Counted from the first letter of the stretch, positions 1 to 64,000 are shown. The stretch: DNA of 64,000 nt from a virus (IMGVR_UViG_3300036784_000120:63790-127789); one strand, 5' to 3'. Notes: generated from the letters alone by a model not told the origin. Numbers and translations: made by a program.

Positions 1-2300
1 CCCTTGGCGAGCTGCTTGCCGTACTTGGACAGCGCGATGTTCATCGCCTCGTCGAACTGCTCGCGGCTGGCATGCTCGTCGATCGAGGTGGTGTCCAGGC
101 CGGTCGGCTTGATGCTCATCGCGTACTTGTCGGCGCCCTGCGGCAGGTCCTGCCCGGACCGCGGGTCGATGGTCGCGCCGCCCCACGACTTCTGCACCTC
201 AGCGTAGGTGCGTGCCTTGATAGCCTCCCAGTTTTTGCGCATCCCCTCGGTGGTCCACGGCTGATGCTGAATGTCGTGGAGCCGGTCGCGGCCTTCCGCC
301 GCCATCTGATGGAACTCGTCTTCGCTGACCGGCCTCGAGTTACCCCGCGCGCCTTCACCGCGGATCGGCTCAGTGACCTTCTCGAGCAGGCCCGCGCCGC
401 CGCGGGTCCACCGGCCGTCACGGTCGCGGGGCTCATCCCGCCACCCTTCCCAGCCGCGCAAGTCGATCAGGCGGGCCTGCCCGCTGACTGTCATGTCCTG
501 CTCAGGTGCCACCTCACGGACAACGCGCACCGGATGCGTGGTGCGGAAATCCTCCCCAGGCCGCCCGTCTGGATCCGCTTCCACTGGCCCGGTGGGTTCT
601 ACCTCATAGACATGCGCAGCCGCGTTCTCGTCCCGGGCCGCGCGCAGCCGGCCGATGCGATTGTGGGCGACGGTCGCGGCACGGTCGGCGTAGCGGGTAG
701 CTACCTTGACGCTACGAGACACATGGTTGTACTGCCCCTGCAGACCGTTCACGTTCTCAAGACGGGGATCACGGGATGTGGCTGGGTGCCCTGTCTCAAC
801 TAGATCCCCGGGCTTCAGTACCGCGCTGGTGCCGTGGAAAAACTGGCCGTGCTCGTCCCGCGGTTCTGTCCGCCAGCCTTCCCAGTCGGATGCCGCCAGC
901 TGCGCGGTCCCGCCGTACCGGGCATGCTGCTTCCCGCCGCCTTCCTCAGCGTCGGCCGTGACCTTATCCAGCCCGGCCAGCCATTTCGCCTCGGCCGGGT
1001 AGTTGTCGGTGAAGTGGACGGCGAGTTTCCCCGCATGCTCCACCGCGCCGGCGAGGTGCTTCTCGCAGTGGTCGGCGTTGAACTCCCATTCGGCGCCGTC
1101 CGGATCGGTGTCGGCTGTCATCGCTTCGGCGTGCCGGGATCCGTGGGTGAGCTCGTGGAGCGTTGTCTCGAGGAGATGCGCGGTGGTGGCGCTCTTGGCG
1201 GCGCTGCTGACTGCCTTCGCCAGCCCGATCACGTTCCAGTCGTCAGCTACTGCCATGTCGGCTGGATAGTCAACGAAACCGGTCACGGGGCGGACACCTG
1301 CCACCATCTTCGCGGGGATGTCCTTCTTCAGCGCATAGGCAGCCCCGCCCATATGATCTTGCGCGGGCCACAGGAACTCGCTGGCCCTCGACTTCGGGAT
1401 GCGGATCTTTACGGTGGCGCGGTCACCTGCGCCGCGGCTGGCGTACGCATCGGCTGTCTGCCGGTTTACGGTAGTGACGGGCCATTTCGCGGGATAGATG
1501 TGCCCTTCTGAGACATGCAGGCCGGTTTTGGCGATGGAGTCGGCATTCTCCCGGCTCGTACCGTGGTAGAGCGTGATCCACTCGCCGTGCCCCCCCCGCG
1601 CCTCGTGTTCCCATGCGGCCAGGTCCAGTGCCGCGGCCTGCTGCCCGGTCAGCCCGACCGCCTGGCGGACCTGCTCGAGTTCCGCCGCCTCAGCGGGGTA
1701 ATGCTCGCGGAGGTTCGCGGTGAGCCAGTGCGCGTCGTCGAGGGCGGAGGCCAGGTGCCGGGCGACATGCGTGCAGTGATACGCGCGCAACGCCCCGGCC
1801 GCGGCCCGGGCGGCGGTCATCCGGCCGGCGGCGTGCGCGAGGTTATGCAGGATCCCGTCGACACGGTGGGCGGTGAACATGGCGATCGCCGCACGATCGC
1901 CGGGGACGGGCAGGCCGGGTGCTGTCATCGCCGCCGGGGCAACCGTCACCGCGGCGGCCAGGTCCAGCGCCTGGGCGGTGATACTGGCGTGCTCCTGGCC
2001 GGGCTGCGGGTCGTTGCGGCGTTCGATCAGCTCGTGGGCGATCTCAAGCCAGTCAACTGCGGCCGGGTCACCGCCGGACGCTGCGAGGTCCTCGAGCACG
2101 GCACGGGGCACCAGGTGCTCGTGCAGCGTGTCCGCGACAGTGTGCGGGTTACCCGGGTATTCGCGGGCCACGTCGAGGGCCTGCCGCAGCACATCCTCGT
2201 TGGTGAAGATCCACTTCACCAGGTGCATGGTTTCCTGGGTGTGCCAGCCTTGCCCGGTGAAACCGGGGACATGGCCGTCAATCTGAGCGGTGATCGTCAT
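1..2300 (-). CDS. Large multidomain head-region protein with two H-type ADP-ribosyltransferase domains; 3' end runs off the window (>766 aa)
   Basis: Absent from the ORF track because there is no stop in the window. Translated by hand from ATG 2300 (ATGA overlap with 2297..2548): MTITAQIDGHVPGF... It contains TLYHGTSRENADSIAKTGL...ADAYA (~1300-1580) and Arr-like FFHGTSAVLKPGDLVETGH...VYEVEPTGPVEADPD...FRTTHPVRVVREV (~505-850). Track ORFs 72..803, 834..1511 and 1515..2615 are its antisense shadows. Confidence 0.85.
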   Translation of the reverse strand, partial: MTITAQIDGHVPGFTGQGWHTQETMHLVKWIFTNEDVLRQALDVAREYPGNPHTVADTLHEHLVPRAVLEDLAASGGDPAAVDWLEIAHELIERRNDPQPGQEHASITAQALDLAAAVTVAPAAMTAPGLPVPGDRAAIAMFTAHRVDGILHNLAHAAGRMTAARAAAGALRAYHCTHVARHLASALDDAHWLTANLREHYPAEAAELEQVRQAVGLTGQQAAALDLAAWEHEARGGHGEWITLYHGTSRENADSIAKTGLHVSEGHIYPAKWPVTTVNRQTADAYASRGAGDRATVKIRIPKSRASEFLWPAQDHMGGAAYALKKDIPAKMVAGVRPVTGFVDYPADMAVADDWNVIGLAKAVSSAAKSATTAHLLETTLHELTHGSRHAEAMTADTDPDGAEWEFNADHCEKHLAGAVEHAGKLAVHFTDNYPAEAKWLAGLDKVTADAEEGGGKQHARYGGTAQLAASDWEGWRTEPRDEHGQFFHGTSAVLKPGDLVETGHPATSRDPRLENVNGLQGQYNHVSRSVKVATRYADRAATVAHNRIGRLRAARDENAAAHVYEVEPTGPVEADPDGRPGEDFRTTHPVRVVREVAPEQDMTVSGQARLIDLRGWEGWRDEPRDRDGRWTRGGAGLLEKVTEPIRGEGARGNSRPVSEDEFHQMAAEGRDRLHDIQHQPWTTEGMRKNWEAIKARTYAEVQKSWGGATIDPRSGQDLPQGADKYAMSIKPTGLDTTSIDEHASREQFDEAMNIALSKYGKQLAK

Positions 2301-2548
2301 CCCGTCGCCGCCCTCGATCGTTTCCCTGTCCCGCTGCAGTGCTCGCAGGGCACGGTGTCATCCACCGTCGCGGCGGCCCGGGCGCGTTCCTGCCGCCGCC
2401 ATTCGAGGTACTCGTTCGACAGGACCCGGATGCTGGTCGGGACGGGGCGCCCGCACCGCCACAGCCGCACATGGGTGGCGCGGGCCTCACGCAGCACAGC
2501 GATACGGTCCTCGTCGATCGTGGTGGTCTCGGCGGGCTGGGTGGTCAC
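2297..2548 (-). CDS. Hypothetical protein with CxxC/GxG zinc-knuckle-like C-terminus
   Basis: 4-nt overlaps with both neighbours; PCEHCSGTGK. Confidence 0.7.
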   Translation of the reverse strand: MTTQPAETTTIDEDRIAVLREARATHVRLWRCGRPVPTSIRVLSNEYLEWRRQERARAAATVDDTVPCEHCSGTGKRSRAATG

Positions 2549-2925
2549 AGCGCCCGCCGTTCCTGCCCGGCGGCGGGCAGTTCCCGGTCTGCGTTCTCCC
2601 AGTTCCGCCAGATAGTCATCAGCTCAGCGAGGCATTCCGCATAGGTCGGCTTGGTGATGATGAGCATCCGCTGCATGACGGTGGTGAGGTGCCAGCCGTC
2701 GAGCGCCTGAACGGCATCGACCGCGGCCTGGAACGCGGATCCTTTCAGGTCTTTGCTCGCGTACAGCCGTTTCCCGGCGGGCACGTCGACACCGACCATG
2801 ACCCATTCGGGGTCCAGTTCACCCGCTGGCCGGGGCGGCTGGTAGCTGCCGCTGCCCCGTTGCCGCCTGGGGGCGTCCGCCGCGGCGGCGGAGCCCGGTC
2901 GGCTGTACCGTTCGACCTCGGTCAT
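2545..2925 (-). CDS. Hypothetical phage protein
   Basis: Operon-coupled ORF with normal composition. Confidence 0.7.
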   Translation of the reverse strand: MTEVERYSRPGSAAAADAPRRQRGSGSYQPPRPAGELDPEWVMVGVDVPAGKRLYASKDLKGSAFQAAVDAVQALDGWHLTTVMQRMLIITKPTYAECLAELMTIWRNWENADRELPAAGQERRAL

Positions 2926-2934
2926 GCCGGCTCG

Positions 2935-5900
2935 CTAAAGTTTCGCGGCCTGCGCGGTGAGCGCGGCCGCCTGGGTCAGCAGGGCGGTGACCTGCTTGGT
3001 CAGCGCGGTGATCTGCGCCTTGATCTGCAGCTGCGACATGCTCTTTTGCAGCGCGGCGGTCTGCGCCGGGGTGACCGCGCTCGCGGCGGCCTTCACTCCG
3101 GCGGTGACCTGGGAGGCGACCGTGGACGCGGCGGTGGCGGTCTTGGCGGCGGTGGTGGTCTTGGCTGCCGTCGTCTTCGCCGCGGTCGTGGCGGTGGTGG
3201 CTTTCTTGGCGGCGGTCGTGGCCCCGGCCTGCTTGGTGGTGGTGCCCTTGAGCGCGGCTTTCAGCAACGCGAGCTGCTTCATCTTGGCCGCAGCCTGCGC
3301 CCGCAGCGCGGCGGCCTGCTTGTTGAGGGCCGCCTTCTGGCTGGCCTTTGAGTTAGCACCGCCGCCGGCCCCGCTAGCTCCACTGCCGCCGCTGCCGAAC
3401 TGGCCGCCGCCGAGCTGCCCGGCCGCGATCCGCGGGTCTTGCGCCGCCCCCGCCGCCGTGCCCGTCAGCTCAACCACCACCGAGGACAGGTCATCCCAGG
3501 TGCGGCCTCTCCTGGCAGTCGCCGGCCGGCTGGCCGTCAACTCAACCACCGATGCCACGTTGTCCCATGTCACGGTCATCATCTTCGCCGCCTGTGCCTG
3601 TGTCTGCCACGCTGATGCGAGCAGGTCGCTGATCTGGGTGTTGAGCAGCGCGACCCGCTGCCCGTCGCCGCCGGTTTTGCGCAGCGCGTCCCGCTGCCTG
3701 ATCAGTGCGGCGGCCTTCGCCTGCCCCTCCTGGGCGGTGACCATCGCCTCCGCCTCCGCCGTGGACACGCCGTTAGCCTGCGCGACGCGGGCGACCTTCT
3801 TCGCGCGGGCGGCCTGCGCCTTGGCCGGCACGGCGGCGGGCTTCGCCGGCGCGGCGGTCTGCGCGGCGGGCTTCACCGGCGCGGCAGCCGCAGCAGCCGG
3901 GTCCGGCGCGGCGGCCTTCACCGGCACGGCAGCCGGGGCCGGAGCGGCAGCCTGGCCGCCTTTGACAGCGCCCTTCGGCGGGTTGAGCACCGCCGCGAAC
4001 TCGAGCGCGGCGGTCTGCGAGCTGAACTGGCCGGGATCATCGAGGCGGTTGCCCGGACCCTTGGCTATGGCCCGCTGGTTGGCGGCCAGGGGGTTGGACG
4101 TAACCGCGCGGATAGCGTTAGCCATGCCAGCAGCCCGGCCACTTCGCTTTTGGAACCCGAAACTGGGATTCGGCCAGCCGGACTTGACCTCGAACTGTTC
4201 CTTCCGGCCGCCGGGGAACTCCATCAGGACGCGCTGCGGACCCTTGGGGCTGACCAGCTTGCCCTGCTTGTTCCTCACGGGCAGCATGTTGCGGCTGCCG
4301 CGCACGACTCCCCGCCCGTACTTCGGGTGGGTGTGTATGGTGCCCGGCTCCGTCTCGGTGATCCCGCCGACCAGGACCCACCCGTGGTGGTACGTGTACC
4401 CGGTCCCCGGAAGGTGGTGCCCCGCGATCGAGGCCAGCTCGATCACCCGGTCGAGGTCACGCCAGGTCCAGCTCAGTTCGTCCATGCCGCCGTTAGGCCC
4501 TCCGCCGTAGCCGCCGCTGTCGACCAGTTCCTGCTGGATCTTGCGACTGGAGAGTGTCGGCGGCCCGTACGAGCTGAGTGCCGCGTTGTCCTTGAACTCC
4601 TGGATCTTCGCTGCCGCCAGGTCAGACGCCTGCATCCACAGCTGATGCGACCGTTGCATGTCACCGGCTGCCGCCGCCGCGCGGGACTGCCTCACCAGCC
4701 GCACGACATCCGGGTGCTTGTTGGCCGCCGCCCTGGCCTTCTCGTCCAGCGAATTCGGGTCGGGGGCACTCGTGTCAGACCAGGCAGCCCCGCCGCCGGA
4801 CCACTCGCCGCGACGGTTACGCCGCTGCGCCGGGTTGAAATGGCTGAGGAAACCCAGTTCGATCGGGTCGAAGCGCCAGGCCAGTTCAACCACTGCCGCG
4901 ACATCATCCCAGGTCGCGGCGTGACCGTGGATGGCCCTGGCTGCCGCGCCTTTCGCTTTCTCCTCCGCCAGCGCTCCCGCCGCCGCAGCACGGACCTCCG
5001 GGTGGGCGTGACCGCCGCCCCGCGACCATTTCCGCAGCGCCCCGTACGCGATCGCCGACGCGCGGCCCTTGTCCATGCCCCGCTTCTCCATCAGGGCCTT
5101 GACGACCTGCTCGAAGTAGTCGGAATGCTTCATGCCCTTGACGCCGTACAGGCCGGGTCCGCCCGGCTTCCCGTACGGCGCCGGGGTGACCGCCAGCCGG
5201 CCTGTCTGGGCACTGAACTCGAACAGCGGTGCGCCGTTCCTGGTGGGACCGTATCCGTACTTTTTCGTGCTCTTGCGGATCGCCTTGGGCAGCGGCTGCC
5301 CTATGATGCGCGCCAGGCTGGCGATGTCCGCCTTGCCCACCTTGGACCGGCTGGAGTTGCGCTCGCGCTCGCGCATGGCCTTCACGCTGTGACTGGTCGC
5401 GCCCTTGGTCAGCCTCTTAACCAGCGCGTTCACCAGATCGTCACTGGACCACTCGCCGTGCTTGCCGCGCTTCTCGCCCGGGTCGTAGTGGTGCCCCAGC
5501 CCGATCACGCGGTCAAGGTCACCCCACCCGTATGCCGCGAACTGCTTAGAACCGTTCGGCTGCCCGCGCTGCGGGTCCGCCACGGCCGGGTCACTGCCGC
5601 CGCTGCTGGTCCGGTCCGGGGCGTTCAGGGCCCGGTCACCGCCCGGCTGCCTCGCGGTTGGCCTGGCGGCGAGCGCTCCCGGACCGTACCCGGCGTTCGG
5701 GTCGCGGCCCGGCGGGGCTGACGCGTCGTCACCGTAGGAGTCCCGCCGGAGCGCCGCCTGGTTCCGCTCCGCCACATCGGCGATGTCTTTGACGAGCAGC
5801 AGGTGCCGGTGGACGCCGTGCATCGTCAGGCGGGCGGCGGTGTGCGCGTCGTCGGTGTGCAGGCCGTGCCGCATCAGCGACTGCGGGGTCAGGGAGAACA

Positions 5901-6291
5901 TGGCGGCCCGCAGATGCCGCTGGGCGGCTTCCTCGTTCCCCGCGCGGAGCGTCCTGGCTGCGTCCCGGACATGCTGGTGGACGATCATGTCGGGATGGTC
6001 GGCGGCGATGTGGTCGGCGAGTTTGCTCATCGACTTCGCGGCCTGCACCCGCATCGGGGTCAGCGGCGTGTGCCTCGAGCGGCGGAACGCCGGCGGCGGG
6101 ACGGCGGCAGGAGGTACGGAATTGGCTCCCCGCGCGCCTACCGTTTTCGCCGGAGTTGAACCGGTCCCTGCTCTTACCTGCGGATTGACCGCCGTCCTCC
6201 GCCCGCCGCGGCTGCGTGAGACAGCGCCAGCCGGCTTACCCAGCGGACGGCCAGGGGGCGCCTTCTTGACTGCTGCCGGGGAAGCGGTCAT
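2935..6291 (-). CDS. Large repeat-punctuated head-region protein (1118 aa)
   Basis: Repeated WxDxxxV(I/V)EL(A/T) and HxxPxxxRxxxGEW motifs, Ala/Lys-rich linkers; lies downstream of MuF and portal. Confidence 0.8.
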   Translation of the reverse strand: MTASPAAVKKAPPGRPLGKPAGAVSRSRGGRRTAVNPQVRAGTGSTPAKTVGARGANSVPPAAVPPPAFRRSRHTPLTPMRVQAAKSMSKLADHIAADHPDMIVHQHVRDAARTLRAGNEEAAQRHLRAAMFSLTPQSLMRHGLHTDDAHTAARLTMHGVHRHLLLVKDIADVAERNQAALRRDSYGDDASAPPGRDPNAGYGPGALAARPTARQPGGDRALNAPDRTSSGGSDPAVADPQRGQPNGSKQFAAYGWGDLDRVIGLGHHYDPGEKRGKHGEWSSDDLVNALVKRLTKGATSHSVKAMRERERNSSRSKVGKADIASLARIIGQPLPKAIRKSTKKYGYGPTRNGAPLFEFSAQTGRLAVTPAPYGKPGGPGLYGVKGMKHSDYFEQVVKALMEKRGMDKGRASAIAYGALRKWSRGGGHAHPEVRAAAAGALAEEKAKGAAARAIHGHAATWDDVAAVVELAWRFDPIELGFLSHFNPAQRRNRRGEWSGGGAAWSDTSAPDPNSLDEKARAAANKHPDVVRLVRQSRAAAAAGDMQRSHQLWMQASDLAAAKIQEFKDNAALSSYGPPTLSSRKIQQELVDSGGYGGGPNGGMDELSWTWRDLDRVIELASIAGHHLPGTGYTYHHGWVLVGGITETEPGTIHTHPKYGRGVVRGSRNMLPVRNKQGKLVSPKGPQRVLMEFPGGRKEQFEVKSGWPNPSFGFQKRSGRAAGMANAIRAVTSNPLAANQRAIAKGPGNRLDDPGQFSSQTAALEFAAVLNPPKGAVKGGQAAAPAPAAVPVKAAAPDPAAAAAAPVKPAAQTAAPAKPAAVPAKAQAARAKKVARVAQANGVSTAEAEAMVTAQEGQAKAAALIRQRDALRKTGGDGQRVALLNTQISDLLASAWQTQAQAAKMMTVTWDNVASVVELTASRPATARRGRTWDDLSSVVVELTGTAAGAAQDPRIAAGQLGGGQFGSGGSGASGAGGGANSKASQKAALNKQAAALRAQAAAKMKQLALLKAALKGTTTKQAGATTAAKKATTATTAAKTTAAKTTTAAKTATAASTVASQVTAGVKAAASAVTPAQTAALQKSMSQLQIKAQITALTKQVTALLTQAAALTAQAAKL

Positions 6292-6839
6292 GTGATCCTC
6301 ACCTTCCCGCGCATGGCGAGCGTCACCAGCGCAGACTCCCAGCCCGTGTCACCCAGCGTCTCAACCCCGATCGGGCGGCCTTCGCCGTCCACGTCAACCA
6401 TCAAGTCATCACCGACGGGAATGGTGCGCGCTACCGGTGTCTTCTCCGGCAGCAGGTACACGTAGCCGAGCCGCAATCCGTTCCCGGTTTCCTCCCGTGC
6501 CTTAGCCAGCGCCGGCCGCAGGTCGAGGATGCCGACCACCCGGCCGTCCGGCAGCGGCACTTTCGCCAGCATCGGATGCCCGTGGTGGAGCCGGTTCGAT
6601 TCGGCCCACACGTCAGCTGCCTCATCGTCCCGGTAGATGGACGCATACACGTCGTCGGCGGTGACAGCCGGGTCGACGGGAACCTGCGTGGTCCTGGCCA
6701 GCGCCAGGGCGTCAGCACCAGCGATGTGCTCTGGCATGCCGTACTGCGCGGCCATCCCGGCACGCCGGGCGCTGCGCTCCACTACCCCGGCGGCCCGCGC
6801 CGGGTCGGCGTAGAACTCGTACGCCTCGTCATCGCTCAT
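6288..6839 (-). CDS. Protein with C-terminal DUF2283-like domain
   Basis: GYVYLLPEKTPVARTIPVGDDLMVDVDGEGRPIGVETL matches the DUF2283 pattern. Confidence 0.7.
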   Translation of the reverse strand: MSDDEAYEFYADPARAAGVVERSARRAGMAAQYGMPEHIAGADALALARTTQVPVDPAVTADDVYASIYRDDEAADVWAESNRLHHGHPMLAKVPLPDGRVVGILDLRPALAKAREETGNGLRLGYVYLLPEKTPVARTIPVGDDLMVDVDGEGRPIGVETLGDTGWESALVTLAMRGKVRIT

Positions 6840-7351
6840 GCGGCCACCGCCAGCGGCCCGCAGATCCCGCAGGCAGCGTCCGTGACGTTGCCGACGGACA
6901 GGTGCGGGCAGGAGAACGTCCGGCCGGCGCCGGACAGCGACGTGCCGAGCGTCTTCGGCTCGCCCATCCGGCCACTGCCCTTGATCAGTCCCGTGGGACG
7001 CGCGGCACCGAGACGCAAGTCAACCTGCCCGTACCTGACGAGGACGGGCAGCAGCGCCGCAGCGACCTGCTCGAGCGCGCCAGCCGGGATCCGCAGCGGC
7101 TCGTCGAAGCCTTCCACGGCCAGTTCGGTGGCGGCCGGCACGTCGAGCTCCCGGCGCACCAGCCGCCTGATCCACGATCCCACAGTGACCCCTTCCCCGG
7201 ACGCGCGTTCCTTCACTGCCTCGATGACCTCGGGCGCGAACCGGACCGCGGTCATGGCGGTGAGCCGCTGCCCCTGGCGTTTGCGGCCCGGCCCGGTGAT
7301 CTGCAGGTGCTCCGGGTTGGCGTAGAACTCGTACGCCTCGTCATCGTTCAT
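6836..7351 (-). CDS. Ribbon-helix-helix (CopG-like) DNA-binding protein with C-terminal zinc ribbon
   Basis: AMTAVRFAPEVIEAVKERASGEGVTVGSWIRRLVRREL; CPH...CGIC; start reassigned to ATG 7351. Confidence 0.7.
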   Translation of the reverse strand: MNDDEAYEFYANPEHLQITGPGRKRQGQRLTAMTAVRFAPEVIEAVKERASGEGVTVGSWIRRLVRRELDVPAATELAVEGFDEPLRIPAGALEQVAAALLPVLVRYGQVDLRLGAARPTGLIKGSGRMGEPKTLGTSLSGAGRTFSCPHLSVGNVTDAACGICGPLAVAA

Positions 7352-7476
7352 GAGGCGCACCATCCGCAGGTCGTGGTGTGGCGGCGGCCCAGCGGACGCC
7401 ACCGGCAGCCGCACCGGCAGTCATGCCGCCGCCAGACAGCGAGCCGGACCAGCCGCCGCTCAAACGTGACGCTCAT
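7348..7476 (-). CDS. Small Cys-rich protein (42 aa)
   Basis: MSVTFERRLVRLAVWRRHDCRCGCRWRPLGRRHTTTCGWCAS; ATGA overlaps at both ends. Confidence 0.55.
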   Translation of the reverse strand: MSVTFERRLVRLAVWRRHDCRCGCRWRPLGRRHTTTCGWCAS

Positions 7477-8957
7477 GCTGCCCTCGCATATCTCGCGCCG
7501 CGGCTCGGCAGCAGCGCCGCACCCGGCCAGGGCGGGCCCGGATAGCAGCGGCAGTTGTGAACTAGAATGCTATTGGCGGTGTACCAGCCGGTCGTGGTCT
7601 GGAGGTTGTAGACGTGCGTCGAGTCCCGGAACCTGCGGACCTGCCTAACCTGGTCGAACGCTACGACAGAGGCCAGAGCGTCAAGGCGCTCGCCGACGAT
7701 CTCGGCATGAGCCGGATGGCGCTGACCAGGTTCCTCCGCGAGAACGGCGTCCAACTCCGCGGCATCACCGACGCTAACCGCCTGCTGGCGGCTAACCGCA
7801 GCCCCGAGGAGCATGCGCGCAACGCCGAGGCGGCTCACGCCGCCGTGCGCGGAAGCCGTCAGACGATCGGGCACCGGACCAAGATCGCCCGCGCCAAGCA
7901 CGGCCAGGCGACCGGGAGCCCCACGGAAATGCTCTATGCCGAGTGGCTGGCCGACCTGCACCCGGTGCATCAGTTCGCGGTCGGCCCGTACAACTGCGAC
8001 CTGATGATCGAGCCCGTCGCCGTGGAAATCAACGGCGGCCACTGGCACGGTTCCGGTCGCCACGCGGCCAGGGCCCGCGCCCGCACCGAGTACATCCTCG
8101 ATCAGGGCTACAACATCGTGTTCGTATGGGTCACCGGCCGCACAGGCGGCGCCCGGATCGAGAGCGCGAACTACATACGATCTGTCGTCGAGTTCGCCAG
8201 CAGCCCGGTACCCCTGCGGGGTAAGTATTGGGTGGTTTGGGGTGACGGTGAGGTCGTACCCATCGGCGGTTACGATCTCGACGAACTCGCCGACGTACCG
8301 ACGCGCGGCCCCAAGCAGCACTGACGGCGACACCACCTTGGTGCCCGCCGGGAAGCAGTGCGGGTGGACAGCACCGGGGAACCCTATGTGCGGCATGGCC
8401 GTGGCGTAGAAGTTTTTCCGGTCCGCGGCCATGCACTCGGCGCTGGTCCGGTCGTCGAGCACCGTGTTCCAGCCGAGCAGCGGCCCGTGCTCCACCGCGG
8501 CCATATCCGTTTTCCCTGCCGCAGTGGCCCGGTTCCACATGGCTGCCTGATGCTGCGCATAGAAACGGCGTTCGGTGGCGAGCTGATCCCGGATCGCGGC
8601 GGTCACCGGGGTGCCTTTCGCCCGCGCGTCCCGCGCCGCCCCCATCACCCGGCGGGTCGCGGCGATCACGTACTGGGCGCGGCGGGCCGCGTTCATCCTT
8701 GAGGTTTGCTCCGATGCCGCCCCGATCACCCCGGTCACCGGCGGCGGGGTCTGCATCACGTCGGTGAGGACCCCGCCGAGCGCCTGCCACGTCGCGGCGG
8801 GCAGGGCGAACCGCCGTTTCAGCAGCGCGACCGCGGAGGCCGCGGATACGGCGGTGACGAGCACCGCGGCGACAGCGACGGCGAGGGCAGCGTCACCCAG
8901 GCCGTCATCACCCGCCGGCGGCGGCGGGGGCTGCTGCTGCGGTGCCGGGGTGGTCAT
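7473..8957 (-). CDS. MuF-like (SPP1 gp7-type) minor head protein containing an intein
   Basis: WNTVLDDRTSAEC...PGAVHPH|intein|CRCYP; the conserved HPxCRC motif is restored on splicing. Confidence 0.88.
   Translation of the reverse strand: MTTPAPQQQPPPPPAGDDGLGDAALAVAVAAVLVTAVSAASAVALLKRRFALPAATWQALGGVLTDVMQTPPPVTGVIGAASEQTSRMNAARRAQYVIAATRRVMGAARDARAKGTPVTAAIRDQLATERRFYAQHQAAMWNRATAAGKTDMAAVEHGPLLGWNTVLDDRTSAECMAADRKNFYATAMPHIGFPGAVHPHCFPAGTKVVSPSVLLGAARRYVGEFVEIVTADGYDLTVTPNHPILTPQGYRAAGELDDRSYVVRALDPGAACAAGDPYEHDVVALIEDVLGAGAGPGRVATGTVPVAAVDFHGDGLDHQVAVVRADRELMHRVQVGQPLGIEHFRGAPGRLAVLGAGDLGPVPDRLTASAHGGVSRLGVARMLLGAAVSRQQAVSVGDAAELDAVLAEEPGQRHPAHAEIVGERLDALASVVAFDQVRQVRRFRDSTHVYNLQTTTGWYTANSILVHNCRCYPGPPWPGAALLPSRGARYARAA
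7563..7605 (+). promoter_or_regulatory. Candidate -10 (TAGAAT 7563-7568) and RBS (GGAGG 7601-7605) for the antisense endonuclease
   Basis: Both lie inside intein blocks F/G; the RBS is 8 nt before GTG 7614; intein codons here (ATT CTA GTT) are unusually AT-rich; no clear -35. Confidence 0.55.
7614..8324 (+). CDS. HTH + DUF559/Vsr-like PD-(D/E)xK endonuclease encoded antisense inside the intein
   Basis: N-terminal HTH (YDRGQSVKALADDLGMSRMALTRFLRENGV); SPTEML...HQFAVGPYNCDLMIEPVAVEINGGHWH...ILDQGYNIVFVW; RBS present. Confidence 0.82.
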   Translation: MRRVPEPADLPNLVERYDRGQSVKALADDLGMSRMALTRFLRENGVQLRGITDANRLLAANRSPEEHARNAEAAHAAVRGSRQTIGHRTKIARAKHGQATGSPTEMLYAEWLADLHPVHQFAVGPYNCDLMIEPVAVEINGGHWHGSGRHAARARARTEYILDQGYNIVFVWVTGRTGGARIESANYIRSVVEFASSPVPLRGKYWVVWGDGEVVPIGGYDLDELADVPTRGPKQH

Positions 8958-9139
8958 GTCGAGGCTGCCCCGGTGTCTTCCGGGCTGGCCGGCGGGCGCC
9001 TGATCACGTCCGGGTCACCGCCGAGCTTCGACACAAGCCACGCCACCATCCGGCCGACGCCCTGCACCTGGTCCTGCAGTTCCCAGATGATGTCGTCGGT
9101 GACGTTAACAGCCACAAGCCCACCAGCTTTCCCTAACAT
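8954..9139 (-). CDS. Small hypothetical protein (start uncertain)
   Basis: ATGA overlap with the MuF start. Confidence 0.5.
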   Translation of the reverse strand: MLGKAGGLVAVNVTDDIIWELQDQVQGVGRMVAWLVSKLGGDPDVIRRPPASPEDTGAAST

Positions 9140-9216
9140 GTCCGGCCGTAAACGCTCCTTATTGTGGCCTCACTGGTCACCCTCGCGCACCTGGTCATGT
9201 CCTTCGGTGTCCCGGT

Positions 9217-9549
9217 TCACGTGCCCACCAGGATGTGCGTGTCGTCGTCGCCGTCCATCCACGTGAACTCGCCCTCGGCACCCACTGGCCTATGGAGCCG
9301 GCAGCCGGCGCAGTAGGTGGAACCGTAGAACGCGGGGTTCCGCGCGTACGTTTCGCACAGCGCGAGCCCCATCGTGGTCACCACACCGCATTCCGGGTCG
9401 TGGTGAATGTAGGCGCGGTACAGCGGCCGGACGAACCCCTTCGCCCGTTCCTCCTCCGAGAGGACGAGGTAGACCTCGTGCTGGTCCCGGGGTTCCCGGT
9501 CGGCGCCGTGGCCGAGCCGCGGATCGTGCGGGTCGGTGGTGAGGCTCAC
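9217..9549 (-). CDS. Cys/His-containing phage hypothetical protein
   Basis: YLVLSEEERAKGFVRP...CGVVTTMG...ETYARNPAFYGSTYCAGC; GTGA overlap at start. Confidence 0.8.
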   Translation of the reverse strand: MSLTTDPHDPRLGHGADREPRDQHEVYLVLSEEERAKGFVRPLYRAYIHHDPECGVVTTMGLALCETYARNPAFYGSTYCAGCRLHRPVGAEGEFTWMDGDDDTHILVGT

Positions 9550-9899
9550 GGCGGGAACCCGAGTTTCGTCATCGTTTCCAGGGCTTCCGGCATCTTCATG
9601 CTCATCCCGTCGGCCACCGACCGCCACCCGGGGTAGGTCTCCTCATAGTCGTGGTCGAGGCGTTTGGCTTCCGCCTCGAGCGCGGCCCCGAACTCCTGCT
9701 CGGTGAAGACGCCTTTGCTGATCAGCAGCCCGGTCAGCGCGGTGACCTCGGCGCGCAGCAGGATCGACAGTTCCCGGTGGTGGACGATCGCACGGAACTC
9801 GCCGTCGCTGGGCAGGCGGGAGCCGAGCTGCCAGCTGGCGAAGAACCTGCGCCACTTGGTCAGTTTCTCCAGCGCGGCCATCATGGTTTTCTCGCTCAT
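9546..9899 (-). CDS. Hypothetical protein
   Basis: MSEKTMMAALEKLTKWR...; ATGA overlap. Confidence 0.75.
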   Translation of the reverse strand: MSEKTMMAALEKLTKWRRFFASWQLGSRLPSDGEFRAIVHHRELSILLRAEVTALTGLLISKGVFTEQEFGAALEAEAKRLDHDYEETYPGWRSVADGMSMKMPEALETMTKLGFPP

Positions 9900-10108
9900 C
9901 CCGCTCCCTCCGCTGCGGCCTGCATCAGCCACTGCGCGGCCGGCATTCCGTCGACCGTCACCTGCGGGCCGCTGCCGTCCGCGGCGGCGAGCTCGGCGGC
10001 CATCGACAGCGGCAGCCGTCCCGCATACCGGCATTCGAGCCGGCCGCCGCGTTCCTCCACCCAGATCGTGCCGGCGTCGATGGCGAGCACCGCGACCGTC
10101 TCAGCCAC
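9896..10108 (-). CDS. Hypothetical protein
   Basis: Operon-coupled ORF. Confidence 0.55.
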   Translation of the reverse strand: MAETVAVLAIDAGTIWVEERGGRLECRYAGRLPLSMAAELAAADGSGPQVTVDGMPAAQWLMQAAAEGAG

Positions 10109-10123
10109 CGGGCATCTCTGGGG

Positions 10124-10675
10124 TCAGGCTGACGGCGGGGCGGCGGGCGGCTGGTCCTCAGCGGTGCCCTCGCTGATCACCAGGCTCGTCGCCGCCGACG
10201 ACACGACGGTGACGCTGCCGGTGCCGGTCAGCGGCGGGTTCACCGTCGAGTCGGTCACCGTGTAGCCGGCGGTGCCGTCGGCCACGCCGACGATCAGCGC
10301 CGAGTACCCGTCCGCTGCCGGGGTGAGCGTCGCAACCGCCGGGTTGTCGATCGTCCAGGCGAGGTTGTCGCCGGTGACCGGCTGGGCCTTGGAGTCCTGC
10401 TCGCCGACAGTTGCGGTGTACTGCTGCGTGTCAGTGATCTGCACGGTGTTTCCTTTCCTGATGGTTGGCGTCCCCGGGCCTTCCGGGGCAGCCTGGTCAA
10501 ACGTTTCCGGGTCCACGGTCAGGAACAGGACCGCCGGGCCGTCAAGCCACCGCCAGAAAACCTGGGCGACGGTAGTGATAGCCGCCGCCTGCTCTGCGGT
10601 CGCGGGAAGGTTCCCGTCCTTGGCCACAGCCTCGATGGCGTACTGCAGCGCGAGGACACGGTTCTCCGCGGTCAC
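10124..10675 (-). CDS. Ig-like (Big-2-like) domain protein; possible internal start at GTG 10444
   Basis: AWTIDNPAVATLTPAADGYSALIVGVADGTAGYTVT; AGGAAAGGA precedes the internal GTG. Confidence 0.75.
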   Translation of the reverse strand: MTAENRVLALQYAIEAVAKDGNLPATAEQAAAITTVAQVFWRWLDGPAVLFLTVDPETFDQAAPEGPGTPTIRKGNTVQITDTQQYTATVGEQDSKAQPVTGDNLAWTIDNPAVATLTPAADGYSALIVGVADGTAGYTVTDSTVNPPLTGTGSVTVVSSAATSLVISEGTAEDQPPAAPPSA

Positions 10676-10839
10676 GGCGAACTCCCTCCGTAGGTGTCCC
10701 GGATGTACGCCAGTCCCCGCCGGATCTGCTCGGCGGGATCCGGTGCGGTGAAACCGTGCGGGCCAGCGTCGAAACGGGCGAAGATCACGGCCGGGTCCTC
10801 GTCATCCTCGCGGAAGCCCGCAGCCTCTTCCGGGGTCAC
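10672..10839 (-). CDS. Small hypothetical protein
   Basis: GTGA overlaps at both ends; QIRRGLAYIRDTYG. Confidence 0.6.
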   Translation of the reverse strand: MTPEEAAGFREDDEDPAVIFARFDAGPHGFTAPDPAEQIRRGLAYIRDTYGGSSP

Positions 10840-11162
10840 TGTGCGGCCCCCGGTGTCCCATGCACCGCTGCCGTCCACGCCGTGATCACGGCCGTCACGA
10901 ACCGGGGATCCTGGCTCATCAGCCCGTCCAGGTCGGCAGGCACCGGATGACCGTCGTCGTCCTCCACGTTCCACGACTCCAGGGCGTAGCCGAGCGTCGC
11001 GGTCATATGGCGGAACGCCGCCAGGTCACCGGAGGCGACCGCAGCAGCAGTGTCGAGCATCACCGACATGGGCACCGGCCGGACCGTGATCTCCAGCCCT
11101 TCATACTCGGTGCCGGTGAAGTCCAGCTTGAACGGGGCGCGTTTCGGCCGGAAACCTGTCAC
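10836..11162 (-). CDS. Tail assembly chaperone-like protein
   Basis: FKLDFTGTEYEGLEITVR...ALESWNVEDDDGHPVPADLDGLMSQD resembles actinophage chaperones. Confidence 0.6.
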   Translation of the reverse strand: MTGFRPKRAPFKLDFTGTEYEGLEITVRPVPMSVMLDTAAAVASGDLAAFRHMTATLGYALESWNVEDDDGHPVPADLDGLMSQDPRFVTAVITAWTAAVHGTPGAAQ

Positions 11163-12768
11163 TGTGCCGCTCCCGGTAGTCCGCCTGCTGCGGGCGGGTT
11201 CTGCGGTGGCCGCGGCGGGCCCGCGGCGGCGGGACGCATCTGCGGTGCCGACGGCGGCCGTGGCCCCTGCTGCCCGCCGCCGGCCCTGGCGGCGGCCTGC
11301 TGCGTGATCGCCGTGCCCGCCTGCGCGAGTCCCTGCAGCTGGCCGAGCCCCGCCGCGGCCTCCGGCGGCATGCCAGGCGGCGGATTGCCAGCTAGCTGTT
11401 CGGCACGTTGCGAAGCGGTAGACACCAGCGCGTCATGCACCTGGTCCACGTCCAGCTGCAGAATCGACGCCATCCGTTCGGTGATCAGGTCAAACACCTG
11501 CAGCGGCACGTGCAGCACCGGCGCCGCCGACATCTGCCCGAACATCGTCAGCAACTGCTGCGCCTGCTCATCCTGAAGCGGACCGAACTTCGCCTGCGGA
11601 TACGATGCGCCGGTACCGAAGTTGAGCATCACCAGCGGCCGGATCACGTCGTAGGAGATGGATTCGGCGATTTCCTTCGCCACACCCTGACGCGACTTCA
11701 GGTAGAAGTCGGACTGGTCCTGCGACAGGCTGTAGGCGCCCTTCCCGCCGGTTGACGCGGACGCGAGGCCGAGGAACCCGGCCAGCACACTGCTGATCGC
11801 CCACGACGACAGGAACGACAGCGCCTGGGAGAAGAACAGGCCCGCATCCGCGGACGACGGGATCGCCTCGAACGCCTTCTGCCCGTCGATCGGGTGCACC
11901 AGCCCGACGACACCGGAGCCGCGGAGCTGGGAAATGTCGTCGGCGCGGGCGGTGGCTTCCGGCTGGTCGTTGCCGTAGACGACAAGCCGCTGCAACGCCA
12001 TGTTCTCCAGGTAGTAGTACCAGAGATACAGCAGCTTCATCTGGGTCGAATGGCACCAGTACGCCACCTCAACCTCGGACACGCCCGTCAGCGGCTCCCG
12101 GTGCTTCCCGTGGGTGTAAATGTAGGAGCGGATCTTCGGGATATCCACATACCCCGGCACCTTCTGCCGCCTGGACAGCATCAGGTTCCCGCCGAACAGC
12201 CACACCTGCTGCCGGAACCCGTTCGCCTCCCCCGACCTGTCGTTATACCGGGCCTGGCACGTGGCAGGCGGGCGGAACGCGATCTTGTCGTAAACGATCT
12301 TCCCGTCCGACTCGCGGACCTTGAACGTCTTCTCGAAAAACGCCCGCCGGTACAGCTGACCCGACGTGATCTGGCCGAGCAGCTCCGTCATCGGCGTCCG
12401 CATGCCGCCCTCAGTGTCCGGCGTCATCAGCACGCTGCGGATGAAGTCGCATTCGCCTTTGTCGCCCTTGCCGGGCTCAATCGAGAAGTCGGCTTCGCGG
12501 ATCGGGAGGGTCAGCACCAGCTCGAGGGCCTGCGCGGTGCCGTTGCGGGAGAACATGGTCTTCAGGTCACGAGACGACCATTCGCCATATTCTTAAATCG
12601 AAGACATCACCCTCGCCGTAGTAGGCGAACAGCCGCTGACCGTAGTCAAACGAGGTCTAAAGTCCCGATCTCAGGACCCATCAGGGTCCGCTTGCCGCCC
12701 GGGCCGCGGGAGCCCTTGGGGGGGAGATCGGGGAAGGCGATCACGTTAGCGTCTTTACCGGATGCCAT
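11159..12768 (-). CDS. Portal protein (DUF935/Mu gp29-like), ~531 aa, with two 7-nt coding gaps near the N-terminus
   Basis: Body ORF 11159..12556 (SVLAGFLGL...GAYSLSQDQSDFY...IRPLVMLNFG). The N-terminus from ATG 12768 joins in frame when 12654-12660 and 12590-12596 are skipped: ...PEIGT/SFDYGQRLFAYYGEGDVFD/YGEWSSRDLKTMFSRNG. Confidence 0.82.
12590..12599 (-). other. Candidate UUA bypass site, portal #2: GAT TTA A GAA
   Basis: In-frame TTA; skipping 7 nt restores the frame; reading through reaches TGA after 9 codons counting the TTA. Confidence 0.7.
12654..12663 (-). other. Candidate UUA bypass site, portal #1: ACT TTA G ACC
   Basis: Synonymous Thr take-off and landing codons; reading through gives TTA GAC CTC GTT TGA. 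Confidence 0.75.
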
Positions 12769-12819
12769 CTTCTTGCATCACCCCCTCTCCGCTGCCAGGG
12801 GCGCACAAGGGCGCCGGTG

Positions 12820-12843
12820 ATGCACGTGCATATGCACGTGCAT
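12820..12843. promoter_or_regulatory. 24-bp perfect palindrome ATGCACGTGCATATGCACGTGCAT (copy 1)
   Basis: Intergenic, upstream of portal; recurs at 25073, 33569 and (degenerate) 30748. Confidence 0.75.
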
Positions 12844-12927
12844 GGGGCCACGATACCGCCTGCCCGCATGCCGGGCATAGCCACGTACCGCTGTACGCCA
12901 TGCCGACATGTGTGGTATGATGTACTT

Positions 12928-13302
12928 GTGGATGAGAAGACGAACGACGGCACGATCACCATGAGGCTGACGCCGTTCCAGGCCACCGAGATCGAGCACG
13001 GCCTGGACATCGACGCCAGCGACGGCAACCCCGACTGGGGTGAGCTGAAGTACGCCGGGCGCCGCACCGGCCCGGCCGTGCTCACCATCCGGGCCGGGCA
13101 GCAGAACCTGGACGCTGCCCTGTACCGGGTCACGTCCAGCCGGGACATCCCCGCCGACAACGCCAGCGACCCGATGGCCAGCCCCGGCGAGCGGATGGGC
13201 TACCTGTCCGCCGCCCGCTCCCTGGACTCGCTGGTGCAGCGGCTCATCGCCGTTGCCGGCGGCCCGGAAGCATTCAGCAAGAACGTCAGGCGATGGATAT
13301 GA
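12928..13302 (+). CDS. Hypothetical protein (probably leaderless)
   Basis: TATGAT 6 nt before the GTG start. Confidence 0.7.
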   Translation: MDEKTNDGTITMRLTPFQATEIEHGLDIDASDGNPDWGELKYAGRRTGPAVLTIRAGQQNLDAALYRVTSSRDIPADNASDPMASPGERMGYLSAARSLDSLVQRLIAVAGGPEAFSKNVRRWI

Positions 13303-13553
13303 CCGCCTCCCCGATCTCGCCGGAGACGATGCGCGAGCACCGTGCCCGCTGGTTCGTCTACGCCGGCAGGGAGAAGATCCGGCACACCGCCACCATGCGC
13401 GGCCAGTGGGGCTACGACGTTGAATGCTCATGCGGGTGGAAGACCCGGACCGGCGGCGGCGTCCGCAGCTACGTAGAGGACGAACTGTTCGCGCACCGTT
13501 TCAGCGCCCAGTGCGACGCTGAGCGGGCCGCGACCGCAGGGGAGACCCGATGA
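13299..13553 (+). CDS. Hypothetical protein
   Basis: GYDVECSCGWKT; ATGA coupling. Confidence 0.75.
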   Translation: MTASPISPETMREHRARWFVYAGREKIRHTATMRGQWGYDVECSCGWKTRTGGGVRSYVEDELFAHRFSAQCDAERAATAGETR

Positions 13554-13843
13554 GCGCCGAGCGAATGCAGGCACCATACCTTCCGTCCGGCGGCACCCGC
13601 GTGCCGCTGCCATGCGGCCACCACAATGCGCGGCTCCGCCCCGGCGAGCGCACAGCGGAGCGGCGCTGCCGGACCTGCCGCAACTACTACCTCATCGAGT
13701 GCTCGGATACTGAGACCGCGCTGGTCTCGGACATCACGTGCCCGGCATGCGGAGCGAGCATGAACAGCGAGGGTGACATGTGGTGGTGCCCGGGTTGCGG
13801 CGACGAATGGGACGACGAGACGGTACGGGGAGTGGTGCGCTGA
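13550..13843 (+). CDS. Zinc-ribbon protein
   Basis: Three CxxC pairs plus a CGH. Confidence 0.7.
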   Translation: MSAERMQAPYLPSGGTRVPLPCGHHNARLRPGERTAERRCRTCRNYYLIECSDTETALVSDITCPACGASMNSEGDMWWCPGCGDEWDDETVRGVVR

Positions 13844-14178
13844 TGGCGACACACGAGTCCGTGGAGATGATCTGCGGGCACAGTGCCCAGCTCACACCTG
13901 ACAATGCTAGGCAGGCGCGCAGGAACGGCTCGCTGTTCTGCCCCACATGCGGGCACAAGCAGCCCCTAACGCCTGACTGGCCGGACCGTTCCTGGGTCAC
14001 GGCCGCCGAGCTCGCCGCGATCGCGCGGCGCAACGAACGCACCATCCACCGCGAAATCGAACGCAGGAACCTGCACGCCGAACGCGCCGGCGGCGCCCCC
14101 TCCCCGTGGATCATCGAACGCGCCGAGGCAGAACGGTGGCTGCGCGAGTACAAACCGGAAAGGACGGCAGAACGATGA
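13843..14178 (+). CDS. Zinc ribbon + excisionase-like HTH DNA-binding protein
   Basis: WVTAAELAAIARRNERTIHREIERRNLHAER...WIIERAEAERWL. Confidence 0.75.
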   Translation: MATHESVEMICGHSAQLTPDNARQARRNGSLFCPTCGHKQPLTPDWPDRSWVTAAELAAIARRNERTIHREIERRNLHAERAGGAPSPWIIERAEAERWLREYKPERTAER

Positions 14179-14399
14179 CGCGACTGCAGCAGGAGATAGC
14201 CGACTACCTGCATAGCCCGGTAACCGCCGCCGAAGTCCAGACCGCCGCATACGTGAGGTTCGCGGCATGGATGGCCGCGCACGATACCGGGCCGCGCAGC
14301 GTCACGGTCGGGCAGATCGGCCGGGAATTCCAGAACCTCAGCTACGAGACTATCTGCCGGTGGATCAGGCACTACCGGGGAGGGGAGCAAGAGCAGTGA
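14175..14399 (+). CDS. Small HTH-like protein
   Basis: TVGQIGREFQNLSYETICRWI. Confidence 0.6.
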   Translation: MTRLQQEIADYLHSPVTAAEVQTAAYVRFAAWMAAHDTGPRSVTVGQIGREFQNLSYETICRWIRHYRGGEQEQ

Positions 14400-14662
14400 G
14401 TGACTACATTCCGCCTGAGCCGTCGTCTCGCGACAAGGTGCTCCACCGGGTGCAAGGCGGCCGGTGGGTGGCCAGCGGGTACGACATGGGACTGGTGCTC
14501 AACGACCAGCCCGAGCACGAAGACGGGGTTCTCGGCGTGGCGGAGTACGAAGGCGGCCCGGTCCTTGAGTTCATCAACGGGCACGCCTACGACACCGGCG
14601 TGACCGTGACGATCATGATCATCACCACCGAGGCATCCATCCGGACGGAGGACAAGCGATGA
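14396..14662 (+). CDS. Hypothetical protein
   Basis: GTGA/ATGA coupling. Confidence 0.65.
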   Translation: MSDYIPPEPSSRDKVLHRVQGGRWVASGYDMGLVLNDQPEHEDGVLGVAEYEGGPVLEFINGHAYDTGVTVTIMIITTEASIRTEDKR

Positions 14663-14955
14663 GGTTCCGTGACACGTACGGCGGGTCATGGCCGGGCCCG
14701 TACCCCGGCACCCGCCGGTGGGCGAGTAGGTCCGTCTCCTACGGGCCGGGCACCGCACTCGCCTACCTGACCGTCAAGACCCTGCTGTGGGTGTTCCTGC
14801 TCGGCCCGCTGTGGATCGTCGCTGAATGCTGGACGGTCCTCATCTCCGCGGCCGCGGTCATGGCCGGCTGGTGGATCACCAAGACGATCCCGCAGTACGA
14901 CGTGCGGTTCATCCCCGGCCGGTTCCGCCTGTGGTACTTCACCGGGAGGCCATGA
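14659..14955 (+). CDS. Membrane protein
   Basis: Hydrophobic segments. Confidence 0.65.
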   Translation: MRFRDTYGGSWPGPYPGTRRWASRSVSYGPGTALAYLTVKTLLWVFLLGPLWIVAECWTVLISAAAVMAGWWITKTIPQYDVRFIPGRFRLWYFTGRP

Positions 14956-15245
14956 TGAGCAAACGGCAGGTATTCCGGTACACCGTCCCCATCGACGAAC
15001 AGCCCCACGTCATCCAACTCACCGGTGACCCGCTGCACGTCGCGAACGGCACCCTGATTGATGAGGTTGAGTTCTGGGCTGAGCACGACATGGACGCGCC
15101 TGAGTACCCGGCGGTGTTCCAGGTAGTCGGCACCGGGGATCCGGTGCCCGACGGCGCGGTGCACGCGGGGACGACACCGAGGGATGCAGTCGGCGGCGTG
15201 TGGCACCTTTACCGGCTTCCGCTAGACGCCGGGAGGCAGTCATGA
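14952..15245 (+). CDS. Phage hypothetical protein
   Basis: VFRYTVPID...FWAE...FQVVGTGDPVP...VWHLY. Confidence 0.75.
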   Translation: MMSKRQVFRYTVPIDEQPHVIQLTGDPLHVANGTLIDEVEFWAEHDMDAPEYPAVFQVVGTGDPVPDGAVHAGTTPRDAVGGVWHLYRLPLDAGRQS

Positions 15246-15475
15246 CGGCCACCCGGTGCCGTGGCCGCGCCCGGCACTGGCGGATCGCGTTCGGCACCGT
15301 CGGGCTCCGCACCCCCGTGTGCGTGTACTGCGGCGACCCGAACCCGAAACCGCTCACCGACCAGGAGTGGGCCGAGCTGATCTACTACAGCACGACCGTC
15401 CGCAACGCCGGCGGCCAGTACGTACGGGCGGCGATTGAGGCGCGCGAGGCGGAGAAAGCCGGGAGGCCGCAGTGA
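15242..15475 (+). CDS. Hypothetical zinc-binding protein
   Basis: CVYCGDPNP; coupling. Confidence 0.65.
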   Translation: MTATRCRGRARHWRIAFGTVGLRTPVCVYCGDPNPKPLTDQEWAELIYYSTTVRNAGGQYVRAAIEAREAEKAGRPQ

Positions 15476-15777
15476 ACGGCCCCGCTAGGGACGGAGAAAC
15501 CGTGATGCAGGACGACGACCCGAGGAAGATTGAGATCAAGCCCGGTGACCGGGTGGCGATCCACTACCCGTCCAGCGGTCCGGGCAGGGCCGCGTCGGAG
15601 TCGGCTGAGACGATCGCGGCCGCCATGGACGTGGTGGAGAAACTGGTGCCCGGCTGCACCTGGCGGCGGTACCCGGCGGAGTTGGCCGAGCCGACCCGCG
15701 CCCAGGCGGTCGTGCTGAACTGCCACAAGCCTGACGGCAGTTACACCGGCTACCAGGTCCACTGGATTCGGCGGTGA
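15472..15777 (+). CDS. Hypothetical protein
   Basis: Operon coupling. Confidence 0.65.
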   Translation: MNGPARDGETVMQDDDPRKIEIKPGDRVAIHYPSSGPGRAASESAETIAAAMDVVEKLVPGCTWRRYPAELAEPTRAQAVVLNCHKPDGSYTGYQVHWIRR

Positions 15778-16001
15778 CCGAGCATGAGGGGCCGGGTCAC
15801 GGGGACGTGACGCTGAGCCTCACCGAGGAAACCAAGGACGGCGGGCGGCTGTTCCAGTCGTGGAAGGTCTGTGAATGCACCGCCGTCGCGCTGCGAGCCC
15901 GGCTAGGGCCCGCGCAGCATGAGAGCATCGCCACCGCTGAGGCTGTCCGCGCGACCGCGGAAGCGGTCCTGAACCAGCCGGGTGCCGTACACCGCCTGTG
16001 A
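15774..16001 (+). CDS. Hypothetical protein
   Basis: Operon coupling. Confidence 0.6.
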   Translation: MTEHEGPGHGDVTLSLTEETKDGGRLFQSWKVCECTAVALRARLGPAQHESIATAEAVRATAEAVLNQPGAVHRL

Positions 16002-16081
16002 TGATGGGGGCCGGGGGCGGGGCGGGAGCCGGCCCCTGTACCGTTCAATTGGGGACTCAAGCGGTACAAGGTTAGACGGGG

Positions 16082-16103
16082 TTAGCCGGCTCCCGCCGGC
16101 TAA
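16082..16103. terminator. Hairpin, possible terminator
   Basis: TTAGCCGGC-TCCC-GCCGGCTAA inverted repeat after the operon end. Confidence 0.5.
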
Positions 16104-16188
16104 AGGCAACCACCCAGCAGCATCACCGCCCTAAGTTACGAGGCGTGTCCGCTTCCAGCATGACACACGCATGGCATACTGCAAGCCC

Positions 16189-16440
16189 ATGAATGAGGAG
16201 AGCGAGGCGCTGGCCCTCGCCCGGGTCCGCGCCCAACTCCGTACCGGGGAAGCACGGGCGATCCGGAAACAGGCCGGCCTGTCCCAGGCAGACGTAGGCC
16301 GTGCGGTGGGCAGTGACGGGCCGCAAGTGTCCCGCTGGGAGACGCAGAAGTCGGTGCCGCGGCGGGAGTCGGCGCTGAAACTCGCCCGGCTGCTCGACGA
16401 TCTCGACGCGATGAACCGCAGCGGCGACGGTGGTGCCTAA
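16189..16440 (+). CDS. XRE-family HTH regulator
   Basis: IRKQAGLSQADVGRAVGSDGPQVSRWETQKSVPR. Confidence 0.85.
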   Translation: MNEESEALALARVRAQLRTGEARAIRKQAGLSQADVGRAVGSDGPQVSRWETQKSVPRRESALKLARLLDDLDAMNRSGDGGA

Positions 16441-16677
16441 CTCCGGCCACCGCCCGGCCTGCTTCAGCAGGTCCAGGTCGTGGGGTGACAGGAACCCGAG
16501 ATCGTTCATCAGCCGCAGCTCGTGATCGCTGAACATGGCGGTCATCGCGCCGACCCAACATGAGGTCGGCCTGCCGTCGGCACCTGTCACGCTCGCGCTC
16601 AAATCGGCCGGCCACGTCGGGGACCTGCCGGGACCTGAACGGGTCAAGGACCGGCCCTACGTTGACGGTGCCGTCGC

Positions 16678-17508
16678 TCACCGGGCACCTGCCCATGCGC
16701 GCTGGTAGGCGCTGACCAGCCACCGGTTAGCCACGTCGTAGTTCGGATGCTCAGGCAGCGGCGACGCCAGCGGCGACGCCAGCAGGTCCCTGATCCGTGC
16801 CTCGAGCTGGTCGGCGAGCATCAGCGCCCGGTCCATCGGGACCAGCCCCGTGCGGATGTCGCGGACGATCTCCCGCTGCCACTCCGGCATGGGAAGCGTG
16901 ATCTGGCCGGTTTCCAGCAGCTCCACGCCCTGGAAGCCGAGCCGGACCATGTGGCCGCCGAACTTGGTGTCCCAGCCGTAGGCCGCGATCAGTTCGGGGC
17001 GGGTGACATCGCGGCCTTTCCCGTCGTGGGACAGCATCGACCGGCGCTGCGCGTGCAGGTACCCGGCGAACCGGTGCCCCGCCTGCCTTGAGACGATCAG
17101 CGGGGTGAGGTCCCGCAGGTCCGCGCCGAGCGGCGTGATCGTGACGATCTCCGCGGGCGGGACGAACAGGGGGATCAGGATCGACGGGTTCCCGGCCAGC
17201 GCGAGACGCAGGTACTTGCGCAGCGAGTAGATCGTGATGTCCAGGTCGCCGGGGCCGGACCGGTTGGCGAGCCCGCCGGGGCGTTCCCACGCGGTGTGAT
17301 GCTCGTACTGGTCGAACTCGCGGAGCCCGATCACGTACTCGGCCGGCTCAGTGCAGATGCCCATCTCGTCGCGGTCGTCGTGGCCGGTGATCGCGGTGCC
17401 GTGGACACCGGAGCCGACCTGGCAGCGCAGGATGGTGGCCGATTCGGCGAGCTCGCGGAACTCCGCGCTGCCGTGCTTGCCGGGACTGCGGTATTCCGTG
17501 TCGCTCAT
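16678..17508 (-). CDS. Pol-beta superfamily nucleotidyltransferase (PF10127 Nuc-transf/RlaP-like)
   Basis: VGSGVHGT...DDRDEMGI...DITIYSLRKYLRLALAGNPS...YGWDTKFGGHMVRL. Confidence 0.85.
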   Translation of the reverse strand: MSDTEYRSPGKHGSAEFRELAESATILRCQVGSGVHGTAITGHDDRDEMGICTEPAEYVIGLREFDQYEHHTAWERPGGLANRSGPGDLDITIYSLRKYLRLALAGNPSILIPLFVPPAEIVTITPLGADLRDLTPLIVSRQAGHRFAGYLHAQRRSMLSHDGKGRDVTRPELIAAYGWDTKFGGHMVRLGFQGVELLETGQITLPMPEWQREIVRDIRTGLVPMDRALMLADQLEARIRDLLASPLASPLPEHPNYDVANRWLVSAYQRAWAGAR

Positions 17509-17558
17509 GCACCCCAGCATACCCGTTCGGCTACATAGGGCATAGTAGACTACTGGTC

Positions 17559-18026
17559 ATGTCGAAGACTCGCATGACGCTCCAGGCGAAGACGGTGCTC
17601 CGCATGCTCGCAGCCGACCCCGGCCGTGAGGTGTACGGCCTGGAAATCATACGCGCGACCGGGCTGATCAGCGGTTCCGTCTACCCCCTCCTGGGCCGCC
17701 TGGAATCGAGCGGCTGGCTGACATCACGGGCCGAGCAGATCACCCCGGCCACCGAGGGGCGGCCGCCGCGCCGCTACTACCGGATCACGCCGGCAGGCAT
17801 CGCGCAGGCACGCGCACTACCACCCGCGCAGGCATCCCCCGCAGAAAAAGCCCTGGCGCGCGGGATGCTCCAGATCGCTGACACTGCGGACATGCCAGAC
17901 TCGTTCTGGCAGGCCGACAGGCGCATCAGGCTAGCCCGTGAGGTCCTCGGCGTGCCCGACGACGGCCGGTACACCCACAGCGCACTATGGGAAGCGGAAA
18001 CCAGAGACGAGGCGGCCAGAGCATGA
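17559..18026 (+). CDS. PadR-family regulator with C-terminal extension
   Basis: YGLEIIRATGLISGSVYPLLGRLESSGWL...RRYYRIT. Confidence 0.9.
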   Translation: MSKTRMTLQAKTVLRMLAADPGREVYGLEIIRATGLISGSVYPLLGRLESSGWLTSRAEQITPATEGRPPRRYYRITPAGIAQARALPPAQASPAEKALARGMLQIADTADMPDSFWQADRRIRLAREVLGVPDDGRYTHSALWEAETRDEAARA

Positions 18027-18178
18027 CCGGCGAACATGAAATGGTCACGGTTCGCCGCGATGACCTGGCGGTGTTCCTGGCCGCAGTGGATACCGACTAC
18101 GTAAGCACCGATGACCTGCCGGACCTTCAGGACCGGATCGAGCGGCTCTATGCGGCCATCGGCGAGGAGACCGGATGA
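18023..18178 (+). CDS. Small hypothetical protein
   Basis: ATGA coupling. Confidence 0.6.
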   Translation: MTGEHEMVTVRRDDLAVFLAAVDTDYVSTDDLPDLQDRIERLYAAIGEETG

Positions 18179-18621
18179 CTGACGACAATGTGACGCCGTT
18201 CCGGCGGCCCGGCCAGGCTCCGCCGCCGGCCGGTGAGCTGAGCCGTGCCCGCGCGCTCGCCGCCGAGCAGAACGCCGGCCCCCGGGAACGCTACGGGGCT
18301 GCGATCAGCCGGCAGCGCGCCGAACGGCTCATCGCGACCGGGAAAGTTGTCCCGGCCCGCATCACCATGGCGCTCGACATCCGTGACCTCGAGGGCCCCG
18401 AAGTTGACATCGCATGCGGCGCCGCCGAGCCGGACGTGGACATGTGGGAGCTGGGCCTGGCCGTCCCGTCGCCGGAACAGGTGACGCTGCTCGCCGAGCT
18501 GACCGGATTCCAGCCCGCGTTCTTCTACAATCCGATCGAGCCCGGTCCGCTCGCCGCGTCGGCGATATTCATGTGCAGCGGCCCGCACCTGCACGGTCAC
18601 CGCGCCGGACGTGGTGGATGA
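18175..18621 (+). CDS. XRE-like HTH protein; probable frameshift near 18590 (alternative end 18724)
   Basis: VDMWELGLAVPSPEQVTLLAELTGFQPAFFY; the +1 frame continues CTVTAPDVVDENG...QGALF*. Confidence 0.65.
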   Translation: MTDDNVTPFRRPGQAPPPAGELSRARALAAEQNAGPRERYGAAISRQRAERLIATGKVVPARITMALDIRDLEGPEVDIACGAAEPDVDMWELGLAVPSPEQVTLLAELTGFQPAFFYNPIEPGPLAASAIFMCSGPHLHGHRAGRGG

Positions 18622-18887
18622 GAACGGGGTGCTGCTGTACGAAGGGAAGCCCCGCAATCTGCCCGCCGCCGTGCTCCGCAAGATGCGCAAACAGCCGCCC
18701 GCCGGGCAGGGAGCACTGTTCTGATGACGAGACCCGTCCCGGAAGAGACACCGGAGGACTGGCTGCTTTCCGCTCGGCAGCATTCCCTACCTGGATAGCA
18801 GCGGCGAGATCCTGATCAGGACGCCGTACGGTGACACGATCGGCAAGAACGGACTAGCGACAGCAGGGGGACGGCCCTGGGGGGTTC

Positions 18888-19007
18888 ATCCGGCTAGGGG
18901 AAGAGTCGAACTTCTCCCCCCGAAGGGGGCCTGGCATCCCGTATCCACCGGGCCACTCCTGTCCTGGTGGTTAGCCAAGTCACAAGTCCCGGACACCGCA
19001 GCCGAAT
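18888..19007 (-). ncRNA. Candidate 120-nt structured RNA with a T-loop
   Basis: TATGCT 7 nt upstream; terminal stem ATTCGGCTG/TAGCCGGAT; GAAG-TTCGACT-CTTC arm; C(UUCG)G hairpin. Confidence 0.45.
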
Positions 19008-19027
19008 GCTCGCCAGCATAACCCGGG

Positions 19028-19237
19028 TCATGCCCGCCGGGCCACCGCGTGCAGCGCATACACGAACGCGAGGTGATACCCGTCTTCGGCGAGCAGCTTG
19101 TCCAGCCGGTCGGTGTAGCCGTCGTCGCGGCCGACGGCGAGGCGGAACATTGCGGTCTGGGCCAGCACCCGCGCCGCGCGCTGCGGCGTCATGATCTGCT
19201 CCATCCGCGCCACCGTCATGTACTCCTCGGGTTTCAC
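19028..19237 (-). CDS. Hypothetical protein
   Basis: AAAGGTGG RBS before the GTG start. Confidence 0.65.
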   Translation of the reverse strand: MKPEEYMTVARMEQIMTPQRAARVLAQTAMFRLAVGRDDGYTDRLDKLLAEDGYHLAFVYALHAVARRA

Positions 19238-19257
19238 CCGGCCACCTTTCAGTTCAC

Positions 19258-19284
19258 CGCCATGATTTGACGTTGCCCCGGCCG
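19258..19284. repeat. Duplicate of the terminase 3' end (25/27 identical to 19810-19836)
   Basis: Both copies encode GRGNVKSWR followed by a stop; they flank the HNH gene. Confidence 0.8.
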
Positions 19285-19376
19285 GAAGTTCACGCCCCAG
19301 GGGTGCTGACCGGGCATCCTACCGCCACGATCGGACATTCCCCCCGTATCACCGGGTACAGGTTAAACTAGATCCC

Positions 19377-19802
19377 ATGCCGTATGCCGATCCAGAGAAG
19401 CACAGAAAATGGCAGCGTGAGTGGATGGCTCGGCGGCGTGCCGAGTGGATAGCTGCGCACGGCCCTTGCGTGGACTGCCGCACTTGGGACGATCTACAGG
19501 TAGACCATGTTGACGCCTCGACAAAGGTCACTCACCGGGTCTGGTCCTGGGCCAAAGAGAGGCGCGAGGAGGAGCTGGCTAAGTGCACCGTCCGGTGTGC
19601 CCCGTGTCACGAAGCGAAGACGACAGCCAGCCGCGAGGATCCCCGCGGCGAGCAGCACTGGGCCGCGAAGCTGAAAGACGACCAGATACCGGACATCCGC
19701 GCCTCACAGCTTTCGATTTCACACCTGGCTAGGGTTTACGGCGTCAGCCGGAAGGCTATCCGCAATGTGCGCCAGGGAAAGACCTGGCTTCACGTCGCTT
19801 AG
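19377..19802 (+). CDS. HNH endonuclease with C-terminal HTH
   Basis: CVDC...LQVDHVD...CAPCH; RGEQHWAAKL...YGVSRKAIRNVRQGKTW; TAAACT 7 nt before ATG. Confidence 0.88.
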   Translation: MPYADPEKHRKWQREWMARRRAEWIAAHGPCVDCRTWDDLQVDHVDASTKVTHRVWSWAKERREEELAKCTVRCAPCHEAKTTASREDPRGEQHWAAKLKDDQIPDIRASQLSISHLARVYGVSRKAIRNVRQGKTWLHVA

Positions 19803-19805
19803 TCC

Positions 19806-21498
19806 CTATCGCCACGACTTGACGTTGCCCCGGCCGCGGTCCGGTTGCGCCTGGTCATCGTCGTCTGGCGAAAAGCCGTCCAGGTCCCACGGGGCCGCAT
19901 CCATGTTCTGCTGCGCCTTCTCCATGATTTCCCGCATCCTGCGATGCCCGCGTGCTTCCTCCCCGATGCCCATGTCCGCGAGGTTCTGCGCGCCTGCCCA
20001 CTTCCGTACGGCACCCGGCCCGTACTCGCCGAGGTGCGGCACGAACGCCTGCACCACGGCGTCGCCGTCGTCGGTGGACCGGCCGAGCCGCTCCCGGATG
20101 TCGTCTTTGCCTTCCACCTGGATCCGGCCGCTTGACGTGACATCCCACTGCGGTGTCGACAGGTCACCGAGCAGCATCTCGTCGTCCGGCAGGCAGATGT
20201 CCGGGCGGGCCGACGGGTCCAGGGCCTGCCGCAGCGTCCACCACGCTTCACTCCTGCGGTTGGCGAACCCGAACTCGCGGGTGGAGTCTTTCGCCTTCGA
20301 CCCGCGGGACGCGTTGAACGCCAGCACCCTGGCGTGCTGCTCGCGGAGCCGGTCGACGACACCCGCGCCGATACCGATCACGTCAACCACGGCGGTGCGG
20401 GAATCGTCAGCGGACAGGATCGCGTTCACCCGCCCCGTGGTTTTCATCGTGTCTTCCCGCACGAACCGGCGCAGCTCCGTGATCACGGGCCCGTTACGGA
20501 TCGCGAGGACAGTGCGGTCCTCACCGGTCCTGGCCACGTCCACCCCGACGGTGCGGGGCCTGCCCAGGTCCGGCTTGCCCGCAGCCTCCCACTCATGCCA
20601 GCGGGCCACCGCCGCCTCAGCCCACGCCAGCGGGATAACCGAATCCTCGTCGCCGGCGTGGAACTCGCCGAGCACCCGGTTCACGTAGATCGCTGACGTT
20701 TCACCCCACTGGCGGAGCCGCTGCGCCGCCCAGTCCCTGGTGACCCGCCCCGCCGTGATCGCGTCGTCGAGGGTGACATGGACCGGATACCAGTCCTCGT
20801 ACCCCTGCCGGCGTGACTGAATGTCGTAGAACCGGCCCTGCGGTGCCCCCGGCGTCGACAGTGCCAGCGCGAACGCTTCCCTCGTGCCGTCCCCGGCGCC
20901 GGAGAACGCGCCTTCGCACGCGTCGAACGTGCCCGCCGGGATCGCCTTGCTCTCGTCGTAGACGAACAGCAGCGAATCGGCGTGCGCGCCTTCGATCAGC
21001 GCCGCGTTAGCTGACGCGCCGGCGAACGCATGCCCGTAACTGAGCCGCAAGTTCAGGTTCTGCAGCTCCGCCCGGGTGAACGGGTGGCCGTCACGGACCC
21101 TCCCCCATTTGATCCGGCCGGCCCACTTGTGGATTTCCGGCCACAGGTACTGGGTCAGCTGATGCCATGACCCGGCGGTCGTCGCGACCTTCCAGTCCAC
21201 GCCGGCGGCGTCCCGGGTCAACGCAAACCACAGCACCGTCACCGCCGCGATGGTGCTTTTGCCCAGTCCTTAATCCATGGGGGCCGCGGACCGCTTCGCG
21301 TTTCCGCTGCGGCAGGCCCCCAATGATTTCCTCCTGGTATCCGGTCAGCCCCTCGCCGCGCCAGTCGATGCAGTCCGCGGCGAAGCCGAGCGGGTCATCG
21401 TAGTAGCGGGCGACGCCCTGCTTGATTTTCGCTGCGCGCCGCTGCAGTTCCAGCAGGTAGCGCAGCCGGTCAGCCGGCGCCTGTATCTGCGGGGTCAT
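19806..21498 (-). CDS. terL: Terminase large subunit (~561 aa) with a 7-nt coding gap in Walker A
   Basis: Two track ORFs join to VRGPHG/LGKSTIAA when 21267-21273 is skipped; Walker B FVYDES, LSTP, nuclease VGVDVARTGEDRTV, RSTDDGDA. Confidence 0.92.
21267..21276 (-). other. Candidate UUA bypass site, terminase: GGA TTA A GGA
   Basis: Identical take-off and landing codons around an in-frame TTA; skipping 7 nt restores GxxGxGKS. Confidence 0.82.
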
Positions 21499-22066
21499 TA
21501 TCGGCCAGCTGCGATTCCAGTTCGGTGATCCGCGACTCGATCATGTCGGCGGTGATCACCTCGACACGGGACTTGGCGGGCGCGTCGTACCCGAAGATCC
21601 TCGCCCGCCGCTCGAGCAGGCTGCGGATCGTCGCTATCGCGGCCAGCTTCGGGCCGTCGTCGAACACGTCCTCGAACACGGGGATCGTCTTGCCGGTCAG
21701 CGGGTCGAGACGCTCAATACCGTCAGCGTCGCGTTCCACGCCGACGAAACGGCGGACGACCCGGCCGTTGGCGTGCGCCAGGTGCGGTGTGAGCATCACC
21801 TGCCACGCCTGCTCGATCAGCCGGTCGAGGCGCTCAAGGTCAGCCTGCCGCGCCGCCCCGGCCTTCTCGGTCGCCATGTCGGCGTAGGCGCGCGTGACGG
21901 CATTGCATGCGGCGCCCTTCGACGCGAAGCCGAGCTCGTCAGCGATCCGCTGATAGGACCAGCCCTGCCCGTGCAGCTCGGCGGCGTGGTAGTCGCGTCT
22001 GCGGGTGCTGTCGGTGCGGGTGTAGCGGCCGCCGCCGCCGCGTCCCGGCGGGGTTTTCGCGGTCAT
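21470..22066 (-). CDS. Terminase small subunit (HTH-type)
   Basis: GWSYQRIADELGF...LERLDRL...LERRARIFGYDAPAK; directly upstream of terL. Confidence 0.8.
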   Translation of the reverse strand: MTAKTPPGRGGGGRYTRTDSTRRRDYHAAELHGQGWSYQRIADELGFASKGAACNAVTRAYADMATEKAGAARQADLERLDRLIEQAWQVMLTPHLAHANGRVVRRFVGVERDADGIERLDPLTGKTIPVFEDVFDDGPKLAAIATIRSLLERRARIFGYDAPAKSRVEVITADMIESRITELESQLADNDPADTGAG

Positions 22067-22172
22067 GGGTTTTCGCGGTCCTCACCGCCGGGCAGGTCGA
22101 CGATGTTGCTGCCGTCGCGGGCAGCGTGCAATGTCATGGCGGCTGGCTCCCTTAGCGCTGGTTGGGTCATGA

Positions 22173-22478
22173 TCACTCCCGTCCCTGGTTCCGCTGGGTG
22201 CGCCAGATCATGACCGCCCGCCAGGCCACTACCGCGCCCGCCCCGAAGACGGCCGCCACCTGGAACCAGGCCAGGAACGACCCGTACGGCACGCCGAACA
22301 TGGCATGCAGCGGGGCAGGCAGCAGTGACACGCAGATACAGGCGTCGAACAGGACAATGTTGAGGCCCCAGTCGCTCCGCCACCACGGCCAGAACAGTGA
22401 CGTGACCAGCGGGAAGGCGAAGCTGATCCAGAACGTGAATATCGAGCCAGCTTCCAGCAGTACCGGGACGGGCTGCAC
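22173..22478 (-). CDS. Membrane protein (paralog of 22480..22839)
   Basis: FWPWWRSDWGLNIVL. Confidence 0.7.
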   Translation of the reverse strand: MQPVPVLLEAGSIFTFWISFAFPLVTSLFWPWWRSDWGLNIVLFDACICVSLLPAPLHAMFGVPYGSFLAWFQVAAVFGAGAVVAWRAVMIWRTQRNQGRE

Positions 22479-22479
22479 A

Positions 22480-22839
22480 TCAACCGTCCCCTCGCCGCTC
22501 TCGCTCGCGCAGCTCCACGGCAGCCCGCTCGCTGGCCCCGGCCTGCTGCGCCCGGTAGATGAGCCAGGTCCGCCAGGTCAGCACGATAGGGATCAGCGTG
22601 ACCGCCGCCACCGCGACCCACTCCAGCGCGAGGCCAGGCTGGATGCCGAACTCGTAGTGCAGGGTGGTGGCCAGCAGGGCGGCGGCGATCAGCTCGGTCT
22701 TGAGGACCATGTTCCAGCCCCACTCGTCCCGGTACCAGGGCCAGAACGTGCGGACCACCAGCGGCCAGGACAGGCACACCCAGAAGGCGATGCCCGATGC
22801 CCAGACCACCCAGTCATGAAGGAACTGCATCTGCGTCAT
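22480..22839 (-). CDS. Membrane protein, possible holin
   Basis: FWPWYRDEWGWNMVL; three hydrophobic segments. Confidence 0.7.
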   Translation of the reverse strand: MTQMQFLHDWVVWASGIAFWVCLSWPLVVRTFWPWYRDEWGWNMVLKTELIAAALLATTLHYEFGIQPGLALEWVAVAAVTLIPIVLTWRTWLIYRAQQAGASERAAVELRERERRGDG

Positions 22840-23051
22840 GTCCCCGCCGACCCCCCGATTTCCCTTGCCTTGCGCTGGATCAGCCGGTTCAGCCGCGGGG
22901 CGACATGGTTCTCCTGGCGCAGCTCGGCCAGGGGGATGATCACGTGCTCGCGGGCGTGCTCTAGCCGCTGCTCGGCTGCTTCCAGCTCGCGCGCCGTGTC
23001 AGCGCGTTCTGCTCTCATGTCCGTCCTGCGCCTCCAGCGGAAAACCCTCAT
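22836..23051 (-). CDS. Hypothetical protein
   Basis: ELRQENHVAPRL; coupling. Confidence 0.65.
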   Translation of the reverse strand: MRVFRWRRRTDMRAERADTARELEAAEQRLEHAREHVIIPLAELRQENHVAPRLNRLIQRKAREIGGSAGT

Positions 23052-23291
23052 TCACTCCAGCTCCTTACGGAGACCGAGCATCACGTCCCTCACGATGGCT
23101 CCCGTCGCCACCCCGGCCTCGGCTCTGGCTCTTTCCAGCTCGGCGATCCGTTTCCAGTCGTCACGGTCGGCGCGCATCTCGTCGTAGGCGTTCTTGGAGA
23201 AGATCTGCCCCGTGACGAACAGGACGCAGAACACGATCGCGGTGCCCCCGCTGGCACCCCCGAACAGCGTGAGCAGGTCCCCAGCTGACAT
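23052..23291 (-). CDS. Single-TM membrane protein
   Basis: AIVFCVLFVTGQI...DEMRADRDDWK. Confidence 0.7.
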   Translation of the reverse strand: MSAGDLLTLFGGASGGTAIVFCVLFVTGQIFSKNAYDEMRADRDDWKRIAELERARAEAGVATGAIVRDVMLGLRKELE

Positions 23292-23310
23292 CCCCGGCCT
23301 CCTGTCAGGT

Positions 23311-23667
23311 TCATGGCCTGCTCGTCCCCGTCTGCCCGAGGTGGTGCCGCAGCCGGTCCTCAACATGCCGCTTGATCCTGGCCTCGGCCGCAGCCACATG
23401 AGCACCGGCGAGACCGCCCGTGAACAGGCTGAACGTGGCCGCGAACAGCGGCACGACAAGCACGTACTCCGCCACGTTGATCCAGTGGCCCGCCGCGGTC
23501 GCCGGAGTGGTGCAGGCACCTTCGGTCACCGCGTTGCCGACCGCGCAGTACAGGCCGTGCGCCGCCCCGGTGTGCTCGGCGGCGGCGTAGAGCAGCCCGC
23601 ATGCCACGTCGGCCGCGACGGCGACCACGATGGTGATAAGGGCGGTCCGGTGGTGGCTCATGCTCAT
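23311..23667 (-). CDS. 2-TM ion-channel-like protein (KcsA/Ion_trans_2-like) with altered filter
   Basis: LYAAAEH...GLYCAVGNAVTEGACTTPATAAGHWI aligns by eye with KcsA [25 protein letters not shown]. Confidence 0.65.
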   Translation of the reverse strand: MSMSHHRTALITIVVAVAADVACGLLYAAAEHTGAAHGLYCAVGNAVTEGACTTPATAAGHWINVAEYVLVVPLFAATFSLFTGGLAGAHVAAAEARIKRHVEDRLRHHLGQTGTSRP

Positions 23668-23685
23668 GCCCGCCGCCCGCGCAGA

Positions 23686-24228
23686 TCAGGCTTGCTGTTG
23701 CCTCCGGGGCTTCTTCCACTGCGCGTAGTAATGACGGTCGCACAGCCCCCGGCATACAGCATGCTCGCCGCAGTCCGGCTCAGAGCATGTGCCGCCGTTG
23801 ATGAGTACCCGTTCCCGCTGATTTTCCCGCTGCTGCGCAGGTGTCGCCCACCGGCAGTTGCCCGGCTCGTAGTTCCCGTCGTTGTCGATGCGGTCAAGCG
23901 ACGTGCCGGGCGGGCGTTCCCCCATGTCGGCCGCGAAGTTGTCGAACGAGTTCCACCGCTCACAGACGGTGATGCCCCGGCCGCCGTACAGTTCCCATCC
24001 GATGAAGTTCGGGTTCGTGCACCGCGTCCGCATCGAGCACCAGCTCTGGTACTCAGGCGAGGCGCGGTCACCGCTCCTGCGCCCCGGCCCCCACGATTCG
24101 AGCGGATCGCCGTGCCTGCGGTAGTTCGACAAGTGCTCCATGCACCAGCGCCCGTACCGGCTCTGCGAGAACTCGCCGCACCCGTCGATGATGCAGATCG
24201 TCCAGTCACCATCGCGTTCAACTGCCAC
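23686..24228 (-). CDS. HNH homing endonuclease
   Basis: EYQSWCSMRTRC...YGGRGITVCERW...SLDRIDNDGNYEPGNCRWAT. Confidence 0.92.
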   Translation of the reverse strand: MAVERDGDWTICIIDGCGEFSQSRYGRWCMEHLSNYRRHGDPLESWGPGRRSGDRASPEYQSWCSMRTRCTNPNFIGWELYGGRGITVCERWNSFDNFAADMGERPPGTSLDRIDNDGNYEPGNCRWATPAQQRENQRERVLINGGTCSEPDCGEHAVCRGLCDRHYYAQWKKPRRQQQA

Positions 24229-24231
24229 GTG

Positions 24232-24597
24232 TCAATTGTAGTAGTCATGATGCCTCCGGTGAAGCGCTTCCTCGGAGAGGCCATCACGTACATGAGAGTC
24301 GGGGTGGTGCTTCCTGCACACGCTGAACTGGCCGCCGGCCACCGGATACCGCGCCAAGCGCGGGCAGTTGTCGACATGGCAGGTGTGCCGCCAGTAGAGC
24401 GAGAACACTCCGCCGAACAGGGACAAGACAGTCAGCGCGGGGATAAACCCCGACCACAATTGATACGACCATGGTGTTCCGGGCGGGACGGGCCAGATGC
24501 CGATGGCGAACCGGGCGGCGTACGGGTGGACGGCCATGTACGTCCCGGCCCAGGCCAGCAGCGCCGCGGCGGGGAACAGCAGCCAGCGGCGGTTCAC
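24232..24597 (-). CDS. Membrane protein with Cys/His C-terminus
   Basis: YQLWSGF...HTCHVDNCPR...VCRKHHP. Confidence 0.7.
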   Translation of the reverse strand: MNRRWLLFPAAALLAWAGTYMAVHPYAARFAIGIWPVPPGTPWSYQLWSGFIPALTVLSLFGGVFSLYWRHTCHVDNCPRLARYPVAGGQFSVCRKHHPDSHVRDGLSEEALHRRHHDYYN

Positions 24598-25055
24598 CCG
24601 GTGCCGCCGGGCAGCAGCCGCGCGCATGCGAACGCGACGGCGACAGCGGCGAGCATCAGCCCCGCCGTCTCGGCGAGGGCCAGGCCGAGGCCGCGGTCTT
24701 CGCGCAGCGCCGCGACGACCACCACGACCGCGACGCAGATGACGACGCATTCAGCGACAGCGAGGGGGCCGTGACCGAACGCGAACGGGATCGCTGGCAT
24801 CAGGGCGCCGGTGAACGTGGCGGCGGCCATCACGGCGGACGCTGCCCAGCCGCAGTCACTGTCGCAGAGGAACTCGCCGCCGCCCATCGACACGGCCGCG
24901 GTGAGGGCACCGGACAGGGCGGCGGGGAACACGAGCGCGGGGTGGGTGGCCAGCAGGTAGATGACGACGCCGATCAGTGACGCGCAGCCGTCGAAGCCGC
25001 CGAGGATCGCCGGCGGCATGAGGCTGGCGCGGGCGGCGGGGCGGGCGGTGGCCAT
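24594..25055 (-). CDS. VIT1/CCC1-like membrane protein
   Basis: ILGGFDG...AAVSMGGGEFL...GALMPAIPF. Confidence 0.7.
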   Translation of the reverse strand: MATARPAARASLMPPAILGGFDGCASLIGVVIYLLATHPALVFPAALSGALTAAVSMGGGEFLCDSDCGWAASAVMAAATFTGALMPAIPFAFGHGPLAVAECVVICVAVVVVVAALREDRGLGLALAETAGLMLAAVAVAFACARLLPGGTG

Positions 25056-25072
25056 ACCCGAAGCGTAACGGC

Positions 25073-25094
25073 TGCACGTGCATATGCACGTGCA
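25073..25094. promoter_or_regulatory. Palindrome TGCACGTGCATATGCACGTGCA (copy 2)
   Basis: On the minus strand it is followed by TACGCT and then ATG 25055, the head of the operon leading to terminase. Confidence 0.75.
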
Positions 25095-25153
25095 TCAGGT
25101 GTTCAGTCGGGCCATTTCCGCTTCGTAGATATCCAAGCCCCGCTCCCGGTGGG

Positions 25154-25231
25154 CTAGATCGCCCCCACCAGCGCCAGGATCACCAGGACCAGGACAATCA
25201 CCACCAGGACGCCCACCAGGTCGTAGCGCAT
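25154..25231 (-). CDS. 25-aa single-TM peptide
   Basis: GGAGGTG RBS; MRYDLVGVLVVIVLVLVILALVGAI. Confidence 0.6.
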   Translation of the reverse strand: MRYDLVGVLVVIVLVLVILALVGAI

Positions 25232-25424
25232 CAGTGCTCACCTCCGCTGACCCCACTGCCCGGATCACCGCCTTATATCCTCCGTTTTCCCCTGACCGCG
25301 GCGAGACCCTTCCAGTCGACGCGGGGCGGTGGCCTGTCGGCGTCGGCGTGTGCCTTCTCGGCTCATCCCGGACGATCACCTCCCAGTAATCCCCCCTCGC
25401 CTGCCCAGGGGTGCTCTATCCGGG

Positions 25425-25856
25425 TCACTGTGCCTTCTCCAGTTCGGTCCATGGTCGCAGCCCGGTGATCAGCGGCCGGGTGGTACCGAGGACATGCTGC
25501 AAGACAACCGGGAACACCAGCGGGCCACCGGAAACGCGGTAGACCTCAATGAGGCGCGGCGCGGCCGCGAGGCCCGGTACCGACCGGATCGCGTCGTCCC
25601 CCTCCGGGGTCGCGGCTATCACGGCGTCCAGGCCGTCCGTGACCTCGAGGTCGCGGACCTCACCGCGGCACCTGCATGGGTCGCTGGTGTGCTCTCCGCT
25701 GTCATCCTCCGCCAGCTGGAAGGGCACCACGCCGAACACGCCTGCGTTGAACGCCCCCACGATGCCGCCCAGGTACTCGGGAGTGAAGTCCAGGTCGATG
25801 CGGTCCCGGTACCTGAACGGCCCGGACGGCAGCACCTGCACACGCCACAGGCTCAC
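25425..25856 (-). CDS. Stand-alone prohead-protease-like domain, possibly inactive
   Basis: QVLPSG...FTPEYL...VPFQLA...HTSDP..RGEV..LE..DGL...QHVLGTTRPLITGLRPW. Confidence 0.6.
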   Translation of the reverse strand: MSLWRVQVLPSGPFRYRDRIDLDFTPEYLGGIVGAFNAGVFGVVPFQLAEDDSGEHTSDPCRCRGEVRDLEVTDGLDAVIAATPEGDDAIRSVPGLAAAPRLIEVYRVSGGPLVFPVVLQHVLGTTRPLITGLRPWTELEKAQ

Positions 25857-26287
25857 GGGACCTGCACCCACTCCCCGGCCGCAGCCCGCCAAGCGAACGC
25901 CCGCTTCTCCCCGCCGGTCTCCCGGAGGATCGTGCCGTCTTCCCGCCCCGGCACGGCCTTGGCCGCCTTGAGGGCCCCGGGGGTGACGTACTCCACCGGC
26001 ACCTCACGGAGCCCGTCGAGCTCGGCGCGGAGCCGGGCGATCTCCGCGTCCTTCTCGCTCAGCTGGCCGCGCAGGAACGCCAGGGCACCGCCGGCCGCCC
26101 GCCGCATCCACGGCCGGGCGGTGACCTCAGTCCCGGCCACCGCCGTGTCGGCTGCCTCCTGGCCGTCGAACGGGACGATGATCTCGCTGATATTGCTCAG
26201 GTACCCGCCGGCCACGTAGATGTCGAAGGGGCGGCCGAAGCGGATGACTAGCTCGTGTGAGCCGTCGGGAATGGAGTCAGTCACCAT
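25853..26287 (-). CDS. Hypothetical protein
   Basis: Operon coupling. Confidence 0.6.
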   Translation of the reverse strand: MVTDSIPDGSHELVIRFGRPFDIYVAGGYLSNISEIIVPFDGQEAADTAVAGTEVTARPWMRRAAGGALAFLRGQLSEKDAEIARLRAELDGLREVPVEYVTPGALKAAKAVPGREDGTILRETGGEKRAFAWRAAAGEWVQVP

Positions 26288-26507
26288 CGCCTCCGCGTCG
26301 CCAGACAGGATCTGCGAAGTTGCGCCCGATCGGCACCCGGCACCACGTGCATGTGCTTTCCCGGTTCCCGCGGTTCCAGTCTTCCAGCTGCGGCCGGTGC
26401 CATCCGGTAGGTCCGGGGCACTGCTCGGCCGGAACGTCACTCGGCGGCGGGTAAGGGGGACGCTCCTGCGCTAGCCGGTCGGCCTGCTCAACGGTAAGCC
26501 TCGCCAT
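26277..26507 (-). CDS. Hypothetical protein
   Basis: TAATG coupling; CTWC. Confidence 0.55.
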   Translation of the reverse strand: MARLTVEQADRLAQERPPYPPPSDVPAEQCPGPTGWHRPQLEDWNRGNRESTCTWCRVPIGRNFADPVWRRGGDGD

Positions 26508-26890
26508 TAGTGATCGCGTACCCCTCTCATCGCGTTGCAGCGGCGCATGGTGTGCTTCCGCCATGGTCCCGGCTCCCAGATCGCGGGTTTCGGATGATCC
26601 CGCAGCCTGGTCGTCTCGGGGACCATGGTGACGAGTGTCCCGCAGCATTCGCAGGGAATCGGGTCGGTTGCCTCACCGGAATACGTGAAGTAGTCCTGCG
26701 ACTCGGCCAGCGACCGGAACTCCTCGACGAGCTTCGGGTCACCGTTGAGGAAACGCTGCCGCAGCGCCTCCTCCGTCGCGCTGGGGAGCAGCGTCCGGAG
26801 ACGCTGGTCCCCAGACCGCAGCTCAACCGTGCCGGGCGGCATGTCCGGGTCAAAGTTGAGGAGGCCCGCGAGCGGGTTTTCGTCAGCCAT
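26507..26890 (-). CDS. Hypothetical protein
   Basis: GGAGG RBS; CECCG. Confidence 0.65.
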   Translation of the reverse strand: MADENPLAGLLNFDPDMPPGTVELRSGDQRLRTLLPSATEEALRQRFLNGDPKLVEEFRSLAESQDYFTYSGEATDPIPCECCGTLVTMVPETTRLRDHPKPAIWEPGPWRKHTMRRCNAMRGVRDH

Positions 26891-27308
26891 CGCGTACGAC
26901 TCCCTCCGCGATCTGGCCGTCATCACCGATGATCCGCCACCACCCGTGGGGCAGGTTCGCCAGGACCATAACCGGGATCTGCGGTTTCAGCAGGTCCTCA
27001 CCGGTGTTGAGGCTCGCGGTGAACTCGGCGAGGCCCGGCACGTACAGCTGCTGCAGCGCGGACGGCACCGCCGGGTGGCATTCCAGCCGGACACCGGCCG
27101 GCAGCCGCATCGGCCACACAGCATCACGGCACATCTTGTCCAGGCGGGCAGCCAGCCAGGTCGCGTCGGCTTCCTGCTGGGTCCAGCCGGGACACCGGAC
27201 AGCCTCGCCCTGGCGGTGGGGGAAAAACTCGTGGTCGCCATGCGGGTGCCCGGACTTGTCCGTCCCGTACACGGCGTTCCGGCAGGCAGGCTGACGCAGC
27301 TCACCCAC
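26883..27308 (-). CDS. Hypothetical protein
   Basis: Overlap coupling. Confidence 0.55.
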   Translation of the reverse strand: MGELRQPACRNAVYGTDKSGHPHGDHEFFPHRQGEAVRCPGWTQQEADATWLAARLDKMCRDAVWPMRLPAGVRLECHPAVPSALQQLYVPGLAEFTASLNTGEDLLKPQIPVMVLANLPHGWWRIIGDDGQIAEGVVRDG

Positions 27309-27606
27309 CAGTGCCTCCCGGCCGGCAGCGGGGGCAGAAATCCCCGTCAGGCAGTTCACGCCACCCGTCCGGGTAGCGCGGCGCGTCGAAGTCGAGTTCC
27401 GCTCGAGCACCGCAGCCGTTGCAGATGAGGACCGCGAGCCGCGTCGCTGCCTCGCCGATGTCCGGCAGCGACGCCTTCAGCTCGGCGGCCCGCTGCGCGA
27501 ATCCCGCGGCGGGCAGCAGCTCCTCACGGAACTCGGCGGCGCCGGTCACGCGGTTGACTGTGAGGCGCTGCCGCACCCTCATCCCGTCACGCTCCTCACC
27601 CGTCAT
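27301..27606 (-). CDS. Zinc-ribbon protein
   Basis: ICNGCG...GW...DFCPRC. Confidence 0.65.
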   Translation of the reverse strand: MTGEERDGMRVRQRLTVNRVTGAAEFREELLPAAGFAQRAAELKASLPDIGEAATRLAVLICNGCGARAELDFDAPRYPDGWRELPDGDFCPRCRPGGTGG

Positions 27607-28034
27607 TCGTCGCCGTCCTCTGCTCGCAGTCTCGCAAGTTCGGCGCGGGCGGCGTCACTCATCAGTCCTTGGTTGCGTTCGGTGTATTCCAGCAGTTCAC
27701 GGCGGCGGCGGCGGGAACGCTCTACAGTCAGCCACTCAGGCGTCGGCGGGGTAACGGCCTGATCCTCCGGCACGTCCATGGTGCGCTTGATGACCCGCAC
27801 ACGGTCGCCCTCAATGCTGTAGACCAGGCAGAGTACCCAGCCGTCCGCGCGCATAGCCGGGGTGAGTTCCTGCTCACCGGGCACGTGCTCCACCTGATCC
27901 GGGGTCACGCCCTCGGGAAGGGACATGTCTCCCGCCTGCCCGCGGGCGGCCTCGATCGCGGCTTCCTCAGTGCTGAACGGCAGCGCGTCCACATCATCAT
28001 GCCGGTCCTCAATGAGGACTATCCAGGTGTCCAT
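27603..28034 (-). CDS. Hypothetical protein
   Basis: MDTWIVLIEDRH... Confidence 0.65.
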   Translation of the reverse strand: MDTWIVLIEDRHDDVDALPFSTEEAAIEAARGQAGDMSLPEGVTPDQVEHVPGEQELTPAMRADGWVLCLVYSIEGDRVRVIKRTMDVPEDQAVTPPTPEWLTVERSRRRRRELLEYTERNQGLMSDAARAELARLRAEDGDE

Positions 28035-28168
28035 TGGGCTCACGGCACCTGCTCCCATCCGTGGATCTCAGCGAGGCGCGGCAGTTCGGCGGCCTTCAGC
28101 CCGTGGCAGGGTGCTTATCAGGTGCCGGGCACCGCAGCAGCAGCCGTCAACCTCAGACAGCATGCCCA

Positions 28169-28555
28169 TCAGATCAGGTCCTCCCCCTGCCCAGCTGCGG
28201 CGCGGATCCGCTGCTGCCAGTGCTCGCTCATCTCCACCGGCCACAGCCATTCGCGTGTGTCCGGGTCCTGACCGTACTCGGTCAGGGCGACATGACCGCG
28301 CCACGGCTGACTGATCCGGCCCTGGGACAAGGCGGTGATGATCCGCTGCGCGGCCAGGTTCGCGGCGAACCGTTCCGGCATGGCAAGCGCGATGTCGGAG
28401 GCCAGCAGCCGCAGCGGCGCAGCGACCTGGGCGCCGGCCAGCGCGCCCGCGAACCCGCCCACGATCGTCTCCACCTCGCGTGTCGCCGTCAGCGGATACC
28501 AGGACAGGTCACCGGACGGGGCGATGACTGCCCACCCCGGCGCGGCCCCGGTCAC
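28169..28555 (-). CDS. Hypothetical protein
   Basis: GTGA coupling. Confidence 0.65.
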   Translation of the reverse strand: MTGAAPGWAVIAPSGDLSWYPLTATREVETIVGGFAGALAGAQVAAPLRLLASDIALAMPERFAANLAAQRIITALSQGRISQPWRGHVALTEYGQDPDTREWLWPVEMSEHWQQRIRAAAGQGEDLI

Positions 28556-28887
28556 TGCGCCACTTCCCCGGCGAGGTCGTAGAACCGCTGCCACTCCTCG
28601 TCGTCGGCGTCGTACAGGAAGTCGTGCCCGGAACTGTAGGCGAGGTGGCGGCCCGGCTCAACCGTCTCGTACTCAATCCGCGACGGGTGATCATCGTAGG
28701 ACCGCTTGTACCGGACCACCAGCACCGGACCGGACGGGAACGTTACCTCGGCCAGTTCGGCGCGGGAGTCGGCCATGCGGGCGACGGCCGTAAGGTCGTT
28801 GAGTGGCTGGCCCGGCTCGTACCGTGCCGCGAACGAATCTTCCCTGCTGACCGGATCAGGCTTACGCCGGTAACGCCGCACGCTCAT
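28552..28887 (-). CDS. Hypothetical phage protein
   Basis: RRYRRKP...FYD. Confidence 0.7.
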   Translation of the reverse strand: MSVRRYRRKPDPVSREDSFAARYEPGQPLNDLTAVARMADSRAELAEVTFPSGPVLVVRYKRSYDDHPSRIEYETVEPGRHLAYSSGHDFLYDADDEEWQRFYDLAGEVAQ

Positions 28888-29348
28888 CGCTGCTCGCCTT
28901 CCTCGCCGGCCAGGTGGGTGATGATCAGCGCGTACCCGTCCCGCCCGCCTGGGCGGCCGCCCTTGCCGACCTCTACCTCAACCTCGTCGGGCAGGTCGGC
29001 GGCGTCGAGGGAGTTGACCCGGATCTCGCCGGGCTCACCGTTCGACACCACGTACCCGTTGGGGTTGATCTTGCGGCCGAGGTGCGCGCGGGTGAACACC
29101 GCATCCCCTTGCCCGATCCAGCCGTGCCCGGCGCCCGCGCCCTGAAGCACGATGTCGACGCGGACGGCACGAGGCGGCTTGACCCACGTGCCGCTGCTGT
29201 CGAAATACTGGATGTCAGGCCCAAGCGCGGCCGCGACGAATGCGCGGACAGCGTTTTCTGCACCCGGCTTCAGGCCGGCCGGGACACGCACCTGAAGCAG
29301 CGTGTTCCGGTTCCGGGCCGCCTGCGTTTCCCTGTCACGGTCAGGCAT
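28884..29348 (-). CDS. Hypothetical protein
   Basis: Coupling. Confidence 0.65.
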   Translation of the reverse strand: MPDRDRETQAARNRNTLLQVRVPAGLKPGAENAVRAFVAAALGPDIQYFDSSGTWVKPPRAVRVDIVLQGAGAGHGWIGQGDAVFTRAHLGRKINPNGYVVSNGEPGEIRVNSLDAADLPDEVEVEVGKGGRPGGRDGYALIITHLAGEEGEQR

Positions 29349-29640
29349 TTGCTGCGCTCCTCATCCAGCCGCCGTCCTTCCAGACGTGGCCGCGTACCTG
29401 AACGAATCCGCCGGTGCTCAGCGGGGTGCCGCCCGCATCGGCTTCGGTGACCGCGCCGTCCGGCCATTCGTACTCAACCGGCTGCAGCTTCTGGTTGCGG
29501 CGGTGCGACCCGTGCCACACGTGCTGCATGCTCATCCGCGCTGCCCGCTTTTTCGGCCGGTCGCCGCACTGGCAGCCGATCACGATCCCGAGACCGGGAA
29601 CCTTCACCCACACCGGCCAGTGGCCGTCTGCCGTGGTCAT
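29341..29640 (-). CDS. Hypothetical protein
   Basis: Coupling. Confidence 0.6.
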   Translation of the reverse strand: MTTADGHWPVWVKVPGLGIVIGCQCGDRPKKRAARMSMQHVWHGSHRRNQKLQPVEYEWPDGAVTEADAGGTPLSTGGFVQVRGHVWKDGGWMRSAANA

Positions 29641-29888
29641 GGCGTCACCGGGTATTCGGTCAGCGTGCCGTCACGGCTGATGACCGCGACACCCAGCAGG
29701 GTGTCGTCGCCGTCCAGTGCCGGGTCGCCGACTGCGGCGGAGCGTGCCGTCTCGTGCGCGCCTTCCTCGCTGCTCACGCAGTAGGACAGGCCTTCGGCGG
29801 CGTAGATCATCACCAGGGCGGCTTCGCGCGGCCCGCACAGGGCGGCGACAGCGCCGGTGAACTGCGGCGCGGTCATGGCGGCGGTCAT
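29637..29888 (-). CDS. Hypothetical protein
   Basis: Coupling. Confidence 0.6.
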   Translation of the reverse strand: MTAAMTAPQFTGAVAALCGPREAALVMIYAAEGLSYCVSSEEGAHETARSAAVGDPALDGDDTLLGVAVISRDGTLTEYPVTP

Positions 29889-29899
29889 CGCGCTCTCCC

Positions 29900-30247
29900 T
29901 CAGAAGTTATGGTCATAGAATTCGTGGCGTCCGGGGGTGACCCGCTGCCCGTTGCTCATCCAGCCGTGCTTGGTGAACCGCACCGTGCGGGTAACACCGT
30001 CGGGGTCCCGCTCGAACGTCCACCGCTGGTCGCGGTCGTTGGAGGTGTGACCGAGGAAACCGCCGGGGTGAAAGTCTGGCTTCCACGCTGGGTCGATGGT
30101 GGCCTTGTCCCGCTGGATGGTGACGGTCTTCCCGCTCGCCGAGACGGCGGTCACGGTGTAGGCGTGCGCGTCCGTCATGTAGTGCAGCGTGGCGCCGCCG
30201 CCGACCTCGAATGTGACTGGCGTCTGCTTGGTAGCGGTAGTGCTCAT
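29900..30247 (-). CDS. Phage hypothetical protein
   Basis: VGGGAT...TDAHAYTVTAVSASGKTVTIQRD...GRHEFYDHNF; AGCAGGA RBS. Confidence 0.8.
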   Translation of the reverse strand: MSTTATKQTPVTFEVGGGATLHYMTDAHAYTVTAVSASGKTVTIQRDKATIDPAWKPDFHPGGFLGHTSNDRDQRWTFERDPDGVTRTVRFTKHGWMSNGQRVTPGRHEFYDHNF

Positions 30248-30333
30248 GGTTCCTGCTTTCCTCGGCGGTATACCCACACCATAGCCGGGCGGTATACCGC
30301 TGTCAAGCGGGGCACGCTGATACGCTGAACCGC

Positions 30334-30738
30334 ATGGGATTCCCGGTCGGTCCGTACGTCCCCGTGCTCATGGTGAGCTTGAGCTCAGAGCCGCTCTACC
30401 AGGCCGCTTGGTCGGGCCGTCTCCCGAATGTCGCAATCGGTGAGGCGTTCTGGGCGTCATCCCGCGACGTTCCCGGCCTCCTCGCCGCCGGGCTCGCTGA
30501 ACTGGCGCCGGAAGGCACCCCGGCCCCGCCGGCCGAACCCGCGTGGACTGCGCACGGCCAGCCGGGGTTCGCGGCGGGCACGTCGAACTCGTCGCACCAG
30601 TGGGTGCCTTCCGCCGGGGGGACGGCGGACGGCGGCGGCCCCGCCCCGGCCGGGCAGCAGGACTATGGCGGGGTGATCGACGGGGGTCCGCCTGACGGGG
30701 GCACCCCGGCGGGGACGCTGGACGGCGGCAGCCCCTAA
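30334..30738 (+). CDS. Hypothetical protein with DGG repeats (virion-associated?)
   Basis: TACGCT 7 nt before ATG; precedes the tail fibre gene. Confidence 0.6.
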   Translation: MGFPVGPYVPVLMVSLSSEPLYQAAWSGRLPNVAIGEAFWASSRDVPGLLAAGLAELAPEGTPAPPAEPAWTAHGQPGFAAGTSNSSHQWVPSAGGTADGGGPAPAGQQDYGGVIDGGPPDGGTPAGTLDGGSP

Positions 30739-30747
30739 ATTCACCTG

Positions 30748-30769
30748 ATGCACGTGCATCGGCACGTGC
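30748..30769. promoter_or_regulatory. Degenerate palindrome ATGCACGTGCATCGGCACGTGC (copy 3)
   Basis: 12 nt upstream of the tail fibre ATG. Confidence 0.6.
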
Positions 30770-30781
30770 GAAAATCAGGTC

Positions 30782-33208
30782 ATGATCGAGACCATCCGGC
30801 TGCGCCGGGGCACCGCCGCGACCTGGACAGCAGACAACCCGGTCCTGAGCAGCGGCGAACCCGGGTATGAGACTGACACCGGGAAGGCAAAGGTCGGCGA
30901 CGGGGCCACAGCATGGAACTCGCTGGGCTACTGGTCACCCGGTGGTGCCGGCTCCGGCGGCGGCTCCGGCACGGTCACCAGCGTGTCGGTCGCCACCGCG
31001 AACGGCTTCACAGGCACCGTCGCTAACCCCACCACCATCCCGGCGGTCTCGGTTGGCACCAGCGTCACGGGGCTGCTGAAGGGCAACGGGACCGTCGTGT
31101 CCGCTGCGACGGCAGGCACCGACTACCTTGCGCCGAACGGCTCAGGCGCGGCGCTGACCGGCATCACGGCCGCGCAGGCGGGGGCGGACGCGGCCGGGGC
31201 AGCTGCCGCCGCGCAGGCGGCGGCGGTCGCCGCGTCAGCTCGGCTGCTCACCCCCACCGCCGTCAAGACATCCGGCTACACCGCCGCAGCCGGCGATTTC
31301 GTGCCGTGCGACACCACTGGCGGATCGTTCACTGTCACCCTGCCCACGGCCCCGGCGGACCTGACTGCCGTCGGGATCAAGCAGGTCACCCAGGGCGGCA
31401 CGAACACCGTCACGGTCGCCTGCGGCGGGTCCGACGTATTCAACAAGGCGGGCGGCTCCGCATCGGGCACGCTGGCACTGCTCGCCCAGGGGATGCTGCT
31501 GCAGTACAAGGCGTCGCTGGGCGTCTGGTACGTCATGTCCGACGACCTGCCGCTGCCGCAGCTGGACGGCCGGTACCCCCAGCGGTCGAACAACCTGTCC
31601 GACCTGGCCAGCCTGACCACGGCCAACACCAACCTCGGCGCCCCCGTCAACGTGATCGCCTACGGTGCCAAGGGCGACGGCACCACCGATGACACGACCG
31701 CCATCCAGAACGCTCTCAACGCAACCCGGACCGGGGGACGCTGCGTCTTCCCGCAGCCCGCCAGCTTCTACCTCATCAGCGCCGCACTCCAGGTCCCCAA
31801 TGGCGTCTCAGTCCTCGGCCCCGCCGTCTCCCGCCCCGGCAAGAGCCGCACCGCGTCCACTGCCACTCCTGCCGTCATCAAAGTCGCCAACGGCGCGAAC
31901 CTGAACGCGGTCATCACTGACAAGGTGTACCTCGCCGGCGGCACCGCGCCCGTCGCGCCCTCGGCGTCCATCCTCATCCGCGGCCTCGTCATCGACGGCA
32001 ACAGCAGCAACCAGGCCGGCGGCAACGGGCACGGCATCATCCTCGTCACCGAAGGCTCCTCGGTCGAGGAATGCGGGGTGCAGAACGTCCGCGGATCCGG
32101 CATCGTCATCGCCGACCAGAACGCCGCCGGGAACAACACCAGCAGCAGCCTCAACCAGCCCGAGAACGGCGTCTACCGCTGCAACGTCTATCAGCCCGGG
32201 GTGTCCGGCATCGTCGTGCAGAACAACTCCGGCGGCCTGACCGACGGCTACATCATGGAAAACATCGTCGACCTGAACGGTGCCGGGACCGGCGTCGGCA
32301 TCGACGTGCAAACCGGCGGCGGCTGGCGGGTCGCCTACAACCACTGCTATGCCACCCCCGGCGACTCTTTTCACCTCAAGACCCTTTCCTGCGCGTGGAT
32401 CTACGGGAACTATGCCGACAACTACGGGCAGGCCGGCACCTCGGCCACGACTTATTACGGGTTCCTCGTCACCCTCTCGCCGTTCGGCGGCACCGAGTTC
32501 ACCGACAATGTTTCGGCGCCCGCTGAGGCGGTCGGGTCCGGGGCGGCGAACTTCACCCACTTCTCGTTCGCCTGCAATGCCAGCGGGCAGAACAACATCC
32601 TGACCGAGCACGGCTCCCACGCCCGCCAGCGCAACACCGGCTCGGGCACCTCGACCGCGTGGGCGTACAGCGCGGTCGGCGGCGGCGGCACGCTGGCCGT
32701 GTTCGGGAAGACGAGCATGGGCAGCACGGTCGGGTCGACCATCATCCAGCAGCCGTCGATCACCGGGACGGTCACGTTCCCCGACTTCCGCGGCGCCCCG
32801 CAGGCCAGCCAGCCGTCCAACCCTTCCGGCACCCTTTCGGCGACGCTGGTCATGGCCGGGTTCGCCATCGCCTTCACCCCGCAGGCCACCGGGAAGGTGA
32901 AGATCACCGTCTCCGGCGGGGCCGGCGTGCAGACCGCTGTGCAGAACGTGACCGTCGGCGCCCGGTACGGCACCGGCACCGCGCCTGCCAACGGGGCCGC
33001 GGTGACGGGCACCAGGATCGGCGTGGACCAGACGGCGCGCGGGCCGGCCACCACCGTCGCATTCAACGCGAACTGGGCGATCACCGGTGAGGCGACCGGG
33101 CTGACGCCCGGCACCGCTTACTGGTTCGACCTGGCCTTCGACACCGGGAACGCCGCCGATCAGGCGCAGATCGGGAACGTCTCCCTCATACTGGAAGAGG
33201 TGCCCTAG
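30782..33208 (+). CDS. Tail fibre/tailspike: Mtd_N-like N-terminus + pectate-lyase-like beta-helix
   Basis: IRLRRGTAATWTADNPVLSSGEPGYETDTGKAKVGDGATAWNSL; VNVIAYGAKGDGTTDDTTAIQNAL. Confidence 0.88.
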   Translation: MIETIRLRRGTAATWTADNPVLSSGEPGYETDTGKAKVGDGATAWNSLGYWSPGGAGSGGGSGTVTSVSVATANGFTGTVANPTTIPAVSVGTSVTGLLKGNGTVVSAATAGTDYLAPNGSGAALTGITAAQAGADAAGAAAAAQAAAVAASARLLTPTAVKTSGYTAAAGDFVPCDTTGGSFTVTLPTAPADLTAVGIKQVTQGGTNTVTVACGGSDVFNKAGGSASGTLALLAQGMLLQYKASLGVWYVMSDDLPLPQLDGRYPQRSNNLSDLASLTTANTNLGAPVNVIAYGAKGDGTTDDTTAIQNALNATRTGGRCVFPQPASFYLISAALQVPNGVSVLGPAVSRPGKSRTASTATPAVIKVANGANLNAVITDKVYLAGGTAPVAPSASILIRGLVIDGNSSNQAGGNGHGIILVTEGSSVEECGVQNVRGSGIVIADQNAAGNNTSSSLNQPENGVYRCNVYQPGVSGIVVQNNSGGLTDGYIMENIVDLNGAGTGVGIDVQTGGGWRVAYNHCYATPGDSFHLKTLSCAWIYGNYADNYGQAGTSATTYYGFLVTLSPFGGTEFTDNVSAPAEAVGSGAANFTHFSFACNASGQNNILTEHGSHARQRNTGSGTSTAWAYSAVGGGGTLAVFGKTSMGSTVGSTIIQQPSITGTVTFPDFRGAPQASQPSNPSGTLSATLVMAGFAIAFTPQATGKVKITVSGGAGVQTAVQNVTVGARYGTGTAPANGAAVTGTRIGVDQTARGPATTVAFNANWAITGEATGLTPGTAYWFDLAFDTGNAADQAQIGNVSLILEEVP

Positions 33209-33291
33209 AACAGGGTGATCCTCCGAGATAGGTCGGGCGTGCCGTTGACATCCTGCCCGCATTCAGGGCCAAGGCGGGCGTTCCGGCCAAT

Positions 33292-33522
33292 TTACGGGCC
33301 GGCCGTGCCGCCGCCGGCCGGGGCCGCCGCGATGCCCGCGAGGGTGCCGTCATAGCGTTCCGCTCGTTCCCGTTCCATGACGTACTGCGGGTCGCTCATC
33401 TGCGGCTGGCCGAGGACCTGGCGCATCTCCACGATCGGGGGGACGGGGACTAGCCGCCAGCCTTGCTGGCCGAGGCCGGGGACCTCATCCCAGGTGGCGC
33501 GTCGGTACTCGTAAGCGGGCAC
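33292..33522 (-). CDS. Small hypothetical protein
   Basis: YEYRR...LGQQGWRLV; TAAGAT before the GTG start. Confidence 0.55.
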   Translation of the reverse strand: MPAYEYRRATWDEVPGLGQQGWRLVPVPPIVEMRQVLGQPQMSDPQYVMERERAERYDGTLAGIAAAPAGGGTAGP

Positions 33523-33568
33523 GACCGGAATCTTACCGGCCCCGGCGCGGCCATGAGCGGCATGCTGC

Positions 33569-33590
33569 TGCACGTGCATATGCACGTGCA
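33569..33590. promoter_or_regulatory. Palindrome TGCACGTGCATATGCACGTGCA (copy 4)
   Basis: Followed 6 nt later by TAGGGT; upstream of the lysin. Confidence 0.75.
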
Positions 33591-33638
33591 TACGGCTAGG
33601 GTGTGCCTTGACGAGACGCGACACCGGGAGGAGTCCAA

Positions 33639-34520
33639 GTGCCCCTGTTCCACCGCGCGCAGCCGCCGGCCGCCGCTGCCCCTCCCCCCGTCCCGTTCCG
33701 GGCCGGGCACCCGGCCGGCCTCGCACCGGAGACCGCGGCCCCCCAGCCCAAGTTCACCGGCACCTACACCCTGCTCGCCGACGTGTCCGAGTTCCAGCCG
33801 TCGATCGCCGACGCCGCGTACCTCAAATGGTCGAAAGCGATCGTCATCCGCGCCGCGTACGGCGACGCCCACGACGACACCGCCTGGTACGGCGGCGCCC
33901 GCCGCGCCGCCCTGCACGCCGGCGGCGCCCAGTTCATCGGCATCTACCAGTATCTCGTCGCCGGGCAGGACGGCGCCGCGCAGGCGAACGCGCTGCACGC
34001 CCTCGTCGGCCCGCTGCAAAAGGGCGAGGTGCTGATCGCCGACTTCGAGCAGGGCGAGAAGGCCATGCTCACCGCCTGGTACAACCGGATGCTCGCGCTC
34101 GGGTACCCGGACAAGTTCGTCTGGACGTACACGGGGGCGAACTTCGGGCAGGCCCAGGATGCGCTGCCGGTGCAGTGGCTCGCCGACTACACCGCCGTAG
34201 AGCCGGCCAGCGCCCACACCCTGTGGCAGTTCACCGACAACTACGCAGTGCCCGGCGTCGGACATGTCGACTGCTCCGTCTACCACGGCAGCATCACCCG
34301 GCTCGGCGCCCTGGCCTACCCCGGCACCGTGACCCCGGCACCGCAGCCCGCACCCGCACCCAAGCCCGCGTCCGCGGAGCCGGTCATCGGCACGCAGGGC
34401 GGCTGGCGGTGGTGCGAGAAATGCGAACTTCTCGCCCACGGCCCCGGTGCATGCCCCAAGGGCGGCCAGCACAAGCTCGGCACCTGGGAATACTTTCTGC
34501 CCTACAGCCACCCCGCGTAA
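33639..34520 (+). CDS. GH25-like muramidase endolysin
   Basis: DVSEFQ, IIRAAYG-like VIRAAYG, GIYQYL, ADFE, WLADY, LWQFTD, VDCS. Confidence 0.85.
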   Translation: MPLFHRAQPPAAAAPPPVPFRAGHPAGLAPETAAPQPKFTGTYTLLADVSEFQPSIADAAYLKWSKAIVIRAAYGDAHDDTAWYGGARRAALHAGGAQFIGIYQYLVAGQDGAAQANALHALVGPLQKGEVLIADFEQGEKAMLTAWYNRMLALGYPDKFVWTYTGANFGQAQDALPVQWLADYTAVEPASAHTLWQFTDNYAVPGVGHVDCSVYHGSITRLGALAYPGTVTPAPQPAPAPKPASAEPVIGTQGGWRWCEKCELLAHGPGACPKGGQHKLGTWEYFLPYSHPA

Positions 34521-34531
34521 AAGGAGCCACC

Positions 34532-34876
34532 ATGGCCGACATCAATCCGCAGTCTGACGGCGGCGCCCAGATCACCGTCACCCAGGGCGAGACCGCGGGC
34601 CTGAAGGCGCTCGCCGCAGTGCACCTGCCGTTCATCCGCAAGGCGATCGCGTGGTTCGGCACCGACGTGGCCCCCGAGCTCGGCGAAGCCGAATCCTTCC
34701 TGAAGTCGCTGGCATCCAACCCGGCTGAGGGGTCGACGCTGACGGTCAGCGCACCGCAGGCGACAGCGCTGCGGGGGCTGCTCGCCGCGCACATCCCCGA
34801 CTTCCAGCAGGTCCTCGCTGTCGTCGAGTCGCCGGTCGTGCGGGAACTGCTGGACTTCGCGAAGGCCCTGCTCTGA
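34532..34876 (+). CDS. Hypothetical protein with internal duplication
   Basis: AAGGAG RBS; GLKALAAVHLP / ALRGLLAAHIP. Confidence 0.7.
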   Translation: MADINPQSDGGAQITVTQGETAGLKALAAVHLPFIRKAIAWFGTDVAPELGEAESFLKSLASNPAEGSTLTVSAPQATALRGLLAAHIPDFQQVLAVVESPVVRELLDFAKALL

Positions 34877-35109
34877 TGATGCCGCGGCTGCGGCGTCCCG
34901 CCCCCCGTGACGAGTCGCGGGAGACGATAGACCGGGCGGTGGTGATGCTGCGCCGGTTCCAGCGCGCCGGGGAACGTGAACTGCCGATCACGGAGATGCT
35001 CACCCTGCTCGGTGCCGCCCCCGAGGCTGAAACCGGCCCGGGGCCGGCCCCGGGCCGGGACCCGCTGGCTGACCCGCTGACCGGCTGCCGGCCCGTCACC
35101 CCCGGCTAG
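34876..35109 (+). CDS. Hypothetical protein
   Basis: TGATG coupling. Confidence 0.55.
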   Translation: MMPRLRRPAPRDESRETIDRAVVMLRRFQRAGERELPITEMLTLLGAAPEAETGPGPAPGRDPLADPLTGCRPVTPG

Positions 35110-35282
35110 GCCGCGAGCCGCTCCGCGGCCTCCGCGTCGTGCTGCGGCGGCTGTTCCTGTTCCCGTTCGTCCTGTTCGCGCTGCCGGTCCGCCCGCCACC
35201 GGGTGATGAGGATGACCGCGGAGATGATGACATCAGCGGCGAAGATGCCGGTCACGACGAGAGCGTGCGCGTGCGCGTGCAT
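35106..35282 (-). CDS. Small membrane protein
   Basis: AAGG RBS; single TM. Confidence 0.55.
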   Translation of the reverse strand: MHAHAHALVVTGIFAADVIISAVILITRWRADRQREQDEREQEQPPQHDAEAAERLAA

Positions 35283-35462
35283 GACTGGCCTTCCAGGCAA
35301 AAGGCGGCGGGGAAAACCGCCAGTAAAGCCTATCGGAACGGACATATTGCGTGCCGGGCGGCGGCGGCGGATGCTGGAAGCGGGCACGGCTCACTAGCGC
35401 CGGGTTCCGGTGGTTCGGGCACGCCGGGCCGGTTGGGTAGATGTGCAAACCCGGCCCGGCTG

Positions 35463-35681
35463 TCAGCCGCTGTCCCCCTGCCGTTCGCCGAGGCGCCGCT
35501 GCAGGTCAGCCAGCGCCGCTTCCGCGTTCGCGCCGTTCCCGCATTCGATCAGGCGGCCAGAGCTGTCGCGCACCTCGGCGTACAGGTGGCCGGGCCATGC
35601 CGGGTCCGGCGGGTAGGTCAGCTTGCAGCCCCCGGCGAGCAGGGGGCCGAGGACCGGGCCGAACAAGTCTGCGGGGTCCAT
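35463..35681 (-). CDS. Hypothetical protein
   Basis: GGAGGA RBS. Confidence 0.6.
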   Translation of the reverse strand: MDPADLFGPVLGPLLAGGCKLTYPPDPAWPGHLYAEVRDSSGRLIECGNGANAEAALADLQRRLGERQGDSG

Positions 35682-35700
35682 GGTCAGTCGTCCTCCCCCA

Positions 35701-35823
35701 TCAGCCGCCCGTCGCCATCAGCACGACGAGCGCGACCAGCATGCAGAGGCTGAACGCGGCGACGAAGAGCGTGAAGCCGGGGTCGTTTATGAGCCGGGCG
35801 TGCGGAGGTACTTTCCGTGGCAT
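35701..35823 (-). CDS. Small membrane protein
   Basis: TGATG coupling; TM. Confidence 0.55.
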   Translation of the reverse strand: MPRKVPPHARLINDPGFTLFVAAFSLCMLVALVVLMATGG

Positions 35824-36845
35824 CAGCCCGCCTCCTCCTGCGGGACCAGTCGCAGTCCGCGCGACCGGGCCCGCTTGATCGTCTCGTTGACGCGTCGCAC
35901 CTCGGTTGCGACGCCGCGGGCAGCGAGCCACGCCACCACGTCGGCCGCTGCGACCGTCGCATCGTCGCGGCCGTCGCTCAGTGCTGCGACGGCGGCGCGG
36001 ATCGCGTCGGCGGGTCGCATCTGCGTCACGTCGCCGTGCGGTTCTGCGACCGGCTGCGGCGTCGCGGCGGCGGCTTGCGGCGGCGACGGTGCGACGGCCT
36101 GCGACTGGGATAGCTGCGCGACACGCGGCCGGGGCTGCGACCGTTCTGCGGCCCGCCGCATCCGTTCTGCGACCGCGACGCGCAGCGCCTTGAACGTCGC
36201 CACCGGGTACAGCATCCATTCCAGTACCCCGAACGGGGGCAGCGGCTCAGTGCGGGGCTTCTGCGACTTGCCGTGCTGCGCGAGGCGCACGTCGCGGCGC
36301 CGGGCCCCCATCGCCGCATGCGCCATCCAGTACACCATCACGGACATGAACGGGAACACCCACTCTTCGCCCACGTTCCCGGTCGGCAGCGCGCCGCGCC
36401 AGTTGATGAACGCGGAGGTGGCGACCAGGCAGGCGGCGATCAGCCGGAACTGGACTGCGTTCTCGCCTTTCCCGATCCGGTCGTAGGCGTATGCGGTGAC
36501 GGCGATCGCCGCGCCGTCCAGGGCATACGGCAAGATCAGCGCGTGCAGGGGCGCCCAGCCCATCTCCCCGGTCGCGAAATGCAGCAGGCCCGACAGCGAC
36601 ATCGCCGCGACCGCGGCGATCACCGTGGCCATCGTCAGGTTTCCTATGCGACGCGGCGTGAACCAGGCTGCGGTCGCACGGCGTCGCGGCGTCGCGTCGG
36701 GTGCGACCGGCTCTGCGACATCCCCTGCGACCGTGGCCGCGACCGTGCCTGTCGCGCCGCTGTCGCGTCGCTCCGTCCGCTCCCTGCGACGACGAGAGAG
36801 TGAGTGGTTTCCCATGCCGAACATCGTGTCCCCTATCGCTGTCAA
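35823..36845 (-). CDS. DUF2637-like membrane protein (AICE spread-type)
   Basis: AMSLSGLLHFA...LPYALDGAAI...ATSAFINW...PLPPFGVLEWMLYPVATFKALR. Confidence 0.75.
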   Translation of the reverse strand: MTAIGDTMFGMGNHSLSRRRRERTERRDSGATGTVAATVAGDVAEPVAPDATPRRRATAAWFTPRRIGNLTMATVIAAVAAMSLSGLLHFATGEMGWAPLHALILPYALDGAAIAVTAYAYDRIGKGENAVQFRLIAACLVATSAFINWRGALPTGNVGEEWVFPFMSVMVYWMAHAAMGARRRDVRLAQHGKSQKPRTEPLPPFGVLEWMLYPVATFKALRVAVAERMRRAAERSQPRPRVAQLSQSQAVAPSPPQAAAATPQPVAEPHGDVTQMRPADAIRAAVAALSDGRDDATVAAADVVAWLAARGVATEVRRVNETIKRARSRGLRLVPQEEAG

Positions 36846-36872
36846 GTTCCCGTCAATTCACAGGCGTGTCGG

Positions 36873-37577
36873 TCATCTCGCTGCCGTTCCGCTGGTGATC
36901 CAGCGGCCGGGCCGCGGCATCTCCCCGCCGCGGCGCACGAACTCGTAAAGCAGCTCGAAAGCCTCACCGAGATCCGGGGCGACGCGCCGTACCCGGTCCA
37001 GTGCCCGCTCCAGCGTGTCGGCGAGGGGATCAAGCAGGTCGGTGGCGGCTTCGCAGTCCGTGATGCATTCCCGCGCGGCCGCAATCCCCGCCTCCGCGTC
37101 CGATATGTCCGTTTCGGCTGCGGTGATGGCGGCGGTTTTCGCGCCGTGGCAGCCGTTACACGGCTCCTCGGTGGTCATCGCCAGCGCCATCGTCAGGGCG
37201 TGACGGGCGGCAGCCAGGTCCTGCCGCGCCGCGTCAAGGTCCTCCCACGCATCCTCAGCATCCTCCCGGACGTGTTTTTGCAGGTCAGCGGCTAGCGTTA
37301 GGTGCTGGGCGAGGTCATCTTCAAGGTCGGAGAGCGCCTCGAGGAACTCCCCGTCGTTGCCGAACCCGGTGTTGCGCCGCTGCTCATCGCTGCCCCCGAT
37401 GTCGTAACCGGGCGGGGGAGAGGTCGGGTCGAGGATCGCCAGCGCCGCGAACAGCCCTTCAACGGCCTGCCGCATCACCCCGGAACCTTCCGTGCCGGCG
37501 ATCACGTCAGTCACCGCCTCGGTCAGGTGGTCAACATCCTCGAGCATCTCGGCGCGGGCCAGCATGTCTGCGGTCAT
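36873..37577 (-). CDS. Helical hypothetical protein
   Basis: GAGGTG RBS; ends GRWIT, like 39989 gene (GHWIT). Confidence 0.7.
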   Translation of the reverse strand: MTADMLARAEMLEDVDHLTEAVTDVIAGTEGSGVMRQAVEGLFAALAILDPTSPPPGYDIGGSDEQRRNTGFGNDGEFLEALSDLEDDLAQHLTLAADLQKHVREDAEDAWEDLDAARQDLAAARHALTMALAMTTEEPCNGCHGAKTAAITAAETDISDAEAGIAAARECITDCEAATDLLDPLADTLERALDRVRRVAPDLGEAFELLYEFVRRGGEMPRPGRWITSGTAAR

Positions 37578-37649
37578 CAGCGGATCACCTCTTCGTCACG
37601 GAATGTTAGAGGGGACGGGTGTGCGTGTGGCCGGGCGGAAAAACGTCGC

Positions 37650-37727
37650 CCGACGTTCCTCGCAACTCGCCAGCCAGGGGGGAGGGGCCGATCCGACCTT
37701 CCGCCCGACCTTTCTGGCCGACATTCC
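37650..37727. repeat. Four direct repeats CCGACNTTYC, clt-like
   Basis: At 37650, 37693, 37705 and 37718, immediately downstream of the TraB-like gene. Confidence 0.6.
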
Positions 37728-37733
37728 CGGCGG

Positions 37734-39977
37734 TCACGGTGCGTCACCGCTTTCGGTGCCTGGGGCGAGTTTCACGGCCTGGCGGCGCAGCGCGTCGTGG
37801 ACCCGCTCGAAGACCGCCTTCTGCTCGTCGTCCGCGTCGGTCAGCCCCGCCGCGACCGCCTCGGTCAGGTCCTGCAAGCTCATGTACGGGCGGGGTTCGG
37901 GTGCGGCGGGAACGAACCGGGAGCCGCGGCCTTCGCCGGTCCTCCTGGCGATGCCGTGCTTGCACAGGGCGGTCAGGTACTCGTGGGCGGTTGACCGGTG
38001 CTTGCCGAGCACCTGGGCGGCCTGCCCGGACGTGGTGCCATCCGGGGCGAACAGCAGCCCCGTCAGCACCTTGAGGTCTTCTGCGGGGACTCCGGGGATT
38101 CCCGGCGCGGCGGGGCCGGGCTGCTGCACGGGTTCCTGCGGGGGAGCCGCCTGGGCCGGGTCAGGGCGGTGCCGGGCCCGGCGGGGGCCGCTGATGCTGA
38201 TGACGGCCGCCAGCCGGTCCCGCAGTCCCTGCCCGCCGGGCGACACCGCCTGCTCATCGCCGGCAGCATCATCCGGGGTGCTGGCGGTCCCGTAGCCGGG
38301 CAGCTGCCCCGGCAGCGCCGGGCGGCTGGCCGGGTCGCGGCGGGAGATGACATGCTGCTGCTGCTCGCCGATCGTGCCGAAGTCGAAGCCGCGGCCCCGG
38401 GCGGTGACCTTCTTCATGATGGGGTCCCAGACCTGGAAGAATCCGGGCTGCTTGCTGCTGTACTGGCCGATGTCGGGGATGTCTTCCCCGCCGGTAGCGT
38501 GGCGTGTCTCCGAGCCCCGCGTCATCCAGCCGACAAGGATCTGGTCCAGGTTGGCGCGGACCGCGCCGCCGCCGGTCCACTGATTGATGGCACGCTGGGT
38601 CCCCAGCAGCAGGGTGATGGCCGCCTTGGCGGCCTTGCTCGCCAGGAACTCGATCTTCCGCTTGGCGTCGGGGATCTGCGTCACGATCTCGTCGACCTCA
38701 TCAAGGAACGCGACGATCGCCGGTTCCTCTTCGGTCGGCTGGAACACTGAGTCGCCGGTGACGGAACCGGTCGCGGACCGGTCGGTGACCAGCCCCACCA
38801 GGTAGTCCAGGACCGCGCTGATCGCGGCGGCGGCGTCAGGGTCGAACCGGGCTGAGCCGGCGGCGGTCGCCGCGGCGAGCGGCTCCCACGCCAGCTCGTC
38901 TCCGGCGGCGGCGCCGTTCGCCTGGACGATCACCGCGTCGCCCATCGCGGTGACCCGTTCGCGGATCACGTCGAGCAGCGTGGTTTTCCCGGCTCTTTTA
39001 GCCCCGTACACGCCGATGACCTTGCCGCCGAGCTGGTCCCACAGCACCAGGTGCACCACCTCGCCGGTCTCCGGGGTGATCAGCGCCGGCACCGGGTCAC
39101 GGACGCTGGCCACCGCCGGGAACAGGTCCGCGAACGGGGAAGCCGGGTCGAGCGCGGGATGGCGGACCGGGCCGTTCACTGACGGGTCGATGCGGCGGAT
39201 GTTCACCACCAGCCGGCCGGGGAACGGGGAAGCGAAGTCGATGCTGCCGTACGGCAGGCCCTCAACCTGAAGCCACCGGTCGATGACCGCGCGGGGATTC
39301 GCGGCGACCGCCGCGGCGGACACCCCGTACGGTGAACCGGTCAGGGTCAGTTCCTCACCGAGATGCGTTTCCGCTATGGCGAGGAGGTCGAAGCCGGCGA
39401 GGCCGATGCCCGGCGCGAGCTGGTGCCACCACGTTTTCCGTGCGGTCCACGCGGCTGCCTCGTCGCGGCGGGCGCGGGCTGCGCGGACCGCGCGGTGGCG
39501 GCGCAGCCACGCATACCCGCCGCCGGTCACGGCGAGGTAGGCGAGGGTCAGCCACGGCGGCTGCCCGGCGAGCGGCCCCCACGTGACCGCCGCGGCGGTC
39601 CAGCCGCCGACAGCAGCGGGGATCAGCGCCGCCTCAGTGGGTCGCAGCCGGGGATGCGGCCGTTCCCGGTTGTCACGTTCCGCTTTCCGTTCCGCTGCGT
39701 CGTGCCGCATCCACGCCAGCCACGTGCCGGCGGTGACCGCAGCCGCCGCGATGGTGACATCACCGCCGGGGACGTGCGCGGCGTGCATCAGCCACGCGGA
39801 CGGCCATGTTCCCAGCGCGACAGGCAGCGGAAGACGCTCAGCGGGGGCGTGCCGGTGCCATGCCAGAGTCCGTGACCACGCCGAGTCGGACACCACCTGC
39901 ACTGCTCCCGGGTCACCGTCGTCTTGCGGGTGACCTGGGAGCGGGCAAGGACGCTCGTATCCGTCCCGGCGCGGCAT
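37734..39977 (-). CDS. FtsK/SpoIIIE-family DNA translocase (actinomycete TraB-like)
   Basis: N-terminal TMs, Walker A GAKRAGKT, Walker B FLDEVDE, LLLGTQRA, C-terminal wHTH (TSGQAAQVLGKHRSTAHEYLTAL). Confidence 0.85.
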   Translation of the reverse strand: MPRRDGYERPCPLPGHPQDDGDPGAVQVVSDSAWSRTLAWHRHAPAERLPLPVALGTWPSAWLMHAAHVPGGDVTIAAAAVTAGTWLAWMRHDAAERKAERDNRERPHPRLRPTEAALIPAAVGGWTAAAVTWGPLAGQPPWLTLAYLAVTGGGYAWLRRHRAVRAARARRDEAAAWTARKTWWHQLAPGIGLAGFDLLAIAETHLGEELTLTGSPYGVSAAAVAANPRAVIDRWLQVEGLPYGSIDFASPFPGRLVVNIRRIDPSVNGPVRHPALDPASPFADLFPAVASVRDPVPALITPETGEVVHLVLWDQLGGKVIGVYGAKRAGKTTLLDVIRERVTAMGDAVIVQANGAAAGDELAWEPLAAATAAGSARFDPDAAAAISAVLDYLVGLVTDRSATGSVTGDSVFQPTEEEPAIVAFLDEVDEIVTQIPDAKRKIEFLASKAAKAAITLLLGTQRAINQWTGGGAVRANLDQILVGWMTRGSETRHATGGEDIPDIGQYSSKQPGFFQVWDPIMKKVTARGRGFDFGTIGEQQQHVISRRDPASRPALPGQLPGYGTASTPDDAAGDEQAVSPGGQGLRDRLAAVISISGPRRARHRPDPAQAAPPQEPVQQPGPAAPGIPGVPAEDLKVLTGLLFAPDGTTSGQAAQVLGKHRSTAHEYLTALCKHGIARRTGEGRGSRFVPAAPEPRPYMSLQDLTEAVAAGLTDADDEQKAVFERVHDALRRQAVKLAPGTESGDAP

Positions 39978-39988
39978 GGCATGCTCCT

Positions 39989-40945
39989 TTACTGTGTGGC
40001 GGTGATCCAGTGGCCGTCGTGAGTCATCTGACGGCCTTGGTCGACGTGCTCCTGCGGCAGCTCGAAGTAGTCGGTGAACTCCGTGACCGCGGTGCCTACC
40101 GTCTCCGCGTTCGCCACGAACCCGTCCGCGACATCGTGGACGGCGGTGATCGCGGCGGCATCCACGCCGATGCCGGTGGTGAGCGTCTCGTGCAGTTCGA
40201 CGACCGCCTCACCGCACGCCGCGACTCCCGCGAGGAGGCCGAGCATCCAGTCGAGGAACTCCTGGTTGTCACCGGGCTGGAAGTCGATGATTGCCGCGAC
40301 GACCGCCTGCCATTCGGGCGGGACGGGGATCGGCTTGCCGTCCCTTGTCGCTAGCCGGCGGGCGCGGACCGCAGGCTGCTGCCTGGTGCCGTTGCCGTTG
40401 GGTGCTGCGGGTGCTGCCATGGACGTGCCTCCATTTGTGCGGGCAGGCGCCGGCGGTGGTGCCGGTGCTGCGGTAGTTGCCGGGACTGCGGGGGCCGGCG
40501 CGGCGGCGGGTGATCCGCGGTGCTCGGCGACAGCGCGTTCCAGGTGCCTGCGCGCCATCCGCAGGTGATCGGCCAGGTGCAGGGGGCCGCGGCGCAGCTG
40601 GCCGGCCAGGATGCCCGCGATGACCCGCCGGGCGTCGGCTTGCTGCAGGTGGTCGCGGGTGACGCCGCGCAACTGCAGCACGCGCCAGGCCGCAGCCAAC
40701 CCGACGGCGAGCAGCGCGACGGCGAGCAGGCCTCCGATGAGCGGGGCAAGGACACCCAGGGCAGTGAAGACGGCGACGGCGGCGCAGCCCCACAGCAGCA
40801 TGTTCATCCAGCCGGCCGTCGCATGGGCGGACAGCCAGCCGTCAGTCCTCCGGCGGCGGGCGATCCGGATCGCGGCGGAGACGGTGACGGCGGCGAGGTA
40901 CAGGGCGGCCAGCCAGCTGGCGACGGTAAAGACGGTTCCCGCCAT
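39989..40945 (-). CDS. Membrane protein with C-terminal helical domain; possible internal start at 40420
   Basis: TMs; GGAGG before MAAPAAPNG. Confidence 0.7.
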   Translation of the reverse strand: MAGTVFTVASWLAALYLAAVTVSAAIRIARRRRTDGWLSAHATAGWMNMLLWGCAAVAVFTALGVLAPLIGGLLAVALLAVGLAAAWRVLQLRGVTRDHLQQADARRVIAGILAGQLRRGPLHLADHLRMARRHLERAVAEHRGSPAAAPAPAVPATTAAPAPPPAPARTNGGTSMAAPAAPNGNGTRQQPAVRARRLATRDGKPIPVPPEWQAVVAAIIDFQPGDNQEFLDWMLGLLAGVAACGEAVVELHETLTTGIGVDAAAITAVHDVADGFVANAETVGTAVTEFTDYFELPQEHVDQGRQMTHDGHWITATQ

Positions 40946-40947
40946 GG

Positions 40948-41106
40948 TCACCACCGGGCCCAGCGAGCCAGGGGGCCGCTGCATCGCCGGCAGGCGGCGG
41001 AGACCGCGCCCGACCGGTGCAGGGTGACCCTCGCGCGGCCGCCGCACCTGCAGCGGTCCTTCCCGGTCCTGCGCAGCCGCGCCCGGACACGCATCTTCCT
41101 CAGCAT
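40948..41106 (-). CDS. Small basic Cys-containing protein
   Basis: AAAGGGAG RBS. Confidence 0.5.
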   Translation of the reverse strand: MLRKMRVRARLRRTGKDRCRCGGRARVTLHRSGAVSAACRRCSGPLARWARW

Positions 41107-41120
41107 GATCGTTCTCCCTT

Positions 41121-41585
41121 TCAGCATTTGCCGTTCTCGAGGCCGTTGTCGTAGGTGACCCACGGCCACCAGTTGGTTCCGTTGCCGCTGATGATCACGG
41201 CGGCGCGGGCGTTGCCGTACGGGTCGTAGGTGGCGAGGGACCCGTGGCTGGTGTTTATCTGCCAATAGCCCATGTCGGCGGTGCCGTTGCTGTCAGCGAG
41301 GTAGGCGTACTGCTGGCCGGACGATTCAGCGGTCGCGACCTCCGCGGCGAGGAACGCGGACGACGGGTTGCCGCCGGCGGCGTCCCACAGCTGCTCGAGC
41401 TGGTGGCAGTCCAGGGTGCCGCCGTGCGGGGCGGTGACGGACAGCAAGTGGCCGTGGCCGCCGTGCACTGCGGAGACCGCCTTCGGGCCGGCGCCGGCTA
41501 CCAGGAACGCGCCGAGCGCAAGCCCGATGATCTGCTCGGGCCTGATGCGGCTACGGCGACGGTAACGGCGGTAGCGGTAGGTCAT
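41121..41585 (-). CDS. Lytic transglycosylase-like protein
   Basis: AESSG...DMGYWQIN...YDPYGNARAA...NWWPWVTY. Confidence 0.85.
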   Translation of the reverse strand: MTYRYRRYRRRSRIRPEQIIGLALGAFLVAGAGPKAVSAVHGGHGHLLSVTAPHGGTLDCHQLEQLWDAAGGNPSSAFLAAEVATAESSGQQYAYLADSNGTADMGYWQINTSHGSLATYDPYGNARAAVIISGNGTNWWPWVTYDNGLENGKC

Positions 41586-41905
41586 CGCCTGGACCGCCCC
41601 TCTGAAATCAGCCGCTCATCTGCGAAGTCCGGGGTCTCGCGGGAAGCCTCGCGTAGCGCCCTCGCGCGGGCCCGCAGCCCCGCAACGAGGAAACACAGCG
41701 TGTAGATCACGGCGACCATCGCGTACAGCGCGATGCCGTTCCCGGTCGCCGCGCCAGCGAGCTCGAAGTAATCGGCGAGCCAGTTCCGGGTCAGGTCCAG
41801 CGGTCCGGGCGGCCCGACAGCCAGGTTCGCGGAATAGGACCAGGCGGTGACCGCTGCCAGTGACAGGACGGTGCCCGAGATCAGGGCGGCGCGGATTCCA
41901 GTCAT
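41582..41905 (-). CDS. Membrane protein
   Basis: 2 TM; coupling. Confidence 0.65.
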   Translation of the reverse strand: MTGIRAALISGTVLSLAAVTAWSYSANLAVGPPGPLDLTRNWLADYFELAGAATGNGIALYAMVAVIYTLCFLVAGLRARARALREASRETPDFADERLISEGRSRR

Positions 41906-42141
41906 TCGCCGTCCCCGCGCGTGATCCGCAAGGCCCAGCAGACGACAGCCACGACAATCGCGCCGGCCGCGACCGCAGCGTACTTCCCGGCGGCCAGCCC
42001 TAGAGCCACGTCAGCGAAGCCGATCATGCAGCACACGCGGCCAGCGGCACGGCCGCCGCGCAGCAGCCCGGTCAAGCCGATCAGGACTATCAGCCCCGCG
42101 GTGATCACTACAGCGGCATGCCAGTCCACATGTGCGGTCAT
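41902..42141 (-). CDS. Membrane protein
   Basis: Hydrophobic; coupling. Confidence 0.6.
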   Translation of the reverse strand: MTAHVDWHAAVVITAGLIVLIGLTGLLRGGRAAGRVCCMIGFADVALGLAAGKYAAVAAGAIVVAVVCWALRITRGDGE

Positions 42142-42707
42142 GATGAGCCTCCCGGGTTGGTGAACCCGACCACGACGGTCAGGCCAGGTGCCGATGACAG
42201 CAGCCCGTAGGTGTCGTAACGGACCTTGGTGCCGGGCACGTAGGCGTCGACCATCAGGTGTTCCGCCGGGTTGACGACGATCCCCACATGCCCCGGTGCT
42301 GAGGTGGTGCCGTCGCCGCCGGCGAAGAACACCAGGTCGCCGGGCTGCGGGCTGGTCACGTGCGGTTCGGATGCCCACTGGTCTTCCGAGGTCCGCTTGA
42401 TCGTGACCCCCGCCGAGCCCCAGGCGTTCATCGTCAGGCCCGAGCAGTCGATGCCGGCGTCGGTGGTGCCGCCGTACACGTACGGCACCACGTCGACGCG
42501 GGCGCGGGCGTAAGCTACTGCCTGTGCGGCTACTGCATGTGCGGCGGCCCTGCTCGTTACAGCGCTGCGGGCGGGGCCGCCCACGTGCCCGCCGGTCACG
42601 ACATGCCCCCGCGACCCGGCGGCGAACAGCACGACGCCGGCGCAGGCTGCCACCGCAGCCGGGTGCATACGGCGGTGCCTCCACCGGCGGTAGCGATAGC
42701 GGGTCAT
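42138..42707 (-). CDS. NlpC/P60 peptidoglycan peptidase
   Basis: PYVYGG...DCSGL...PGDLVFF...GHVGI. Confidence 0.92.
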   Translation of the reverse strand: MTRYRYRRWRHRRMHPAAVAACAGVVLFAAGSRGHVVTGGHVGGPARSAVTSRAAAHAVAAQAVAYARARVDVVPYVYGGTTDAGIDCSGLTMNAWGSAGVTIKRTSEDQWASEPHVTSPQPGDLVFFAGGDGTTSAPGHVGIVVNPAEHLMVDAYVPGTKVRYDTYGLLSSAPGLTVVVGFTNPGGSS

Positions 42708-42714
42708 TGCAGGG

Positions 42715-42807
42715 TTACCTCCGTCTGCGGCGCATGAGCCACAGAACCGTTGCGGCGACGACCGCGAGGATCACCGCCGCGATCAGCGGGGAATACCTCG
42801 CGAGCAT
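42715..42807 (-). CDS. Small TM peptide
   Basis: MLARYSPLIAAVILAVVAATVLWLMRRRRR. Confidence 0.5.
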   Translation of the reverse strand: MLARYSPLIAAVILAVVAATVLWLMRRRRR

Positions 42808-42812
42808 TGGGG

Positions 42813-43055
42813 TCAGCGGCCACCCGGCCACGACGAGTAGCCGCCCCGCGACGACGCGGCGGGCCTGTTCTTCTTCCGGCCGCTGGCCACCAAGGCGATG
42901 AGCACGAGCGCGCTGAAGCCGATGATGACGCCGTACCTCACAGGCGACGGGGCCGGGCCCTGGGCATGCGCGGCGGCGGTGCGGGCCATCAGCCACGCCT
43001 TTATCAAGAGGGCATTGAAGCCGATGATGACGAGGCCGAAAATTGCTTTCCCCAT
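42813..43055 (-). CDS. Membrane protein
   Basis: GAAGGAA RBS; 2 TM. Confidence 0.65.
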   Translation of the reverse strand: MGKAIFGLVIIGFNALLIKAWLMARTAAAHAQGPAPSPVRYGVIIGFSALVLIALVASGRKKNRPAASSRGGYSSWPGGR

Positions 43056-43070
43056 GGGGGTTCCTTCCGG

Positions 43071-43610
43071 TTACGAGGCCCTGGTCAGGGCCGTTCTTGT
43101 CCCGCTGCGCGGGCTTGCTGCCGGGCCGGCCAGGCGCCGGGCGGCGCGCTGGCTCCCCCGGCACGGACGGCACCTGCCGTCCGAGTACGTGTTCTCCGGG
43201 GTCACCCGGTGCAGGCGGGCCAGGCAATACTCCGGGCCCTCATCGTCGGCGTCGTCGTCGGCCAGGTCGTCGACCGGCTCGTCGCCGACCTGGCGCTTGA
43301 CCCGGCGGCGTTCCCGCTCGGACAATCCGCCCCAGATCCCGAACCGCTCATCGTTCTCAAGCGCGTACTCCAGGCACTCGGCGCGGACCTCACAAGACCG
43401 GCAGACCCGCTTCGGGTCGCGGGTGGAGCCGCCCTTCTCCGGGAAGAAAATCTCCGGGTCGACCTGGGCGCACAGCGCCTTGTCCTGCCACACCAGGTCC
43501 CCGAAATCGGCCGGGCGGACGACGACGTGCGCTAGCGGGACGATGACCTCTCGGCCGAGCAGCGGCCCGGCCGCGCCGAGACTGAACTCGATAGCCGTCC
43601 GGGCGGTCAT
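43071..43610 (-). CDS. whiB: WhiB-family transcription factor
   Basis: WQDKALCAQVDPEIFFPEKGGSTRDPKRVCRSCEVRAECLEYALENDERFGIWGGLSERERR. Confidence 0.95.
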   Translation of the reverse strand: MTARTAIEFSLGAAGPLLGREVIVPLAHVVVRPADFGDLVWQDKALCAQVDPEIFFPEKGGSTRDPKRVCRSCEVRAECLEYALENDERFGIWGGLSERERRRVKRQVGDEPVDDLADDDADDEGPEYCLARLHRVTPENTYSDGRCRPCRGSQRAARRLAGPAASPRSGTRTALTRAS

Positions 43611-43879
43611 GATGCGAGCACCTGACCTGGGTGGCGGCGGAGCGCGGCGGGTACCGGGGCACCGCACGTGCGGCACACCGTCCCGTCGCCGCGTCCGTCG
43701 CAGCCGGGACACCACGACGGGGCCTCAGCGACAAGCCCGGCCAGCCGGGCACCGATCAGCTCAAGGACCGTCCGGGGGTCCTGGCACTCGTCAGCGAGCG
43801 CCCGTTCGGTGAAGGTGCGGAGCCCGTCGAGGCGGGCGTACAGGTCAGCGGTTGCGGGCGCGGCGAGGGTGGCGGTCAT
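43607..43879 (-). CDS. Hypothetical zinc-ribbon protein
   Basis: CPGC...CRTC; coupling. Confidence 0.6.
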   Translation of the reverse strand: MTATLAAPATADLYARLDGLRTFTERALADECQDPRTVLELIGARLAGLVAEAPSWCPGCDGRGDGTVCRTCGAPVPAALRRHPGQVLAS

Positions 43880-44076
43880 GACGGCACCCCGGTCCCGGCT
43901 GCCTTGAGGAGAACGCCGAGCGCGTATGACTCCCGGCTGCCGATGGGAAACGCGAGAAGCGCGGCGGCAGACGCACCCATCCGGGCGATCTCCGCTGCTG
44001 CCGTCTCACCCGCCTCGGCGTGCGCGACGGACTGGGACAGGCAGTCCAGGAACTGGCGCAAGGCTTCGGGGTTCAC
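43876..44076 (-). CDS. Hypothetical protein
   Basis: Coupling. Confidence 0.6.
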   Translation of the reverse strand: MNPEALRQFLDCLSQSVAHAEAGETAAAEIARMGASAAALLAFPIGSRESYALGVLLKAAGTGVPS

Positions 44077-44462
44077 GCCGCCACCTCTTCCCGTGACATG
44101 TCCCAGATGGCGGCCAGGACCGTGGCGAAGGCGTCCCGCTGGGGGACCTTCCCGGTGAAGTCGGAGGCTTCGCCGAGCGCGAGCGCCGTGAGGTCGGTGT
44201 CGCCGTTCCGGGCGATCAGGCAGGCGAGGGCGGACGCGTCCAGGGCACGCTGCAGCGCCGCGCTGGGGGACTGCGACGGGCCGGACGCGGCGATGATCTC
44301 GCCGAGCGCCCCGCAGACCGGGCCGTCGGTGATCGCGGCGGCGGCGTCACGTGCAGCCGTCCACGCGGCGATCGCCTTCGCGGGACGCCCCGCCAGGTTC
44401 TCGGCGACTGCGGTGGCGCAGCAGTTGAGCGCGTCGTACACGCGGAAATCGGCGGGGATCAT
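44073..44462 (-). CDS. Hypothetical protein
   Basis: Start reassigned to MIPADF. Confidence 0.6.
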   Translation of the reverse strand: MIPADFRVYDALNCCATAVAENLAGRPAKAIAAWTAARDAAAAITDGPVCGALGEIIAASGPSQSPSAALQRALDASALACLIARNGDTDLTALALGEASDFTGKVPQRDAFATVLAAIWDMSREEVAA

Positions 44463-44740
44463 CGCAGGGCCGCCCTTGCGCGGGTGACTGCGCGGGCCAG
44501 CTGCCGGATAACCGGCTCGCGGGAGTGCCCGAGCAGGTCCCGTCCCGTGAGGGCGGGGCAGTCCTGAAGGAACAGCCTCGCCACCACGGCGAGAGACGAG
44601 GGTGTGTCCTGCGGGCGCGGGACAGATGCGAGTGCTACGTTGGATGTCATCAGGTGAGTCCTTTACTCGACAGTTCGGGCACGCCTTCAAGGCGCTGCGG
44701 AGCGACATCTCCGCAGCGCCTTTCACGTTCACGGGGTTCA

Positions 44741-44971
44741 TCAGGCCGCCGCCTCGTCCGGGTCCTCGTGCTGCGGACCCCGGATTTCAGCCACGCCGCG
44801 CCGCCGCCCGCCCCCGAGGAGGGCGGCGAGCTCGTCGGCGGGCGGCAGAACCTGCGCTAGCAGCCCGTCGAGCACGTGGTTAAGCGGCTTGCTGCTGGCG
44901 AGCGCCAGCATGCGCAGCCGCCGGTCTACCGCAGGGGTGATCGTCGTCGCGAGCCGGGCGGTGTACGCCAT
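44741..44971 (-). CDS. Ribbon-helix-helix-like protein
   Basis: GAAGGA RBS; RLATTITPAVDRRLRMLA. Confidence 0.6.
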   Translation of the reverse strand: MAYTARLATTITPAVDRRLRMLALASSKPLNHVLDGLLAQVLPPADELAALLGGGRRRGVAEIRGPQHEDPDEAAA

Positions 44972-45058
44972 GTAGCGGGTCCTTCCGGGCCGTGCAGCAA
45001 TCTGCATTGCTGCATTACTGTCATCCACGGTAGACGCCACGTGCGCACGGCACAAGAC

Positions 45059-45072
45059 AAGTTGCGCAACTT
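45059..45072. promoter_or_regulatory. 14-bp palindrome AAGTTGCGCAACTT, possible operator
   Basis: Located between divergent operons. Confidence 0.45.
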
Positions 45073-45207
45073 TTCCTATACTTGCGGGTGCCGGGTAATC
45101 GCCCCGGGTGATCGCAGGATCATCCGGGGCACCTTGCCGCACTGTGCTTGTCATGGGACGATCAGGTTGACATCGCAGTACCACCCGGCAAAGGAAGGAC
45201 CCCCGCG

Positions 45208-45405
45208 ATGAAGATCAGGTTCATGTGGAAGACGAGCGGCTCGGCGACCGGCAACTGCCCGGCGCTATACGCGGCTCCCGGCGGCTACGTGGTGCAAGGC
45301 AAGGTGCTCGACGCGGAGACGCGGGCGAAGCTCCGCCAGCTCGGCAGCGACGAGGACGGCGTGTTCGTCCCCGCCGACGTGATCGAGCGGATCAAGGGCC
45401 TGTAG
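45208..45405 (+). CDS. Small actinomycete protein
   Basis: GNCPALY...GYVVQG...VFVP. Confidence 0.8.
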   Translation: MKIRFMWKTSGSATGNCPALYAAPGGYVVQGKVLDAETRAKLRQLGSDEDGVFVPADVIERIKGL

Positions 45406-45407
45406 CC

Positions 45408-45941
45408 ATGACCCGGCCCGTCACCGACGAAGAGTTCGGCACCCTGCTCCGGTCGTTCGGGCACAGCGCGTTCCGGCTGGAAACGCGGCCGTTCTACGCC
45501 ATGAGCTACGAACGGGCCGGGTTCGAGGGGTTCCTCGCAGGGAATCCCGTGCCCCCGCCTGAACTGGACTGGTGGCGCGTGTGGCTTGATCAGGTCGCCT
45601 GCCTCACTGCCGAGGGGAAAACCGTCGGGAGGGTGCGGGTGACCGAGGAGCCGCCGAGCGACTACCAGCGCTGGCTGCTGTGGGCAACCCCGTGGTATGC
45701 GGCGGCCGGCGAGGACATCCGGTGCATCCCGCGCGGCAGGGCGGAGCAGATCGGCCTGCCGCTGGACCGCGACTGGTGGCTGCTCGACGGTGAGCGGCTG
45801 ATCCTGATGGAGTTCACCGCGGACGGGGAACTCGCCGGCAAGTCGCTCATCACCGACCCGGGAACCATCAGCACCTACCGCGCGTGGCGGGACCTGGCTG
45901 TCCGCCACGCAACGGCGGCAGCGCGGACCGCTGCCGCCTGA
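45408..45941 (+). CDS. DUF6879-like protein
   Basis: SAFRLETRPFY...GRVRVTEEPPSDYQRW...GEDIR...DWWLLD. Confidence 0.8.
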   Translation: MTRPVTDEEFGTLLRSFGHSAFRLETRPFYAMSYERAGFEGFLAGNPVPPPELDWWRVWLDQVACLTAEGKTVGRVRVTEEPPSDYQRWLLWATPWYAAAGEDIRCIPRGRAEQIGLPLDRDWWLLDGERLILMEFTADGELAGKSLITDPGTISTYRAWRDLAVRHATAAARTAAA

Positions 45942-45961
45942 CCCTCCCAGGAAGGAAACGA

Positions 45962-46810
45962 GTGCATCCAGCCGACAGGAGGGCAACCCAGCCCGGCGGC
46001 CTCGCTGAGCGCATGTTCCGCATGCGGCGGGCCGCCGGGCTGACCGGTGAGCAGCTAGCTGACGCACTCGGCTGGCCGGAACGCACGGGACGGCCGAAGG
46101 TCTCCAAGATCGAGAACGGGCGCCAGTTGCCGTCCCCTGACGACATCCGGGCATGGGCGCAGGCCACCGGTCACCCCGATGAGGCTGGCGACCTGCTGGA
46201 CCTGCTGGCCGACGTGCAGACCGTCCACACCCGCTGGCGGCGGGAACTCCGCCGCGGCCACGCAGCCGCGCAAGAAGACCTGGACCGGCAGACCCGCGCG
46301 GCGACGCGGATCCGCAACGCGGAGATAGCACTGATCCCCGGCCTCCTCCAGACCGCCGGCTACGCGCGTGCCATCCTCGCGCAGACCGCCGCCATCCACG
46401 GGACCAGCGACGTAGACGCTACCGTGGAGGCCCGCATGCGGCGGCAGGAAGTCCTCTACGACCAGAGCAAGACGTTCGAGTTCGTCACCACCGAGGCCGC
46501 ACTGCGTCTGCTGCCGTGCCCGCCGCAGGTGATGGCCGGCCAGCTCGACCGGCTGATGAGCATGGACCTGCCCAACGTGACCCTCGGGATCATCCCGATG
46601 GGCACGGAACTGCAGCTGATGCCCTACGACAGCTTTCAGATGCTGGATGACGTGGCGACCGTGGACACCCTCGGCGGGGAAGACAAGAGCATCGGCGGGG
46701 AAGACTCCGCGATGTATCAGCGTGTCTTCGGTGACCTGATGGCCGAGGCGGCTACCGGCGAGCATGCCCGCCGGCTGATTGCCGCTGCGGCGGCCGGCCT
46801 GCCCCGGTAA
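45962..46810 (+). CDS. XRE-HTH + DUF5753 regulator
   Basis: GLTGEQLADALGW...KVSKIENG; IPGLLQTAGYARA...RMRRQEVL...EAAL. Confidence 0.88.
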   Translation: MHPADRRATQPGGLAERMFRMRRAAGLTGEQLADALGWPERTGRPKVSKIENGRQLPSPDDIRAWAQATGHPDEAGDLLDLLADVQTVHTRWRRELRRGHAAAQEDLDRQTRAATRIRNAEIALIPGLLQTAGYARAILAQTAAIHGTSDVDATVEARMRRQEVLYDQSKTFEFVTTEAALRLLPCPPQVMAGQLDRLMSMDLPNVTLGIIPMGTELQLMPYDSFQMLDDVATVDTLGGEDKSIGGEDSAMYQRVFGDLMAEAATGEHARRLIAAAAAGLPR

Positions 46811-46975
46811 ACTCGGCTCCGTGTAAGTGGCAACTGGCTGCCGCGCCGGCCTTCCGCCCCATCCCGGCGGACAAGAGGAACTCATCCCTCGCGCGGATTT
46901 TGCGGGCCCGGTGCCGCCGCAGGTGCCGGGCCCGCGCCTATGGACGCTCTGTCATTCCGGATCTACCGTCAGTGC

Positions 46976-47323
46976 ATGCGGAAGGGAACGTTCACCGTCG
47001 CCGCCGGGATCGTGCTGCTGGCCGCCTGGGGCGGCTGGCACCTGCTGGGCGTCATCCTCGCTGCGCTTGCCCTGTTCTTCGCGTACTGGGTTTCGCTGAT
47101 CGTCCACCCGCGTACCCGGCACACCGGGATCGGGGGCTGCGGCGGGACCGGTGAGCACCGCGGCGGGATTTTCGGGTGGGGGCACCGCCGCTGCCCCGGG
47201 TGTGACGGCGGCCGGATGATCCGGCTGGGTGCGGGGACGTTCGGCACGGAACCGGTCCGGGACGAGTACCGCCGGCGCCGCCAGGCACGGCGGGCGGCCC
47301 GCGACCGGCATGCCTGGCGGTGA
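46976..47323 (+). CDS. Membrane protein with DnaJ-like CxxCxG motifs
   Basis: TM then CGGTG...CPGCDGGR. Confidence 0.65.
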   Translation: MRKGTFTVAAGIVLLAAWGGWHLLGVILAALALFFAYWVSLIVHPRTRHTGIGGCGGTGEHRGGIFGWGHRRCPGCDGGRMIRLGAGTFGTEPVRDEYRRRRQARRAARDRHAWR

Positions 47324-47379
47324 TCCGGCAATTCCTGTTGGCTTCCCGGGCCGGTGTTCCGGTATGGTCTGCGGTTAGC

Positions 47380-47451
47380 ACCTCTCCCGAAGTGCAGGCG
47401 CCGGTTACTTCTTGAAAAGGCGACCCGTCGCCGATCCGTTGTCGGGAGGGT
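47380..47451 (+). ncRNA. Candidate Y RNA 1 (Ro60-associated)
   Basis: CTCCCGA...TCGGGAG stem; shares CCCGAAGTGCAGG and CCCGTCGCCGA with RNA 2; TATGGT upstream. Confidence 0.65.
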
Positions 47452-47466
47452 CTACAACTTCATGGC

Positions 47467-47585
47467 GGGCGCTGCCCGAAGTGCAGGTGACGGTTCCTTC
47501 GTTTCTGGAACGAGTGAGCGGGCCCTGGCCTGGCCGGGGCAGCGCGCTTTGTGTCCCGTCGCCGACTCGTTATCGGGCGGCGCCC
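47467..47585 (+). ncRNA. Candidate Y RNA 2 (Ro60-associated)
   Basis: GGGCGCTGCCCGA...TCGGGCGGCGCCC 13-bp terminal stem; directly upstream of the TROVE gene. Confidence 0.7.
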
Positions 47586-47633
47586 GGCCATGAAGCTGAA
47601 TACCCTCCCTCCCGCTCGAGGAGGTTGAGGAAG

Positions 47634-49304
47634 ATGGCCAAGTTCAACCGGGATGTCCGGCCCGCTGTCACCAGCCCGGTCACCAGCGTCCCGTCCGGCA
47701 GGACCGCGCTCGGCGCAGCCGGGTACGCGCGTGACGCCAAGTCTGAGCTGCACCTGCTCGCGGTCGCTTACATGGGCGGCGGGGACACCCATCACGAGAC
47801 CGGTGCGGCCCGCGACACCCGGCTGCAGGCCCTGGTCCGGCAGGTCGCCGCCGAGGATCCCGGCTGGGCGGCCCGGTTCATTCCCTGGCTGCGGGACGGC
47901 GCGAACATGCGTACCGCGCCGGTGATCGCCGCTGCGGAAGCGGTGAAGGGGATGGCTGACGCTGAGGTGCCGGGCGGGCGGCAGATCGTCGCCGGGGCGC
48001 TGAAGCGGGCGGATGAGCCGGGTGAGCTGATCGCCTACTGGTGGTCCCGGTACGGGCGCCGGCTGCCGATCGCGCTGAAGCGGGGTGTCGCCGACGCCGT
48101 GTATGACCTTTACACCGAGTTCTCGTTGCTGAAGTGGGATTCGCGGGAGGCGGCGGTGCGGTTCGGTGACGTGATCGAGCTGGTCAACCCGCGGTACCGC
48201 AAGGCGGAGTACGGCACGTGGCGGGACGCGCTGTGGCGGCATGCGATCGAGCGGCGCCACGGCCGCGGCAACGACATCCCGGCTGTGCTGGGCATGATCC
48301 GGGCGAACGCGGCGCTGCGGGCGGCGGCGGTGGCGGACCTGCGTGTCCTGCTCGACCCGGGGGCGCTGTGGGCGGCCGGGATCACCTGGCAGGATGCCCT
48401 GTCGCTGGCCGGGTCGCGGCTGCCGAAGCGTGACCTGTGGTCGGCGCTGATCCCGGTGATGGGATATGAGGCGCTGCTGAAGAACCTGCGGGGGTTCGAC
48501 GACGCGGGCGTGCCCGACGAGCTCGCCGCGGAGGTCGTCGCGAAGCTGATCGACCCGGAGGAGGTCGCGAAGTCGCGGCAGTTCCCGTTCCGGTTCCTGT
48601 CCGCCTACCGGGCGGCGGGGCTGCGGTGGTCGTATCCGCTCGAGCAGGCACTCACCGCGTCGCTCGCAGGCGTGCCGCAGCTGCCGGGCCGGACGCTGGT
48701 CCTCGTCGACCGGTCCCCGTCGATGTGGGAGCAGAAGTTCAGTGAGCACTCGGACATGCCGTGGGCGGACGCGGCGGCGGTGTTCGGGGCGGCGCTCGCG
48801 CTGCGCGCCGCGGACGCGGACCTCGCCGAGTTCTGGGCCGCGTCCCGGCCGGTGCCGTTCCGCAAGGGCGAGTCGGTGCTGAGGCTCACCGAGCGGTTCA
48901 GTTTCCAGCCCGCCCCGGGCGGCACCGACATTCCGTCGGCGGTCCGCGCGCACCTAGCCGGGCATGACCGGGTGGTTATCGTCACCGACGAGCAGACCGC
49001 CCCCGGCTGGCTGCCGTCGAACAGGTACGGGTACGGGGGCCTGCCCCCGACCCTGATAGATGACCTGATCCCGGCCAGCGTGCCGCTGTACATGTGGAAC
49101 TTCGGCGGCTACCAGCGGGGTGCCGCGCCGTCCGGGTCGGGGAACCGGGTTACCCTCGGGGGGCTGACCGACTCGGCGTTCCGCCTCATCCCGATACTCG
49201 AGGCGGGCCGCGATGCCCGCTGGGATGACCTGTTCGGCCCGGCTCCGGCCCCCCGGCAGGAGCCGGTTTCCGGCGGAACCCGGACAGCACGGCGAGCACC
49301 GTGA
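47634..49304 (+). CDS. TROVE-domain Ro60/Rsr RNA-binding protein with vWA domain
   Basis: MAKFN...DAKSEL...NMRTA...RADEPGE...ALLKNLR...SRQFPFRFLSAY; vWA LVDRSPSM, GGTD, IVTDEQ. Confidence 0.93.
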   Translation: MAKFNRDVRPAVTSPVTSVPSGRTALGAAGYARDAKSELHLLAVAYMGGGDTHHETGAARDTRLQALVRQVAAEDPGWAARFIPWLRDGANMRTAPVIAAAEAVKGMADAEVPGGRQIVAGALKRADEPGELIAYWWSRYGRRLPIALKRGVADAVYDLYTEFSLLKWDSREAAVRFGDVIELVNPRYRKAEYGTWRDALWRHAIERRHGRGNDIPAVLGMIRANAALRAAAVADLRVLLDPGALWAAGITWQDALSLAGSRLPKRDLWSALIPVMGYEALLKNLRGFDDAGVPDELAAEVVAKLIDPEEVAKSRQFPFRFLSAYRAAGLRWSYPLEQALTASLAGVPQLPGRTLVLVDRSPSMWEQKFSEHSDMPWADAAAVFGAALALRAADADLAEFWAASRPVPFRKGESVLRLTERFSFQPAPGGTDIPSAVRAHLAGHDRVVIVTDEQTAPGWLPSNRYGYGGLPPTLIDDLIPASVPLYMWNFGGYQRGAAPSGSGNRVTLGGLTDSAFRLIPILEAGRDARWDDLFGPAPAPRQEPVSGGTRTARRAP

Positions 49305-49477
49305 ACGCGGGCAGTGAGCAGGCCGATGCCCGCCGCGTCCTCGCCTCGGCGCGGGGTGCGCTCTGGAAGGCTCACGCTCGCCGCGGTGTCCGCTCCGCGG
49401 TGATCACGGCGGGAGTCTTCGCGTTCCTCGCCGTGATCGCCGGGCTGCTGATGCTCGCAGGCGTGAACCCCGGCTAG
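49301..49477 (+). CDS. Small membrane protein
   Basis: GTGA coupling; C-terminal TM. Confidence 0.55.
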   Translation: MNAGSEQADARRVLASARGALWKAHARRGVRSAVITAGVFAFLAVIAGLLMLAGVNPG

Positions 49478-49613
49478 CGCCTGCACGGTCTCTTGCAAAT
49501 TCGTTAACGCTGAGGCATCATGTGGCTGCGGTACGTGCGCGGCTCGGCTGGCTTGGGGAAGCGGCCACCCCTCACCGGCCGGGCCCGCGCCCGCCATGAA
49601 GGGAGACCCCAGG

Positions 49614-49877
49614 ATGACGGCCCCGCGACGAAAGCCGACCGGACCACAGTGGGTGAAGTCCTCGTTCAGCTTCTCCAACGGCAACTGCATTGAGGTAGCG
49701 AACCTCGGCGACGGCACGATCGGCGTCCGCGACTCCAAAGACCCCGACGGCCCGGTGCTCGTGTTCCCCGCGTCGGCGCTGCGGGCGTTCACCCGCGGGC
49801 AGCAGCAAGAGTTACAGCCATCCGGCCAGCGGGGACAACGGGGATCATGCCGGGTGAACGCGAAACCAGGATCCTAG
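49614..49877 (+). CDS. DUF397 protein
   Basis: WVKSSFSFSNGNCIEVA...VRDSKDPDGPVLVF. Confidence 0.92.
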   Translation: MTAPRRKPTGPQWVKSSFSFSNGNCIEVANLGDGTIGVRDSKDPDGPVLVFPASALRAFTRGQQQELQPSGQRGQRGSCRVNAKPGS

Positions 49878-50020
49878 CCCGCGTCCTGGCGTTCCTCTGG
49901 CCCGCCAGCTGGACCGAGACACGGCGCGGCCTCCTCCTGTGCATCGTGGCGACCTTCAGCCTGGCCGGGGCGATCATCGGCCTCCTAGTCGGCGTCGGCG
50001 TCACCCTGGCCATGCACTGA
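49847..50020 (+). CDS. Small membrane protein
   Basis: Hand-translated, 57 aa with a TM. Confidence 0.5.
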   Translation: MPGERETRILARVLAFLWPASWTETRRGLLLCIVATFSLAGAIIGLLVGVGVTLAMH

Positions 50021-50041
50021 GCCCGTGGCAGACTAGCGGCC

Positions 50042-50191
50042 ATGGCCGACCCGGAGAACGAGCCGCACGAGTATTGCGTGGCGCACGACCGGCCGATCGA
50101 CTGGTGCCGGGACCCGGACAGGTGCCGCGAGATCATGAAGTCGTGGGGCCTCTACCCGGAGGACACGCCGAATGTCGGCCCCCCCGCGTAG
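50042..50191 (+). CDS. Small Cys/His protein
   Basis: MADPENEPHEYCVAHDRPIDWC. Confidence 0.5.
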   Translation: MADPENEPHEYCVAHDRPIDWCRDPDRCREIMKSWGLYPEDTPNVGPPA

Positions 50192-50200
50192 CCTGCCCTC

Positions 50201-50497
50201 ATGGACGCCCCAGCGGTCACAGCTGTGGGCAGCCCGTTCCCGGTAGACCCCGCCGACATCGACGATGAGGTCTGGCGGCCAGTGTGGCGGACGATGACGA
50301 TCCGCCAGGGCTACCCGGCGGACGAGGACGACGCCAGGCTGATCGCGGCGATGGTGATCGCGGCGCTCGCCATTGAGCCCCGTAAGCCTGTCTTTCCGCC
50401 TTCGATGACGGTGAGCGGGCAGGCCCGGGCGGCGAGGCAGGCGGCGTACCCTTCGGCGTACCCGACGGTGCGTCCGGCCATCCAGCCGTCACCGTAG
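50201..50497 (+). CDS. Hypothetical protein
   Basis: Convergent overlap with 50311..50589. Confidence 0.45.
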   Translation: MDAPAVTAVGSPFPVDPADIDDEVWRPVWRTMTIRQGYPADEDDARLIAAMVIAALAIEPRKPVFPPSMTVSGQARAARQAAYPSAYPTVRPAIQPSP

Positions 50498-50589
50498 AGG
50501 GCCCGCACCGCCTCGGCGGTGAGCCCGGCGTCAGGTGCCCCCGCGGGCGGTTCGGCACGTTCGGTCACATGCTGATGCGAGGCCGGCAT
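50311..50589 (-). CDS. Hypothetical protein
   Basis: GAGGAG RBS; GYAEGY, LTVIEGG. Confidence 0.5.
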   Translation of the reverse strand: MPASHQHVTERAEPPAGAPDAGLTAEAVRALYGDGWMAGRTVGYAEGYAACLAARACPLTVIEGGKTGLRGSMASAAITIAAISLASSSSAG

Positions 50590-50782
50590 GATCCGGTACT
50601 CCTCCCCGTTCCCGCGCAGCACGGGAACGTCAGTGGTCCCTTTTGTGCTCGGGCCTCGCGGGAAGCCCCTCCCGTCTAGTGACGGACACAAGGCAGCGTA
50701 ACGCGCAGTTAACCGGCTTGTCAGCCCGTATCGGTGTCCTGGTCACCCGGCTCCCTCACAGGAGGGAATCACGGGGGGAGGG

Positions 50783-51286
50783 TCAGCCTGCCGCCGCAGT
50801 GCCCGGGTTTGGGTTGCCGTCGCCGAACACGTCGCGCACCGAGTCGAGGACACCGAGGACCGTCCTGATGTCCTCGTCGCTGCGCCCCTCTGCCCGCATG
50901 GCCCGGAACACGCGGCGTTTCGTCGGGTCGGCGGGGAACAGCGTCCAGGCGAGGTCATCGGCGGGTTCGGGGCCGAACAGGAGGTCTCCCGGCCCGTACC
51001 CGGCCGGGCCGGCGCGGCGTTCCACCGGCTGCCCGCCGCGCAGGATCGCCTCGAACGAGCCTGGCTCCCACCCGTATAGGGCTTCCAGGTAGGTGACCGT
51101 GGCGGGCGGGTAGGAGGTCCGCTCGCCGCGTTCAAGGCGTTCGATCGTCTTGATGCTCGGGTGCTTGATGCCGCCGCGGTCGGCGAGGAACCTGCGGCGC
51201 TGCCGGTAGCCGTAGCCGAGCTGGCCGCGGCGCTCCTCGAGGGTGCGGCCGAGGCGGCGCCACGCGTCGGGCGGGTACGTTTCCAT
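50783..51286 (-). CDS. Immunity repressor-like HTH protein
   Basis: WRRLGRTLEERRGQLGY...SIKTIERLERG...LEALYGWEPGS; divergent from the Cro-like gene. Confidence 0.75.
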   Translation of the reverse strand: METYPPDAWRRLGRTLEERRGQLGYGYRQRRRFLADRGGIKHPSIKTIERLERGERTSYPPATVTYLEALYGWEPGSFEAILRGGQPVERRAGPAGYGPGDLLFGPEPADDLAWTLFPADPTKRRVFRAMRAEGRSDEDIRTVLGVLDSVRDVFGDGNPNPGTAAAG

Positions 51287-51432
51287 TTCGATTGTCCCGT
51301 CTCCAGCCGCTCTAGTCCTGATCGTGAAGGACAGAGCGGGCCCCCGTCAATTCTCCCGCCACCCACGGGCACGGTACCACTTCCGGCGCGTTCCGCTTGC
51401 CTATAAATGCGGATAAAGCTATGGTGTCGTCC

Positions 51433-51735
51433 ATGAGCGAGACACTGAAGGACACGCCCCGCCGGGTGCGGCCCCGGGCCACTCCGGTCCGGCAGAACGG
51501 CCCGGCGATCGCGGCGATCCGGGAACTGTCCGGCTGGTCGCAGAACAGGTTCGCGAAGTTCGCGGGCTTCTCGCAGCCGTTCCTCTCAGGCGTTGAGAGC
51601 GAGCAGGAAAACACGTCAGCCGCCACGCTCAGCCTCATCGCCAGCAAACTCGGTGTCCCCGTCGTGGCGATCAGCAGCCGGGCCGCAGTCCCCTGCGCCG
51701 TCTGCGCCGCACGTGAGGCAGCAGAAGCAGCCTAG
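51433..51735 (+). CDS. Cro-like XRE HTH protein
   Basis: IRELSGWSQNRFAKFAGFSQPFLSGVES; TATGGT 7 nt before ATG. Confidence 0.85.
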   Translation: MSETLKDTPRRVRPRATPVRQNGPAIAAIRELSGWSQNRFAKFAGFSQPFLSGVESEQENTSAATLSLIASKLGVPVVAISSRAAVPCAVCAAREAAEAA

Positions 51736-51819
51736 AAAAAAACACCCCGCCCGGTGGCTCGGGCGGGGGACGCGGGGACGCGACGGATTCAACAGTAACT
51801 CAATCGCGAAGGGACGCCA

Positions 51820-52173
51820 ATGACACTCACTACCGTGTCGGACACGGAGACGGCCGTGACGGACGCCGCTGACTGGATTTCCGGCCTGGCCTGGCTGCAG
51901 ACGTACATCGCGCTGCACCCCCGGATCCGGCTCCCGAAACGCGGCACGCTCCGCATCGAGGTCCGGGGAGAGACACGCGCCGAGCGTGAGCAGGACCTGC
52001 GGGAGATCGCCCGCCAGTGGGACGCCGGCGACCCCGGCGACCGGGCCGGGTCGCTGGTGATGGAACGCTGGTTCGGTCCCGCCGTGTGCGTCAAGGCGCA
52101 GGTGACCGTCCATCACGCCACCCACCAGGAGACGCTGGACGCATTGAGGTCCGCGCAGGAGCCGGCGGCATGA
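51820..52173 (+). CDS. Hypothetical protein
   Basis: AAGGGA RBS. Confidence 0.7.
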   Translation: MTLTTVSDTETAVTDAADWISGLAWLQTYIALHPRIRLPKRGTLRIEVRGETRAEREQDLREIARQWDAGDPGDRAGSLVMERWFGPAVCVKAQVTVHHATHQETLDALRSAQEPAA

Positions 52174-52949
52174 GGCCCATCACCGGCCGCCGCCGCCCCC
52201 GCGAGCGTTCCAAGGCGTTCATGCGCCGCGTCCTGGACATGACCCCCGAGCAGCAGGCCAGGGCAGAGCGCGGCGACCCGTTCCCCGACCAGCCGGGCTG
52301 GGACGACGAGACCCTCGCGGACCTGCACGACAACGACAGGCGCACCTACGACCGGCGGACGCAGGCGTACCCGGTCCGGCGGCCGACGTTCACCCCCGCC
52401 GGCCCGCAGCAGCTTCCCGCGCCCGGCAGCTACCCGTACCAGCCTCCCCGCAACACGCAGCCGCTGCGCCGCGAGTCCGGCCCGCAGCCGGCGATAACCC
52501 GGCCCTACGCCAACCGGTTGCAGCCGCCGCCCGTCAACCTGCTGCCGGACGTTCCGCGCCACCGGCCGCTGCCCCCGCGGGCCCTGCTGCCCGTCCGGGA
52601 CCGCCGCGCAGCCGTGGCACAGGCGTGGCTGGACCGGCTCAACCCCCCGCGCTACGACGGATACGGGCACGCTGAGCATTACGCCGCGTACATGCGGAGC
52701 GTGGGCCTGATCACCCGCACCCACACCCCGTTGGAGCACGCCGGGGCGTGGCCGCAGCCGACCACGAACGCCGGCGCCCCCGTGCCCGTGTCGCGCGGGC
52801 TGGCCATCACGGCAGGGGAGCATCTGCCCCGGCACGCCGCCGCCGCGATCCCGGTCAGGCGCCAGCCCGGCCGCGCCGGGCCGCTGCCGCCCGCCGACCT
52901 TGACCTGCTGGCCCGCGTCGCCGCCAGCCTGGAAACGCGGTCCGCGTGA
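52170..52949 (+). CDS. Pro-rich hypothetical protein
   Basis: Coupling. Confidence 0.6.
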   Translation: MRPITGRRRPRERSKAFMRRVLDMTPEQQARAERGDPFPDQPGWDDETLADLHDNDRRTYDRRTQAYPVRRPTFTPAGPQQLPAPGSYPYQPPRNTQPLRRESGPQPAITRPYANRLQPPPVNLLPDVPRHRPLPPRALLPVRDRRAAVAQAWLDRLNPPRYDGYGHAEHYAAYMRSVGLITRTHTPLEHAGAWPQPTTNAGAPVPVSRGLAITAGEHLPRHAAAAIPVRRQPGRAGPLPPADLDLLARVAASLETRSA

Positions 52950-53260
52950 GCACCGCTCCCGCCGTCACCCGCGACCCGGTGAAGGAACGGCTGGCCGCTG
53001 TCCTCGACGCGCTCAGTTACGGCCTCAACCCGCCCGACTGGCAGGACTGCCCGGCGTGCCGGGCGGCGTTCGCCAGCCGGTGCGAGCCGTGCGGGCAGGC
53101 ACTCGCCGACATCACCCTCATCGACCGGGTGGCTGCGCAGATCGGCCGGCCCGGGATGACCGAGGCTGAGGCGCTCGCCCTCTACGCGAAAACGTTCATC
53201 ATGCTCACCGGGCTGAAGCCGGGGGAGTTCAGCGGGGCACTGTCCGGGGGCGGGCGATGA
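52946..53260 (+). CDS. Hypothetical protein
   Basis: CPAC...CEPC. Confidence 0.65.
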   Translation: MSTAPAVTRDPVKERLAAVLDALSYGLNPPDWQDCPACRAAFASRCEPCGQALADITLIDRVAAQIGRPGMTEAEALALYAKTFIMLTGLKPGEFSGALSGGGR

Positions 53261-54234
53261 GCGGCCGGCGGGTCACCCCGTCCGGCATCCTCGTTGCGCC
53301 CGCCAGCGCGCCTCGCGCGGAGTGGCTGAGGCTGCGGCGGGAGGGGATCGGCGGCAGCGATGCCCTGGCGGTGCTCGGCCTGGATCCGTGGAAGACGCGC
53401 ATGGAGGTGTGGCTCGACAAGACCGGCGACCCGCGGGCTGACCGTGAGCAGACCGACCGGATGGCGTGGGGCAACGTCGTTGAGGCACCGATCGCCGAGT
53501 GGTTCACCCTCCGGACCGGCATCAGGACACACCGCTGCGGCCTGCTCCGGAACATTGACCGGCCGTGGCAGCGCGTGTCGGTTGACCGGCTGACCGCCGA
53601 CGGCGGCGTCCTGGAGATCAAGAACACGAACTACCATCGCCGCGGCGAATGGGACGACGACGACGGGGAGATCGTCGCGGACGGCGCCGAGGCGCAGGGC
53701 CAGCACGCCCTGGCCGTGACCGGCTACCCGCACGTGTGGGTGGCAGCGCAGGTCGGCGGGGAGCCGCCGGTGATCCGCAGGATCGAACGGGACGAGGCGT
53801 TCATCGCGGACCTGACCGCGATCGAGGAGGAGTTCTGGGGGCTGGTCGAAGCCCGGACACCGCCCGCGCTCGAGGGCCGCGCGTCGGCTGCCCTGATCGC
53901 CCGCCTGTATCCCGATGTCACGCCCGGCAAGACGGTGGAGCTAGACGACGCTCACGCCGGGCTGCTCCGCGAGTACCTGAAGGAAGGCGCCGCCAGGAAG
54001 GACGCCGAAGACCGGCAGGAAGAGATCAAGGCCCAGATTGAGGCGGTAATGGGGGACGCCGAGCTCGCCACGTGGAACGGTGTCCCGGCTGCCCGGTGGG
54101 CGGCCCGGGCACGGACCGGCGTGCCGAAGGAAAACATCACCATCCTCCGCGAACGTCACCCTGACGTTGCCGCGGAAGTCATCACTGTCAAGGGTTACCG
54201 CCAGTTCGGCGTGACCTTGAAGGGGGCAGCGTAA
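53257..54234 (+). CDS. YqaJ/RecE-like recombination exonuclease
   Basis: WLRLRREGIGGSD...WGNVVE...SVDRL...LEIKNT. Confidence 0.93.
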   Translation: MSGRRVTPSGILVAPASAPRAEWLRLRREGIGGSDALAVLGLDPWKTRMEVWLDKTGDPRADREQTDRMAWGNVVEAPIAEWFTLRTGIRTHRCGLLRNIDRPWQRVSVDRLTADGGVLEIKNTNYHRRGEWDDDDGEIVADGAEAQGQHALAVTGYPHVWVAAQVGGEPPVIRRIERDEAFIADLTAIEEEFWGLVEARTPPALEGRASAALIARLYPDVTPGKTVELDDAHAGLLREYLKEGAARKDAEDRQEEIKAQIEAVMGDAELATWNGVPAARWAARARTGVPKENITILRERHPDVAAEVITVKGYRQFGVTLKGAA

Positions 54235-54237
54235 ATC

Positions 54238-55164
54238 ATGGGACGGGATCTAGCGCAGCGCGCAGCGCAGCAAAACGGGGGCGGCGGGAACGGCGGTGCC
54301 GCGCCAGCCGAGCAGGTCAAGACACTCGCGCAGCAGCTTGAGCGGATGGTGCCCGAATTTCAGGCGGCCATGCCCAGGGGCCGTGAGGCAACCCAGCTTG
54401 TCCGGGACGCGATGACGTGCCTGCGGACCATCAAGAACCTGGACAAGTGCGATGCGCCGAGTTTCCTCGGCGCGCTGATGACGTGCGCGCAGCTTGACCT
54501 GCGGCCCGGTGTCGCCAGCCTGGGGCACGCGTGGCCGCTGCCGTACTGGGACGGCGCCCAGAAGCGGCACCGCGCGCAGCTGATCGTCGGTTACAAGGGC
54601 TACATCGAACTGGGTTACCGGTCAGGGAAGCTCGCCGGGATCGCGTCCCGGGTCGTCTACGAGGGCGAAGAGTTCGACATCGAGTGGCATGAGGACGGCG
54701 ACAGGCTCATCCACAAGCCCTCCTACCGGGGGCTGCACGGAGCCCCGGTGTGCTTCTACTCGGTCGCGCGGGTCATCGGCGGCGGCTACTCCCTGACCGA
54801 CCCCTGGTCGGTTGAGGAAATGGAGCAGCACCGGGACCAGTACGCGCCCAGGAACGCCAAGGGGCAGATCGTCGGCCCGTGGACCGACCACTTCCTGCCC
54901 ATGGGGAAGAAGACGATGATCCTGCGGAACTTCGCGATGCTGCCGAAGTCCGCCGCGATGGTCGCTGCGATGCAGGCTGACAACGGTATCCGGGTGGACC
55001 TGACCCCCGATGCCCCCGCCGGGGAAGTGACCGAGCACCACACGGTGCCAGGTGCCGTCGAGCCCGATGAGGCAGGCGAACCGGGGACAGACGGCGGCGA
55101 CACGGGCTTCCCGAACGACCCAGGCGACTGGGCGGCGGGCGGGGGTGACCCTGGTGGCGAGTGA
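54238..55164 (+). CDS. recT: RecT recombinase
   Basis: SFLGALMTCAQLDLRPG...AQLIVGYKGYIELGYRSG...GPWTDHFLPMGKKT. Confidence 0.93.
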   Translation: MGRDLAQRAAQQNGGGGNGGAAPAEQVKTLAQQLERMVPEFQAAMPRGREATQLVRDAMTCLRTIKNLDKCDAPSFLGALMTCAQLDLRPGVASLGHAWPLPYWDGAQKRHRAQLIVGYKGYIELGYRSGKLAGIASRVVYEGEEFDIEWHEDGDRLIHKPSYRGLHGAPVCFYSVARVIGGGYSLTDPWSVEEMEQHRDQYAPRNAKGQIVGPWTDHFLPMGKKTMILRNFAMLPKSAAMVAAMQADNGIRVDLTPDAPAGEVTEHHTVPGAVEPDEAGEPGTDGGDTGFPNDPGDWAAGGGDPGGE

Positions 55165-55384
55165 CCCGGCCGCGCTGCGTCCGCTGCCCCGCCAGGAGGC
55201 GCGGGACAACCTGGCCCGCGCCGGCCTGGTCTACGCCCTGGCCATGCAGGACCTGGCCAGGCCCTCGCAGCCCCCGTTCACGCTGCCGGAGGCAGCCGAG
55301 GCGCTTGAGCTGGCGGCACGTGACATGACGGCTGCTGTGGACGCGGAGCCGCCGCTCCGGAAGCCGAGGGGGTGGGACCGGTGA
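55154..55384 (+). CDS. Hypothetical protein
   Basis: Coupling. Confidence 0.55.
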   Translation: MASDPAALRPLPRQEARDNLARAGLVYALAMQDLARPSQPPFTLPEAAEALELAARDMTAAVDAEPPLRKPRGWDR

Positions 55385-55860
55385 CCGGCGAGGAGCGCCG
55401 TGCCCCGACCGAGGAGGAGACCCGTGTCCTGAACCTGGCTAACCAGGCGGTGCGGGCCGCGATGCGCGAAGACTGGGACCTGGCCAGCAGCGCGATGCAG
55501 TTGATCAGCGACGAGACCGGCGGTCACGGCACTCTGCTGGCGCTGGTCGCCTGGTGCGACTGGCTGATCATCTCCCAGAACCGGTCCCGCGGCCAGCCGG
55601 ATGACGCTACGGCGGAACTCGCCCGCCCGGTGTGGCTGAACCCGCAGACAGGCCGGATCGTCATGGACGCCGGCGGGGTGCCGCCCGCGGTCGCGTGGGC
55701 CGGGCAGCTGGTCGCCGCCCGCGCAGCGATGGATCAGGACGCGTTCAATGCGCTGCTGTCCGCGATGCCCGCCGACGGCGCAACCCGCGGCAAGTACGCG
55801 GGGGCGCTTCTGGAGGCGTGCGCTATTGGGATGCGCGCGATGCAGGGAGGCATGTCGTGA
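55381..55860 (+). CDS. Hypothetical protein
   Basis: Coupling. Confidence 0.7.
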   Translation: MTGEERRAPTEEETRVLNLANQAVRAAMREDWDLASSAMQLISDETGGHGTLLALVAWCDWLIISQNRSRGQPDDATAELARPVWLNPQTGRIVMDAGGVPPAVAWAGQLVAARAAMDQDAFNALLSAMPADGATRGKYAGALLEACAIGMRAMQGGMS

Positions 55861-56504
55861 CCGTCGTGTTCCTCGACACGGAGACAACCTCCCTCCGCCC
55901 CGACCGGCGGGCGTGGGACATCGGCCTCATCACCCGCAGCGCAGACGGCACCGTCGACGAGGAACATCAGTGGTTCGTCCAAGCTGAGGACCTGGACCTC
56001 GGCGGCGCGGACCCGATGGCGCTGAAAGTCGGCCGGTTCTACGAACGGCACCCCGAGATGACCGGCACCGTCACCGGCAGCCTCGTCACCGAGCAGTATG
56101 CGCTCCGCCGGGTGGAACGGCTGACCCGCGGCGCGCATCTCGTCGGCGCCGTCCCCAGCTTCGACGCTGACGTGCTCGGGGCCCGGATGCGGGCGCACGG
56201 CATCCTGCCCTCGTGGCATTACCACTTGGTCGACACGGAAGCCCTGACGGTCGGCTGGCTCAACGGGCGGCGGGCCCGGCAGAACGAGATCGTCGACGGC
56301 TACCCGCTCGAGAACAACGGGGAGCCCGCGCCGGGCCTGGTCCGCTGGAACGATCCGGTGCTTCTCGCCGGGCTGCCGTGGAACTCCGGTGACCTGTCCG
56401 CCGCCCTAGGTGTCACGGTCAGCGAACAGGACCGGCACACCGCGCTCGGTGACGCGAAGTGGTGCCGTGCGGTCTATGACGCGGTGACGGGCGGTGCCAG
56501 GTGA
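55857..56504 (+). CDS. DEDDh (DnaQ-like) 3'-5' exonuclease
   Basis: FLDTETT, PSFD, HTALGDA. Confidence 0.9.
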   Translation: MTVVFLDTETTSLRPDRRAWDIGLITRSADGTVDEEHQWFVQAEDLDLGGADPMALKVGRFYERHPEMTGTVTGSLVTEQYALRRVERLTRGAHLVGAVPSFDADVLGARMRAHGILPSWHYHLVDTEALTVGWLNGRRARQNEIVDGYPLENNGEPAPGLVRWNDPVLLAGLPWNSGDLSAALGVTVSEQDRHTALGDAKWCRAVYDAVTGGAR

Positions 56505-57025
56505 ATCACAGGAAGGGCTACGCCTCCGCTGAGGCCGCGATGCGGTCGAAAGCGTACCTGACGAACCCGGCCGCGGTCCTCGAACTGGACTGCCGGTGCG
56601 GGAAGGTGCATGTCCTGCTGCCGAAGCCGGGCGCGGGAGTGGTGAGGCTGAGGCCCGCGCCGCGCTGCACCATCCCGCCCAGGGTGCGCCGGCAGGTTGA
56701 CCGGCGCGACAGCACCGGCGGTGCCCGGCTGTGCATCCACTGCGGCTCACGCCGGGACCTGCACCGGCATCACCGCAGGATCAAGGGCATCGGCGGAGAT
56801 TCCAGGGTCCACACGGACTGTGCCTGCAACATTGTGACGCTCTGCGCCGAGTCCCATCACTGGGCGCATGTCCTCAACCGTCCCCAGGCTGTAACGGAGG
56901 GGCTGATCATTCCCGCGTCGGCGGCTGAACCGTGGCTGTGGCCGGTCATGGTCCGCGGCGGAGGGATGGCGTGGCCGGCCTGCACCGGGCGGTACATCTA
57001 CGAGGCACCCGCGAGGGCATCATGA
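56501..57025 (+). CDS. HNH endonuclease-like protein
   Basis: CIHCG...HRHHRRIKGIGG...NIVTLC...HHWAH. Confidence 0.75.
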   Translation: MNHRKGYASAEAAMRSKAYLTNPAAVLELDCRCGKVHVLLPKPGAGVVRLRPAPRCTIPPRVRRQVDRRDSTGGARLCIHCGSRRDLHRHHRRIKGIGGDSRVHTDCACNIVTLCAESHHWAHVLNRPQAVTEGLIIPASAAEPWLWPVMVRGGGMAWPACTGRYIYEAPARAS

Positions 57026-57258
57026 GCAGTTTCCTGGCCGCCGGCCGGTGCGGCGTGAGGCGGCTCGCGGCCCGCTGGCTGCCGACCCGGCTGCTGGAAG
57101 CCCTGTTCCGTCGCCGCGCCCCGCGCTGGACGCCGATGCCGCGTGACGACGAACTCGCCTGGTACGACGTGATGTGCGGCTGGTATGACAAGACCGGCAC
57201 CGCGCAACTCGCCCGGATTGATGCAGCGACGGCGAAGCTGGCGAGGCGACTGCTGTGA
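57022..57258 (+). CDS. Hypothetical protein
   Basis: Coupling. Confidence 0.55.
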   Translation: MSSFLAAGRCGVRRLAARWLPTRLLEALFRRRAPRWTPMPRDDELAWYDVMCGWYDKTGTAQLARIDAATAKLARRLL

Positions 57259-57494
57259 GCATCAAGGCGACCCACGTCCCCCGGAGCAACGCGCGCAGCG
57301 GCGGCGGGATACCGGCCACCGTCCGGTACGGCACCGAGAACATGTGGCCCGGCATTTTCACCGGCTTCAACGCGCTCTGCACCTGCACGTGGGCACCGTA
57401 CCAAGGCAAGTACCAGGTTAAGCGCCGCGACGGGGCCTGCCTCGTCAGGGAGCATCACCAGGCGGGGACACCGAACGGACGGGGCGCGCAATGA
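57255..57494 (+). CDS. Hypothetical protein
   Basis: Coupling. Confidence 0.6.
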   Translation: MSIKATHVPRSNARSGGGIPATVRYGTENMWPGIFTGFNALCTCTWAPYQGKYQVKRRDGACLVREHHQAGTPNGRGAQ

Positions 57495-58372
57495 CCGGCA
57501 TTCAGTGGACGGACGAAACCTGGAATCCGACGACCGGCTGCGACAAAGTGTCGCCCGGCTGCGGCCTGCCGAGGTTCGACGGTGACGACACGGGCGGCTG
57601 CTACGCGATGGCGATGGCCAAGCGGCTGAAGCGCATGGGGCAGGCTAAGTACCAGGCTGACGGCGATCCCCGCACCTCGGGACCTGGCTTCGGCGTCACC
57701 CTGCATCCTGACGTGCTGGACCGGCCGCTGCACTGGCGGGAGCCGCGCCGGATCTTCGTCAACAGCATGAGCGACCTGTTCCACGAGTCCGTGCCGGACG
57801 CTTTCATCGCGGAGGTGTTCGCGGTGATGGCGCGGGCGCACTGGCACACGTTCCAGGTCCTGACCAAGCGGCATGGCCGGATGCGGTCGCTGCTGTCGCG
57901 GCCATCGTTCCGCGACAACCTCGCGCACCTCGCACCGTGGCCGCTGCCTAACGTGTGGCTAGGCGTCAGCGCCGAAGACCAGAAATGGTGGGACATCCGC
58001 TGGGCCGCCCTCCGGGAGACACCCGCCGCAGTTAGGTTCGTGTCGGCTGAGCCGATGCTCGGCCCGATCGACCCTGAGCTTGACCACGAGTGCGGTGACC
58101 CGCCGCACTGGACGTGCCCGGTGATGCCAGACTGGCTGATCATCGGCGGGGAGAGCGGGCCCGGCGCGCGGCCGATGCGGCTGGAATGGGTCCGCCAGTT
58201 GTTGGCTCAGTGCCGCGAACCCGAGGTTTACACGGTGCCGTTCGTTAAGCAGCTCGGCGCGGTCCTCGGCCGCGAGCTCGGCGCGGGGGCGAAAGGCGGC
58301 GACATCGACGCCTTCCCCGAAGACCTCCGCGTCAGGGAGTTCCCGCGTGCCGTTGAGGCGGTGACCCTGTGA
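57491..58372 (+). CDS. DUF5131 (phage Gp37/Gp68) protein
   Basis: IQWTDETWNPTTGCDKVSPGC...CYA...FVNSMSDLFH...LTKR...IIGGESG...FVKQLG. Confidence 0.93.
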   Translation: MTGIQWTDETWNPTTGCDKVSPGCGLPRFDGDDTGGCYAMAMAKRLKRMGQAKYQADGDPRTSGPGFGVTLHPDVLDRPLHWREPRRIFVNSMSDLFHESVPDAFIAEVFAVMARAHWHTFQVLTKRHGRMRSLLSRPSFRDNLAHLAPWPLPNVWLGVSAEDQKWWDIRWAALRETPAAVRFVSAEPMLGPIDPELDHECGDPPHWTCPVMPDWLIIGGESGPGARPMRLEWVRQLLAQCREPEVYTVPFVKQLGAVLGRELGAGAKGGDIDAFPEDLRVREFPRAVEAVTL

Positions 58373-58677
58373 GCCTTGCCGTGATCACCCGGCCGAGCGG
58401 GAAGCCGTACCGGCCGCGCAAGTTCACCGCCTGTGCGGTTACCGATGATGACGAGCTAAGCGGCGTTGTCGTCCTCGGAACGCACGACCCCGGCGTCGCT
58501 CAGCCTCTCGCCGATCAGTACATAACCTGGCAGCTCGGCAGCAGCTACTGCGCGGCCGGCCCTGTCACCGTCTGGTGGCGCGACGGCTTCGAGTGCGGCG
58601 AGCGCAGATGGGTCTCCGACGAGATCAGGGGACGCGCGGGCGTGTGGTTCCGCGAGATCGTCGAGGGCGGGCCGTGA
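58369..58677 (+). CDS. Hypothetical protein
   Basis: RPSGKPYRPRK...VLGTHD. Confidence 0.7.
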   Translation: MSLAVITRPSGKPYRPRKFTACAVTDDDELSGVVVLGTHDPGVAQPLADQYITWQLGSSYCAAGPVTVWWRDGFECGERRWVSDEIRGRAGVWFREIVEGGP

Positions 58678-59156
58678 CCGCCGAATCTGAAGACGCCCAC
58701 CGGGTCGCCCCTCGGCCTGGTGGGAGCGGGATGGAACCGGGACCCCCGCCCGGTGACCCCCGCGCCCCGGGCGCGCAGCCGGCTGCCGCCCGGGGCACCC
58801 AATCGTCCGCGCCGCAGCAGCCACTGACCCGCGGGAGTGGCGGCGTGAGCGCGGACAGCGGTCCCGGTGGCAGCAGCGTGCGGCAGCTGCCCGCCGGGGC
58901 CGCCGGCGGTCCCGGCGGGCCGGACTGTACACCTCCTTCCGCCGGGACCGCCCCCCAGGATCCGGGAGGGGCTGCGCGACCGCACGCTGCTACCCCTCCC
59001 GGGCAGGATTTCCGCGACGCATGGAAGGCCGCGCTGAGCCGCCGCGCCGCCGGGCAGCGGAACGCCAGGGCCCGCCCCCGCCGAGGCGGCACCGGGGGCG
59101 GGTACAAGCCGGGGATGGCGCAGCGGCCGCCGCCTCCGCCGCAGGACGCAGCGTGA
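58674..59156 (+). CDS. Low-complexity Pro/Gly-rich protein
   Basis: GTGA coupling at both ends. Confidence 0.45.
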
Positions 59157-60331
59157 CCGGCCTCGTGGTCGACGTGTTCGCTGGCCCGGGCGGATGGGCT
59201 GAGGCTGCCCGGGAACTCGGCATTCCCGAAGTGGGGATAGAGCTCGACGCGGCGGCATGCGCGACGAGGGCGGCGGCAGGGCACCAGACGATCCGCGCTG
59301 ACGTGGCCGAGTTTCCCGTCTCGCAACTCGCCGGGATGTGGGGTTTCGCGGGCAGTCCGCCGTGCGGCACGTTCTCGGCCGCGGGTGACCAGGCGGGGAC
59401 GATGGTGCTCGCCCTGCTCGCCGAACTCATCCGGGACATGTTCGCGGGACGGGACACGCGCAGCGCGCACCGTCAGGCGATGGAGGCTGAGCTCGCGAAC
59501 TCGGAATGGCCGGGTAACGGCATGTCCGGCGAGAAGCGGACGGCGAAGATCAGGCAGGCGGTCACGTCGGCTGCGCTGGTCGCCGAGCCTGCCCGGTTCA
59601 TCGCCGCGTGCACGCCGGAGTGGGTGGCGCTTGAGCAGGTGCCCGCGGTCCTGCCGCTGTGGCGGGTGTACGCCGCCGGGTTGCGGAAGACGGGCTACAG
59701 CGCCTGGTGCGGGAAACTCAACACCGCGGACTACGGCGTGCCGCAGACCCGTGAGCGTGCCATCCTCATCGCTTCCCGGGTACGGCAGGTGCGGCGCCCG
59801 GAGCCGACGCACTACGACGCCCGCAAGGGTGCCCAGCTGTGGGGCGAGCCGTGGGTCAGCATGGCTGAGGCTCTCGGCTGGGGGGCGACCGCGCGCCCCT
59901 CGGTGGCCGTGACTGCCGGCGGGACAGCGGCGGGCGGCGCCGAGCCGTTCGGGCACCGCGGCCGCGACGCGATCGAGGCTGAGCGTGACGCGGGCCGGTG
60001 GGTGCTGCGCACGTCGTTCGGGAAACCGGATACCGGGCGTAAGAGAACGGGCAGCGGCAGCCACGGCACGCACGAGATGAACCCGGCCACGCGCCCGGCT
60101 CACGCCGTGACCACAAAGGCCAAGGACTGGGTGCTCACTCGCCAGTCCGACTCGGTGCGGATCACCGTGCAGGAGGCCGCGATCCTTCAGTCGTTCCGCG
60201 CCGATTACCCGTGGCAGGGCACGAAAACGGCTCAGTTCACCCAGGTTGGGAACGCCGTTCCTCCCCTGCTTGCCGAGTATGTCCTCGCCATGGCGGCCGG
60301 TATCGCCCGCGAGCGACGGGAGGCCGCATGA
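59153..60331 (+). CDS. C5 DNA cytosine methyltransferase
   Basis: [31 protein letters not shown]. Confidence 0.93.
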
Positions 60332-60350
60332 GGCTCGAGGAAGGGGAGAC

Positions 60351-60548
60351 GTGAACGATTACGCGATATCGGCTGCTGTCCTCGTCGTGCTGGCCGCGAT
60401 GGGCTTGCTGGGGGTGGCGCGGGGATGGATCACCGGCTCGTTTTCGGTGTCGGTGCGGATCATCCCGCCGGCGAAACGGGTGCCTGCCCCGGAGGCTGCT
60501 GAGACCGTTACCGCGCCGATGTCACTGACCGAGCGGACCGCGGCATGA
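60351..60548 (+). CDS. Small membrane protein
   Basis: GGGGAG RBS; TM. Confidence 0.55.
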   Translation: MNDYAISAAVLVVLAAMGLLGVARGWITGSFSVSVRIIPPAKRVPAPEAAETVTAPMSLTERTAA

Positions 60549-60550
60549 GG

Positions 60551-61033
60551 TCAGGAAGCGACCGCGGCGCCGTCGTCGTCCGTGATCATGCGCCCGTGGC
60601 GGTGCGCCCAGTTAACGATGTCAGCCCGCCTCCACACCTTGCCCGCCGCGAGTATGTCGAAGGGGTCGGGGAAATCCGGCTTGGCCGTGAGCTGCCCGGC
60701 TCGCTGTCTGCTGACGTTCAACTCGTTGGCGATCTCTGCTGTGCCCATGTAGCGCTGCGGGCGATGTCGGCCGGGGTTGCGGTCGCGCCGGTAGTTCCGG
60801 TTGGTCGTCGCAACGTTGTGCACCGGGTGCTCGTGATCAATCGCGTCCTGCTCGGCCTGCACGGCGGCCGCCTCGTCGTCGTAGAAGAAGACAGTCATGC
60901 GAGTCACCTGCGGCCACCACGACCGAAGCTCGGCCTGCCGCTGCCACCTCAGCCCGAAGTTCTTGGTCACGCCAACGTAGAGCAACGTATCGGCGAAGTC
61001 GTACGGACGGTAGACCGCCATGCGGTCACTCAT
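60551..61033 (-). CDS. GIY-YIG-like nuclease fused to an AlpA-like HTH
   Basis: VYRPY...LLYVGVT...R...AEQDAI...PVHN; MGTAEIANELNVSRQR...DFPDP...VW. Confidence 0.8.
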   Translation of the reverse strand: MSDRMAVYRPYDFADTLLYVGVTKNFGLRWQRQAELRSWWPQVTRMTVFFYDDEAAAVQAEQDAIDHEHPVHNVATTNRNYRRDRNPGRHRPQRYMGTAEIANELNVSRQRAGQLTAKPDFPDPFDILAAGKVWRRADIVNWAHRHGRMITDDDGAAVAS

Positions 61034-61283
61034 CCGGGTCGGTCTCTCCGCCAAGCGGCTCGTCCGGGTGCTCCCGCACCCAGTCCCGGTATGCCTGCTC
61101 ATAGGCGCGGACCTGCTGCGGCCCGACGTTCATCTTCCGCGCGATCGACGCCTGCGACTCCTCACCGCGCTCACGAGCCCGGATCATGGCGAGCCCGAGC
61201 AGGGCACGCCGCCGGTCAACCATGGCCTTCGCCTCGCCGCGGGCCTCATCAAAGGCCCGCCGCGCCTCAAGTACCCCTGTCAT
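61026..61283 (-). CDS. Small HTH protein
   Basis: ESQASIARKMNVGPQQVR; GGAGGTG RBS. Confidence 0.65.
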   Translation of the reverse strand: MTGVLEARRAFDEARGEAKAMVDRRRALLGLAMIRARERGEESQASIARKMNVGPQQVRAYEQAYRDWVREHPDEPLGGETDPDE

Positions 61284-61584
61284 GGCGCCGCTCTCACCTC
61301 CACTACCCGGACGACGCCCAACGCGCTAGCCACCATCATACATGGTCACAAGCCGGTTTCCCACGTTACTGTATACCTGCTATGGTCACTACCATAGGAC
61401 CGCCAACACCCAGGAAGGCGGCACCACCGTTGCCCCTCAAGCCCATCGTCGTCGCGGCACCGACTCTCGGAGCCTGGCTTGTCATGTCCGCCGCGGCAGC
61501 GCTCGAGGGAATGACCCCGCTTGAACACGGAGCCGGCGAGGCGACCGCATCGGACACCGGACCCCCATCGGAGGCGATCGGGTT

Positions 61585-62532
61585 ATGGAATGGGGACGCC
61601 TCTACGCGAACCTGACCGACGACCCGCGCGTCCAGGCGGCCGAGGCCGACGGCGCCGCAGGCTTCCTGCTCTTTGAGAGCATCGGCTACTGCACCAGAGC
61701 CGAGACCGGCGGCTTCATCCCGCACACGCAGATCGAGCGGTTCGGCGGCGGGAAAACGAAGCGGGTGAAGATCGCCGCGCTCATCCGCGAGCGGATCTGG
61801 CTGAAGGTTGAGGGCGGCTACACCCTCAACCCCGACCTGTGGACCGAGGAACGCAACCTCTCCGATCAGGCCGAGAAGAAGAAGGAAAAGGACCGGAACC
61901 GGATCAACGCGAAACGCGCCGCCCAGCGAGCGGAGCGCGAGCGGGAGGCACAGGACCGGGACCGAGCGCCCCTAAACGGTCATGAGTCGCGCGACAGTCG
62001 CGCGACATGTCGCGCGACACTTGATGCGACTTGTAGCGCGACAGACCCCGCGACATGTCGCTGCGACAGTCGCAGCGTAGAGAAGAGAAGAGAAGAGATA
62101 GATAAATCTGTCGTCGATCATCTGCAGGTAGGTGACGGGCCGGTGTCGCGCGACACCGATGACGATGACTTGGTTTCGGCGGTGGTCGGGGCCGTCGTCG
62201 AGCGGACCGGTCTGGTGCTGCCCGACGCGGATGCTCGTGCTGTCGCTGCGAGGGTCCTGGCGAGAGCCGCCCGCGGCGGCGTGACCGTGCAGCGTCCGCC
62301 CCGGTACGTCGCGGCGGCGATCGCGGAGGAACCCGACCTGTACGCCGAACTGCTCGCCATCCCGGCACCTGGCGGGGCGGCGTCCGGGCGGGCATCGCCG
62401 CTGGCGGTCCCGCCGTGCGGCGGGTGTGATCCGCGGACCCGGATGCGTGAAGACGCTGACGGGCGCCCGTTCCACTGCCCGGAATGCCATCCGGCGGCGC
62501 TGTCGGCGCTGCCTGCGGAGCGGGGTGCCTGA
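61585..62532 (+). CDS. Phage replication initiator-like protein
   Basis: MEWGRLYANLTDDPRV...YC...TGGFIP; internal repeats; C-terminal CGGC...CPECHP. Confidence 0.72.
   Translation: MEWGRLYANLTDDPRVQAAEADGAAGFLLFESIGYCTRAETGGFIPHTQIERFGGGKTKRVKIAALIRERIWLKVEGGYTLNPDLWTEERNLSDQAEKKKEKDRNRINAKRAAQRAEREREAQDRDRAPLNGHESRDSRATCRATLDATCSATDPATCRCDSRSVEKRREEIDKSVVDHLQVGDGPVSRDTDDDDLVSAVVGAVVERTGLVLPDADARAVAARVLARAARGGVTVQRPPRYVAAAIAEEPDLYAELLAIPAPGGAASGRASPLAVPPCGGCDPRTRMREDADGRPFHCPECHPAALSALPAERGA
61985..62076. repeat. GCGACA/TGTCGC iteron cluster, candidate origin
   Basis: GTCGCGCGACA x3 plus variants, followed by an A-rich purine tract. Confidence 0.65.
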
Positions 62533-62984
62533 TGCCCCGGTGGATGCCGTTGCGTGAGCGGGTGCTGGCCGGCCTGGTCATCGACCCGTCGGGGTGCCTG
62601 CTGTGGCGGGGCGGCGTGGACAGCAACGGGTACGGGCGTCTGCGGCACCGCGGGCGGTGGGTTCGGGTGCACCGGGTGATGTTCGAGATGTTCGACGGGC
62701 CGATCCCGGCGGGGCTGGAACCGGACCACACATGCGAGGTTCACCGGTGCGGGGCGCCTGCGCATCTTGAGCTGGTGACGCACCGGGTGAACATGCTGCG
62801 GAGCCGGAGCATGGTGGCGCGGAACGCGGTGAAGACGCATTGCGGTACGTGCGGGCGGCGGTACGACCGGGCGAACACGTACGTGACGCCGAAGGGGAAG
62901 CGGGACTGCCGGTTTTGCCGGCGGGGGCGGGTGAAGCGTTACAAGGCGCGGAAGAGGGCGAAGGCGAGGGCGGGGGCGTCGTGA
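62532..62984 (+). CDS. HNH endonuclease
   Basis: GCLLWRG...GYG...HRV...DHTC...C..PAHLELVT...N. Confidence 0.9.
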   Translation: MPRWMPLRERVLAGLVIDPSGCLLWRGGVDSNGYGRLRHRGRWVRVHRVMFEMFDGPIPAGLEPDHTCEVHRCGAPAHLELVTHRVNMLRSRSMVARNAVKTHCGTCGRRYDRANTYVTPKGKRDCRFCRRGRVKRYKARKRAKARAGAS

Positions 62985-63313
62985 GTGACCGGAAGTTGCC
63001 GGAGATCGGGGAGGCGTGGCCCGAGCTGCACGCGGCCGCGATCGCGATGCGGGGCGACTGGAAACCGGATGACCTCCGGGACGCGATGCTCGCCGCCAGG
63101 CAGGCGGGGATGAGCTACCCGGAGGTGGCGCGGGAAGTGTGGCGGCTGGTGTGGGACGTGGACGGGGACCCGGGGGAGTTGCGGGGCACGGCACGACGGT
63201 ACGGGCTGGCGGCGAAGGCGCGGCCGGAGCGCGGTGATTATGAGCGGGGCGGGGCGCTGTGGCGGGAAGCGCTCGAGCGGCGCCAGGGCGACGACGGGGG
63301 GACCGCGGCATGA
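62981..63313 (+). CDS. Hypothetical protein
   Basis: Coupling. Confidence 0.6.
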   Translation: MSDRKLPEIGEAWPELHAAAIAMRGDWKPDDLRDAMLAARQAGMSYPEVAREVWRLVWDVDGDPGELRGTARRYGLAAKARPERGDYERGGALWREALERRQGDDGGTAA

Positions 63314-63690
63314 GCGGCGGGCGTAGCCGTAGTGAGCGGCTCGCGGACTTCCAGCACGGGCGGGCCCCGGACCTGGCGGCGCTGGCCGGCGGGCAGGCGG
63401 CGGAGGCGCGGGGCGTGATGCTTGAGCGGAAGCGGCGGGAGGCGTTGGAGCGGGCCGCTGCGCTTGAGGCGGAGGCTGTCGCGGCTCATGAGCGGGTGCT
63501 CATCGCGGAAGGGGTCGCGGTGCTTACGGAGGCGCTCGGGGGAACGAAGCGGCTGGTTTGCCCGGGGTGCAAGCGGACCCTGAACAGCGGGTGCCGGACG
63601 TGTAACCACTGCGGGACGCGGGCCGGGCGGCTCGTTCCGCTTGCCGGCCGGGCAGTCGTCCGGCTATTCGATGACCGGGAGGCTTCCTGA
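63310..63690 (+). CDS. Hypothetical zinc-ribbon protein
   Basis: CPGC...CNHC. Confidence 0.6.
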   Translation: MSGGRSRSERLADFQHGRAPDLAALAGGQAAEARGVMLERKRREALERAAALEAEAVAAHERVLIAEGVAVLTEALGGTKRLVCPGCKRTLNSGCRTCNHCGTRAGRLVPLAGRAVVRLFDDREAS

Positions 63691-63691
63691 A

Positions 63692-64000
63692 ATGTCTAAT
63701 CGAACGATCCCCTCACCGGAGGGAAACAACTGGCGCAAGTCCCGCCGCAGCATGGGGAACGGGAACTGCGTGGAGGCCGCGAGCAGCGGCGGCGTGGTCC
63801 TGGTCCGCGACACCGCTGACCGGGACGGTGCCGTGGTCGCGGTTCCGGCGGGGGCGTGGCGGGAGTTCACGGCGCGGCGGCCGCGGGGCGTTTGCGAAGG
63901 GTCGGTGAGCGGTGAGTTCGCCGCCGGGTTCGCTGCGGATCCGTGCGGTGAACCGGCGGTGTGGGCGTGGCAGCCGCAAGGAGCCAACACGCCCGTCAGG
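63692..64000 (+). CDS. DUF397 protein (runs off the window)
   Basis: WRKSRRSMGNGNCVEAA...VRDT...AWREF; GGAGG RBS. Confidence 0.8.
   Translation, partial: MSNRTIPSPEGNNWRKSRRSMGNGNCVEAASSGGVVLVRDTADRDGAVVAVPAGAWREFTARRPRGVCEGSVSGEFAAGFAADPCGEPAVWAWQPQGANTPVR

Follow-up and report, generated by a model that had tools for sequence, protein, structure and literature searches.

A probable UUA-triggered translational bypass in the large-terminase gene of an uncultured high-GC phage, with candidate bypass sites in its portal gene

The window, that is the whole stretch of DNA analysed (64,000 nt, IMGVR_UViG_3300036784_000120:63790-127789; positions are counted from its first letter unless stated), belongs to a high-GC viral genome contig of 127,789 nt from an uncultured, metagenomic source, the start of which is repeated at its end. 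A genome-wide search for phage-encoded tRNA found none. The nearest genome matches were a Streptosporangiaceae MAG contig (the closest) and Streptomyces prophages, and the host is probably an actinomycete. The large-terminase gene was found as two coding segments, with the following features in and around it.

21470..22066, minus strand: HTH protein, its 3' end overlapping the terminase start, in the position of HTH gene 1 of TurkishDelight; probably the small terminase subunit
21274..21498, minus strand: large-terminase 5' coding segment, from ATG 21498 to the proposed take-off codon (75 codons), ending ...AVRGPHG
21278..21322, minus strand: 5' stem-loop, putative bypass stimulator, with outer helix GGGGGCC/GGCCCCC and inner helix CCGC.../...GCGG
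21274..21276, minus strand: proposed take-off codon GGA, for the conserved Gly of GPHG
21271..21273, minus strand: in-frame TTA (UUA), the proposed slow A-site codon and take-off trigger
21267..21273, minus strand: the seven nucleotides that would be skipped, TTA-A-GGA (4-nt coding gap plus landing codon)
21267-21269, minus strand: proposed landing codon GGA, re-paired and undecoded in the hop model
19806..21266, minus strand: large-terminase 3' coding segment, resuming at CTG 21266-21264 (LGKST...) and with its stop at 19806

At the site the minus strand reads GCG GTC CGC GGC CCC CAT GGA TTA A GGA CTG GGC AAA AGC ACC. Translated without a skip from ATG 21498, the ORF continued as ...AVRGPHGLRTGQK... 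and stopped at 21091 after 135 aa, as given in the first-pass annotation. The downstream frame (D, stop, GLGKSTIAAVTVLWFALTRDAAGVDWKV...) was open to 19806, and its first start codon was GTG 21242, which lies past the GK[ST] motif. The downstream ORF by itself thus lacks the P-loop, and re-initiation cannot give a working motor, both of which had been claimed beforehand. When 21273-21267 were skipped the segments joined as AVRGPHG-LGKST, a residue-for-residue match to uninterrupted homologues.

The two segments were compared with known proteins separately and as one read-through protein. The 5' segment aligned with the N-termini of the terminase of TurkishDelight, a Streptomyces phage, and of intact IMG/VR relatives. 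The 3' segment matched the PHROG terminase large subunit family phrog_2 (E 5e-25), and the large-terminase nuclease domain of PDB 8dkr also matched it (E 5e-7). The read-through protein matched phrog_2 at E 2.3e-26 over residues 50-524, spanning the ATPase and nuclease parts with a Walker A motif G-x4-GK[ST]. Identity was 56% to the TurkishDelight terminase, across the junction, and 53% to Pas60 of Actinoplanes phage phiAsp2. The first-pass annotation had looked to Terminase_6 for the family; this did not hold, since no Pfam family was matched by either half or by the read-through protein, and the family match is phrog_2.

At the site itself the TurkishDelight terminase reads AVRGPHGLGKTAQAAITVLWFATTREAAGIDWKV, uninterrupted, and RGPHGLGK[ST] was unbroken in about 60 further relatives, so that the window gene carries exactly seven extra nucleotides. 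A test translation, in which TTAA was dropped and the second GGA was still translated, was aligned to the TurkishDelight terminase and was collinear with it from residue 24 to 484; the lone extra Gly fell in an alignment gap. The landing codon therefore matches no residue, and the expected product is 561 aa. The earlier proposal that skipping 21267-21273 restores VRGPHG-LGKST is borne out by this collinearity.

GTG 21242 opens an ORF of 478 aa, and split enzymes exist, both of which would suit a split terminase in which the 135-aa N-terminal product assembles with a C-terminal chain made by re-initiation. The break, however, lies inside the P-loop, with the Gly-rich half fused to 60 out-of-frame residues and with GK[ST], being upstream of the GTG, on neither chain. 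The portal gene of the same phage, described below, likewise contains a 20-codon middle piece that has no start codon. A split enzyme is scarcely credible here.

Related terminases were collected by an IMG/VR scan, which returned 80 loci, the majority with RGPHGLGK[ST] uninterrupted. A gap at the same codon was present in five independent contigs from other samples, with the following sites.

L003: CAT GGA TTA A GGA CTG
L004: ...GGA TTA A GGA CTA
L006: CAC GGA TTA A GGA CTA
L019: CAT GGA TTA G CGA CTG
L010: CAC GGA, then 8 nt (TTAAAAAA), then GGA CTC; an 11-nt skip

With the window allele included, in-frame TTA was the first insert codon in 6/6 terminase gap alleles. The flanks of the gap alleles diverge at synonymous sites. 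Over the 76 codons 5' of the gap dN/dS among the six alleles was 0.1-0.6, and over 400 codons 3' of it 0.16-0.28, with dS of about 0.6. With values so far under 1 for either segment, both halves must be translated and under selection, and an artefact or a decaying gene is excluded by that comparison.

This bears directly on the possibility that the insert is an inactivating frameshift mutation or a sequencing or assembly artefact, no functional terminase being made from this copy. Seen in isolation, an essential gene cut short by 7 extra nucleotides does resemble a pseudogene, and the contig is metagenomic; an assembly error had also been named in the first-pass annotation as one of the findings that would undo the reading. 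That explanation is countered by the same-codon gap in five other independent assemblies with differing, diverged flanks, by the purifying selection on both halves, by the occurrence of the same type of insert in both packaging genes, by a common TTA/TGA rule obeyed by 47/51 distinct inserts (below), and by the 127.8-kb contig with its start repeated at its end. Inactivation or artefact is accordingly a most improbable account.

The six alleles also separate a hop from a programmed +1 frameshift at or after UUA, in which GGA and UUA would be read, one base skipped, and GGA CUG then read, giving GPHG-LG-LGKS with two extra residues. A 7-nt insert does move the reading phase by +1, shifts of this kind are known to be stimulated by hungry codons, and the authors of PMC10732093 could not exclude such a shift on sequence alone. 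Nevertheless the P-site GGA would be unable to re-pair in the +1 frame (GAU), and the two added residues would disrupt the G-x4-GK[ST] spacing, which about 60 relatives share without exception. L010 requires a +2 phase change where the other gap alleles require +1, and L019 would gain Leu-Arg. Canonical GPHGLGKS would be obtained in all six alleles only if the ribosome left the take-off GGA and landed on the triplet directly before CTN. The GGA to GGA skip put forward in the first-pass annotation is thereby strengthened on several counts, namely conservation of the gap in five other contigs, selection on both halves, the 11-nt-skip and CGA-landing alleles, for which a canonical P-loop results only if a hop is assumed, and the same geometry at the phage phiHau3 sites (PMC10732093).

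In a maximum-likelihood tree built from 29 close terminases the six gap alleles were scattered, and the well-supported branches require at least three changes. L010 (gap) was sister to L011 (intact), and L006 (gap) to L059 (intact); these sister pairs shared 85-98% nucleotide identity along the gene and 71-78% only around the gap. Distant gap alleles showed their greatest similarity exactly around the gap. This mosaic of identity around the gap suggests that the segment of hairpin plus gap behaves as a recombining cassette. Some relatives (L013-15, L018, L052) carry an intein at the same P-loop (..THN-S) instead of the gap, the two never occurring in one allele. Bacterial genomes were searched for the gap as well; the terminase relatives read there at the P-loop (Streptomyces prophages and MAG contigs) were intact at the motif, but for a possible 1-nt defect in one MAG.

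The whole hairpin is 5' of the take-off codon, from which it is separated by 1 nt (A 21277). Its minimum free energy in the window is -34.4 kcal/mol (z -3.0). Among the gap alleles stability ranged from -32 to -37.5 kcal/mol (6/6), as against -15 to -29 kcal/mol in intact relatives, and the strong hairpin is thus specific to gap alleles. A consensus fold of the gap alleles showed no covariation because the pairs are invariant. Over the 21 codons before take-off the median dS was 0.23 for gap-gap pairs vs 1.06-1.26 for other pairs; this synonymous suppression was limited to the hairpin region, the other gene segments being no different. The low dS could be due in part to recent recombinational spread of the segment. 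At both portal sites of the window no comparable RNA structure was found (z near 0), so the hairpin is not a general requirement. An HNH-like ORF (19377-19802) abuts the terminase gene. It had no homologue in 82 related terminase loci, and a link between the gap and this neighbour was rejected because the gene is unique to the window phage.

The portal gene was read by frameshift-aware alignment to the intact L096 portal, with the result given below.

11159..12768, minus strand: Mu-type portal gene in three frames (Pfam Portal_Mu, E 1.6e-24)
12654..12663, minus strand: proposed portal bypass site 1, ACT TTA G ACC, with take-off ACT, landing ACC and 7 nt skipped
12590..12599, minus strand: proposed portal bypass site 2, GAT TTA A GAA, with take-off GAT, landing GAA and 7 nt skipped

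Its pieces are a first one from ATG 12768 to site 1, the 20-codon middle piece, and the main body. Intact relatives read GGC ACC CAG/TCG TTC GAC at site 1 and GTC TTC GAC TAC GGC GAG TGG at site 2, where the take-off GAT stands for the conserved Asp. Both portal interruptions listed in the first-pass annotation are therefore real, intact relatives being uninterrupted there. Portal genes of relatives carry one to three gaps each, in varying combinations; the window phage has two.

Inserts were surveyed with a frameshift-aware dynamic programme in which 83 terminase and 69 portal loci were aligned to intact references, and only inserts with well-aligned flanks were kept. Over 151 related loci this yielded 51 distinct inserts that break the frame. 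They measured 1-19 nt, covered all three phases, and were sited in the terminase P-loop and in the portal gene, there at eight or more positions. The first in-frame insert codon was TTA in 43/51 and TGA in 4/51. Two of the four inserts outside this rule also contain TTA but are complex, and two complex portal sites in relatives (the L087 group and L115, reference positions 66-68) did not fit the rule cleanly. For the inserts that follow the rule the landing triplet was compared with the take-off codon, and two controls were scored in the same way.

Landing triplet vs take-off codon (47 inserts): 3/3 positions matched, 14; 2/3, 30; 1/3, 3; 0/3, 0
Control, resume codon vs take-off codon (47): 3/3, 0; 2/3, 6; 1/3, 24; 0/3, 17
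Control, shifted triplets vs take-off codon (84): 3/3, 0; 2/3, 3; 1/3, 34; 0/3, 47

The landing triplet thus matched the take-off codon at two or more positions in 44/47 inserts. Where the two were unequal, the conserved residue was encoded by the take-off codon, and the landing triplet specified another residue or a stop (TAT>TAG and TAA, TTC>GTC/CTC/ATC, GGC>AGC/TGC, GAT>GAA). This is a pattern that re-pairing of a retained peptidyl-tRNA would predict, and that nothing else would. Three variants (9 and 15 nt) were in frame and yet contained TAA or TAG, among them TTC-TTAGAACGCTAA-TTC and ACC-TTATAA-ACC; since these in-frame inserts contain stops, frameshifting cannot rescue them. The programmed +1 frameshift is also at odds with portal inserts in all three phases and with the 4-nt portal inserts, which would place TAG in the +1 A site, and it leaves the match between landing and take-off codons unexplained. 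It is regarded as quite improbable.

The extra bases might instead be removed before translation, by RNA excision or editing or by programmed DNA deletion in replicating or packaged genomes. The rule followed by the inserts is frame-dependent, with TTA or TGA always in the zero frame, immediately behind the final sense codon, and with the triplet at the end of the skip matching the take-off codon, and this points to the ribosome rather than to a nuclease or ligase. The inserts (4-15 nt) share no boundary motif except TTA, they are retained in the assembled DNA of many independent samples, and we know of no machinery that excises such short pieces. Removal before translation is considered very improbable.

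The rarity of TTA was examined in the genes concerned and in the genome. Outside the gaps TTA occurred about 13 times in 72,540 codons from 141 terminase and portal gene copies (about 0.2 per 1000), and it made up 0.4 per 1000 codons in the confident ORFs of the window genome. From this codon usage and from Streptomyces biology we infer that UUA would be decoded slowly. The bare pattern NN.TTA.NN was at chance level in the genome (36 observed vs 39 expected), as was TTAA, and motif counts were for that reason set aside as evidence. The significance of the site lies in the comparison with homologues and in the recurrence of the same rule at other sites. A GC3 frame scan for more sites in the genome was confounded by antisense frames and was rejected. 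Under stricter ORF criteria a few in-frame TTAs were left outside the window (genome positions 22028/22073/22214, 28380 and 33156), none demonstrable as a bypass site.

These observations are best accounted for, in our judgement with good confidence, by a UUA-triggered translational bypass, a 7-nt hop from GGA to GGA that would give the 561-aa terminase. The ribosome would translate the terminase mRNA up to the Gly codon GGA (21276-21274). UUA would then occupy the A site, and because its tRNA would be scarce or non-functional in high-GC actinomycete hosts, the A site would stay empty. The peptidyl-tRNA-Gly would release GGA, the mRNA would slide by 7 nt, and the same tRNA would re-pair with GGA 21269-21267. 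Decoding would restart at CUG and yield the large terminase with the canonical Walker A motif GPHGLGKS. The 5' hairpin probably refolds behind the ribosome and so pushes the mRNA forward. The portal gene of the same phage would require two further hops. Against this reading, E. coli makes short hops at hungry codons with low efficiency (about 1-10%), and a gene product that depends on a chain of three would be scarce. By analogy with the proposal made for phiHau3, the role is probably that of a growth-phase sensor, by which low-copy packaging proteins would be tied to the UUA-decoding state of the host.

A wider reading is offered tentatively and is open to considerable doubt. The hairpin and the UUA gap may form a small recombining bypass cassette that is spreading within a large clade of uncultured soil actinophages, where it would repeatedly hit the best-conserved motifs of low-copy packaging genes, namely the terminase P-loop and the portal region GDVFDYGEW, and would have a dual role as bldA-like sensor and as protection against invasion. 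If so, a bldA-like sensor of UUA decoding would gate virion assembly, conserved DNA targets would be shielded from inteins or homing endonucleases, and the approximately 50 natural variants would form the first comparative rule book for short-range hops. Under such rules 2/3 pairing at the landing triplet would suffice, gaps of 1-12 nt would work, and UGA could substitute for UUA.

Programmed translational bypassing is among the rarest ways to read a gene. Its UUA-triggered form is documented at four published sites, all within a single terminase family, and its experimental support is limited. The present case would add a separate origin in a terminase family unrelated to that one, once more within the P-loop, with six natural alleles that tell hopping and frameshifting apart, a 5' hairpin that is allele-specific and shows suppressed synonymous change, and about 45 portal variants that reveal the needs of the landing codon. 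The mechanism and the proposed sensing of growth phase are now directly testable with a few reporter constructs. Gene callers will annotate such essential genes as broken, and the completeness of phages and the 'decay' of prophages may therefore be misjudged among high-GC actinophages. A literature search found no report of portal bypass cases or of a large allele series.

The idea of UUA-mediated bypass dates from 2013, when it was put forward for the phiHau3 terminase, phiHau3 being a Streptomyces phage (Smith et al. 2013, cited from PMC10732093), and the first experimental support was published in 2023 (Antonov et al., RNA Biol, PMC10732093). The phiHau3 terminase gene has two 10-nt inserts and those of the StrepC.1 and S. 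catenulae prophages have 7-nt inserts, 3/100 terminase genes being affected (PMC10732093). The full-length phiHau3 product was seen in Streptomyces, mass spectrometry detected a junction peptide in E. coli for a variant that has UAA in place of UUA, and a +1-frame stop inside the phiHau3 gap did not reduce the full-length product (PMC10732093).

Read directly, the phiHau3 sites are GGC-TTACTCC-GGT and TCT-TTAACGG-TCC. The window terminase resembles them in that an essential packaging gene is thrown out of frame by a short insert which opens, at the 5' end, with an in-frame UUA, in its matched take-off and landing codons (synonymous in phiHau3, GGC>GGT and TCT>TCC; GGA>GGA in the window), and in a 5' stem-loop as proposed stimulator, which also features in current models of T4 gene 60. 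By our own reading the first phiHau3 site, KGWG-KD, is likewise placed in the glycine-rich loop, immediately ahead of the P-loop lysine, and the phiHau3 gap TTAACGG occurs verbatim in portal alleles of the window clade. The 7-nt skip is that of the StrepC.1 and S. catenulae prophages. The phiHau3 terminase, however, belongs to phrog_9 and the window terminase to phrog_2, with no BLASTP similarity between them, and the window terminase is thus an independent occurrence. Unlike phiHau3, the window phage has its portal gene interrupted as well, twice, and relatives up to three times. The window clade has features that none of the four published sites shows, namely gap lengths of 1-12 nt, gaps that keep the frame but hold stops, UGA in the place of UUA, and landing triplets with only a 2/3 match. 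For phiHau3 there are experiments, whereas the window phage is known from sequence.

With T4 gene 60 the window site shares GGA as both take-off and landing codon, the peptidyl-tRNA that would be kept while the mRNA slides, and an insert that may be cassette-like and mobile. It differs in its gap of 4 nt (47-50 nt in gene 60), in the rare sense codon UUA as A-site trigger in place of the UAG stop, in a take-off codon that is not inside the hairpin, and in having no conserved homing-endonuclease partner, the HNH-like ORF being absent from relatives.

The byps of Magnusiomyces capitatus are 27-55 nt long. As cited in PMC10732093, these mitochondrial elements are similar in that many short bypassed inserts occur per genome and per gene, with matching triplets and a patchy distribution; they differ in residing in a mitochondrial genome, the inserts of the window clade lying in phage packaging genes, being UUA/UGA-triggered and measuring 4-15 nt. 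The hops obtained with E. coli reporters (Weiss, Gesteland, Atkins; Gallant and Lindsley; refs 47-52 as listed in PMC10732093) likewise start from an A site left empty at a slow codon, the ribosome moving forward by a short hop to a matching codon a few nucleotides downstream. Those were low-level laboratory events, whereas here such hops would have been fixed by selection in essential genes and equipped with an allele-specific hairpin. The kind of bypass is thus already known and very sparsely documented, and the main value of the present case is its allele series.

An intein occupied the Walker A loop of the terminases at the related IMG/VR loci L013, L014, L015, L018 and L052, in the same loop as the bypass gap, the short insert beginning with an in-frame TTA that is proposed to be hopped over by the ribosome. 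These terminases read ...THN|S after GLGK, and a WFALT motif was located approximately 30-40 nt downstream of the noted intein site. None of the terminase alleles combined an intein with a bypass gap, which marks this P-loop DNA as a hot spot for inserts of two kinds.

In the related L010 terminase (L010:2985-3004), the 8-nt gap (TTAAAAAA) places A_AAA_AAG in the zero frame, which is a slippery heptamer of the classical -1 type. If the ribosome slipped by -1 there, in place of the 11-nt skip of the hop model, the reading frame would also be restored, but the P-loop would be longer by four residues.

A large intein was also present in the portal genes of several relatives (L144-L148), around position 237-300 of the intact reference portal used for frameshift-aware alignment; in L145 and L147 it is followed directly by TTA-containing oddities (CTTTTCCTTTTACGCC, CTATCTTTTAGACAG). 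Complex inserts containing TTA were found in the portals of L087 and L089-L091 (reference position 66-68) and in L115, with the sequences CGT GAT TTA ATTTAGGC TAT and CGT GAG TTACCCCCCTTTACCC GAC. These inserts were not fitted by a single simple hop, and may represent two consecutive events or include a second TTA that is decoded.

Three further in-frame TTA codons were located outside the window, towards the end of a long ORF that carries repeats of the PVPDRPAVGCCVTAVV type:

Genome positions 22028, 22073 and 22214, plus strand: three in-frame TTA codons within 190 nt

These may be sense codons or further recoding sites.

Genome positions 47-146 were repeated in the final 100 nt of the contig (window 63900-64000), a terminal overlap that points to an assembly which is circular or terminally redundant. 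Within the first 90 nt of the genome there is also a long inverted repeat with perfect arms (GCACGGATCCGCAGCGAACCCGGCGGC ... its complement).

Two genes lie beside the terminase module. The first is just upstream of it, and the second is encoded on the other strand and abuts the terminase gene directly at its 3' end:

Window 22480-22839, minus strand: small membrane protein (Phage_holin_2, weak match)
Window 19377-19802, plus strand: 141-aa ORF

In the 141-aa product the motif DHVD...CAPCH is HNH-like, and an HTH lies at the C-terminus (Pfam HTH_psq, weak match). Since no homologue was found in 82 related terminase loci or 68 related portal loci, this HNH-like ORF looks like a free-standing mobile endonuclease gene.
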